64,000 nt of DNA from Eledone cirrhosa (GCA_964016885.1 OZ024740.1:96720001-96784000); one strand, 5' to 3'; positions 1 to 64,000 are shown, numbered from the stretch's first letter. The notes: generated by a model from the letters alone, not told the origin. Numbers and translations: made by a program.

Positions 1-368
1 TACTACATTGTGTTAAAGGTATATACATGTTATTAATTTAAGTATTTAATTACACAAATGTCTATATAGTTTATTATTACACATTACATTAAATGTCTCT
101 ATATATTAAATATCCATTACTTTATATAATATAATTCAGCTATACTAGTTATACCAAAAGGTGGTAACTTTATATTTAAATCTAACAGTTATTGCAGAGA
201 ACAAAACTAGAGGTGCATAGGAGTTGTGTAGAGGGAAGAGCTGATGAAAGAGTGTGTAGTTGTGGGTGCTGATAAATCTTATATGTGAAGTGTTAAAGGT
301 GGTGGAGAATTCATATCTGACATTAATATATACTAACAGCTAGGTTTAAAGTTATGGAAAGAGTGACG

Positions 369-632
369 CTATCGGTGTTTGCACGAGGAAAATGCCTCTG
401 ACTTTTTATTAAGGAGGTCTATTTTCGAAAAGATTATAGTATGGGTCTCTAGAAGACAGAGATTACACAATTTATTCGGTGGTTTATAAGATGAGGCCTT
501 ACCTACTACTTCCCATTGCAGTGTAAATGGTCTATTCCTAGTTTTCAGAGAGTGTACGTAGCTAGATAAAGAAGTGGAGTTGGCTAGATTGTGTTTCTTG
601 AAAGAGAGGAGGTTAATTACATGTACAAACAT
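369..632 (-). pseudogene. Penelope-like element GIY-YIG endonuclease C-terminal fragment
   Basis: Translation HNLANSTSLSSYVHSLK...LQWEVVGKASSY...CNLCLLETHTI...LLNKKSEAFSSCKHR matches the C-terminus of the PLE ORFs at 40547-41113 and 50005-50337. Confidence 0.85.
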
Positions 633-2099
633 TGATAATGCTCCGATGACTCCAATGAGAGTTTGGAAGAAAAGATTGTCACCAATTAAATGATTTGAAC
701 ACAGCTTTGATAATTGTATAATTTATTTATTTTCCTGCTCTGTAAAACAACTGATGTTCATTCATTGAGCTATTTCTCTTACTGGTAATAAGGTAATTGG
801 AAATGATTTACCTTCCTGTTTATTGTTGTTTATACTATATACATAGCTATAAATAGTATTATTATTATCTTTATATATATGTATCTATATATATATAGAT
901 ACATATATATGTGCGTGTGCGTATGTGCATATACGCGTGTGTGAGCGTGTGTGTGTGCGTTTATGTATGTGTGTGTCAAAACCATTCAAGGTAGAAGTTA
1001 TCAGTAACGACCGCTGCAGAATTTCTATTTAAATTTTCTCGTGAGCAGCTGAAATTCGGCGTGATTTAGTAACGTACGTTTTATTGGGTTACTGATTTAG
1101 ATATAGGTGTGGCAGTTTTAATACCAGTATTCATCCACGAATTTAATTTCTGATGTGATATTTGTTATGTAGTTTTTTGTAGTTTTATTTTTTACGTAGA
1201 TTTAGTCGAGCCTGATAAATGATCTACATATGTCGGAATCGATATCACATTTGTAATTGTTGTACGATGGCCTATGAAGTCTCGATGTATGATACTAGTA
1301 GTTTACAACATCTTTAGAGCTTTAAATTATCAATATTATTAAGATATACTTCACGAAAACCAACTACACTTCAGTTATGTTTTACTAGTTCGTGTTAGAG
1401 TATGATGACGTTTGTTTAGTTTAGATGTTCAATGAACTGAACATATTTCATGTTACATAATGCGTACGAGGTTGACTATTCCGCAGCTATGTGTACGCTT
1501 AGTGTAATCCCCCCGCTGAATTCCAATGGCACAAGATCCTACAATTATTTACCTTCCAATTATAGATATAATCCTTCCGATAGACTTCCCACCAATTTCA
1601 CTCAGGTGGTGAGGTTCGACCTGAAACTATATTAAAGACGCTTTTCGCAAAAGTCATCACAAAGGGTGATCGTACCCAGAATCAGATGATAAGTATTCGA
1701 ATTGGCGAGCATACCTATATATGACCTGCACGGTCGCTTACGTTCTACGACGGTCATATGATCAATATTAAATCTAAATACTAGTAGATTGACGTTTACT
1801 GCACTGGAAATGGATCCATTTCATTTCTGGCAATGTTCGTTTCAAGTCATTGTATACTTGTAAAGTAATTACTACTAACTACAATATATCTGCTGAATTG
1901 ATCTGGTAACAATTTATTTTCTTCAAGCGTGTATAAAACAAATATTAGGTAAGTAGGGAAGAAAATTGTCAGTCGTTAAGTGTACACATTCAAATTTCGA
2001 TATGTTTGTGATACAGATTATACATAAAATGGTAGCCGTGGTGATGAATAGGAAGATTAAGATCCTGTTATTGATGATGATGATCGTGGTAATGATCAT

Positions 2100-2560
2100 G
2101 TGGGTGATCATGATGATTAGGTGGTGTGTACCTGTCGTTTATTAATATCTATCCTCGTTGTGCCTATAGCTCTTCTACTTGTTCCAGTTAATTACTAGTA
2201 TTCTAATTGCATGTAATTGCATGCAACCAATTGGAATGTTTGTTTTAGATTTCGTTTTCATCAGTAAATCTACGCAGTTTTCTTTTGTTTTTTTTTCTTC
2301 TTCTTTTACAGTTAAATAGTATTACCATTGAAACAATTCCTTTTAAGGTGCTTACTGCTTCTTGAAGTAAAATTAGTTCAAGTAAGATTTAAAATACGTT
2401 ACTTAATTGCTGTTTCTTAACCGCAAGCAAATAGTTGAATGCAGTTTGCTTCACCTCAAACACATAGATTAGCTTCAGAAGAAAACAACAATAACATAGT
2501 CATTTTAACAATTCAACTATTCTCCATTTTAACATTTTCCAAACCAATTCTCAATTCCCT
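2100..2560. repeat. Dispersed repeat, copy 1 (similar to 14400-14840)
   Basis: Shares colinear blocks with 14400-14840, e.g. tcgttgtgcctata-ctcttctactt, gtaattactagtat, tacgttacttaattgctgtttcttaacc. Boundaries approximate. Confidence 0.75.
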
Positions 2561-3106
2561 CCATTAGAAACGTAACGCCGCAAGGACAAGTTTTAGTTTT
2601 GATGATTTATGTTAATGATGTCGATAATGATACTGAGTAAGAAGGGGGGGGGGTTACATGAAGAGGAACAAGACAATAATTATTTCGTCATTGCCATGCT
2701 GAGCCTTACATCAGTATATACATGAGCAAAATATTCCAACTGTGACTATCCCTTATTATAGTGAATTTATTATACAGTACGGAATTATTTACGATATATG
2801 CTCTTAGTCACTGATTTCGCTGCAACAACTATCACGACTGTAACCTTTTCTGAAAGCAGATCCAATTTTGTAGAATACGCCCTGCCGATATAAGGAAACA
2901 CTATAGCTGAGCGCATGAATAATAAATATGAACAGGAAAATGGAAACAAAAATGGTCTTCTCTTTATAGACCCTTCACCACTTTATAATTGTTCTCGAAA
3001 TCCACATCATATTAATGTCATCCTGCGATCACTTGCCATGAACGATATTATTATCAACTCAGACACTACGATCACTTATATAAATATACGTTAGTCTTAT
3101 ATGGGC

Positions 3107-3247
<141 letters not shown>

Positions 3248-3459
3248 TATATTTAAAAGAATAGAGGTGTAACACAGATTAGAGAAAACATCACGGGCGC
3301 TCTATCTCAAAATTATTTTTGAAAAGCATTAGGAATGCCCAACCGGTAAAACTTAAAACCAAAACTGAATACTAACCAATACTATTACGAATTTTCACTT
3401 ATTCCTAATTAAACTATTTTTCACTGTGAACAATTTGTCAGCATTTTCTTTTCAGTTTA

Positions 3460-3498
<39 letters not shown>

Positions 3499-3613
3499 GC
3501 GTACGTATGTATGTATGTATGGTTAAATATATATATATACATATAAAAGAACATTTTCGCTCTACATGGCTGAATACGATAAATGTAATCTGAGTTTTTT
3601 CAAATATTAATAA

Positions 3614-3742
3614 TTATTTCTACTTTAGGCACAAGGCCAGCAAATACCCAGTACATTACTGGTACTTTATTTTATCGAACCCGTAAGGATGAAAGGCAAA
3701 GTTAACCTCGGCGGGATTTGAACTCAGACTGTAAAGGGACGT
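3614..3742 (-). mobile_element. tRNA-derived SINE, 5'-truncated
   Basis: Reverse complement of the family consensus gagttcaaatcccgccgaggttaactttgcctttcatccttacggg...gataaaataaagtaccagt...ggccttgtgcc. Confidence 0.85.
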
Positions 3743-3838
3743 ATCGATGTGTTTGCAATTGTGCAAAGAAGCCTCAATTTTATAGCCATGTCAGTAGAAT
3801 GAACCCTTCCTTCTTGCTCTTGTGATGGCATGGGAAGA

Positions 3839-3888
3839 GAACTGCAGACACTAATATTTCTTGGTATTACCTTTCATCAATACAGCTC
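3839..3888 (-). ncRNA. Type I hammerhead ribozyme motif (family B, C3>U lesion)
   Basis: Minus strand reads gagctgta-UUGAUGA-aagg taata ccaa-GAAAU-attagt-GUC-tgcagttc. Stem I gagctgta/tgcagttc pairs fully with G-U. Confidence 0.6.
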
Positions 3889-4282
3889 ATTGTCCGCCTG
3901 CCAAAATGTCAGAGCCAGTGAAAATATTTGCTATTTTCCAAAATATACAGTGACTGTTCGCCCTGATTTGCATATTAGGAGACTGGCCGATCAGTCAGAT
4001 CTGCATATTAGTAGATCCACTGATGAGCCAGAGTTGCATATAAGCAGACTGGCCAGTCAGTTTCCTGTAAACGAGCGATAAATGGCCGGCTTTGCCAAAT
4101 TCAAATAAAAAAGAAACTTGTCGCTCTACATGGCTGAATACAAGACATCTATTCTGAGTTTTTCGAATATAAATAATCACATTCGATTGTTTGCATTTAT
4201 GCAAACAAGGCTCAATTGTATAGCCATGTCATTAGAATGAACCCTTCATTATTGTTCCTGCTCTTGTGTGGGTTTGCGAACA

Positions 4283-4332
4283 GAAATAAAGACACTAATG
4301 TTTCTGGGTATCACCCTTCATTAGTACAGCTC
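4283..4332 (-). ncRNA. Type I hammerhead ribozyme motif (family B, degenerate)
   Basis: Minus strand reads gctgta-CUAAUGA-aggg tgata ccca-GAAAC-attagt-GUC. Core G5 is mutated. Confidence 0.55.
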
Positions 4333-4577
4333 ACTGTTCACCTGCCAAACTGTCAGAACTATAAAATTGAGGTTTGTTTTCATAATTGCAAACAAATCGA
4401 ATGTTATTATTAATATTCGAAAAACTCAGATTACATATATATATATAAGAAAAATGCCAATATAAGAGCAAAAATGACGTGTACATTCTCCTGACATGGC
4501 TATAAAATTGAGGCTTGTTTGCAAAATTGCAAACGAATCGAATGTTATTATTAATATTCGAAAATATTAATAATTAA

Positions 4578-4770
4578 GTAGTGGGTTTGGCAGTATCAGT
4601 AGTAGGTCGGTCGCCATGCTTTGCAGCATAGCGTTACGCCCCTTTATGGTGTGAATTCAAATCCCGCCGAGGTTCACTTTGCCTTTCATCCTTACAGGGT
4701 CGATAAAATAAAGTACCAGTAATGTACTGGGTTAATTGCTGGCCTTGTGCCAATAGTAGAAACAATTATT
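4578..4770 (+). mobile_element. tRNA-derived SINE, full length
   Basis: A-box-like tggcagtatcag, B-box-like gaattcaaatcc, central gcctttcatcctt...gtcgataaaat domain, 3' ggccttgtgcc...gtagaaacaattatt. Confidence 0.85.
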
Positions 4771-4828
4771 AACATTCGAAAAACTCAGAGTACATTTATT
4801 ATATATATATATATAGGAACATTTATGG

Positions 4829-4924
4829 CCCCGACGGCAGAGCTGAAGCCGTTTCGACGGCTATTTCTGGACTAAATTTGAATTTTTAGCCTGTTAAATA
4901 AATAGCCGAAATGTTCAAGGGGAA
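4829..4924 (-). ncRNA. Hammerhead-like motif in a PLE-type terminal repeat (same family as 39489-39580)
   Basis: Minus strand reads cccc-UUGAACA-tttcggctattt...aaatagccgtc-GAAAC-ggc ttcagctct gcc-GUC-gggg. Confidence 0.6.
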
Positions 4925-6225
4925 CTTCCTTATATGGGAAGATTGTATCTGTCAAGAGGATTGGTCAAAATTTATTGTAAACACAATTAAATCTATCATG
5001 GCTGTGGATGGGTGGTGGGGTGGCTGAACTTGCCTGTAGAACATTGAGGGAGTGGGTGGAGCCGGTCAAGCGTTGAAAGTGAAATCTAGATATCAAATTC
5101 TAAGGATTGTGTATGAAAGTAGGCCAGAGGAAGAAGGCGAAAAGGGGCTGGAGAAAAATAGCGTAGAGACGTTATAGAATAGGTAAATCAATGGAGATTA
5201 GGAGACAATTAAAAAATAAGAGAAAAATATATAAAAATATAAAATTGGATAGTAAGAAGTGATAAAAAACAAAAACTGTAGAGTCAAAATAGCTGCTATA
5301 TTTAGTTGGTGTTGCTTTTTCGGCCAATACTATAGAATAAGTTAATAAGTTGAGAATAGAAGATACTAAATAAGAATGTTTGAAACTATAGAATTAGGTA
5401 GTAAAAAGTAATACAAAATCTCTGGGGTCTAACACAGCTTCTATGATTAGTTAGAATTGCGTTTTCGGCCAATGCTCTCTTTAATTTACTGGGGTGGGGG
5501 TACTGAGGCTACACAGTCTGATAAGATGCATCGGGGTAGGTGAATTGTGATTCTCCGTCACTGTTGCCAACCTGTACCGGTCATAGACTTTCCCGTGGAC
5601 ATCATCGGTGGCGTGGAGAGTGGGGGGAGATTGCATGGTGACAACTGGTCTTCCTCAAACAATCTTACCCAGACTTGTGCCTAGGACGGAAACTTTCTAG
5701 GTGCAAATCACATTGTCATTCGTGACCGAAGCGGGTCTTGAATATACAGCGCCTACAAATCTACCTAACTTGTTCCTCATTGTCGCTCCCTGCATTGGTT
5801 AATGCACGCATGCGCACACTCACAACTATACATTCCCAACAGCAACGCCAGCTTTATCATGATCTGACGCAAATACTATCACGGCTGTACACAAACAAAC
5901 ACACACACATACATCTAAACGCAGCTGACCACCCAAAATACTCAATGGCTATCTGCCTTTCAAAATCCCACAAATGTCTATGTTACATTCTGACCACCAC
6001 TTCTCCAACATGGCTAACTGAATACATACGTGCTTTCTCCTCAATTTGTTCCCAGTTTCTACTTTTCAAACTTTCTATATATTTTTTTGATTATTTTTGT
6101 ATCTTCTAAGGAATGACTGACGTCCAATATTTAATACATTTTCTTTACTGTATCAAGTGTTCAAGTAATATATATCTTCATTGTAGCGTATTTTTTGCTC
6201 TGCTGCTTATCCGTTTACTTATTGA

Positions 6226-6273
<48 letters not shown>

Positions 6274-6419
6274 GCAGAAAACCAACCCTTCGGGTGGTTT
6301 TCTGCTCGCATGTGTAGTGTGTGTATTGGAATTATACGCAAATATATAGGCATATAGATTTATGTAAATTGAAATGTAAATTAACAATATCTTCTTCTTT
6401 ACCCATTTATTTCTGACAG

Positions 6420-6960
6420 GTCGTGGGGGCAGAGTCATTCTCAAACACTCCTTCCAGTGAGCCTGTGAGTAGCAAACATCTCTAACTAATCCAGCTGGGT
6501 CCCAAAGCGTGACCAGCCAATCTCATGGATGTTATCCAACTATCTTGCTCAGGGTCTACCACCGTGTTTCTTGCCAGTTGGTTTTGACTGTAAAATTTGT
6601 CCAGCGATTCTTACATGAGACATTCTAACCACATGCTCATAATTTCGGAGTTGTGATCTCTCAATTCGGAGAAGTAGTGGCTCTACGAGGAGTGACAGTC
6701 AGGTCTCTGAGATATGCACTTTATAGAGTAACGTTACTCCAAAGACCTTTCGGAGGAATCCCATTTCTGTCTCCTTTATTTGCAAATGTATTTTTTGGAC
6801 ATTACTCAAGATTCGGTATCCTCACTAAGAGATGGCAGGAATACCAGGAAGACAGTGAGTTTGGCTTTTACACCTACCCCCTTCTTCTGATTGCTGACTG
6901 CTGAGGATGGCGCATTACTGCATCAGCTATTGCAATTCTTGCACTTAATTCAGCCTCCTG
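6420..6960 (-). mobile_element. Decayed RTE-like LINE 3' fragment
   Basis: Minus-strand translation with stops gives GKKHGGRP..LDNIHEIGWSRFG.., resembling the G.R.RGRP..W.D.I C-terminus of RTE ORFs. Confidence 0.5.
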
Positions 6961-7254
6961 CATTCCATCACACATACACACGGCTCAAGATACTTGAACT
7001 CCTCTAACTGCTTCAGTAGAACTCCATACACATGCATATAAATTTGAGGGACTTCTGTCCACTCGTCCATCACGCAATGTGTATGTGTGTTTGTCTGAAT
7101 GTATGTGTGTGTAAAAGGAAGGAAAGGGATAACACATATATGTCTCTAACTTAAAAACAATTTCAGACACATACACACACACGTGACTCTAATTTAAGAA
7201 CGCCGACAAACTCACGCGTGCACAGACACACACTGTCCTATTACCACTCAAGAG

Positions 7255-7915
7255 CTTTGGTCCGGGCAAATATCCCCTCAATTTTGCAACCGTCTTGGTT
7301 GTCCTGAATTGATGGGAAAAGAATTGACGATTTTACTCTGTTCTCTTGGTCAAGAGCCAGGTGCCTTACCCGGGACGTCACAGTTAGTGACTCGTTTGCT
7401 TCTTCCTACATTATGGATGCAGTGGTAAGAATGAGAGCTACAGCATCCGCAGCTGAATGGAACAACATCCTAAAGTACCGTGTTCTGTCAGCTAACTACA
7501 TTATCCAGCCCGTGGCGTTCGAGACGTTTGAGGGAGTCGGGCTACTGACAGTGAGTTTCTTACCTTCACTGTGGGCTCGCCAAACAGAGGTAACTGGTGG
7601 TGGTCGGGAGGGCACCTGGTTGTTCCAGCACCTCAGCCTAGCCATCACCCCAGGTAACGCTGTGAGCGTGATGGCTTGCCTCAACAATTATTAGAGAGGT
7701 TTCCCAGTGTTCCTCGATATATTGCTATCTTTTTCTTTGGTAGCGGCTCGTTTTCCCAGTCTTTCGCCTGCATATTGTTCTGTGGTCTATTATATGTGTA
7801 TTACCTGCTTGTATATTATTTATCTTTCTTGTTTTGTCTCTCCCTTTCCTCTGTTAGTGTTTTCGTTCTGTAACCATTATCTTAAATGAGTTTTAAAAAA
7901 AAAGAGTTAATAAAT
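7255..7915 (+). mobile_element. Non-LTR retrotransposon 3' fragment with restriction-like endonuclease domain (CRE-like)
   Basis: DGKRID..., RDVTVSDSFASSY, AAE.NNILKY, PVAFETF.GVG, RE..WLFQHLSLAI..GNA.S follow the PD..D...E..K..KY RLE pattern. A-rich tail near 7895-7920. Confidence 0.75.
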
Positions 7916-10900
7916 AAATAAAACTTTATAGTTGCTTTAGCCTCCCATTTCCACGTCACCGAACACTGCTATCATGACTGTATGCGTAGTATTTGTGTAA
8001 ATATATATGTGTGAAAGTATGTATATTTGTGTGATTATAGTTATATACTCATAATAGTTATATACTCATACATACAGATGTATGTATGTGCATACTCATA
8101 CATGTCAAAATCGTAATCCCTCTATATCTCTCATCACCCACTCTCTCTTTATTTATATATGGTAGTTGAAGTGTTGGTTGTGGCGACGATATACCGGAAG
8201 TGCAACTTTGAAAAGAAGTCAATTTTAAATTATTTATTTTTACGAAATTAATTGTTTACGAAATGTAATACATAAATTAAGTAATATTCATTCATTATTT
8301 ATTCAAGTTAATTCAACTTATTTTACTAACTGGATTAAAAGATATAAACCGTACGCAGTCCGGCAGACCTCAATTTATTATAGTTTATATATATACCTTA
8401 TGTGTCTGTGTGTGTCTGTTCATGTGCGGTTGTGTGAGTGTGTGTGTATGTGTGTGTGTGTTTGTGTATGAATATGTGTATGTGTATATTTACAAATATA
8501 TCTAGAACCGTTAGTATTTTGAATAGTTCCATAACAGGCTACAATGTTTATCATCAGTGGTATCGAAATAATGTACATCACATAATAGACTGAGCATCAC
8601 ACCGAATATTAATGGATTCTATCATATTGATAATTACTTATTTCTATATTGTATAATCATTTTATATATAGAAGAGGAGTAACTGTGGTTGTCCTTGTCA
8701 ACGTTTCATTCCTCTTCATCATGTATCTCTTAAGTCTTAACAGACCTTTGTCCTGATATGATGTATTTTGGTATGAATTATTTCAAGGTATTGATAGTAA
8801 TGGTAAACATTTGTTCGATAGAGATTTCTATCAGATCGATCGATCACATACCGTCTCACTCCTTTTTGTAACACGAATCGAAAATTGTTTTGAAATATTG
8901 AATAATGTGAAGACATTGGTACAACAGAAAGCAAATTCCAACTTTAATAATTTGCTTTTTTAATCACACATCTGACTTGCTTTTCGCGGCATATGTCAAT
9001 AAAATGAAATGTTAAAGCCTTATTTCGATGCATATGTTATGAATCTTAAACAATTGTTTATGAATTATGAATTTTAGATTATTTATCAAATTAAATATTC
9101 AGACACTAAAATGTGTGATATCCAATTTAAACCGGATATCCTGCGAATCAAGCAAAAACACGTCTAGGTTCCTACTTGACTGGATACAACTAGAAAGGAA
9201 ACCTTCCTGAAATTAGACTCTCCCGCGAAAAAGATGGTTCGTATTGCATTTGCAGGGTTTCAATCATTATGTCTAACAACGTGGATTGTCACTGTTGAAA
9301 TCATATTCATTATATTTCTATTTCAACATGCATGATTTAATGTTAAACAATAGTAAGATATAATATGTTAAAATGTAGTCCCCCTCGGTATCTTATTACA
9401 CTTCAATATGATTTAATATTACAATATGTTACATATAATCAATCATTGAATGGGATTTTATGACTTCAAATATAAATTGGATAAAGATGTAAGCCTATGG
9501 CATTTGCCTAAAAATGGTGTTATATATACAGGCAAAATGTTTAGTATATCTCATATAACATTTGATTAAGAGACGCGTATTAATATACATATATCTTCTA
9601 GATATCAGTACAGTGAAAGGGACATCTTAAATTCAGTATATTTAATGAGTTATAGAACTCGCCATATTAACGAGAATATAATTACAATGTATTGTAAAAC
9701 ACATAGTGTAATTGGATTTAATAGATTTACTTTCAGGTAAAGATGGTAATTACTATTTAATAGTTATAAGTTTTCATTTAATCAATTCGTTGTTAATAGG
9801 AAAGCCACATGCAGCTATGGTACATGAATATTTATACGTTACGAGAGTACACATTTGTGTGGATCTAGGTACATTTATCTATGTTTTCATTTCAATTTAC
9901 TACGACAGACCTCTTTAAATTCTGGACAACTTTTTAAAATCAGGCTTTAATCTAGAATATTGAAAGATTTACTGAAATATGAAGTTTCAATAGTAACTAA
10001 ATAGTAGCATCGCCAAGATTATCACATATCATGCTATCTCTAGGCATCAAGCTCTTTTGAGGGAAGAAAGTCTTTGCACGCGGCCTATCTCATTCTCTGA
10101 ACATTGGATGCATGTACCGAAAATGAACACGTCTATAGAACTCGTCTATATCATTGGATCCAAACGAAGTCGCAGGTTTCAAATCAGAGTGACCTACTAG
10201 AAATATGTCTTAGAGCAGACTAGGATTCTCTCCTCAGAAAGAAAGCAAATACTTCACAGATGGCCGTTGACTCTCCTGAGCTTTGTTTTTCATACATCGG
10301 GGTGTCCAAAATCACTCTCCTCTACAATAAAGCTTGGTGGGATTGCAGGTTTAGTCACCATTTTACCAATAGCGCTCAAGAGTGACTATACATACATATG
10401 CATACATACATACATACATACATACATACATGCATACATACATACATACATACATACATACATACATACATACATACATACATACACACATACATACATA
10501 CATACATACATACATACATACGTATATAGACATGTCCATGCATGCATACATACATCAATATCTAGTTATAGAGCTCATGTATAGCCACCGATCCTATCAA
10601 TCACACATGTTAATACTGAATCCACTGAAAGGGATATGAATACTATTGTCTCCTCTTCCATTAGGTATCTATTTATAAAGAACTTGAAAATAATATCAAG
10701 CTTTGAATTCTATCCATCGCTCTCAGTTACAACTATACCATACAACTTTCTCTTATTACTATCACTCCGGAAGTACTTTTAGTAAGTGGAATATTCTGTG
10801 GGAAAAGGGCAGTGCATATAGTGCTTTTCGTACCTTTGATGTAGGTGGTTGGATGTCAAAATATTGGACTCCGCAATGAAATTGGAAGTAGGAAGTGTCG

Positions 10901-12004
10901 GTGTTCAATGAAATAATTCATTGCATTTATCACCCCAGAATAGAAATGGTCCCTTCAGGTTATTGCATATATTTTCCTTTTTCAATCGAAAGAAATTAAT
11001 ATGTATCACAACTATAGCAAGTGTGCGCTTACTATCACAAACCATTTCTCAGATGCAAATACTCATCATTTGTACTGTTGGAATATTCGCACAAAGCAAA
11101 TTAATTCACAGCATATCAATTTTTAAAACAAATATGTTGATTATACATTCAATTGAAATATCAACTCTACACTGCACAACCTCGTCTGCGGAGCTGAAAT
11201 GTTTTACACTGCAACAAAAAAATATCACTCAGTTTGGTATATTCCAATTTCAAAATCCAATAGGCAGTCAATTTTTCTTATAGCATTAATCTTATTCTGT
11301 TTGTTGTGAAAACCAGTAGTCAGGCTTCTAAAATAGATATGAACGTAAAACCACTCCGGCATTTTGCCCTTAAAACACCTAAGAATGTTTATGTAGAATA
11401 GTAAAAATAGTTTCAAGGACATTTAAATTATAGCATCTGTAACTCCTCCTATTTCATAACGAAAACTTTTGCCTTGAAGCAATTTCCGTGTTTTCGCTCC
11501 GATTCTTGATCGTAAATTCTTATCAAATATTGAATAGATGTAAAATTCTCTACGGAATAATATAAGAAAACGTAAATTGCCTTCGGTTATATATTTCACA
11601 TACCTTCGAGATTGTTGCAGCAGAAATCAGTGGCTTCCATTCTTATGAGAACATTACGATCACGGTGAAGATATAATACAAGTTGGCATACTATATTTGA
11701 TTTCCTAATTGTTGACTAAACTTCCAGTATTTGGAAAAAGCTAACAATGTTCAGAATCGCAAAACGCATCAAATGGAAGTCAAATAAATTGGCATACGGT
11801 TTAAACCATTTTAGTGCTAACAGCTTCATCCTGCTTTCGCTGTCTATTTAAGGGTGTAGTCAAATTTTCATTGATAGACGTCCATGGAATCGCTCTTTAA
11901 ACTGAATACATTTCAATGACGATGTGACTAATCACTCACGAATCGTTTCTTATCGTTTATACTGTTCTATATAGCATTCCAAATGAGTTGCATTATTATC
12001 GGGG

Positions 12005-12195
12005 AGCGGTAGATTGGCAGTATCGGTAGAGGGTCGGACGCCCTGCTTTGACACATAGAGTTACGGCCCTTGCCATTCTGAGTTCAAATCCCGCCGAGGT
12101 TAACTTTTCCTTTCATCCTTGCGGGGGCGATAAAATAAAGTACCAGTAATGCATTGGATAATTGCTGGCCTTGTGAGAAAAGTAGAAATAATTAT
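12005..12195 (+). mobile_element. tRNA-derived SINE, full length, with target-site duplication
   Basis: A box tggcagtatcgg, B box gagttcaaatcc. Flanking direct repeat attattatcggggagc at 11992-12007 and 12191-12206. Confidence 0.92.
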
Positions 12196-14399
12196 TATCG
12201 GGGAGCTAAATTGGCTCAAAAGAGTTATCAATTAGGACGGCTTTTAGTGCTAGAATAATATTGTGGCAATTTTAGAAAGCAATGCATTTTAAAAAGCAGC
12301 AAAATGTTGAAACGCAAACAACTTGTCTTGTGGCATTTGTTCTGGCTATTAGCACACCAAAAACCAAACCACTGGGGACAACATTACCTTTCATCCATTC
12401 TGTATTGATAAAATGAAGTACTCTATCTAAGGTACTGAATTAATATAGCTTCGGACGAAATGCATAGCGACATATATATCGTCTCTGAATTTATATCCAT
12501 TTGTCACCATATTATGTGAAATACCTAATTCGATTTTCGATTAAATAAATCTGCTTCTTATTTTGTTAACATTAGCGATGTTCACTCTGTTGCAAGTACT
12601 CGTAAAAGGTGGTCAGTTTTAAAAATATCTTATTAGCCGCCTCCTTCTTTCTAGTGTTCGCCACCAGTCTCTGGAACCTTGAAAATAAAGAAAATGTGGG
12701 TGGCACATTCAGCGATGGACTAGACAAAGGGATTACGATGTTTAGTTGTGGCCCTTTATATTTTGATTTTAAATCCTATAAGAATTGGTTTTAGTGATAT
12801 TAGTAGGAGATATTCGAGTATATATTTCCTTACAGCGTACAGACGATGGAAAATTAATGATGACGCGATTGTTAATATGACGAAAGTTCGGGTAAGATTT
12901 CCGAGGTTGATATGAAGTCAATGAACTCATATATCTTAAATACCCAAAACAGATGATTTGTTAATACGCATCCCATTTCCAAAACAATTCCTCTCCCATA
13001 GCAATAAACCGGAAACCGTTTATTATTGGAGTATTGGGAGTCATAAGGTCATGTGCTGTAAAAATTAATAGATCTCACAAATTCCTAGAAATTACAGAAA
13101 ATTACAGTTAATGAGTAATGGCTTAAACTTAGGTTTCGTTTAGGTTTTTGATATATCTGTAATGGCTACGTACGTGCCCCTTCTGCTGTAACCATAGCAG
13201 CCTTTTAAAATTTACATATAGCTAATCTGCTTCAGTTCTAACACAAATCCTACTATTGAGGTAAAAACTATTTCTGCACCTCTGCATAGGTTTCCTCATC
13301 AACCGGATTCGAAATGTAATTCTAAAGTTGTGTGAAGCTGCCCACTGGTAGCATCATAATATCAGTATATATAGGTATGATGTGTTAGATGGAAATTGTG
13401 TACATTTATGCGTTTTAAACAACATGGGCATACATATTTGTAATTGGGATTCTTCTCTAGCACGGCGTGATTGTATGCGACCAGTGATGGTAGTCCCATT
13501 CACAGTTACAGCTAAGTAACAAATAAAACTACAACGTGAATATAATCTAGTTTCTGAAACTGAATGCTGTCTGATTATGCCCCTTTGCAATCACAATACC
13601 TTTGATTTGATCCCACTGTGTGTACTCTTGGACAAGTAAATGTGCCATAGCATCGTGACAATCCAAAGTTTGTGAGTAAACTTGTCTAAAAAGAAACTGT
13701 TAAAATCTAGTGTGTTGATATTACCTGTAATTAAAATGACACACCAAACCAGACATTGAGATGAGTTGATATGGCTTGGCAATTACGTTAAAGGTATAGC
13801 TGTCTGTAGAATAAGTAATCAATAGTCCATGGGTTTGTGTTCAGTCTCGTAGCCGCACAGAAACCCTTAAAGTAGATTAAATTATGTAAAACAAACAACA
13901 AACGTACTCAACAATTACAGCTAGAAGGATTAGGGGCAGTATGTTATGATTCGCCCTACAAAACTGCCATTTCATTGACGTGACAAGAAACTGGGACAAT
14001 ATGGTCTATAAATAGAAAAGCCCATTGACAAACGATACATTTGACTCCAACAAAAACAAAAATCGGCTTTCATCAGAAGCAAGATAATATCCTTCAACAC
14101 TTACGACGAACGATCGGGTAATACAATCATGTTGCTTGAACACTTTTACTCCGTTTTCCGGATTATAATTATGTACTATCTTTAAATGTTATATGTAGTA
14201 ATACATATGGGTATGTGAGTTTCTAATTATGTGAATATGTGGTGGGTATTACGTGTCTACGTGTGTTTGTGAATGTGTGTTTATATACATACGAATTGTA
14301 CAATACTTCATGAGATTCTACACGAACAGGAGATAATGGGAATCATATTCAAACATTGTAAATATTTACGTCAGTGTTCTTGGTTGTGATGATGAACAT

Positions 14400-14840
14400 G
14401 ATGATCATCATCATGATTAGTGTGATTGTGTTCATGACGATCATTAATAGTTATCATCGTTGTGCCTATAACTCTTCTACTTACTTCAGTTAATTACTAG
14501 TATCCTAATTGTATGTAATTGTATGCAACGAATTTGAATGCGTGTTCTAGATTTCTTTTTCATTAATAAATATTCGCATTTTCTTGTTTAATCTTTTTTT
14601 TCTTTTACAATTCTTTTTACAATTCTTTTTAAGGTGATGGTTGGACTTGAAGTAAGATTAGTTCATATAAGATTTAAACTACGTTACTTAATTGCTGTTT
14701 CTTAACCTCAAGCCAATTGTTGAATACAGTTTGCCTCACCTCTAACACACTTGCTTCAGCAGAAAACAGTAATTACATATTTGTTTCAACTGTCCTTCAT
14801 TTTAAAAGTTTCCAAAGCATTGCTTAACTCCCCTCATTTG
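14400..14840. repeat. Dispersed repeat, copy 2 (similar to 2100-2560)
   Basis: Same colinear blocks as 2100-2560. Confidence 0.75.
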
Positions 14841-15590
14841 AATTCTATCTCAGATGGGGATTGAATTGCTTCTGATGTTATTTGCGACGTTAATATTTTT
14901 GATGGCGAATATGATGCTCTGGAAAAAGAAGATTGTGATAATGATTGTGATGTTTGTGATGTATGTTTCATGACATTTCGTGCAGTTGCAACTTATTTTT
15001 GAATTGTTCTTGTGCAAAACCGTAGGATCTATGTTGGGCTGTAAGGTCCTTCCTGATTAGTCATAAGAAGTTTTGCGTCACATTCGTCATTGCATTTAGG
15101 TTTAAATTGGTTGAAGGAGGTAGTGTTTAATTTGTTCGTTATTTGACTCGAACTGTATATATAATTTTGAATTTATTTGAATCAACTCGCTTTTTAGAAT
15201 CTCGTTTTACAATGGTGCTTCATTGCTGGGTATATTTTGTTGGAGAATACTTAGACGATTCTCCTGCTTATGTTTCTGAAGATATTTCTAAAGGTGATGG
15301 TGGTAGCGGTGGTAGTGGATGTTTCAGTACATGTTTGCATATACTGGCACCTTATTTGGTGTTTCTAGGTCCTTAGGTTTATCTCTATGGATGGGTATTT
15401 TACTATTCGTAAGTTCATTTAAATGGCTGCGTTTAGGTTGAATCATTTCAAGGCATTTAATAGGATCTCCTGAATCAGTCTTGTTTAAGTGGGTAGGCTA
15501 CAACTTTCACAGGCTGATTATAAATGCGTGACATATTTAATACATTTAATTCCGACTTTTCTGTTTAATAATAGCATTATTTCTTTCTAG

Positions 15591-15652
15591 AAAATAAAGT
15601 ACCAGTAATGTACTGGGTAATTGCTGGTCTTGTGCCAATAGTAGAAACAATT
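15591..15652 (+). mobile_element. SINE 3' fragment with target-site duplication
   Basis: aaaataaagtaccagtaatgtactggg...gtagaaaca flanked by attatttctttctag on both sides. Confidence 0.85.
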
Positions 15653-16700
15653 ATTTCTTTCTAGACGCTAGGCTGAAACATTAACCTCATGTGGTCATTC
15701 CCTGATATTATGTTGATCCTCGTATATTTGACCATGTTTTAGAGGTAAAATCTATACTCTTTGTCCTTTCGAATCCGGTACAAACGAATATCGGGGTATT
15801 TTCTCATGTTTCATTTTAGCTATATTTACAAGCTCATACTAAAGCGTTCATCATTTATATACGATATTCATCATAAGTAAGATTTAAATTAAAGTAACTT
15901 TCTCGTGTGCATTAATATATGTAACACTTAATCATTGTTGCTGATGAAACTTGTTTCCAAATATAACACTTTTATTAAGAGATTTCTATGGACTGGTACA
16001 GTCCTAAAATATAGAATTGTGTGAATTTCTACAAATTTTACTCCCCTAAGTTGTTGAACCCGGTTATGACAAATATATTTTTTTGTATTGGATAAGTGGT
16101 ATGATGAATAATCTTATCTCATTTTAGAGCTGGTTCATGCTACAATGCTTTTGTTCTCAATACCAATTTCTCATTTCACTGAGTTTATTAATCTGAATTA
16201 TTCTGTGTGTTAGGAATGTAGTCTTGCGAGTTTCTATGTTGTGCATAGCTAACATTATATTATGCATTCTAGTTCGCCTTCTATTCGACTTTCTTTATTG
16301 TTGAATATGAATTCGGCAAAACCTTATATAAGTATGTATTATTCATCTAAATAAACTACGGCTCAAGATCCCACAGCTGTCCACTTTGGGCTTTGATCAC
16401 TGAGGCTGATGCCCACGATTATATTTGGTTATGTCTATCAATATATAAGAACGTTCAGATATTCATAAGGACTTCATGTGTGCATTAATTTTATTCTAGA
16501 AACTGCTTTTATAATTTTCAAATCATAACTTATCTATTATTACTAGGACATCTGTTTCATATACTTCAAAGTATTTAGTTTAAGTGAGCAGCTATAGTTA
16601 TTTTAGTTGATATTACTGATATTTCGTAGTACAAGGGTAGGTAAAGAATTATCCGCACTTTAATCATAACATATATTTAGGTTTGTTACACTGTATTCTG

Positions 16701-17447
16701 TTCATGCGTGCTTAAGGTGTTGCTAATGAGGTTAGCTGATTGAAATTCCAGCTTGGTCGCACCAGATTTCTTGCTGCAGTTGCAGTGTAAACATGGCCGA
16801 TCCACTAGAAGAGTGCACCAGTATGTGTCCAGTCAACACTTCGTATCTCTTTCTCGGCCATAGTGATTCAGCCCCGTTTTCGCTCATGAGATTATTCTTT
16901 TCAAACATCATTTGTCTTTATCATTGTAGCGGTCAAGTAAACCTTGGCTGACCTCAACATGTTTGCGCTTGTGCTCTGTGGTAAAGTCACTCAGTATCCA
17001 TCTCGCACAGACGTTATGGACGCCGAGTTTCACGTGTATGATTCGATAGCTAGAACCAGACTAATCCACAGAGAAGATGCTAACTCATCGATTATAATTT
17101 GCCGATTCACCATTACCATCTTTCGTGCTTGCTGAATCTCCTCGTCCTGAATCTCCGCGTCCTACCCCATCGTGCGTCCCACATATCCGGCTAGTTTTAA
17201 ACATCTCGATACACACTTCTACGCTGTAGTGCACTGCGGGCATATTGTGTTCAAAGCCTCTGATGAATTTCAACACCTGATACAGCTTTTGAGCAGAGAC
17301 ATCGGACCACTGCTCTTTGTTACTCCTTGGAGCACACTGCTAGCACAATGGCCAGGTTTACACTGTAATAGATGCAAGAAAATGGGTGCGGTCAAGCTCA
17401 TACTTGAGGCAGCTGACCATAATAGTAACCGTAATAAGCACACATGA
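16701..17447. mobile_element. Candidate MITE / non-autonomous DNA transposon with ~100 bp imperfect terminal inverted repeats
   Basis: Left tcatgcgtgctta...gttagctg...agcttggtcgcacc..atttcttgc...cagtgtaaacatggcc versus reverse complement of right tcatgtgtgctta...gtcagctg...agcttgaccgcacc..tttcttgc...cagtgtaaacctggcc. GC is higher than the flanks. Confidence 0.6.
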
Positions 17448-18210
17448 GAAGAAGGCATGTTTCAAATCTAAATATATGTTATGGGCAAAGTGCAAATAAT
17501 GTTTGATTAACCATCGTATTATATCTTCCACATAATTCGTGAGATTACTTCTTCGACTTTTTCGGTTAGTCATTTCAGTTAGTGTTTCAAGAATGGAATA
17601 AAGATGTTATTAATTTATAAAATGTTGCTGTATTTTTCGCATGTTCAATTGATTTTCGCTCCGCTTCTATTAGTTATCTTGAGGTGCATATTTAATTTAT
17701 AATATAATGGGGAAGAAGGTGCGCATTATATATTGTGGAATTTATGATTCATTTAAACTAACTTCCTTTCCCAATGCTCGTGATTCATGTTACAATAATC
17801 GCCTGACGACAATAAATATTGTTATGTATTTCTATTCTTGTATAGCCTTTGGTATATGCCTGTCCTTTAGTTTATGAATATTCGTGTTATTGGGCAGTCT
17901 CTTGTGCTTATTTAGATTTTATTCATTACGGTGTATTATCAGCCTGACTGTATTGTTGGTTGATTCTAATAGCATTTGTTGCTTTATAATATGATTTGAG
18001 GTATTTTAAGGGATATTACAATTATATTGGTAACTTATAAGAGTTGATTATTTTTTTAATTATACCCTCGATGTAATATTATTTGTAGTTTTGTTGTCGT
18101 ATTCTCATTTGTTGTTTTCAAATTTACATTTCATAAGATATTAAATGAACATATTTAATACGCACTTAGCCCCATGTATATACATATATATATATATATA
18201 TATATAAAAT

Positions 18211-18259
<49 letters not shown>

Positions 18260-18311
18260 GAGAAACAGACAGAGAGAAAGCTCAGTGATTTTGCCTAGTT
18301 AAATCTTTTAG

Positions 18312-19030
18312 AAGGAACGCTGTACTAGTTTCAAGCTTATTAGCTATCGTCAGCGACGAATACCTTCCTGCCAGATTGTTGAACGTATATGCTTACCTAA
18401 TACGGGATGTTTGTTTACAAACACACCGAGCATTATAATAAATGTTCGGTGAATCCATACGTACATATATATATGTGTGCATGTATGTATATATATATAT
18501 ATACTACTGTACGTCTGTATACATATATGTATGTACGTGTACATGCTTATATTTAAGTAACAGCCGTACTAAGAGTGGGAAATGAAATTTCGTTTCATTT
18601 TTTTCGTTTATCGTTTTCGGTGCACCCGGCCGATTAACCCACTCGATATGCAAATTGGGCTACTCAGCCGTTAATATGCATAAGGTAAGTATATACGTTC
18701 AACAATCTGGCAGAAAGGTATACGTTGCTGATGATAGCTAATAAGCTTGAAACTTGTACAGCGTTCCTTTGTCAGTGTTGAACAAACGAGCAACGATGGT
18801 TGCTAGACACTATGGCTTAATACGGGATGTTTGTTTACAAACACACCGAGCATTATAATAAATGTTCGCTGAATCCATACGTACATATATATGTGTGTGT
18901 GCATGTGTGTATTTATATATACATAATACTGTACCTCTGTATGCATATATGTATGTACGTGTACATACTTATATTTAAGTAACAGCCGTACTAAGAGTGG
19001 GAAATGAAATTTCGTTTCATTTTTTCCGTT
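18312..19030 (+). mobile_element. Family A retrozyme-like element, diverged copy (~420 bp period, ~1.5 units, 5' inverted segment)
   Basis: tacgggatgtttgtttacaa at 18401 and 18821. Homologous to the 466 bp unit. 18312-18398 is an inverted piece containing the HHR. Ends in a TA tract. Confidence 0.85.
18722..18765 (+). ncRNA. Type I hammerhead ribozyme (family A)
   Basis: acgttg-CUGAUGA-t agc taataa gct t-GAAAC-tt-GUA-cagcgt. Stem I differs from the 44-54 kb copies (acggtg/catcgt) but still pairs. Confidence 0.8.
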
Positions 19031-19252
19031 TATATATATATACATATAAGAAATTAGCAATAGAAAGGTTCGTCGTATTTTTTACTGCAGAAATGTTAGC
19101 CTGATACTGTGGTTTAGAACCCCCAGAGGAATGGAAAAAGATCAGTATCGACGTTTTAAATCCAACTATCTGTTTAAAGATCCTTTATACAAAAAATTAT
19201 TTGAGATTTCAACGCCTTGTTCGAATCTCAGCTATGATTGGATGTTACACAC

Positions 19253-19388
<136 letters not shown>

Positions 19389-19969
19389 GTGTGTGTCTGT
19401 CTCTCTCTCTCTCTGTATGTTTACGTATCACGGTGCAGGAAAGTGTTTATATGCGCATGTGAATCTTTATGTGGCACTTTATGTACCAATAATATAGAAT
19501 CAATCTAATACACATACAATCACATATGCTACCGTACAGAATGAGCCAGAAACACGAGAATATATATCGTTAGATACACTTTACCAAGCGCTTTACTTAA
19601 ACGTACATGGTTGTTATTCCAAAAAACGATCGATTTAAAAGCATGAAATAGAAAGCGTCTAACATTTCGAAAGGTTATCTTATAGCTCAACAAAATAGTC
19701 TACAAATAAACGGCAACTAATAATAGCTTAACATTGAATGTCCTATAAATGTCTGTGAATTTTAAGCTATCGATTTATTGTAGGCAATGAAGAAGATAAT
19801 GAATACATGCCTAAGTGTTTGGTAGATTCAGGAATTCCTGTACAAAGCTCCGAATATGACCATTAGGTTTTGACAGGCTGTTCCGAAAGAAAATATTTTA
19901 GAGGGAATATAGCAAACAGCTCTATTTTACTTATCTATATGTGCATATATTTATACAAAAACACACACG

Positions 19970-20013
<44 letters not shown>

Positions 20014-20208
20014 GATGTATACATACTTATATATATGAATATATAAATACATATATAATTATATGTGTATGTATATCTATATGCATATATATACGAATAT
20101 ATAAATACATATATAAATATATATATATGTATGTATGTATATCTATTTGTATATATATATAATATATATATATATATGTGTGTGTATGTATGAATATATA
20201 TGTATATA

Positions 20209-20297
<89 letters not shown>

Positions 20298-20396
20298 GTA
20301 TGTACATATATATATATATATGTATATATGGATGTATATATATATGGATGTATATATATATGGATGTATATATATATGTATGTATATATATGGATG

Positions 20397-20429
<33 letters not shown>

Positions 20430-20561
20430 ATACAGTGTATGTATGTAGGTTATACATTCAAGAAAATAGGTGTTTCATACTCTTAGTTGAGAAAATACGT
20501 GTCCCCTTCCTTTTCACTCTATATCACCGATCCTGCCAAGTGCACACAAGCTAGCTCATAT

Positions 20562-20637
<76 letters not shown>

Positions 20638-21331
20638 GAGAGTGTTGAAGTTTACCTGAAGCTTATTGGGATATGGAAAATCGTTTATGTATTGGTGATA
20701 GGGAAAAATAGCTGAAAATACAATTGCCAAAATTTAAAATATTTATTTTAAATAACTTTACCGGTTTCACAGTTTAATGGTATTCAAATCTTCGGTAAGA
20801 TGGAGGGATGTGTATCTATATCACGAGGTGACTCACATCCGATTGGATGGGAATTATATTTCCACTTTCTGCCATAAAAGTGGTTCAGATATTTATCTTT
20901 TTAATATACGACTTTATGGAGTCATATTGATCACATGATTACGCGTATATGATTTTTTTCATATTTCGCGCCAAACTTCGTGTATCAAGTAAATATAAAT
21001 AACATTTGTTCAGTTTTAACCCAAACAATGGTATTTATAAGGATCATAACAGGCCGATTTGCTGTGTTTGTTTTTACGAAATTTTAGACACTAGGGGTTA
21101 GGCCATCTAAGTATGTCTTACTTTGAGAACTGTTATTTGTAAGTAGATGTACTGGAAACCCATCCAACTGTATAGGGTAACCGTTGAACTGGCGTATTAG
21201 GTCATTTTTGTAGTGAATTAAATTGCGTGTATATAAATGTATATATATATACCTGTGCGTGCGTTTTTCAGTGTGTGTGTGTGTATGTGTGTGTTCGTTT
21301 GTGTCTGTGTGGCGGTGAGAGAAGTCATATA

Positions 21332-21412
<81 letters not shown>

Positions 21413-21475
21413 GTGTGTGTATTTATATATGTATTGTATGCACATATATTTACATGTCGTGTTATGGAAACAGGT

Positions 21476-21568
21476 CGACTTTTATTTTATCCTTACGGGA
21501 TCGATAAAATAAAGTACCAGTAATGTACTGGGTATTTGCTGGCCTTGTGCCAAATGTAGAAACAATTA
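21476..21568 (+). mobile_element. SINE 3' fragment
   Basis: atccttacgggatcgataaaataaagtaccagtaatgtactggg...ggccttgtgccaaatgtagaaacaatt. Confidence 0.85.
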
Positions 21569-22075
21569 TATTATATTGCATATTTATACAGTACCTGCAA
21601 TATATGCACTAACAACAGATATAATGCTGTATATATTTAATACAAAATATTACATCCTCTATCGTTTGACGATGATGTTATTTTGGCAAAAGTGTTGCAA
21701 GTATTCTAGCATCAACGGATTTTATACACATACATTTTATGAGTTCGAATTATCTGGACATTTAAAATGACTCTCTGAAAATCAGATAGACAATGGTTTG
21801 GATTAAAATATCAAAGAAGTACCATACCAATTATCTAAATTCCTGCCTAAAATACTGAAATTTTAAATGCTTTGCATATTGATGTTTTGTGGGTAGTACT
21901 TTATCACAATTTACTCTTTAAGCCGATGTCGCCAATCAAATATAACATATTTAAAGTTTCGCTTCCTTTAAACTTTATTATACCCTGTGTGTATATATAC
22001 ATATATACATACATACTTATATATATATATATATATATTTATTTATATATATATGTATATATATATGTATATATA

Positions 22076-22167
<92 letters not shown>

Positions 22168-22400
22168 CATATATATATAATACAAAGTTTGTTTTATAAA
22201 TATTGACGCAACCAGGAAAGAAGAACTTAACGGTTCAATCAAGATTTTCCAGGAAAACTTGAACCGTTAAGTTCTTCTTTCGTGGTTATGTCAATATTTA
22301 TATAATAAACTGTGTATGTTATCTGGTGAGAGCGTACCAAACTGCTGGTACCCTTGAAATATATATAATAGAATAAATATAGTTTCCATTTATTTAATAT

Positions 22401-22494
<94 letters not shown>

Positions 22495-22670
22495 AATATA
22501 ATTGAATAAAAAAGAGAGATGAACATTAATATAAACATACATGTGTTCAAATCGTAAAGACTAGGTTAGCTAGGGTGAAAAAATACTAACTACAGCAATA
22601 TGGTTTGTCAGACTTTTTTTAAGTAGTAAATTAAGAGATATAACAGACCTATATAGGGCAAATGCCTGGT

Positions 22671-22752
22671 AACAACTAGACAGTTTTGAAAACTGTTTCG
22701 CAACATCTTATTATGTGAAGTCAACACGTTGTCCTGTTCCTCAGTAGTTGTT
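22671..22752 (-). ncRNA. Type I hammerhead ribozyme (family C, copy 1)
   Basis: aacaacta-CUGAGGA-acagg...tgttgc-GAAAC-agttttcaaaact-GUC-tagttgtt. Perfect 8 bp stem I. Confidence 0.8.
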
Positions 22753-23051
22753 AAGAAATTAGCGATCCTACCACTTCTAAAAATATGAGAAGACTGAATT
22801 GTGTACGATATGAAATAGCGCACGTGTCTCCGGAACCCAGCTTATCTTGAAATACCATATCGCTAAAAATAGCAGTCTGGTTCACAATACATTAAAATTG
22901 GCTCTACATGGTGGAGCCGACACATATATAATGAGTTAGAAACTCAGAGTAGTCTCTTACAATTAAATAGCTCTAAGAAAAAAGCTTTTCCGAGCCGTGT
23001 AAGTAGCAAATTAGAAAAATAACAGACCTATATCGGGTAAATGTCTGGTAA

Positions 23052-23130
23052 AAACTAGACAGTTTTGAAAACTGTTTCGCAATATCTAATTAAGTGATGT
23101 CAACACGTTTCTATGCTCCTCAGTAGTTGT
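23052..23130 (-). ncRNA. Type I hammerhead ribozyme (family C, copy 2), canonical core
   Basis: aacta-CUGAGGA-gcata...tattgc-GAAAC-agttttcaaaact-GUC-tagtt. G10.1-C11.1 pair is present. Confidence 0.85.
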
Positions 23131-23676
23131 TGAGAAATTAGCGATCCTTCCACTTCTAAAAATATTTTAAAAAATAATCAGGTTAGACAAAGGACCTGGA
23201 CATATCGACCGATATTTTGCAATACGTCGGATAGGTTTCTATGAATCCGAATCATCCATCCTATTACGCAATATGCAAGCCTGGGTATTCCATGATCGAA
23301 CAGTGGATTTACTTCATCAACAGGAAATTTCGTCATATGCATCATGCCGGTGTGGAATATAACGCCGAACTGGTACCGTTGGCAGCCCTCAGTGTTTCAC
23401 TGCCACATGTTATTTCCAACAACGGAGGTAACCCCGGATATTGGCGGGCGAATTCAAAGTGTGAACAAAGGAAGTCAATTCCGTTCCACATGCCAAATGG
23501 AAAGCTGTCGACTAGACGTTGTTTAAAAAACATAAATAATGAACCAATCAATGGAATTGTCTAATTAAATTAATTAGTTAATAATTAATATATATATATA
23601 TATATATATTTCGCTCTACATGGTTGAATACAATTAATTGAAGCTTGTTTTCATAATTGCAAACGAATCAAATGTT

Positions 23677-24190
23677 GCGGTGGATTGGCAGTATCGGTAG
23701 AGGAACGGACACTATGCTTTGACGCATAGAGTTACGGCCCTTGCCATTCTGAGTTCAAATCCCGCTAAGTTGAATTTGCCTTTTATCCTTACGGGGTCGA
23801 TAAAATAAAGCACCAGTAATATACTGGTTAATTTGCTCGCCTTGTGCCTAATGTAGAAAGAATTATTAAAATTATTAAATTGAGGGTGGTGGATTGGCAG
23901 GAAAAAGGTAGAGGGTCGGACGCCATGCTTTGACGCATAGAGTTACGGCGCTTGCCATTCTGAATTCAAATCCCGCCGAGGTTAACTTTTCCATCCATCC
24001 TTTGGGATCGATAAAATAAAGCACCAGTAATACAATGTGTAATTGCTGGCCTTGTGCCAAAAGGTAGAAACAATTATTAAATAACGCCGAGGTTAACTTT
24101 GCCGTTCATCCTTACGGGGTCGATAAAATAAAGTAATAGTAATACACTGGGATAATTGCTGGCCTTGTGCCAAATGTAGAAACAATTATT
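23677..24190 (+). mobile_element. Three head-to-tail SINE copies (two full length, one 5'-truncated)
   Basis: ggtggattggcag starts at ~23679 and ~23888, and cgccgaggttaactttgcc at ~24085. Each ends in gtagaaa.aattatt. Confidence 0.9.
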
Positions 24191-24466
24191 AATATTCGAA
24201 AAACTCAGATTACATTAATTGTATTCAGCAATGTAGAGCGAAAGAAGTTTTCTTTTTTATTTGAATTTGACAAAGCCGGTCATTTCTCGCTCGTATACAG
24301 GAAACTGACAGGCCAGACTGCTAATATGAAAATCTGGCTGATCAATTGATATGCTAATATTCAAATCTTACTGATCAGCCAATCTGATAATATGCAAATC
24401 AGGCCGTTCAGTCACTGTGTATTTTTGAATATAGCATGTATTGTCAAAGTTAGGGAGGTGATCAGT

Positions 24467-24515
24467 GAGCTGTACTGATGAAGGGTGATACCAAGAACAT
24501 CAGTGTCTGCTGTTC
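24467..24515 (+). ncRNA. Type I hammerhead ribozyme motif (family B, one A missing in GAAA)
   Basis: gagctgta-CUGAUGA-aggg tgata ccaa-GAAC-atcagt-GUC-tgctgttc. Confidence 0.6.
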
Positions 24516-24930
24516 TGTTCACATGTCAACAGAAGAGCTAGAATGAAGGGTTTATTCGACTGACATGGCTATAAAATTGAGGCTTGTTTGCATAATTGCA
24601 AATGAATCGAATGTTATTATTAATATTCGAAAAATTCATATTACATTTATTGTATTCAGCCATGTAGAGCGAAAGAAGTTTTCCTTTATATATATATATA
24701 ATAGAATATGTGTTCCTACACTCACAAGGCGCTAAGAGACACATGTATTGTCCAACCATATGCCAATGTGGTTCAATGGCAGGTTAATAAATTAACGAGC
24801 CAGAACATATATAATCAAGGTTTAGCAAATAAGAAAAAGTTTCAAATTAAATTTTAAAAAGTAAACTTTACATACTATGGTTACCTTTTTAAAATGTATT
24901 TTGAAACTTTATCTTATTTGCTAAATCTTG

Positions 24931-24987
<57 letters not shown>

Positions 24988-25609
24988 GTCGGGTCACTAT
25001 TGGGTGCTACTGATAACATGTAACCCAATACAAGCTGTTGCATGGTCGGGTCGTCAAATCGGCAAACCCAACATGTTTTGTTGGTGAGGAGGGTGATTTT
25101 GGACATTCTGCAGGACACAAAACAACACCTGACAAAGGGCGGAAGAACTCTAACGAGTTAACGGCCATCCGAAAGTGTGTAAAAATGTATATATCCATTA
25201 TATATTTATGTATATGTGTATATACATGGGTGCATGTGTATGTATATGCGCGGGGACATAGAATAATCCGGGCTGGACACCCCATCGCGCAGTTAAACCA
25301 CTGGGAGTGAAGAACCCCTAGCCTTTGTCAGGGCATTCTTATAGGAGAAGGCAACTCAGGAAACTGGAATAACTCCGATATAAAACCTGCGGCTCGGTAG
25401 TTACCGATGTTGTTGATCTATTCTTCTTTTCAGGTTATAGCTGCTGTCGCTCAGAGAGTGGAATTGGCTCAGCACACTTTCTTTCCTCACTTTCAAAAAT
25501 ATATTCACGCACTGGCATTGCACGATAGAATTAATTAATAATTATTTAATAATGGTATAACATGTAATGGTCATACTCGATAACGGTGAGGCAGCCATCA
25601 CACACACAC

Positions 25610-25650
<41 letters not shown>

Positions 25651-25662
25651 GTGAGTAATAAT

Positions 25663-25882
25663 GGTTTCTTATATAGGCACAAGGCCAATAAGTTTGGGGG
25701 GAGGGGAAAGTTGATTAAATTGACCCCAGTGCGTGACTGCTACTTTATTTTATCGACCCCATAAGGATGAAAGGCAAAGTTAACCTCAGGGGGATTTGAG
25801 CTCAGATCATAAAGAGCTGTAACTCTATGCTGCAGAGTATGGCGTCCGACCCTCTACCGATACTGCCAATCCACCGCCCTCA
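25663..25882 (-). mobile_element. tRNA-derived SINE, full length, with target-site duplication
   Basis: Reverse complement of the consensus, flanked by tggtgagtaataat at 25649-25662 and 25883-25896. Confidence 0.9.
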
Positions 25883-27149
25883 TGGTGAGTAATAATACAT
25901 ATTATGCAGTTACAAGTATGAATATAGATCGATGTAAAATAACAAGTATAATACACACCAGAAATACAGTGTAAATAAATAGCAAAGCGTGTTCAAATGT
26001 TGAAACATTTAATATGTATCGATTGATTCATCATAGCACTCGACAGGAATCACCGATGTTGCTTACCGAGTGCTGGAATGACCGATCGTTAGTTATTAAA
26101 TGTTTGACAAATTAAACACGCTTCGATTAATATTTACATGGTATACTCGCAGCAGGACCCGGCGTTGCACGTGGTAGGAAATGTGAAATAGCATCAGGCA
26201 TATGCCAATATTTAGGAATGTAGCTGTACATGTTTTGAATTCCCATATTCTCAGGGAATGATTGTTCATCTACTGGAAACATAGAACACCTGCAGGCCAA
26301 AGTTAGTATTAGTAGTGTCAGTGTGTTGATTGCGGTATTGCTGTATGCGAAAGGAGAAAGTAAGTGATGTGGGGCGATGGATGTCGTAAGTCTGTTCTCG
26401 AATTACGTCACGGATGGTGAACACACGTCAGTCTGAAGGGGCGATGTAGTCAATTGAAAATCAAGTAGGGATGTACGTTTAAGTAAGGATAGTGTGGGAA
26501 CGCAGCTGCACGAGAAGGCGGTCATAGTGCAATTAGCTCAAACGCTGGGCACTGGTTGCACTACGTTTACACACCAACAAAGGTACGACAAAAGTGGTCA
26601 CCACGGAATTAGCACGACCACTGTTCGGCGTACTTGCGCAGGGCGTTCGTACTGCGGTGTAGGTGCAACAAAAGGGATCTTAATAGAAGTAGCACATATG
26701 TGAGTTTTACGGTGTCAATAACACAGCAACGCGCACAAGGGCCAGATTTTCGCGTGATGAAACCACGAAGCGTTAACAGGGTTCCGACAAATATTTTCAG
26801 GTCCACCTGATTTCCTCAATCCCTCGAAAATAGTCCTGCTTAAAAGAAAGCAAGTGTTGTGTCGTCTGTTAAATAAACCACATTTTGAACGAAATATTAT
26901 ATGCTACTTACGATGTTTAAGTGCCGTTTATATTGAAAAAGGAAATAGCATGTAATGCCAAATGCTAATTCGTAAATTTACTAGAAACCGTTAATGGAAT
27001 TGGAAATTGTTTTGTCCACAGCAATGCGAGGGAAGTAACTAGTATGTGCTGCATATTTCGAATAAATCGGCTGGATAATCTTTACGTTACGCCTCAAAAA
27101 AGTCTAAAAATGCCTTTAAAATGCGTTTTTTTCCCCCTAATGCAGTGTT

Positions 27150-27314
27150 TTAGCCTAGGGCAGAAAAGATGAACGTATGTTTATCCTATCGCACTTCAAG
27201 TAATATAAGTAATGCATGGTGAATTTTGAAAAAAATCTGTCGGTTACTTCTCGAGTTTTAGGGATGTACACAGACAGACAAATAGACACACAGACTGACA
27301 GACATCCTCTGTTT

Positions 27315-27320
<6 letters not shown>
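27150..27320 (+). mobile_element. Possible Helitron/DINE-like non-autonomous element end
   Basis: (CAGA)n-type tract cagacagacaaatagacacacagactgacagacatcctctgtttta preceded by aaaaatctgtcggttacttctcgagttt. Pattern recognition only. Confidence 0.3.
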
Positions 27321-27354
<34 letters not shown>

Positions 27355-27622
27355 CCGTCAGACGGAATTATCCGTCGAAACGGCTTCAGCTCAGCCGTCG
27401 GGGTCTTACTGGTTCCTATATATATATATATATATGTGCGTGTGTGTGTGTGTGTGGGTGTGTGTGCGTGTGTGCGTGTGTATGTGTGTGCATGGGTGTG
27501 TGTGTGTTTAATTATATATGTATATATATATATATATATGTGTGTGTGCGTGTGTGTGTGGGTGGGTGTGCGTGTGTGCGTGTGTATGTGTGTGCATGTG
27601 TGTGTGTGTTTAATTATATATG

Positions 27623-27659
<37 letters not shown>

Positions 27660-27715
27660 ATATATTATATATATATACATATATATATATATACACATAT
27701 GTATAGTCTGTGATG

Positions 27716-27756
<41 letters not shown>

Positions 27757-27810
27757 CCATCACAGACATGGACCAAATACTGTCGATCGATTGGTTATTG
27801 ATTAAGTGAG

Positions 27811-27923
27811 ACCCGCTGATGAAGCCACATGCGCAGATTGTGCATTACTGCCAAATAAATGCAGACAATGGATGATATACGCTCTCTTACTGCTTTAAGT
27901 GTGGCAGAAATTCGAGTTCGGGT
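27811..27923 (+). ncRNA. Type I hammerhead ribozyme with extended stem II
   Basis: acccg-CUGAUGA-a gccac...~70 nt...gtggc a-GAAAU-tcga-GUU-cgggt. Perfect 5 bp stem I and a palindromic stem III loop. Confidence 0.7.
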
Positions 27924-28057
27924 ATGTACCCGATAACGTGTGTTATATCGAGGCAAATACATTTCTGTTTACTCTGGGATATTTACATAACCTTACCTAT
28001 TGAGTACGGTGAGATGCAACCGGTACTGGCAGGGAAACCTTATTCTATTCCCATAAA

Positions 28058-28238
28058 GGGCAGTGGACAGACGGTATCGGTAGAGGGTCGGACGCCATGC
28101 TTTGACCCATAGAGTTACGGCCCTTTCCAATATGAATTCAAATCCTGCCGAGGTTAACGTTGCCTTTCATAATGTCAAATGAAATAAAGTACCAGTAATT
28201 CACTAGTTAATTGCTGGCCTTGTGCCAAACGTAGTACC

Positions 28239-28243
<5 letters not shown>
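28058..28243 (+). mobile_element. tRNA-derived SINE
   Basis: gtatcggtagagggtcggacgccatgctttgac...gaattcaaatcctgccgaggttaac...ggccttgtgcc. Confidence 0.85.
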
Positions 28244-28299
<56 letters not shown>

Positions 28300-28300
28300 T

Positions 28301-29395
28301 AGATTTCAACGAAATTCGCTTAGTCAGTTCCCCTCTCAGCCAAAACAATGGCCCACCTATGCCCTACCAAAGTTTGCTGCTACCCATCACGACTGTGGCA
28401 GTCAGCCGAAAGCCAGAGGGGATGGGAGGGTGTTAGTTTTTATAGGTCATAATACTACCTTTCACTAAGCGTTGACGGCAAGACTGACCATCAACTCATA
28501 AGGGAAAATAGACTTAATTCTAGGTATCATGGTTTTACATTGGATGTTAAGAGTGGGAGTTGGGAATAAAAATTAAAAATTAAAATCCTAAATCAAATAT
28601 CAGAGATTATAAATTAAACAATTAAAAAATTAAAAAATTCGAAATTCAGAAATTTTTCAAGTGATAATTCGGATTGAGTAAAAATATAGATTGAAGTGAG
28701 TAAATAATATGGAGAGAGATGTTTAAGTAATAAGTTCTGAGAGGGATTCTAGTGTCACATTTACTCTATCCACATAGTGAACGACAGTGCCGTACATTAT
28801 AACGGAGGGCAAACCTACAGGCTTCAAGGCATTAGTCAATGTGACTGTGTACCAGATTGACTAATGCCTTGAACCCTGTAGGTTTGCCCTCCGTTATAAT
28901 GTACGGCACTGTCGTTCAATATGTGGTTAGAGTAAATGTGACAGTAGAATCCCTCTCAGAAATTATTACTTAAATATCTCTCTCCATATTATTTACTCAC
29001 TTCAATCTATAGTTTTACTCAATCCGAATTATCACTTGAAAAATTTCTGAATTTCGAATTTTTTAATTTTTTAATTGTTTAATTTATAATCTCTGATATT
29101 TGATTTAGGATTTTAATTTTTAATTTTTATTCCCAACTCCCACTCTTAACATCCAATGTAAAACCATGATACCTAGAATTAAGTCTATTTTCCCTTATGA
29201 GTTGATGGTCAGTCTTGCTGTCAACGCTTAGTGAAAGGTAGTATTATGACCTATAAAAACTAACACCCTCCCATCCCCTCTGGCTTTCGGCTGACTGCCA
29301 CAGTCGTGATGGGTAGCAGTAAACTTTGGTAGGGCATAGGTGGGCCATTGTTTTGGCTGAGAGGGGAACTGACTAAGCGAAGTTCGTTGAAATCT
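28301..29395. repeat. Long near-perfect inverted repeat, 540 bp arms with a 15 nt spacer
   Basis: 28301-28840 is the reverse complement of 28856-29395 with few mismatches. The left arm abuts a (TA)n tract. Confidence 0.97.
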
Positions 29396-29562
29396 GCGGT
29401 GGCTAATGGTCAACTTCCTTCGGACATGCGCTTGCGCAAACCGGTGGTGGTGAATTGGTACTCACAAGGGAACGGATGAAAAACCCAAAAGCACGAACTT
29501 CATCCGTTCCCATGTCGATTCAATTTGGATTGCCTCGGAAACATAACCTTATTATGTAACAA

Positions 29563-29637
29563 GCTGTCTGATGATGACACGACACTCGCACACAAAACAG
29601 TGTGGCCAGTGTCGTCATTGAAATATATATCAGCAGT
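29563..29637 (+). ncRNA. Type I hammerhead ribozyme near the 3' end of the foldback element
   Basis: gctgt-CUGAUGA-tgacacgacact...agtgtcgtca tt-GAAAU-atat-AUC-agcagt. Confidence 0.7.
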
Positions 29638-29812
29638 ATTATTAAAGGACTTGAACATCTGAAACTACTTCACTTTTCCTTATTCGATATTTACTCCGTC
29701 ACTCCTATGTGGAAAAAGTACGTTGAGTGCTTGAATTGAATTGCATCAATATTTACCCTAATATATATATATATATATATATACATACATACATATGTAT
29801 GTATGTATGTAT

Positions 29813-29871
<59 letters not shown>

Positions 29872-29989
29872 GTTTTGTGTGTGATTGCGTTAAATCACCC
29901 TTGTAAGGTTTTGTTCATGAAATCGTGTGCAAAAACGAATATTGTTACATTTGGGGAGAATTATATTGTTATGATATTGCTAGAAATAA

Positions 29990-30134
29990 TAATTGTTTCT
30001 ACTTTTTGCCAGCAATTATCCCAGTATATAACTAGTACTTTATCGACCCCGTAAGGATAAAAGACAAAGTTAACCTCGGCGGGAGCCCATAAAGGGCCGT
30101 AATACCCCCTACCGATACTGCTTATCCACCGCCA
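29990..30134 (-). mobile_element. SINE with internal deletions
   Basis: tactttatcgaccccgtaaggataaaagacaaagttaacctcggcggga...ctaccgatactgc..atccaccgcc. Confidence 0.8.
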
Positions 30135-30417
30135 GAAATAATGATGAAACATACACACTTTTTTAGTTTTGGTTGGGTTTCGCTTCCGTATATTGTATAT
30201 CCCTATTATATATTTATATCTATATGTTTAACGGTTGGTCAATCAATGATAAACCGTGAATGCCAGCTACGTTAACTATAGCAATATAAAATATACGAAA
30301 GCGAAAATCAACCAAAATCAAACAGTGAGTGTGCTTTATTATCAATTCTGGCAATAAAAAATATATGACCATCCACAAATATAATAATAAATATATATAT
30401 ATATATATATATATACA

Positions 30418-30464
<47 letters not shown>

Positions 30465-30949
30465 AGTATATATATATATATATATATATATATGATACAA
30501 TATATAGAGAATAAAACACAAAAAGGGGCATGCTTCCAGTTACAAGGGGTATAGAACCACTGTAGTGAAGAATATACAATCTGAAAAGTGGGGAAAATAC
30601 ATAATGATTAAAGTGAATATCGAAATGTAAAAAAGAGAATGTTTCGCTATACAGTGTATTGGTACCATACCTTATCATACGTTGTGAACAGGTGTAGAAA
30701 AGAAAATATATAGCCAACACTTCGAAAAAGATTTCAGACCATATCTTATTGTTTTGTCTCAACGCGTGCTTTTATTCTGTTGTGTGTATACCTCTGCCTG
30801 TCTGTTGAATGATTGGAAATAGTTAGTGTTTTCTTAAGTACATATCGGCTGAGTACCCTCACTTGCAACCCGGGGTATTTACGGCTGGCCTTGCCTAATA
30901 TTTAAGTATCAGTTGTGCAAGGGCGATAAATATAATTCTAATTCTATTT

Positions 30950-32260
30950 TTCATATTTATATAGATATTTTCTTTTCTGCCTTTACTTCTTCCCTCATAT
31001 ATTCCTACGAGTGTCGTGGGTCAGTCAACAACATTTATCAGACGTAGAGGTCTCCATTCGAGCTGGTGGGATGCGGAAATGCGACCAGTCTAGCTTATAG
31101 AAGTTATCCAAGCCTCTTTGTCATCATGAAACATTGTGTCTCCTATATTTTCTGAAAACTAGTCCACCCGAGACACATGACTCAGCGAGAGAATACCTTC
31201 CATATTTATATTATTGCATCATCCTCAAAGGTCTTGCCACGTTTGAGTTTTTTTAATTTCTAGGGTAACTTGAGACTCCCGTGATTTTAGTCTTTGCGTC
31301 TAGATGCTCCTCATATACATCAAAAAATGCTTTCGTCACCAGAGTTAGAAGCTGGGTAAATTATTTCCCCATGTCGTGATGATGCACTTCTATTCCGAAA
31401 GAAGAACTGCGGATGTGTTCCTGATAACAGGCAGACTTCTTGTTATAAACATGAGAGATTGTCTGCTAGAATACTTTATTTGCAGACGTGAAATCAGATT
31501 CCAGATTAACCCCCAGTTCTACAGTGTTATGCCATTGGACGTCTTTACTGCCTATACAATCTTTTTCGCGCATGTTCGTATTGCATGTGCAAGAAGGTAA
31601 ACTTATTTAAAATTCAATATTTGTAAGCTTTGTTTTTGGCATGTTAAAAATCCGGATTAAACCAGGTTCTTCTCCTGCAACCCGGTTCCACATTGATACG
31701 ATTTTACATGCAGCATTTATCAGCTGAAATAGAAACTGAGGAGCTGGGCAGCGTCTTTTCCGTTTCAAGGCTCTCAGTCTTTTCAGGAAGTTCCCTGAAT
31801 TTGGATGCAATTGTTTCCTCATATCTCGTCCTGAGCAACTCTTCACCCAATTTTATCCAGATAGATTGAGTGTGCCCTGTCTGTTTTGTGGCTTTTCTTG
31901 ACATTAGGTAATCTCAGGTTGCAGATATCTAGATTGTGATCAGTTGACACCTCAAGCCCTCTTTTAATACCAGGATCAACACGGAATCAAAAGATAAGAG
32001 ACAATAAAAAATCAATTACTGATTTATGTCCCCGATTCCCTTTATAACAGGTATATTTATGAATGCAATTGTGCTCGTAAGTGTTCCTAATAGAGATCCC
32101 ATTACTAGAATAGAAGTCTAATATAGTGTCTCCGTACGTATTTACACGAGGTTTGGAGTTCCACCTTAACGACTTTTTCAATGCCAGATGGACAGCTCCG
32201 CCATGTGCATTTATGTCTCACATTACGTTATATGACTAAATTGTAACTGTATCTAACGCT
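30950..32260 (-). mobile_element. Decayed LINE (RTE-like) fragment with AP-endonuclease C-terminus
   Basis: ORF 31987-32181 gives VNTYGDTILDF..NGISIRNTYEH..IHKYT..KSVIDF, followed by GLEVSTDHNL. These match the APE motifs N.NG..L/NT.F.H/S.IDY/SDH. Left boundary approximate. Confidence 0.8.
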
Positions 32261-32304
32261 GCATTTCAATGTTTATTTCTGAATACATATGTACAAAGGT
32301 GTAC

Positions 32305-32339
<35 letters not shown>

Positions 32340-33001
32340 AGTGTGTGTGAGTGTGTGTGTGTGTGTGTGTGCATGTGTGTATGTATGTGTACATACGTGT
32401 AAGTGTGCACGTGTGCTTGTGTATATATGTGTGTAAGTATGTAAGTATGAAAGTATATGTACGAAAAAGCATACACATAAAATGTAGAATGATCCAAGGT
32501 GTTGTTGTTAATTGAAGTCTGGCATGAGTTATTTGTAATGCCTGCGAACATTAACGATTCTTATGAATGCCAAGGGGAATTACATTCATACAGCCTGATA
32601 TTCAGATTATATGTGTGGCCTTAGACAATTGATTATATGTTGGCGCCTGTTTGTGTGGTTATTTGTTTTTGTATACAGATGTGTATGCACTGAGTGATTT
32701 TATTTAATATTTTAACTGAAGTTACATGCCATAAAAATATGCACACGCACACTAATCAGAGAATATGTATTTAATCCCTCTAGCAATAGAGAAATAACAT
32801 CGAGCTTTTCTTGATACCAATTGTACTAAGTCAAAACATTCAAGGATATAAAATGATTCTATATTTCATCTAAAAAAAATGTGATGATCATGTCGATCAT
32901 GACTTTGACAGAAGTTTTTACAACACACAAACACGTACCGATACATAAAACATTTTCAATTATATCACTCCATATGTGTGTGGGGGGGGGTATGTGTGTG
33001 T

Positions 33002-33043
<42 letters not shown>

Positions 33044-33976
33044 GTGTGTATGTGTGCACACGGGTGTATGTATGTATGTGAGACTATGTATATTTGTGTT
33101 TTGGAGAGTATGTGAGTTTGTGTGTGTAAAAGGCAAATTTACTGTTTACTGCATGTCATTCCAAGCATACTTACAAATAGACAGACACTAGGATTTCTCA
33201 TACATACGGAATGCCTCATAATTGGAAATGTCATCCAACGTAGGTTAACTTGTTTTGAGTATATTGGTGTGTTTTCAAATTTGAAATACTTATAGATTTG
33301 AAATACTGTAAATTTTAAAGATTTTGTATGTCTCAATAAAAAATTCAAATTGTCTTTAGCATAAAATATCCATTAATAGAAATGATTCAAATGTTTGTAC
33401 ATAACGAAGTTCACCCCTTTTCCCCGATCTCGGATGTAGTGGGGTGTTTTAGTTTAGGCACTACGGTATACATTTTTCGCTCTCAAATAGGCATTAAGAA
33501 CTAGATCATTTTCAATCTGGATTTATCTCTAAATGTAAGTATGAATTAGTGGTAATAAATTTTCGTATGAGTTTTAGCAGAAATGACATATATATATTAA
33601 TTCTGTGTTGCGAATTTATAGGTATGGAAATCTGAACAGACATGTACTGTGAGGATGTCACCATACACCTAACATAATCGTATATATGAAATGTATCTTG
33701 TTTGAATGGTACTCGAATTTCGCCGAAGCAAAGTGCTTATCCCTGAAGTAAATGTTTCGAAAAATGTATATCTTTGCTTCTGTTGGGGGTTACGACAGGT
33801 TCATTTGCAAAATAATTTACCAAACACTAAAACATGCGGTATGTATTTCGGTTGGTGTTTTGTCTTTGCTAAATATGTGGTCCATATATGTGAAGGACTT
33901 TAAAATGTAGAAGGGTTGAAGGACAAAATAAATGAGAAAACGAGAGTGAAAATGCACTCACACACGCGCTCACACA

Positions 33977-34090
<114 letters not shown>

Positions 34091-36854
34091 TACATTCATG
34101 CATCTATGTATGTATGTATCCTTATATCGATCTATCTATCTATCTGTATATGAGTACGCATTTATATTTATTCCTTCACAAATGTATTATATATATGCAC
34201 TACATATCATCGAAACAAGAAAAGGAAAAGTTCCAAAATATCAATATATGGAATTTATATATTAATGTATATATTCCAATGATTTCTTCAGTTTTCAGAA
34301 GCATAATTCCTTTAACGGCAATTATACAACCGTAGTGGAATATTTACTTCAAAGCGGTATCAGTGGGGGCATTGAAAAACTGGAGCGTATTTTATTGGTT
34401 TACAGCGATATTTGTCTCTGATTTTAAGATGCTCTCTTTTAGTGGAAAAAAGTAGTGTTGGCCCTCACTGATTTCATGTATACAAATTAATTATTTTGAT
34501 CCTTCATTGCTCGATACTCCTGATCATAAAACATCCAGTAACTGACTTTATCACGCGAAAGTTTATTGATTTTCGCAAAAAAGGGGATAATTACATATAG
34601 TCTGTTTTAATGGAAATCAAAAATCAAATAATGATCGTGTTAGTTTGATTAATGTTCCTCCTTGTTTTTGTTTTCTTTTCTTTTCTTTCAAGTGTTGCAC
34701 AATACAATTAGCAAAATAACAGTTGTGAAATGTCTAGTAGGAATTAAGTTTACATTGAAAACTGCAACAGTGGTCTTCAATATATTCTATAGATGCTTGA
34801 GAATGAGCCGGAATATCGATTTCTTTCAATGAGACTCGATGTATAACATTTTGTTCGACAAATAAATGGGAGCATATGACGTTCATGCCTTTTTTATGAG
34901 GAATTATGTCATGTAGGATTTAAAATATATGCAGAAAAACTGCTTAGCGAGGTCTTGCGTATATTTAATAGGTTTTTAACAGTTACCAGAAATATTGATT
35001 TCTTACAATGTGACACAACGTAAAGCTTATAATGGAGGAATAAATGGGATTGAAGGAGGTTTATGGCTTTTTTATAGCGTATGGAATTTAATTGAACCGG
35101 AGTGTTTTCATCGTGGAATTGAAATTGTGTTTTCTTTCCATATATTAGTCAGAGGAGTAACGACGGTGTTCACGACCCTTTAACAAGGTTTTACTGAATG
35201 GTAGTAGGAAACGGGGGCAAAAGACAGGAAAGGGGTATATCTGGTTAAAGATACAGCAGTAACAATAGATTTTATTTCCAATACATATCCAGTAAAAACA
35301 GTGTTCATCCTTCAGGCTGAATGATATCTGGTGTTAAAATGTAGGCCCCAATAACTCCCTATTGAGTATATCTATAACTAAAGGAATACTCTCTTTTCGT
35401 CACATCGGATATATATATGATTACATTATGGTTAAAATGATACGGTTTGGACTTTAGGGGATATAGCTGCTAATTCAAAAAATTGGATCCATAATTTTGG
35501 GTTACCCTCATTGTGTATACGTTTAAATTGTAAGCAAACTATTTAAGTTACCTTGCATCCAAGCATGGCTGCATTGTTAAGAATTTCGCAAACATTACTT
35601 ACCAGGTTCGACAAAATATAGCGTTTGACATTAGTTAGAAGGTGTAGTTAGAGATACTGTGAGAAGGATTACACATGTAATTCAAAGTCCCAGGCTTACC
35701 ACATATTTTGTCAAGCTTATTCGGGTTGAGAATAACATTAAATATATGTGTGTATATGTAATACTCAACTACGTTGTTCATCATTGAAATTGACAGAGGA
35801 TCCATCATTAGCACTGATAACAAATCCAAAGTTTCATTTTAACTACGTCAGTGCACTCGACAGCTATTGGTTTAATCCATTTATTGTGGGACATTTGAAA
35901 TTATATTGGACATAGAACGGACCATATTAAGCTCTTTTATTTCCAGTATCTCTAAAGGCCATCAGATCTGTAATATATATTACATTTCTACATATAACAC
36001 CGAGACTAGTGGATATAATTATAATGTTAGGTTCCAGATCATAATTTCGAGGATTCGATTGGTAAGTAAAAATAGATTGGGAGGAGAATTGAAGCATATA
36101 TAGACAGTTATATACATAGACATCTAGCTTGCTAGTTAGCTAGCTAGAAAGCTAGTTATATATATATAGATATATAGAGAGAGAGAGAAGAGAGAGAGAG
36201 AGAGGGTGAAATGGATAGATAAAGATATACATGTTTCGTCTTTAATGTTGGTCAATGTATTTAAGCAAAATGCAAACACACTACTTCAAATTTGCAAGTT
36301 ATATATTGCAGCGTCTGCTCTTGGTTTGGAATCAAATTTTATTGAACCAATAATGCTTTCAGTAAAATTGATCATGCATAAATAGTTTCATCTGCAATCA
36401 AAGATCTCCTGGAAATTCAATTTAAGTAGAATATAGACAGAAATAAAATAAGATCATTTCATATCTTATCACAGAAATCTAAGACTGGTGTTTTGAATAT
36501 TAATAAGATCTTTTGATTAGAAACATTACTTAGTAAAGTAATTCCAAGTCATATATATATCATCCAATCTCTCTCCACGCACACAGGCACACACACAAGG
36601 ACATACACACTCACTCAAACGCATATGATTGTGTACGTGCACAACGGAGACACGTATACACACGTATACGAAGATTTTCCTTCTTTTCTATATTTATTTC
36701 ATGTTTGGTAGAATGAACAAGTATTATCCATATTTATACTTAGTCAAACATGTTGTCTGATATAAACACAAACTGAGAATGTATGTAGAATACAAAACCA
36801 AATGTACATATTGAAACGTACATGATCAGAAGCATATGTTCTTTAATACTTGGA

Positions 36855-36885
<31 letters not shown>

Positions 36886-37754
36886 GTGTGTGGGGGGGGG
36901 GGGTATATGTGTGTGTGTATATATATATAAATGTGTGTGTGTGTCTGTGTGTGTGCGTATGTGTATTATATTATATATATTTAGAGAGAGGGAAATATAG
37001 ATATGTAGGTAGGTTGGTATGATTGTTTGTAGCTAGATACATATATGTGTATGTGTAGGTGTGTCTGGTATTTGTGTAATAAATACAATAAACATGCAGT
37101 TATTGTTTGTAGTCATAATAATCTCTGTTTCTACTAGTGTGTTTTTCTTGGAGTATCACCGATACTACCGGTTTCTCAAAACAGTACTAATCTGATGATC
37201 CTATCCCTATTTATCGTTTTTGTATATCGGTTATTTATGTGGTATCTTCTGGATGAAATTTTATTTATTTTTATTATTCAATCTCCTTCACCCAATTAGT
37301 TGTTTCTACTCCCACATGCTGGTATAAAATATATTTTCTATTGCTTTATTGTGTAAAAATCATATCGTGTGAACATCTTCAGTGAATGCCTAGTCTGAGG
37401 GAGCAGCTGCGCAACATCAGCCTATACAAAAGCAGGTATTGTATAAGCTCAATTGAGAAACAAAATAAAGCCTGAAAAGAATTGTAGAGGATTATGAAAT
37501 AAAATATAATTTTCACCATCAATTTTCATCGTGGATATACATACACACAGGCACGCATGTAAATACGACTATAATGCTAGATATTAGCAAACATGATAGT
37601 GTTTGTGGTACATAGCATATTTAGATGCGTCGGTTGGTGTGGCTGTGCCTAAATGTTATATTATATACAAACTATTTCATCCAGACACATATGTATGTCT
37701 TTATGTAAACCTAATTTCCTTCTTATAATCCATTAAAATGCTCCTCTTATTACA

Positions 37755-37941
37755 TAATTGTTTCTACTTTTGGCACAAGGTCAGCAATTACCCAGTCTAT
37801 TACTGGTACTTTATTTTATCGATCCCGCAAGGATGAAAGGCAAAGTTAACCTCGACGGGATTTCAACTCAGAATGGCAAGGGTCATAGCTCAATGCGTCA
37901 CATCATGGGGTCCGACCCTCTACCGATACTGCCAATCCACC
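37755..37941 (-). mobile_element. tRNA-derived SINE, full length
   Basis: Reverse complement of the consensus, ending tccgaccctctaccgatactgccaatccacc. Confidence 0.9.
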
Positions 37942-38904
37942 AATGTATTCAAAACTTACATGAAAATAATAAATCAGCTTTATATGTACATCATTGGCAT
38001 AGATATTCCTCAGATTATGCGTCCCAACTAATCTTAAAACGAGATATATTTTGCTGATTGTGCTAAAAATTAAAGTAATTAGTGCTATCACAATAGTGTC
38101 AATGTGAAGGAAACACGATGATTTTCAGGTTCTCAAATACATCATACAAATGAAATATGATACAAATACATCTTTACAGATCTAGTACAATATATAAACA
38201 AATGGAAGTAAACTGATCGTCAGACGCCACCGTATGTCTCTTGTATATGTCGCTCTATATAAATGCTGACAAACCCTTGTTTCATGTGTGAGGAATAGGC
38301 AATAATCCAAACTACATTTATATTCCCAGGCTGCTAATCAACACATATTTAGATGGAGGGCTTTCGTAATTTTTCATAAGTAGTGAATATATTTTATGAA
38401 GGTTTAATATTTTGAAATCTAAAATGTATGTATGCATCGTTCTGAGTATAGTTTAGTTTTACAACTTCATGTCATGATGATATTTTTTCATTATGTCTTC
38501 AGTTTTAGGAATTTTGCACACGTTTCTCCCTTTTAGTTTACATCATTTTAGCAAACCACAATAGCGCCATCTTCCGAATATAACAAACCTAATGGAACAC
38601 GTACACTAAACTTGGAAACAATTTAACGTCCAACATTCAAGTAGACAGATTTTTGTGAAGTTGTTAAAGCATTAAATAGTGGTCGTTGTACCCATAATTT
38701 GTACAAAATGAAAATAAAGGCTTCTACCAAAGAGAGTTTTAATATAAAACATTTACGGAGTTTAACAAACACATACACGTTTAATGCACGTTATTTTCAA
38801 TAAATATATATATATATATAGAGGAACGATCGACTTTCGTCAAATCGGACCGAGGGAACAATGTTTCCGTTGGTCTTTCCAATTGCTAAAACTATCTATC
38901 GGTC

Positions 38905-38990
38905 GCAACTCCAGGTAGAAGGAGCAACGTGAAATAAAGTGCCTTGCTGAAGGACATAACGCATCGCCTGGTCCAGGAATCGAACTCACA
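38905..38990 (-). mobile_element. Fragment of a second tRNA-derived SINE family
   Basis: Minus strand gtgagttcgattcc (B box) followed by tgtccttcagcaaggcactttatttcacgttgctcc. Confidence 0.6.
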
Positions 38991-39022
38991 TATATATCGA
39001 ACTCATATATATATATATCGAA

Positions 39023-39087
<65 letters not shown>

Positions 39088-39488
39088 CATCCCACCTAGT
39101 TCATTTACTTATTTCGTTATTTCTTTATTTATTTCTTCACTTCTTTCTTTCTTTATTTATTTATTTATCTAGCCTAACAATTAGATCGTTGAACTTGCTT
39201 TACTTTTTTCTTTACACTTATTCGCTTTTCTTCACTCTCAGTATTTTTTCTTTCATATATATTTTTACCCCTCATTGCTCTACCTACCGCTCCGACTTCC
39301 TCCCCCTCCCCAGTATCTTATTTGACCTCATGCCCAGCTGTAGCTGGCACTACCAAAGCTTGATTGGGTCTACTCCACCCCTCCCCTCTTTCTCCTACTG
39401 GCAGGTTTAGCCACCATCTCCCCTACTAATTTGCAATCACAGAATTACTACTGACTTTTGACAATCACTTTGACCATATATGGAATTA

Positions 39489-39580
39489 CCCCTTGAGAAG
39501 ATCGGCTATTTAAATACCAGGATAAATGTTCATTTAGTCAAGAATTAGCCGTCGAAACGGCTTGAGCTCAGCCGTCGGGG
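39489..39580 (+). ncRNA. Type I hammerhead ribozyme with U3-A8 core variant
   Basis: cccc-UUGAGAA-gatcggctatt...aattagccgtc-GAAAC-ggc ttgagctca gcc-GUC-gggg. Lies in a TA-flanked non-coding element at ~39085-39680. Confidence 0.75.
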
Positions 39581-40546
39581 CCTACTGGTTCCTATTACCC
39601 ACTCTACTACCCCAAGTATTGAGTACTTTGGTGCGTTATGGTCCACCTGGTTCCTTACCACATTACCTTCGTTATATAATAATATATATATATATATATA
39701 TCTCACATAGAATCTGGAGGCTATCCGCCAATGAGGATATCTTCAACCAAGCGGCTGATTACTACAATAGGCCCTGATAAGCGCCGGCTTTAACCGAGGA
39801 ATCTCCTACATCCCTAACGCTAGCTCTAGAAACCACCCGCCTCATAAAACTAACGTTATAGTAAGCCATACCTATAACCGATCACGCGGCGACCTCGTTA
39901 AAGTCGGATATAATAGAATAGATAACCGCACCAAAGATCACGTCCCCGGCGACGGTGAATACTGTAGATTACTCAAACTATTCCCCTATTACAAAACCAA
40001 CAAAGGCGACGGCCTACTACCAACGCCTTCCAACCAACATCTTCGTGTACATAAACATGGAAGTGGTAGAAAGAGTGCACCCGAGCATAAAGTGAAAGGG
40101 CACCGAACGGGCGATAGCGCATTAACACACATAAGAGCGATCACTTAGATGGAACCACCCGTAGCAAAAGTACAAGGACACGTAATCGCCACCGTAACGT
40201 CCTATGGTCCCCCCCCCTACTCTCGAAGTGTGGCCTCCAACATACCCCGGATATTCTTCGAAGCCTTAGAGAAGAACTTCCCACCCAACCATAGGTATAG
40301 AAAAATTATTAATAGAAACAATATAAAAATATCCTTCTCTACTACTCCTAACCTAGCAGACATCATAGGAACAACGAACCACAGTAAGATCACCAAGACA
40401 CAGCACCTCGACGCAGACGCACCTACACCTGACAATAACTGTACGGCCTTAACAACTCCCTGACAGCATCCAATAGTGTTGGCAACGGCATCCGCAGACG
40501 CAACCAGAATGACCGCGAAGGGACTGGGGAACATGCAGAACATGGC

Positions 40547-41113
40547 GTGCGGAATAACAATCGCACCATCCCGCGTGCTGTGGGTTGTAATTGTGCTAAC
40601 GACAGCTGCGGTAGCGCATCTAGCAACGTAGGCAGCAACAATGATAGCCTTATCGTGGGAAATAGACGGAACCGCGACAGAAATTGCAACTGCCGCGACA
40701 GAGGACGATGCCCCCTTAGAGGATACTGCTTGACCGATAGGGTTATATATAGATGCACTATTACTAGCCACAATAGCGTTAAACATTATATAGGGGCCAC
40801 CTCCGGCCCGTTCAAAATTAGGTTTCGAACACATCTCCACTCTTTCACAAATAGAAAACTAAGGCACTCCATCTCGCTCGCGGACTACATCACATCACTA
40901 AAGGACTTAAACATTAGCTTCTCCACGCACTGGGAGATTGTCGGCAGGGCTGCACCGTACAACTTCAAGAGGAAATGCGATCTTTGCCTCATGGAGCTCT
41001 ACCACATCATAACTGCACCCCACGAGCTCATCAACAGCAGAGCTGAAACAGCGATAAGTTGTACACATCGCTTAAAAATATCCTTCTTTAGATGGGTTAA
41101 GAATGAAGAGTGA
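40547..41113 (+). CDS. PLE GIY-YIG endonuclease domain (open remnant of a disrupted ORF)
   Basis: CNC...CPL.G.CL...VIYRC...YIGAT...FK.RF..H...W.I...CDLCL.E...LINSR.E...C.H. Confidence 0.9.
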   Translation: MRNNNRTIPRAVGCNCANDSCGSASSNVGSNNDSLIVGNRRNRDRNCNCRDRGRCPLRGYCLTDRVIYRCTITSHNSVKHYIGATSGPFKIRFRTHLHSFTNRKLRHSISLADYITSLKDLNISFSTHWEIVGRAAPYNFKRKCDLCLMELYHIITAPHELINSRAETAISCTHRLKISFFRWVKNEE

Positions 41114-41394
41114 AATAGTACACTGGATCTCCCTGCAACAAGTCTTAACACCCCGGCGGGCAGGCGCAACAAAATAACACCCAGAAAACAATCCTTGCAT
41201 ACCAGACCCAGCCTCAGACAAACGGGAAAAAAAAAAAAAAATTATCCGGGAAAGACTGCCCTAACACCGGCCAGAGTTACCTCCCTTGACCTGCTGCAAA
41301 ATCAAAACAATATATTTTTGCGAGCAATGAATCTTGATGTGGATTTAACGCCCAAACCTCTTTCCGAACTATATAAGGAACACTTGTGATTATT

Positions 41395-41439
41395 TATGCC
41401 CTTGAGAAGCCCAACTGGGCGAAACGTACGTAGGTGATA
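41395..41439 (+). ncRNA. Minimal type I hammerhead ribozyme with U3-A8 core variant
   Basis: tatgccc-UUGAGAA-gccc aact gggc-GAAAC-gtac-GUA-ggtgata. Palindromic stem III ACGUACGU, weak stem I. Confidence 0.7.
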
Positions 41440-41649
41440 TTTTAAATAAACATGTTTTAACGGTCTATTCTCCGATTTTTCACTTTCCCACGTGCTTACG
41501 CTCTGCTAACTCTCTAGCCCACTAAATATTAACACTTCGAATATTTAATACTGCCGGCACTAGTATCGAGCACCTTTGGCATACGCTACTTGGCAAATAA
41601 CTATATGTATCACCTGTCCCTCCTTTTTCTCTCTTTGTCGATACGTAAA

Positions 41650-41815
<166 letters not shown>

Positions 41816-43739
41816 CCCGGAATAACGTATATATATATATAAAATAAATATGCATATCTATATACATATAGTGTGTTAAAGGTTTTAAGGTTAAGTGGCC
41901 GTAGATGTAGATCACTGTCTATGTGTTATTATAAATTGTTTATGCATGTGTGTGTGTCTGAATGTTTCAGTATATTTATTAAAGTATGTTTGTATGTGCT
42001 TATCACTTATGTATCAATGATTTAATGGAGTAGCTGTCTTCCGTGAGTAATAACTTTTCATAATACTTCGTATTAAGAGTGAACATCAACGTTGTTATGT
42101 TCCGTGAGGGAGAATGACAGTTTGTTCAACTGTCTTAGCTTAACCATTATCTATACCGACTAAAATGTATCAGTTTAAAAAATATACTATATTAATATAT
42201 TTCATTTTCACTCACTGAAGTTGCCAGATGTATCTATATGTATTACTCCAGATATTTGGGTGCTTATTTTACGTAAATGTTGAAGCGGGGGAGGGTCGCC
42301 GACATGTTGACAGCGAATGCAAATCTACTCCCATTTTTTCATCGGCTGTTTTCTCACATTTCCCGGCTCATACACGAGTATAAAAAGTATGTTTCCAATG
42401 CTCGTAACACTAGTGATGTCCTGGCCGAATCATTTCCGGTTTTTTTCTCTATGAGATTCCTGTAGGATTTGAAAGCAAAACCGTTCCGAGCTGGAACAGG
42501 AAAATTAACGCTTTAACTATTTAGCAAATCCAATTTGTCTGAAATTTTATTTTAATTTATAGACCTCGGAATGATGATCAGCAAAGTTGTTCACGGCGTG
42601 ATTTGAACTTAGATTGCAGACAGCCGGAAACATATTTTTACATAAAGTGACACATATAGGAAAATGTTCATCAGATTATTACTGTGTAATGAAGCATACA
42701 GACATACGTAAACGTATGTTTGTACGTGTTTATAATGTCGATATCGATTGAACGGTGTTGATTGTGTATTGATACGAACTGGAATCCACCTCATGGATAG
42801 TGTGCAGCTCGTTTCTTACACAAACTATAATCTAATAATGATGTATATAAGATCGCCATATATGGCAGTAATATATGGCAGTAAGTCTACGATTTTATTT
42901 AACCTCAACCGATCTGATGAAGAATTGTTATGATCAAGAATATTGAACACGCAACAATCCCGAATATGTAACCTTTTGGCAATAAGGTACTTGGACTAAA
43001 TGATTTTTTATTGTGTGATTCAAATTGTTTGATTGATATATTACTGCAATATTTGTCAGGCTCAGTTATCAAGTAGCGTCTTCAATTTGCTATGAATTAG
43101 TGCATGTTTTATGTGAAAATGTAATCTATATAGTATGTTTTCAAGCTGTACTTGATCTATGTTGAATGAAAGAACAAATCTGTGAAAATGTGAATCCTTT
43201 ATAAAGTATCAGCAGCTACTACAATTTGTAGCTGTTTGTTGTGTGAGAACCATATCAATATTCCGTATGTGATTCACACAATTGTCCATCTTATATTTAT
43301 AGATTCCTGCTACTTATTAATTTTTGAAATGATTCTTTTGAGAGTTTACGAAATACCATGAAAGATTATCTGCACTAGTTATATTATCAAAGAATATACT
43401 GTATCTAGCTGTATTGTTAGCAACAAATTTCTGCTTTGTAATAATTACGTCAATAGAAGGAATTCTTAAAATGTACTAATTTACATTTTGCTCAAATGTA
43501 GAATAATTGATTTCTAAGGATGGAGTGGATTTTATTAAATGGTTATAGATTTTCTCTTAAAATACGTGGTGTCCATAAAAGGCTTTTTACAATTTAGCAA
43601 ATGTATTACAAAAGAAAATGAACTGACAAATATGTGGATATTATTACAAAATGATGAGTTGATATTGAAGTTCTTTGTAATTGATATCATACACTTCTAT
43701 ATGAGCACCTATATTTGCACGAAGCACATCATGTAGGTA

Positions 43740-44280
43740 CTCGATTTCTTCCCTTCAACTCTGTCCACCATGCTTTCATTTTTTTCTTTCTCTCCCTTCT
43801 CTCGAAGGGCTCCCTATCTTTTCCCCATCTCTCTCCCTCTGTTATCTTCTTCCTTCCTTCTGTCTTTCTTCTACAGGCCAGCTCCACTTACGCCAATATT
43901 CTTCCTTTCTCACGACGACATGATGTCGATCAGAAGCACTTCATCTTTCTCTCTTTCTCTAACCTGTACAAACTCAAACACTATATGAACGGAGATATTT
44001 ATTTCTCCGTTACGCACCTCCTATTCTCCGCAGTAATCTCATTAATTCGTCAGAACTGCAAGAGGTTGTGACCTCTTCGCTTTCAGCCATTATTTTCCTT
44101 CGTTCATATCTTCTCTTACTTCGAGTCAACTCACATCTAGCTGCTGATCTTTGCCCTTCGAGGTAATATTTTACCCATCGCCACTTCGACGATACGTGGC
44201 TGTATTAACAGCTTCCATTCGCTGAGTTTTCCTATTTTCCTGAGAATCCTAATAAACTCGCATCTCAAAAGTCTATTTTT
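43740..44280 (-). mobile_element. Highly decayed LINE 3' fragment
   Basis: Minus strand contains atgagattactgcggagaatagga (MRLLRRIG, cf. EMRMLRRI.G of RTE RT C-termini) and a purine-rich tail. Confidence 0.4.
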
Positions 44281-44291
44281 GAGTTAATTTG

Positions 44292-44327
<36 letters not shown>

Positions 44328-44528
44328 TGAAACAAAATGAAAACGAAATTTCATTTCTCACTCTTAGTATGGCACTTACTTAAATGTAAGTATGCATGTA
44401 TACGTACATACATATATGTATACAGACGTACAGTAGCATGCACATATATATATATATATACATATATACATACATATATGTTTCAATTTATCGTTTTCGG
44501 TATGCCTGACCGATTTAACTCACTCAAT

Positions 44529-44536
44529 ATGCAAAT
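44529..44536 (+). promoter_or_regulatory. Octamer motif ATGCAAAT (one per family A unit)
   Basis: Exact motif in every unit of both arrays and conserved in the diverged copy (18648-18655). Function is inferred only. Confidence 0.45.
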
Positions 44537-44609
44537 TAGGCTGCTCAGCCGTTAATTTTCATAAGGAAAGTATATACTTTCGAACGTTCAACTATCTGGC
44601 AGATGGGTA

Positions 44610-44654
44610 AACGGTGCTGATGATAGCTAACAAGCTTGAAACTAGTACATCGTT
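44610..44654 (+). ncRNA. Minimal type I hammerhead ribozyme (family A); repeats at 45076, 45542, 46008, 46474, 46940
   Basis: aacggtg-CUGAUGA-t agc taacaa gct t-GAAAC-ta-GUA-catcgtt. Stem I is 7 bp, the core is intact, and stem III is the palindrome ACUAGU. Predicted cleavage after 44647. Confidence 0.88.
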
Positions 44655-47223
44655 CCTGTGTCAGTGTTGAACAAAAAGGTGACGTGGTTGCCTTAACACC
44701 GTATGGCATAAATTCAGGCTGTTCAGTTTGTTTACAAACGAACAAAGCGACGTTAGCGCCGCTAAACTGATACGTGCATATATGTATGTGTACCTGTATG
44801 CATATGTATGTATATATGTATATATATATATATATGTGCATGCTACTGTACGTCTGTATACATATATGTATGTACGTATACATGCATACTTACATTTAAG
44901 TAAGTGCCATACTAAGAGTGAGAAATGAAATTTCGTTTTCATTTTGTTTCAATTTATCGTTTTCGGTATGCCTGACCGATTTAACTCACTCAATATGCAA
45001 ATTAGGCTGCTCAGCCGTTAATTTTCATAAGGAAAGTATATACTTTCGAACGTTCAACTATCTGGCAGATGGGTAAACGGTGCTGATGATAGCTAACAAG
45101 CTTGAAACTAGTACATCGTTCCTGTGTCAGTGTTGAACAAAAAGGTGACGTGGTTGCCTTAACACCGTATGGCATAAATTCAGGCTGTTCAGTTTGTTTA
45201 CAAACGAACAAAGCGACGTTAGCGCCGCTAAACTGATACGTGCATATATGTATGTGTACCTGTATGCATATGTATGTATATATGTATATATATATATATA
45301 TGTGCATGCTACTGTACGTCTGTATACATATATGTATGTACGTATACATGCATACTTACATTTAAGTAAGTGCCATACTAAGAGTGAGAAATGAAATTTC
45401 GTTTTCATTTTGTTTCAATTTATCGTTTTCGGTATGCCTGACCGATTTAACTCACTCAATATGCAAATTAGGCTGCTCAGCCGTTAATTTTCATAAGGAA
45501 AGTATATACTTTCGAACGTTCAACTATCTGGCAGATGGGTAAACGGTGCTGATGATAGCTAACAAGCTTGAAACTAGTACATCGTTCCTGTGTCAGTGTT
45601 GAACAAAAAGGTGACGTGGTTGCCTTAACACCGTATGGCATAAATTCAGGCTGTTCAGTTTGTTTACAAACGAACAAAGCGACGTTAGCGCCGCTAAACT
45701 GATACGTGCATATATGTATGTGTACCTGTATGCATATGTATGTATATATGTATATATATATATATATGTGCATGCTACTGTACGTCTGTATACATATATG
45801 TATGTACGTATACATGCATACTTACATTTAAGTAAGTGCCATACTAAGAGTGAGAAATGAAATTTCGTTTTCATTTTGTTTCAATTTATCGTTTTCGGTA
45901 TGCCTGACCGATTTAACTCACTCAATATGCAAATTAGGCTGCTCAGCCGTTAATTTTCATAAGGAAAGTATATACTTTCGAACGTTCAACTATCTGGCAG
46001 ATGGGTAAACGGTGCTGATGATAGCTAACAAGCTTGAAACTAGTACATCGTTCCTGTGTCAGTGTTGAACAAAAAGGTGACGTGGTTGCCTTAACACCGT
46101 ATGGCATAAATTCAGGCTGTTCAGTTTGTTTACAAACGAACAAAGCGACGTTAGCGCCGCTAAACTGATACGTGCATATATGTATGTGTACCTGTATGCA
46201 TATGTATGTATATATGTATATATATATATATATGTGCATGCTACTGTACGTCTGTATACATATATGTATGTACGTATACATGCATACTTACATTTAAGTA
46301 AGTGCCATACTAAGAGTGAGAAATGAAATTTCGTTTTCATTTTGTTTCAATTTATCGTTTTCGGTATGCCTGACCGATTTAACTCACTCAATATGCAAAT
46401 TAGGCTGCTCAGCCGTTAATTTTCATAAGGAAAGTATATACTTTCGAACGTTCAACTATCTGGCAGATGGGTAAACGGTGCTGATGATAGCTAACAAGCT
46501 TGAAACTAGTACATCGTTCCTGTGTCAGTGTTGAACAAAAAGGTGACGTGGTTGCCTTAACACCGTATGGCATAAATTCAGGCTGTTCAGTTTGTTTACA
46601 AACGAACAAAGCGACGTTAGCGCCGCTAAACTGATACGTGCATATATGTATGTGTACCTGTATGCATATGTATGTATATATGTATATATATATATATATG
46701 TGCATGCTACTGTACGTCTGTATACATATATGTATGTACGTATACATGCATACTTACATTTAAGTAAGTGCCATACTAAGAGTGAGAAATGAAATTTCGT
46801 TTTCATTTTGTTTCAATTTATCGTTTTCGGTATGCCTGACCGATTTAACTCACTCAATATGCAAATTAGGCTGCTCAGCCGTTAATTTTCATAAGGAAAG
46901 TATATACTTTCGAACGTTCAACTATCTGGCAGATGGGTAAACGGTGCTGATGATAGCTAACAAGCTTGAAACTAGTACATCGTTCCTGTGTCAGTGTTGA
47001 ACAAAAAGGTGACGTGGTTGCCTTAACACCGTATGGCATAAATTCAGGCTGTTCAGTTTGTTTACAAACGAACAAAGCGACGTTAGCGCCGCTAAACTGA
47101 TACGTGCATATATGTATGTGTACCTGTATGCATATGTATGTATATATGTATATATATATATATATGTGCATGCTACTGTACGTCTGTATACATATATGTA
47201 TGTACGTATACATGCATACTTAC

Positions 47224-47261
<38 letters not shown>

Positions 47262-47952
47262 GGTTACACAACAGTTAGTTCACCATACCGAGAACAATTG
47301 TTTCACCTTAGCGGATCTTCAACTCGGAATGTGCATGGTTATGGGAACAGGAAGGACAACCGTACGAACACGTAAGCGCAGAAGCCCGGTCACTTCACAC
47401 AGGCCATACTAGACTGCGTGCGGGATGTGTAAGGGAGATCACTGCGAAAGTCCGGAAAGTTTTTAGGTTGAAAATAACAATAAAAAAAATAAAAGTAAAA
47501 CTACAAAGAATCAGTCTGGAGCCTTGTAGTTATGCAATAGATGTTTGGTGACATGTGGACAACGTGTGAAAAATTCACCTCTCATGTTTAGGCAATCACT
47601 ATTGCGTAATCTCATTAGGATAGTTATTCGTTCGTCAATACATAAGCCACAAGCCGGCTTATGTATTAACGAACGAATAAATATTCTAAAGAGATTACGT
47701 AATAGTGATTGCCTAAACACGAGAAGTGAATGTTTCACACGTTGTCCACACGTCGCTAAACACCTATTGCATAACTACAAAGCTCCGGACTGATTCTTTG
47801 TAATTTTATTTTCAACCTAAAAACTGTTCGGACTTTCGCAGTTATCTCCCTTACACCTCTCGCACGCAGTCTAGTATTGCCTGTGTGAAATGACTGGGTT
47901 TCTGCGCTTGGGCGTTCATACGGTTGTCCTTCCTGTTCCTATAACAAATGCC

Positions 47953-48000
47953 CATTCCGAGCTGAAGATCCGCTAAGGTGAAACAATTGTTCACGGTATG
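47953..48000 (+). ncRNA. Hammerhead ribozyme in the Penelope pLTR; also at 50485-50532 (+) and 47284-47331 (-)
   Basis: cattccgag-CUGAAGA-tccgctaaggt-GAAAC-aatt-GUU-c(a/t)cggtatg. Palindromic stem III ACAAUUGU. Confidence 0.8.
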
Positions 48001-48249
48001 GTGAACTAACTGTTGTGTAACCACTTCTACCTAACTCGTCCCTTAGACTGAGTGCTCTACCACTACGCATATTACCTTCAAGTGTTCCACCACTATTTAC
48101 GTCTCCAGCACCGGTCAGCGGATTCTCTTCACTACGTAGAAGTTTGGCTTTTAGCAGATTCTTCACCACGTGCGAGTTTGGCTTACTACTCTGAGAGCGC
48201 TCTCTATATCCTCGTGTCCTATACAATTGTGCGTCTCATCAACGTCAGT

Positions 48250-50337
48250 ATGGATTTATACGAACTGGATTACTCCCTGAAGAACATTCCAACCCCCTCC
48301 AACCATGTTTACCAAAAGCTACTCCTACAAAAAGCGGAAGATATCTTCATACGCTTAAGATGGCGAGCCCTGGCTTTCGACGGCAAAATTACAGGCACCA
48401 ACAACATCTTCAGCCTACCCTCCTAAGGTAACTGAACTTGCTCCTTTCGAGACGGACCTTCTAGACTTTGTCGCTAACATTTCCTTTCGCAAACACACTA
48501 ACACCTTTCAAACGAAACTCAGAAACGATATTAAAAATGTACGTCTTCTAATAACACCTTCGTCCTTTCCGACAAAACTAATAATATTTACGAAGTCGAC
48601 AACACCACTTTCCGCCACCTGGCCCATAACGCTAGTACTTCTAAATATAAGAAAGCTAATCCTATGGCCTACCACGACATTAATAGAGAAGCCAAGGAAC
48701 TTGCCCCAGACCTTAAATTAGATAAGAAGCTACAATCGCTAGCTAAGCGGGAGGCGTTCCTCACCCTGAAAGATCACAAGGTTGACTTTACTTCTAACCC
48801 CACATGTAGACTAATAAACCCGGTACGCACAGATATGTAATAAGTCAGTAAGGCCATACTTAGAAACATAGTTAAGACCATTAGGAACAAGTCCAACCTG
48901 CCCCAGTGGGAGAACAGCGAATCCGTAATTAAGTGGTTTAATTGCTTGAAATCCCAAAAAGCGAAGTTCTCACAGTTTGACATTGTCGATTCTTACCCAT
49001 CGATGTCAGAGACCCTGTTAAACACAGCGTTGGACTTCGCTACCACTTATACCACCGTCGATGGTTTAGACAGGGAAATCATCGCCCACTGCTGGAAAAC
49101 CATCCTCTCCAACGACCGAGTAGCCTCGGCAAAGAAGTCTACATCTTCAGACCTGTTTGACATCTCCATGGGATCGTTTGACAGTGCTATTGTATGTGAC
49201 TTGGTTGGGATTTTACTCTTAGACATATTACGTGTTATATTCCCGGACTTCAACACGGGAATATACCGTGACGATGGACTGACTTTATCGAGCCATGAAA
49301 GTGGTCACGACCTCGACCGGTTGAAAAATGACTTAGTTTCTACCTTCCATGAGTTAGGTCTTAGGATAACAGTAGCCACCAACCTCTCTTGCGTAGATTC
49401 CTTAGACATTAATTTAGACCTTCGCACACACACCCACAGACCCTTCCATAAGCTAAACGAGAAATGTAATTACATTCACAAGGCATCATGCCACCCTCCC
49501 ACTGTTTTTAGAAACGTCGTTAAGAATATCAGTACTAGAATCTCAAACGACTCCTCTAATAAGGCTCTCTTTGACAGGGCGGCACCCTACTATAACACGG
49601 CGTTAGCTAACAGCGGCGTCTCACAACCTATCATTTATTCTTCCACTAGCAACAACACCATTAAGAAAAGTAAGCGCAACAATAGACAAAGTATCTGGTT
49701 CTCTCCTCCTTTCTCACTCAACGTTAAAACCAGTGTAGGAAAAAAAATGTCTAGCCCTCTTAGATAGACAGTTCCCCATAGGTCATAAATACCGCTGCAT
49801 CTTTAACCCACACAAAGTTAAACTAAGATACTCCTGCGCTAAGAACATGAAGGCCCACATCACCAGCAGCCCTAGGAGCAATACCCCACTTGCCGTAAGC
49901 CTGAAGCTTGCTCCCTTCAACAGCAATGCAACAGAACAGCTGTAATTTATGAAGCTGTGGTCACTTCCAACCGACCAAACAAACCACATGATGTCAAATC
50001 CTAGGTGGGCATGGCGGAGGGCCAATTCAAGAAACGTTTCCTGAACCACCAGGCTACCTTCAGATACCCGGACAGACGTTTATCCACGAAACTCGCGAGC
50101 CACGTATGGTCCCTCAAGGACTCAAGTATAGACTACTCCATTCAATGGAAAGCCATCACTAAGTCCAAGCCATACGCAAGGGGAAATGCGACGTATGGTT
50201 TATGTATTGACGAACGAATAACTATTCTAAAGAGATTACGCAATAGTGATTGCCTAAACACGAGAAGTGAATTTTTCACACGTTGTCCACACGCCGCCGA
50301 ACAATTAACTACAAGGCTCCGGACTGATTCTTTGTAA
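48250..50337 (+). pseudogene. PLE polyprotein (reverse transcriptase + GIY-YIG endonuclease), disrupted by stops and frameshifts
   Basis: MDLYELDYSLKNIPTPS, RLRWRA, TLKDHK..F...P.CRLINP, QFDIVDSYPS, MGSFDSA..CDLVG, GIYRDDGL, WFSPPFS.NV.T, VGMAEGQFKKRF.NH, LCIDE...LNTRSE...CPH. Confidence 0.95.
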
Positions 50338-50622
50338 TTTTGTTTTCAACCTAAAAACTTTTCGGACGTTCGCAGGTATCTCCCTTACACCTCTCGCACG
50401 CAGTCTAGTATTGCCTGTGTGAAATGACCGGGTTTCTGCGATTGGGCGTCGGTACGGTTGTACTTCTTGTTCGTAAACCATGCCCATTCCGAACTGAAGA
50501 TCCGCTAAGGTGAAACAATTGTTCTCAGTATGGCGAACTAACTGTTGTGTAACCACTTCTAACTAACTCGTCCCTTGGACTGAGTGCTCTACCACTACGG
50601 ATATTACCTTCCAGTGTTCCTC

Positions 50623-50658
<36 letters not shown>

Positions 50659-50661
<3 letters not shown>

Positions 50662-50852
50662 TTGAAAAACATGAAAACGAAATTTCATTTCTCACTCTTA
50701 GTATGGCACTTACTTACACGTGGTTGCCTTAACACCGTATGGCATAAATTCAGGCTGTTCGCTTTGTTGACAAACAAACGAACAAAGCGGTCGGCGTTAT
50801 AATAAACGTAGGCTAATCTGATGCGTGCATATATGTATGTGTACCTGTATGC

Positions 50853-50905
<53 letters not shown>

Positions 50906-51345
50906 TGCTACTATACGTCTGTATACATATATGTATGTACGTATACATACATACTTACATTTAAGTAAGTGCCATACTAAGAGTGAGAAATGAAATTTCG
51001 TTTTTATTTATTTCAACTTATCGTTTTCGGTATGCCTGACCGATTTAACTCACTCAATATGCAAATTAGGCTGCTCAGCCGTTAATTTTCATAAGGAAAG
51101 TATATATTTTCGAACGTCAACTATCTGGCAGATGGGTAAACGGTGCTGATGATAGCTAACAAGCTTGAAACTAGTACATCGTTCCTGTGTCAGTGTTGAA
51201 CAAAAAGGTGACGTGGTTGCCTTAACACCGTATGGCATAAATTCAGGCTGTTCGCTTTGTTGACAAACAAACGAACAAAGCGGCCGGCGTTATAATAAAC
51301 GTAGGCTAAACTGATGCGTGCATATATGTATGTGTACCTGTATGC

Positions 51346-51437
<92 letters not shown>

Positions 51438-53753
51438 GCTACTGTACGTCTGTATACATATATGTATGTACGTATACATACATACTTACATTTAAGTAAG
51501 TGCCATACTAAGAGCGAGAAATGAAATTTCGTTTTCATTTTTTTCAGCTTATCGTTTTCGGTATGCCTGACCGATTTAACTCACTCAATATGCAAATTAG
51601 GCTGCTCAGCCGTTAATTTTCATAAGGAAAGGATATACTTTCGAACGTTCAACTATCTGGCAGATGGGTAAACGGTGCTGATGATAGCTAACAAGCTTGA
51701 AACTAGTACATCGTTCCTGTGTCAGTGTTGAACAAAAAGGTGACGTGGTTGCCTTAACACCGTATGGCATAAATTCAGGCTGTTCGCTTTGTTGACAAAC
51801 AAACGAACAAAGCGGCCGGCGTTATAATAAACGTAGGCTAAACTGATGCGTGCATATATGTATGTGTACCTGTATGCATATGTGTATATATATATATATA
51901 TATGCATGCTACTGTACGTCTGTATACATATATGTATGTACGTATACATACATACTTACATTTAAGTAAGTGCCATACTAAGAGTGAGAAATGAAATTTC
52001 GTTTTCATGTTTTTCAACTTATCGTTTTCGGTATGCCTGACCGATTTAACTCACTCAATATGCAAATTAGGCTGCTCAGCCGTTAATTTTCAAAGGAAAG
52101 TATATACTTTCGAACGTTCAACTATCTGGCAGATGGGTAAACGGTGCTGATGATAGCTAACAAGCTTGAAACTAGTACATCGTTCCTGTGTCAGTGTTGA
52201 ACAAAAAGGTGACGTGGTTGCCTTAACACCGTATGGCATAAATTCAGGCTGTTCGCTTTGTTGACAAACAAACGAACAAAGCGGCCGGCGTTATAATAAA
52301 CGTAGGCTAAACTGATGCGTACATATATGTATGTGTACCTGTATGCATATGTTTATATATATATATATATATGCATGCTACTGTACGTTTGTGTACATAT
52401 ATGTATGTACGTATACATACATACTTACATTTAAGTAAGTGCCATACTAAGAGTGAGAAATGAAATTTCGTTTTCATTTTTTTCAACTTATCGTTTTCGG
52501 TATGCCTGACCGATTTAACTCACTCAATATGCAAATTAGGCTGCTCAGCCGTTAATTTTCAAAGGAAAGTATATACTTTCGAACGTTCAACTATCTGGCA
52601 GATGGGTAAACGGTGCTGATGATAGCTAACAAGCTTGAAACTAGTACATCGTTCCTGTGTCAGTGTTGAACAAAAAGGTGACGTGGTTGCCTTAACACCG
52701 TATGGCATAAATTCAGGCTGTTCGCTTTGTTGACAAACAAACGAACAAAGCGGCCGGCGTTATAATAAACGTAGGCTAAACTGATGCGTGCATATATGTA
52801 TGTGTACCTGTATGCATATGTGTATATATATATATATATATGCATGCTACTGTACGTCTGTATACATATATGTATGTACGTATACATACATACTTACATT
52901 TAAGTAAGTGCCATACTAAGAGTGAGAAATGAAATTTCGTTTTCATGTTTTTCAACTTATCGTTTTCGGTATGCCTGACCGATTTAACTCACTCAATATG
53001 CAAATTAGGCTGCTCAGCCGTTAATTTTCAAAGGAAAGTATATACTTTCGAACGTTCAACTATCTGGCAGATGGGTAAACGGTGCTGATGATAGCTAACA
53101 AGCTTGAAACTAGTACATCGTTCCTGTGTCAGTGTTGAACAAAAAGGTGACGTGTTTGCCTTAACACCGTATGGCATAAATTCAGGCTGTTCGCTTTGTT
53201 GACAAACAAACGAACAAAGCGGCCGGCGTTATAATAAACGTAGGCTAAACTGATGCGTGCATATATGTATGTGTACCTGTATGCATATGTGTATATATAT
53301 ATATATATATGCATGCTACTGTACGTCTGTATACATATATGTATGTACGTATACATACTTACTTACATTTAAGTAAGTGCCATACTAAGAGTGAGAAATG
53401 AAATTTCGTTTTCATTTTTTTCAACTTATCGTTTTCGGTATGCCTGACCGATTTAACTCACTCAATATGCAAATTAGGCTGCTCAGCCGTTAATTTTCAA
53501 AGGAAAGTATATACTTTCGAACGTTCAACTATCTGGCAGATGGGTAAACGGTGCTGATGATAGCTAACAAGCTTGAAACTAGTACATCGTTCCTGTGTCA
53601 GTGTTGAACAAAAAGGTGACGTGGTTGCCTTAACAACGTATGGCATAAATTCAGGCTGTTCGCTTTGTTGACAAACAAACGAACAAAGCGGCCGGCGTTA
53701 TAATAAACGTAGGCTAAACTGATGCGTGCATATATGTATGTGTACCTGTATGC

Positions 53754-53812
<59 letters not shown>

Positions 53813-54330
53813 TGCTACTGTACGTCTGTATACATATATGTATGTACGTATACATACATACTTACATTTAAGTAAGTGCCATACTAAGAGTGAGAAATGA
53901 AATTTCGTTTTCATTTTTTTCATCTTATCGTTTTCGGTATGCCTGACCGATTTAACTCACTCAATATGCAAATTAGGCTGCTCAGCCGTTAATTTTCATA
54001 AGGAAAGTATATACTTTCGAACGTTCAACTATCTGGCAGATGGGTAAACGGTGCTGATGATAGCTAACAAGCTTGAAACTAGTACATCGTTCCTGTGTCA
54101 GTGTTGACCAAAAAGGTGACGTGGTTGCCTTAACACCGTATGGCATAAATTCAGGCTGTTCGCTTTGTCGACAAACAAACGAACAAAGCGGCCGGCGTTA
54201 TAATAAACGTAGGCTAAACTGATGCGTGCATATATGTATGTGTACCTGTATGCATATGTGTATATATATATATATATGCATGCTACTGTACGTCTGTATA
54301 CATATATGTATGTACGTATACATACATACT

Positions 54331-54335
<5 letters not shown>
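50659..54335 (+). mobile_element. Family A retrozyme-like tandem array 2: ~7.5 units of mostly 469 bp preceded by a ~58 bp inverted segment
   Basis: HHR copies at 51139, 51671, 52140, 52609, 53078, 53547, 54047. Spacings are 532, 469, 469, 469, 469, 500, with the variation coming from the internal TA tract. Distinct subfamily segment cgctttgttgacaaacaaacgaacaaagcggccggcg. Confidence 0.93.
51139..51183 (+). ncRNA. Minimal type I hammerhead ribozyme (family A), first of seven in array 2
   Basis: Same sequence as 44610-44654. Confidence 0.88.
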
Positions 54336-54422
<87 letters not shown>

Positions 54423-54506
54423 GGAAAATTTGAACAGGAACAAAACAGAGAGGCAGTACAACGAATGTTTATTAATTTCAAGCTCTTGAGAGTGGGGTGG
54501 TTGTGG

Positions 54507-54547
54507 GGAACGACGTTTCGGGCATAAGCCCTTCTTCGGGTGAAAAG
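54507..54547 (-). ncRNA. Partial hammerhead-like motif in a TA-flanked element (54420-55010)
   Basis: ttttcac-CCGAAGA-a gggc ttat gccc-GAAAC-gtc gtt. Stem I closure is unclear. Confidence 0.4.
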
Positions 54548-55013
54548 TGTGTGGGAAGAGAGTTCAAATGGTGTGTAGGGGAGTGGTGGAGAGACATATA
54601 GAAAAAAGGGAGTGGGAGAAAACGGTGCTAGTGAAAATAAAAATAAAAACATGATCAAAATAAAATTAAAATGCGGTAAAACAGGTGGTGTAAGTGTGTG
54701 GGGTGTGTAGGGCTGGTGGCGGGTGGAGTGGGGAGAGGTAGACGGGGTGTCCGAGCGGGGAAGGCTGAAGGTGGTGTGTGTGTGTAGGTGTACGTGTGTG
54801 TGTGTGTGTGTATGTGAAAGCAAGGGTTGGAGGAAGAACATGTTCAGGAAGAGGTGTGTGTGGGGTGGGGTGTAGGTCGGAGTGTGTGTGGATAGAGGGC
54901 TGGGGGAGAGGAATCCGGAGGCTGAATGTGTAAATATGTGGCGGAACGCACGTGTGTGTGGTATTTAAGCGTGTTGTGGGTGTAGTTGGCGTGTGGGAAA
55001 AACATTTTTTTTT

Positions 55014-55058
<45 letters not shown>

Positions 55059-55224
55059 GGGTAATAAATAATAGTTATATGCAGTCCACTTAGGTGTAGT
55101 CCAGTTATGGTATTCCGGGTAGTGGATGATATCAACGCTTGGCTTGATTTGACTCAACAAGGCGTTTTCATAATGATGTTGCGAGTATGCTGTAATTCCT
55201 ATGTTGTAAACACTTGGAGTAATA

Positions 55225-56042
55225 ATAAATCATGAAAGAAGATTGACATGGTTTGCTATACAAAAAAGTTTTTTAATCTCATTGCTGACAATTGTTTCTC
55301 TGAACTGGTAGGTCTAGAGATCGCTATTCGTTTGTTTTCACGTTACTCGATCGCCAATACAAAATTATAACCAGTCAGTTCTTCGGAGCATGCGAGAATG
55401 AAGAGGATATACAGGCATGAAAGGAATATACAGGCTACTATATGAAGTAGTAATGACATTCAGTTAGAACAATAACAACAATTACAACAATGCTAGTAAT
55501 AAATTATTTGAGGAGACCCTGACATTACATTAGGTGGGGGGTATAGTGTATCTAAGATTTCGGCGTGTAAAACTAGCTGACATGAAGCAGAAGTATAAGG
55601 TTGACATGTAATGAGTGTCGTAGGGTGTATTATATCAATGTTAAAGATAAGCCGGTGTTTATCAACATTTAAGGTCAGGTGGCCGTAATGTTCAGTATTT
55701 ATCTGACCGACGAATTATTTATCATTGAGTAGAATTTGTGTGGTCTACATTAGATGAAAATACAGTCTTTCATTTCATCTTCAATAACATACATGTATGG
55801 GACAACAATGTCAAAGCTAAATAATGGGCAAGTTAATACAGAGGTTAAGGAGGTAATATATATATATATATTCATTCTCGCATGCTCCGAAGAACTGACT
55901 GGTTATAATTTTGTATTGGCGATCGAGTAACGTGAAAACAAACGAATAGCGATCTCTAGACCTACCAGTTCAGAGAAACAATTGTCAGCAATGCGATTAA
56001 AAACCTTTTTTGTATAGCAACCCATGTCAATCTTCTTTCCTG

Positions 56043-56048
<6 letters not shown>
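55225..56048. repeat. Inverted repeats of ~178 bp (55225-55402 and 55871-56048) bounding a decayed PLE-like insert
   Basis: The arms are near-identical reverse complements and each contains an HHR-like fold. A short TA tract precedes the right arm. Confidence 0.9.
55879..55995 (+). ncRNA. Hammerhead-like motif with long stem II and CCGAAGA core; mirror copy at 55279-55394 (-)
   Basis: cgcatgct-CCGAAGA-actgactggt...~60 nt...accagttcaga-GAAAC-aatt-GUC-agcaatgcg. Confidence 0.65.
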
Positions 56049-56107
<59 letters not shown>

Positions 56108-56311
56108 ATATTAACAAATGGAAACTATATTTATAAAACCACATTTATTTTATTATACATATTTCAAATGAAATCAATAGATATGGTTTTATAAATATAG
56201 TTTCCATTTGTTATAATATTGTATATTTACTCCAATAATTTGTTGAGTGCTTCATATCAGTTATAAAAATAATTTGCTTGTTGTATCCCAACAAATTAAA
56301 TATAACCTCTG

Positions 56312-56436
<125 letters not shown>

Positions 56437-57361
56437 GTCCCCCGCTGTGTCTGCTGGAACCTGCTAGACGGCGTTAACCGTCTGCCTTTGAAGATTGATA
56501 ACTGTGCTTTCAAAATGTTTATCTATTATACATAGCGTATAACTTTAGATATACAAAATTCATATTTTTAAATATACACAGCTATGTCTGAGCTAAATTT
56601 TAATTCTACCTTTAAGTTGAGCCAACTTACACAGCTCCATATGGAAATGAGGCTAATCAGCCTATTTACGCAGTTGATACAACTACATATTTTCACCTTT
56701 TTCTAGTTCCGGTAGAGAGCAGGGGAAACACTGTCCGGATGATATCCAGAGCTTGAAATGCACACAGACAGTTGTCCCTACCGTCTTCTCCTGGAACCCG
56801 CTAAAGGGCGCTACCCGTCCGCTTTTCAATATCCATAACAAGGCATTCAAAATGATTTATTAGACATACAGTCACCGCAGAAGATTGCAGTGAAACTGGT
56901 GTTAATGTGAAAAAGCATAATATTTATATCAAGTTATTTTACGTATTTCATTATCATAGATATCTTTTTATTATTATCAATATTTTGAAAAACCTGGTTC
57001 ATAGTTTAAATAAATTAATAAAGAAAGTGTTTCAGATCATTCAATTTCATCCATGCTAAAATGCCGATATCGTCTCATATTCAAACTTTGTGTGGGATGT
57101 TTGTAAAACGTCTCCCTGGTATCTCTTTATTTTTAAAGGCTTTGCTGTAGTAGAAATGTGAAGGTTGAAAGGGTCAATTTCCGGCTCGATAATAAGAGAG
57201 TAGATCTATGCTAAATTGACAGAAGAAAGGCAAAATGTTGCGTGTGTACTTATAAAATGTAATACTTATGCTCCTATTTCTGGATCTCGCAAAAAGAAAA
57301 TTATGCCTCTTCCAAACGTACTCACACCTTCTATCCCAATTTCAAAGTAGTTACACTCACA

Positions 57362-57433
<72 letters not shown>

Positions 57434-59415
57434 AAATGGTTTAATCCCGACGGCAGTGCTTAAGCAGTTTCGACGGCTACTGTTAATTAGATATGTAATA
57501 TATCCCATATGCCTCACGCATACATCATCTACGACTCCTTCCTCGGCAGCCTCTCTCCGCTTCGTATCATCCTCATTCCAATGGTTTCTTTTCCTTACTC
57601 GTTCCTCCGTCCTTACCACTTCATACTGTTCACTGTTTCTACTTTCACTTTCTACCTCCTTCCAATAAATCACGTGTCAGCTTCTTTTACGGTTTTTCAA
57701 CACAATATAAACTGTTGGTGTTCCTGTTCTCTTACGTGGTATCATTTTAACACTTCCTCTTTTAATTATTATTCCTTCCCTTACTGTATTTTGAAGAAGG
57801 GTTTAAACTGAAACGCCAGACTCCTTTCCATTCGTCATAAATATGTTCATTGTACACACTTGGTTTACGCTTTGGGCACAATTCTTTTCGGACACAAATT
57901 ATTGTTCACTTATTGCTTAATTTATTTATAAATATCGCGCTATTGCTTTTTATATGTTTGTGTATCTGGGAGTACATTTTTTTTTGGGGGGGGGGGGGGC
58001 TCTGTCGGTATACGTGGCTTATTTGTAGGGGTTCAGGCATCTTTTTGATATTTGATCAGCGATATTCATTGGCGTTATAATTGTGATAGGATACTGAAAA
58101 ATTGTTTCGTTAATTGTGATAGGATAATGAAAAATAGTTTCGTTAAATGATCTCTTTATTTTCAGCTAGTGATTAGCAATATTGGCGAGATCTTCCTATT
58201 TTGTTTGAGTAAGTCAAATACTGACGTAAATACTTTTTTTCGGGTGTTCAATACTGTTTTTGTACACCGACCTTAAATACTGTAATTTTGAAGATAACAG
58301 TGCCAGGAACATAGTACACTGCTATTTCGGCCCGGGAACTGGGAGACGCAATGGAGTGGGCGTGATTATATTTTCTCCTCTCCTGACTTACGAAAACACT
58401 CAGTTTCACTGCCATTAAATTAATGTTCAAGGCTGAGTAAACATATTACCTTTAATCTTTTTTCTATGAAAGAAACCATTAATTTTCCATTCAAAATGGC
58501 TGAGTGAATATCATTTTGAACAGGGTAGTCATATATGTTTCCTTTGGGATATTGTTTCTCTCTCTCTGAGCAATTTATTTATACTAACATTTTTATACCA
58601 AATAAACATCCCAAATGTTCTAAATTATAACATATAAAATCTCACATTTATTCAAACTGATATATTTAAAAGCAAAGCACATGTACACAATCCGTTATTC
58701 AGAATTGTATGCATACTAAGTATAATTTCGGTTTCGCATTTGTAAAAATCTAATCTTTTCGTAAAAAACAGGTTGATTTTGTGAACGAATGATTTTGATT
58801 ATGTCTAATGAATGATATTGACCAGTAACAGATTTTGATTCTGGATAAATGATTCGTGAAACATCGCGGTCTTATTAATAGAAAATCGCCACCGGAAATA
58901 TTGTGGTAATATTCTTATTGCCCAATTAGAGCAGTGTTCCCTGAAAATCAACACGGAATTGTTTTTACATAGAAGAAATATGTTTTGACGTACAAAAAGC
59001 TCTGATATATCCTATTATTATCGCTGCTATTAACATACAGAAATATATTTGTAATGTAAATGTTTTGTTCCCTTGTGGACATATTTATTTCAGTCAGATT
59101 TTAACAAATCTAAAATACAGGAGATATTTATATTGTTACTTCTAATATATACAGCTGAATATATATCTTGACGGAAGTAATGTACACAAATCAACTGTAG
59201 GCAAGTAAAACATTTTGGATTTTAAACAAATTACATTTTAATGTTTATCTGTTTGTTTTATATTTCGACATGAGATTGCGGCAGACCGCCATTCTTGATA
59301 TATAGCCTACTTAATCTAAAGTAAAATAAAGGAAACTTTACTGTGGTTCATTGTAAGGTTTTAATACTTTACCGACGGGTGCTATTTCATTTTTTCTTGT
59401 ATTAATTAGGTAGCA

Positions 59416-59522
59416 AAATCCGCCGAGGTTGACTTTGCCTTTCATCCTTACGGGGTCGATAAGATAAAGTACCAGTAATGCACTGGATAATTGCTGGCCT
59501 TGTGCCTAAAATAGAAACAATT
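59416..59522 (+). mobile_element. SINE, 5'-truncated, with target-site duplication
   Basis: ccgccgaggttgactttgcctttcatccttacggggtcgat..., flanked by ttaattaggta(g/t)caaaat on both sides. Confidence 0.88.
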
Positions 59523-60000
59523 AATTAGGTATCAAAATTAGTTAGTTAGTGTAAAAGAGGTGTTCTCATATTTTAAACATTTAAACAATCTTATTAACAG
59601 CCTTCTACGGTGCGAACACGGGAAACTAATTATGGAAGATAGTATACCAAAGCCTGGGAAGGCCAGTCCATGAAGTTTATATGGAAGAACATTAATACAA
59701 TATGCAATTGATATAAGCGTGCGAATTCGATAAATTTCATCCAGAGTAAACTGAACAGAGGAAGAATTCTAACAATTATGCGAAAGCATATCTCAATATG
59801 TAAATTCAAATATATTTACGGAAATGCCTACTCAAATATAAAAAAAAAAATTGTAATTAAATACAATGTAAAAACACCACGTCACTGCAGTATTCCATAA
59901 ATTGTGCACCAAATATATCTAATAACAAGTTGCTATAAAAGGAAAGTGTCGGTGCAGTTAAACTACATCAAAACAGAATTCATGACTCTTATAAAGAATG

Positions 60001-60339
60001 TTATCCCTGGCGTTCCATTAGGAGTTAATCTAAAATTCACACATTTTGTTATTATTCGAAACATATATACATATATAGGCATCGCAAAATTACAATATTA
60101 TTGTGTGAAGTTTATTTCTTTAAATAACACATACTGGTAATATTTTTATTGTAAATATTCCTATTTGCTGACACAATAGGAATAATTACAATAAAAATAT
60201 TACCAGTATGTGTTATTTAAAGAAATAAACTTCACACAATAACATTGTAATTTTGCGATGCCTATATATGTATATATGTTTCGAATAATAACGAAATGTG
60301 TGATTTTTAGATTAACTCCTAATGGAACGCCAGGGATAA
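60001..60339. repeat. Inverted repeat, 165 bp arms with a 9 nt spacer, abutting (TA)n
   Basis: 60001-60165 is the reverse complement of 60175-60339 with few mismatches. Confidence 0.95.
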
Positions 60340-60922
60340 ATTATATATATATATATATATATATCATAAAATATGTCTTTACTAGATATAATATATATTA
60401 TTTCATCTCCCAATTAGTATAATTAACCAGATAAAAAATCAATTAGACCAAGCTATAAGAATAAAGGCTCCTATGAAGAAATCTCCGACAAATAACCGAA
60501 AGCAGCCCCTTCGCGGTGGCTTCAATAGATTATTTATCTAACATTTCGACAGCAATGTAAAAATCGACCAGATATACAGATAACTAAACACAATTAGGTG
60601 TAAAAATGAACTTAGAAGAATTGCGTACATACCTAATTACCTCTACCATGGTTTCATCCGTATTTTAAGACATCCGATAACAAGGAATGTCCAGAGCTTC
60701 GGAATCATCAGGAGCAAGGTCAAAATAAGACATTTAATTTTCAAAAGTGATCGCGCCAAAAATACATTCAAAAATTGCTAAGAATCGTGACGTGGCAGCG
60801 GTCAAGTTAGAAAGGATTACACTATTATATTAATAAATATTTACTCTACGGTTCTTATAAATTTGATTTATATCTATCTTATCGAGACCTCTTTGGATTT
60901 TAGTCCTCACAGTTATTATTAT

Positions 60923-60980
<58 letters not shown>

Positions 60981-61192
60981 ATGTAAGTATATATATATAT
61001 ATGAAAATATATATATATATATATATATTTTATATTTATAATATTGGCAGAAATAATAACAGAACAGCTGTGGGTGCGTTCTGTTATCATTTTGTGGCAA
61101 TATTATAACAATATGACACTCCCCACGTATATCAATATTTGTTTCGACACAAGATATCATATAACAAATCTTGCAAAACACACACACACACG

Positions 61193-61228
<36 letters not shown>

Positions 61229-61407
61229 TATATATATCAAGTAAGTATGTTTTAAAATAGTGACTAGGTTTGAAATTAGAAAATAGAATAGCTTTCACCG
61301 AGTTTTTGACTAAAGGAATTTTAGCCTGATAATGGGGTTTAGAACACTTAGATAAATGGAAAAAGATGAGTATTGACGTACATGGGACATTATATATATA
61401 TATATAA

Positions 61408-63305
61408 GCAGTAACACAATAGTTAGTTCACCATACATAGGACAATTGTTTCACCTTGCGGATCTTCAGCTTCGATTGAGCGTGGTTGAACGGAAAAGGA
61501 AAAACAACTGTATGAGTATGTACGCGCAGACGGTCACTTCTCCCAGGCGATAAACTGCCACGGTCGAAAGGTGTAAGGAAGATAACTGCGAATGTCCGGA
61601 ATAAATTATTCGAGTTGATTAGAATATTAGAATGTTTATGTTATTCAATCCGGAGTTTTTATTTATGCAAGAGGTGTTTCCAGACGTGTGGACAACGTGA
61701 GAACTCCTCATATCTTGAATTTCGGCAATCGCTATTGCGTAATAACCTCAGAATATTGATCCTTTCCTCAATACACAGTGCACAAGATGGATTACCCCTT
61801 CCATATTGGTTGGAATTAGTGATAGCTTTCCATTGGATGGAGTAATCTAGATCCTGACTTGTTGAAGGACCATGCGTGGCTCGGGTGTTTCGTGGACAAT
61901 CGTTTTCCGGGTATTTAAATGTCGACTGATGGTTCAGGAAGCTTTCCTTAAACCGGCCCTACACCATACCTACATAGGATTTAACACTTGTTGATTAGGT
62001 CGTTTGGAAGTGACGACAGCTTCTTAAACTCCAGCGGGTGTGTTGCATTGTTCTTGAAGGGGACAATCTTCAGGCGTTCGGCAAGAGCATCCTTGTGGGG
62101 TGCTGCCTTTAGGGTTTTTGGTGATGTGGACCTTCATATTCTAGGCGCAGGAGTATCGTAGTTTTACCCTGTGTCTGAAACAAATGGAGCAGTATTGGTG
62201 ACTTATGGGAAAGTGAGCTAAACATTTTTTCCTACATTAGATTTAACGTTGAGGGAGAATGGGGCAGAGAACAAAATAGTTTTTCTATTGGTACGATTTC
62301 TTTTCTTATTGCTGTTGTTGTTAGCGGGGGAGTAAGTAATTGGTTGCGAGAGGCCGCTGTTAGCTAACGGCGCGTTATAGTAAGGGTTCGCTCTGTCAAA
62401 GATTCCTTTATTAGAGGAGAGGTTTGAGATTCAGTAACGATATTATTCACAAAGTTTCTAAAACCAGTAGGAGGGTAGAATCTGTACTTGTGTATGTAAT
62501 TAAGTTTTCCATTAAGGTCATGGAAACGTCTGAAGGTTTGTGTGTGCGAAGGTCTAAATTTATGTCTAGGTAATCTACTCTAGAGAAGTTGGTAGATACC
62601 ATTATCCTAAGTCCTAACTCATTAAAAGTAGAAATCAAATCTGTTTTAAATCGGTCCTGGTCATGACTACTTTTATAGCTCGATAGGGTCAGACCATCGT
62701 CGCGGTATAATCGCGTGTGGAAGTCCGGGAATCTAGTACGTAATATATCTAAAATAAATAAGCCAACCAAGTCGCTTACGGCAGCACCATCGAACTATCC
62801 CTTCGAAACGTCGAATAGTTCTAAAGTAGATGATTTCTTTGTCCAGGCTACTCCGTTGTTGAGGAGGAGGTTTTTCCAGAAGTCTGTGAGGATATCTCTG
62901 TCTAAATCATGGACGGTAGTGTAAGTGGTAGCAAAGTCCAGCACTTTGACAAACTGGTTCACTGAGATCGATGGGCAAAAATCCACAATTTCGAATTGCG
63001 TGAACTTCCCTTTTTTGGAGTTGAAGGAGTTAAACCACTTAATGACGGTGTCGCTGTTCTCCCACTGGGACAGGATGGACTTGGTCCTAATGGTCTTAAC
63101 TATTTTCCTAATTATAGCCTTACTGACTAGTCCCATTTCCGTGCGTGCCGGGTTTAGTAGTCTAAACTTGGGATTAGAAGCAAATTCTATGTTGTTATCC
63201 TTCAGGGTGAGAAACGCCTCCCGCTTAGCTAAGCATTGTAACTTCTACTCCAACTTAAGAGCAGCAGCAAGGTATGTGGCTTCTGTATTGATGTTGTGTA
63301 GGCAT
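61408..63305 (-). mobile_element. 5'-truncated, decayed Penelope-like element related to 47261-50627
   Basis: Minus-strand QWENSDTVIKWFN, QFEIVDFCPSIS, LYRDDGL, DYLDINLDL. The 3' pLTR carries the HHR gaag-CUGAAGA-tccgcaaggt-GAAAC-aatt-GUC at ~61432-61478. Ends at a TA tract. Confidence 0.93.
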
Positions 63306-64000
63306 AACTACCTCGTCAAAACGATACCTCACATCATTCACGTTTGGTGAACATAGCTTTGGTCGGAAGACTTTGGAGTACTCAGACGGTGTCAAAAGTT
63401 CATTGGGTGTTTCAATCCTCAACCTAACACCCTCTTGTTGATTGGTCAGCCGTGATGGTCACACTACTGTTTGTCATCACCTCATAGCTTCCATCTTATC
63501 TCCTTTGTCTTTCTCCAAAGCCACCAAGATGTCATTTCTACTGCTTGCCCCATCCTTCAAAATGCAGCCTTCATCACTTTTCCTCTCATTCCTAGGGCAG
63601 TGAGCATTTGTCATACATTTTGAGATGGGAAACCACACATTTCCTCCCATGGAACGGAGCGTTCAATTAGGATTATCTAATATATACTTTCACACAAAAG
63701 TACTACATCTAGCCACATGGATGATTGAACAATCCGGATGAACAGCAATATCTAATGAACATGATAGGTTTGTGTGTAGCTCTGTAAATATATAGAATGT
63801 AAGTGAATGATAAATTAGTAATCATGCTTGTGCACAGATGTATGTATGTGTGTGCGCTATATTCAGTCTATGTGCATGTATAGATGAGACGTATTAATGT
63901 ATGTAGTCAATGACGTTTATAATGGATATGAAAGTGACCTATTCAGTTACGGTCAAATTTGGGGAATGTTAGGGTTCTACTTGCTACACCTCAATGCGCT

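Follow-up and report, generated by a model that had tools for sequence, protein, structure and literature searches.

The window considered here is a stretch of 64,000 nucleotides from the genome of Eledone cirrhosa. It holds two tandem arrays of a non-coding unit, array 1 and array 2, with a Penelope-like element (PLE) lying between them. Each array is laid out in the same way, as a TA run followed by a short inverted arm (154 nt in array 1 and 57 nt in array 2), a main arm, and a second TA run. The features, in order of position in the window, are as follows.

18313-19025, plus strand: older-subfamily copy of the unit, with an inverted piece at 18313-18386 and hammerheads at 18353 (minus) and 18728 (plus)
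44295-44324, no strand: (TA)n run to the left of array 1, its target
44325-44478, minus strand: inverted arm of array 1, 5'-truncated, with its end at the far ("tail", T) site
44480-47228, plus strand: main arm of array 1, 5.9 identical 466-bp units of subfamily A with six hammerheads and its end at the near (S) site
44529-44536, plus strand: octamer motif, inside a 30-nt block that is identical in the old and young subfamilies
44610-44654, plus strand: first minimal type I hammerhead (stem I of 7 bp, stem II of 4 bp over a U.U pair, palindromic stem III of 2 bp), with a predicted cut after 44647
47227-47258, no strand: (TA)n run, boundary of array 1 and the PLE
47259-47649, minus strand: inverted arm of a Hydra-clade PLE of family H1, with its end at the S site and a hammerhead with a core change
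47656-50625, plus strand: main arm of the Hydra-clade PLE, with its end at the T site and direct pLTRs at 47656-48094 and 50197-50625
50626-50659, no strand: (TA)n run, boundary of the PLE and array 2
50660-50716, minus strand: inverted arm of array 2, tail only, with its end at the T site
50718-54335, plus strand: main arm of array 2, about 7.5 units of about 469 bp of subfamily B with seven hammerheads, ending at the S site
54335-54420, no strand: (TA)n run to the right of array 2, its target

The arrays carry 13 identical hammerhead motifs on the plus strand, six in array 1 (with cores beginning at 44617-46947) and seven in array 2 (51146-54054), which agrees with the one motif per unit given in a preliminary description of this DNA. 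Array 1 is a perfect repeat (period 466, 100% matches). The cut-to-cut lengths in array 2 are 532, 469, 469, 469, 469, and 500, the longer units (532 and 500) being due to longer internal TA runs, and four neighbouring units have a common 1-nt deletion along with an alternating variant. The units were also said to lack a credible open reading frame, and this holds: the only stop-to-stop frames in array 1 are of low complexity and 114-120 aa long, array 2 has no frame of at least 100 aa wholly inside it, and a Pfam search of seven frames from the window found nothing above the cut-off. The diverged copy at 18.3-19.0 kb (75% over 464 nt) is real and keeps the stem I pairing of its plus-strand hammerhead, as described. 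It has a second hammerhead on the minus strand as well, and the stem III palindrome of the plus-strand one is gone.

The element between the arrays is short, with a reverse transcriptase (RT) and a C-terminal endonuclease (EN), RWK-like and DKT motifs, a hammerhead, and a (TA)n target, all as in the Hydra-clade definition used here for motifs and length, taken from the available text of PMC8557442. In its main arm, the RT is followed by a GIY-YIG frame, and both are disrupted by stops and frameshifts; the match to a full-length relative is 34% over 697 aa. The CxCX5C linker is intact in a relative at 61-63 kb and damaged in the 47-50 kb copy. A Pfam search of four relatives found RVT_1 alone, in one of the four. 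The hammerheads of this element, at 47322 (minus), 47962 (plus), and 50494 (plus), are different from those of the arrays, and no sequence shared by the unit and the neighbouring H1 element was found.

Array 1, the H1 element, and array 2 were each inserted independently, every time into a (TA)n run. Because retrozyme sequence lies within about 3.5 kb of only 2 of 40 H1 loci, the three have simply accumulated at a hot spot of TA repeats. The arrays and the PLE do adjoin in the window on one strand, and had been described as one system in which the arrays flank the element, but a single composite element with the units as its terminal repeats is extremely improbable since TA runs part three complete pairs of S and T ends, the left and right arrays belong to different subfamilies, units are so rarely close to H1, and the unit and PLE copies have no homology.

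The ribozyme itself has the anatomy expected of a hammerhead. The cleavage triplet is GUA, of the NUH type, and the conserved core, stems I and II, and the palindromic stem III are all present. When a monomer is folded, stems I and II form and stem III does not, which is expected of hammerheads that work as dimers according to the part of PMC4209133 that was available. Folding of the complete unit is strong (z -7.8) and due mainly to a TA-rich hairpin. Self-cleavage of the unit is thus far predicted from anatomy and covariation. On Rfam models, which had been put forward as a check, the motif scores poorly: HH9 aligns over it with 18.5 bits against a gathering cut-off of 52 (E 0.023), and of 255 Rfam matches to the DNA, the best 150 include no hammerhead family.

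Another line of evidence comes from the comparison of subfamilies. The old and young subfamilies differ at 49 of 322 columns overall, with five differences in the 45 hammerhead positions, a figure that flatters the conservation of the core since the old-subfamily loci were chosen with the hammerhead pattern. The five fall at N7, in loop II, at the outer end of stem I, and in a two-sided swap of G.U to U.G. The preliminary description had made core conservation among genomic copies a point on which its reading depended. The comparison is suggestive of a selected ribozyme, though not a clean one given the choice of loci.

The unit is a dispersed multicopy family without LTR architecture or an open reading frame. 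By pattern counts, the exact 32-nt ribozyme core has 10,672 matches in the genome, the older-subfamily core 12,153, and the subfamily A marker 4,393, and the reversed control of each has 0. The abundance of the hammerhead motif is far above chance. With non-coding tandem units and one hammerhead in each, this bears out the retrozyme anatomy first proposed. The octamer could possibly serve as an internal promoter.

The manner in which the unit enters the genome can be read from the ends of its copies. A sample of 68 loci was used, with 53 drawn from the first 100 core matches, 13 from the subfamily A marker search, and the two arrays of the window. Outer ends fall at two fixed sites, S and T, which are 58-59 nt apart, and are followed by (TA)n. 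Insertions often consist of two opposed 5'-truncated arms. In these 68 loci, all 34 divergent pairs of ends combine an S with a T end, where half would be expected at random; 24 odd ends, mostly opposite-strand matches of a palindromic motif or locus edges, were omitted from the pairs. Hydra-clade control loci (40 of family H1, 40 of H2, and 47 of H3) give the same result, with S+T pairs in 11/11, 19/20, and 25/25 cases, or 55 of 56 in total. The end patterns were adjusted after a first pass, in which the S+T counts were 34/34, 9/10, 17/18, and 3/3. Of 42 inversion junctions between arms, 23 have an overlap of 1-3 nt.

This "tail" footprint is a published rule for PLEs (PMC8557442, in the text available). 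The two-site rule can be explained by what is reported in the accessible part of PMC11167929, where a PLE protein cuts and extends both strands of its target and starts reverse transcription at two positions within the RNA, which set the limits of the tail. Mobilisation of the retrozyme by PLE machinery is well supported because the S+T footprint of the unit is the same as that of the Hydra PLEs and a mechanism for it is at hand (PMC11167929); we hold it to be very probable. The preliminary description had the unit borrowing the machinery of a PLE, and this part stands, on the strength of the end footprint and of chimeras with family H3. The neighbouring PLE as the source is not supported: it is broken, shares no sequence with the unit, and is not of the chimera family.

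Which PLE supplies the enzyme is a narrower question. At two loci (L044 and L047), the unit is fused to H3 coding sequence without a TA run, and each fusion has one S and one T end, one per partner. These direct fusions are 2 of 66 retrozyme-selected loci, and the L047 junction occurs once in the genome. A search of 47 further H3, 40 H1, and 40 H2 loci found no such fusion, and no enrichment of chimeras was seen in H3-selected loci. The fusions likely arose through template switching; a deletion between neighbouring insertions is the alternative, and its product would look alike. An enzyme from the Hydra clade seems a good bet, and the listing of (TA)n-targeting Naiad PLEs for cephalopods counts against a specific assignment, given that the families compared here were of the Hydra clade. 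One could also consider the unit to be a non-autonomous PLE derived from pLTRs. This is not supported so far: a comparison with four Hydra copies gave no significant match, and no autonomous parent frame was found upstream of the unit in 114 loci.

The remaining question is the template. None of 84 arm starts lies within 8 nt of the ribozyme cut, where about 3 would be expected if starts were uniform, and 192 junctions across the cut show no indel, 7 having one substitution. These two observations mean that the template is continuous across the cut, as in a circle or an uncut multimer. The repeats of single insertions speak for one monomer per insertion. For example, one locus (L120) has a 476-nt period with the same private changes in six of six units on both arms, and another (L119) has a length of 468 nt in six of seven units, again on both arms. 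In one variant lineage, the periods differ between arrays and are uniform within them (495-496 on C13 and 502-506 on C21). Fixed variants private in the sample are on both arms in 6 of 10 cases. A further candidate, the variant of L034, was rejected as private because it belongs to a lineage of 40 copies.

A circular monomer is the template we favour, with modest confidence, because repeat lengths are specific to the insertion and are held in both arms. Each array is, on balance, one insertion of a non-coding, non-autonomous retrozyme that a Hydra-clade PLE enzyme has likely written into a (TA)n run, with reverse transcription probably following a unit-length RNA circle. In such a cycle, tandem copies would be transcribed, hammerheads would cut as dimers, and the monomers would be ligated into circles. 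A PLE protein dimer would then cut both strands of a TA run, and two reverse transcriptions would begin inside the RNA, at S and T, with a variable number of turns per arm, before the two cDNA ends are joined through microhomology.

Some arrays limit this model. Array 2 is a mosaic that holds three of the four genome-wide copies of one variant, in part of its units yet on both arms, and L117 likewise holds 3 of the 20 genome copies of another, in part of its units and on both arms. The latter has a three-unit pattern (an 8-nt deletion, a plain unit, and a C>T change) whose order is repeated on both arms. Partial-unit variants on both arms do not follow from one perfect monomer circle; a mixed template, miscopying, or later conversion is needed. 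A fuller version of the circle model, plausible but tentative, is twin-primed rolling reverse transcription, in which a Hydra PLE dimer would open a TA run and copy a ribozyme-made circle, with no sequence in common with the PLE, from two fixed internal starts for up to 15 turns, with occasional switching between circle and PLE RNA and with miscopying on some turns as the source of the partial variants.

The same mosaics can be turned toward an uncut template. PLE-driven insertion templated by multimeric RNA, transcribed from an array already present and left uncut, with the hammerhead slow or acting at some other stage and no circle formed, would account for the three-unit pattern with its same order in both arms, but source arrays with the mosaics of array 2 or L117 were not found in the assembly. 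The absence of arm starts at the cut fits it equally well, and the failure of stem III to form in the monomer fold is a further point in its favour. Published work also lends it weight, in the text available: the anole PLE used mainly unprocessed RNA in vitro and hammerhead mutants had no effect on insertion (PMC11167929), while eight of nine dimers were uncleaved in the preprint 10.64898/2026.07.22.740005. Set against this, copying with truncation offers no way to make arrays longer, and yet arms of up to 15 units are seen; the period is uniform within an array and particular to it; and the ribozyme is kept across subfamilies. This alternative is rather unlikely, though a serious one.

Another route, proposed in the same preprint (10.64898/2026.07.22.740005, in the part available), is duplication, such that a PLE would insert short copies and the long arrays would arise later through DNA-level duplication and gene conversion, as in the birth of satellites. 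The four adjacent units of array 2, with their 1-nt deletion and alternating variant, do resemble a dimer duplication. This route is nonetheless improbable, since the two arms are often both multi-unit with a private length and private changes in common, and array 1 is 100% identical with its PLE ends intact.

With the circular retrozyme as the preferred reading, the family can be placed among known systems, each compared through the text available to us. Like the metazoan non-LTR retrozymes of Cervera and de la Pena 2020 (PMC7229834), it consists of tandem units that do not code for protein and bear one type I hammerhead apiece; GC is low, LTR features are absent, copies run to thousands, and the fold is self-paired. 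The U.U at the base of stem II is found in axolotl HHR_Amex2 too (PMC7229834). The unit is longer, at 466-469 nt against the 170-400 nt cited there, and the available text of PMC7229834 contains no description of inverted arms, a fixed tail, or (TA)n targeting. Circles were shown for those retrozymes and are a prediction for the present unit. Li, Clavereau, Pollet 2026 (10.64898/2026.07.22.740005) regard retrozymes as non-autonomous PLE derivatives, and PLE dependence is common to both accounts. Their evidence is co-occurrence in Xenopus and pLTR homology; here, it is an insertion footprint and chimeras, with homology to four Hydra copies and a parent frame in 114 loci both lacking.

Hydra-clade PLEs and non-autonomous Chlamys elements such as MRC1 (Craig et al. 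2021, PMC8557442, available text) share with the unit (TA)n targeting, an inverted 5'-truncated copy, a tail at one end, and hammerheads. Chlamys is also known to have non-autonomous copies joined head to tail in multiples. The unit differs from them in having no open reading frame, a tail of about 59 nt rather than 30-40, and no 3' similarity that we could find to an autonomous family. Its S site is about 246 nt after the hammerhead cut, compared to a few tens of nt in the PLE here. The Poseidon PLE of Anolis in vitro (Frangieh et al. 2024, PMC11167929, available text) has two internal RT starts that bound the tail, cuts and extends both DNA strands, and uses an AT-rich target, all as inferred for the unit. 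Unlike the unit, Poseidon is autonomous; its hammerhead cleavage is dispensable and protein-assisted.

Published work already covers non-LTR retrozymes and their circles, with PLEs suggested as drivers (including in PMC7229834), and a PLE origin has been argued from homology (10.64898/2026.07.22.740005), as far as the available text goes. A literature search found no account of this family or of the S/T footprint in retrozymes; the supplements of PMC7229834 and of the preprint may list the family. The present analysis adds counts for the S/T rule, set beside PLE controls, as well as the fusions to H3, the finding that no arm begins at the ribozyme cut, and the mosaic arrays that constrain the circle model. 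The route by which animal retrozymes return to the genome has been proposed in the literature, with no demonstration found in the texts available. In this family, the RT start sites are fixed, the target is defined, H3 is a candidate for the enzyme family, and very young copies exist, so that a circle and an uncut multimer can be told apart directly in vitro. If true, an RT able to start internally on a small RNA unrelated to it and to write that RNA into TA repeats would also be of interest to genome-writing work.

A few minor observations can be added. Outside the hairpin, A>G and T>C changes show no skew (28 vs 23) of the kind that RNA editing might leave. Several array-wide A>G changes are visible, uncounted, and may yet point to editing. 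In the contigs of four sequencing runs, X6, a library of unstated type, has a depth peak over the hammerhead. Two runs under other organism labels (X4 and X5) each have one near-identical unit at a depth of 7-10, compared to 10^5-10^6 in X1, and cross-contamination, rather than transfer, is the probable source of those units.

The window holds Hydra-clade Penelope-like element (PLE) sequence outside the family H1 element at 47-50 kb. A second Hydra-clade PLE, which is older and shares 75% identity with that H1 element, has one end within a TA run and carries a hammerhead of its own, and there are also two Hydra-like endonuclease coding fragments:

61403-63303, minus strand, second Hydra-clade PLE
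61469, hammerhead of this PLE, inside the element
40175-41080, plus strand, Hydra-like endonuclease coding fragment
339-665, minus strand, Hydra-like endonuclease coding fragment

Elsewhere in the genome, the marker of the Hydra-clade family H2 has 2,796 exact matches, despite the altered start of the hammerhead core in the copies examined (locus L033 and its relatives). At another sampled locus (L061:4440-4730), a truncated copy of the third family, H3, is fused directly to a terminal piece of H2, so mixing between PLE families occurs as well. An insertion at locus L034 is flanked by a 29-nt inverted copy of the adjacent PLE coding sequence, lying between TA runs (2530-2610 and 6230-6270).

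The same locus contains a different hammerhead tandem array with a period of 310 nt, plus an inverted copy (6500-8550), and this array adjoins the retrozyme family studied here. At least six further hammerhead-like motif families recur close to TA runs in the sampled loci (L036, L037, L040-L042, L050, L052, L055, L063-L069, L074 and L080).

A near-perfect inverted repeat of 124 nt at window positions 28786-28910 gave an Rfam match under the cut-off and is probably a MITE. Finally, the sequencing runs X4 and X5, which carry two other organism labels, contained single unit-length contigs at low depth, with 99.7-100% identity to the retrozyme unit.
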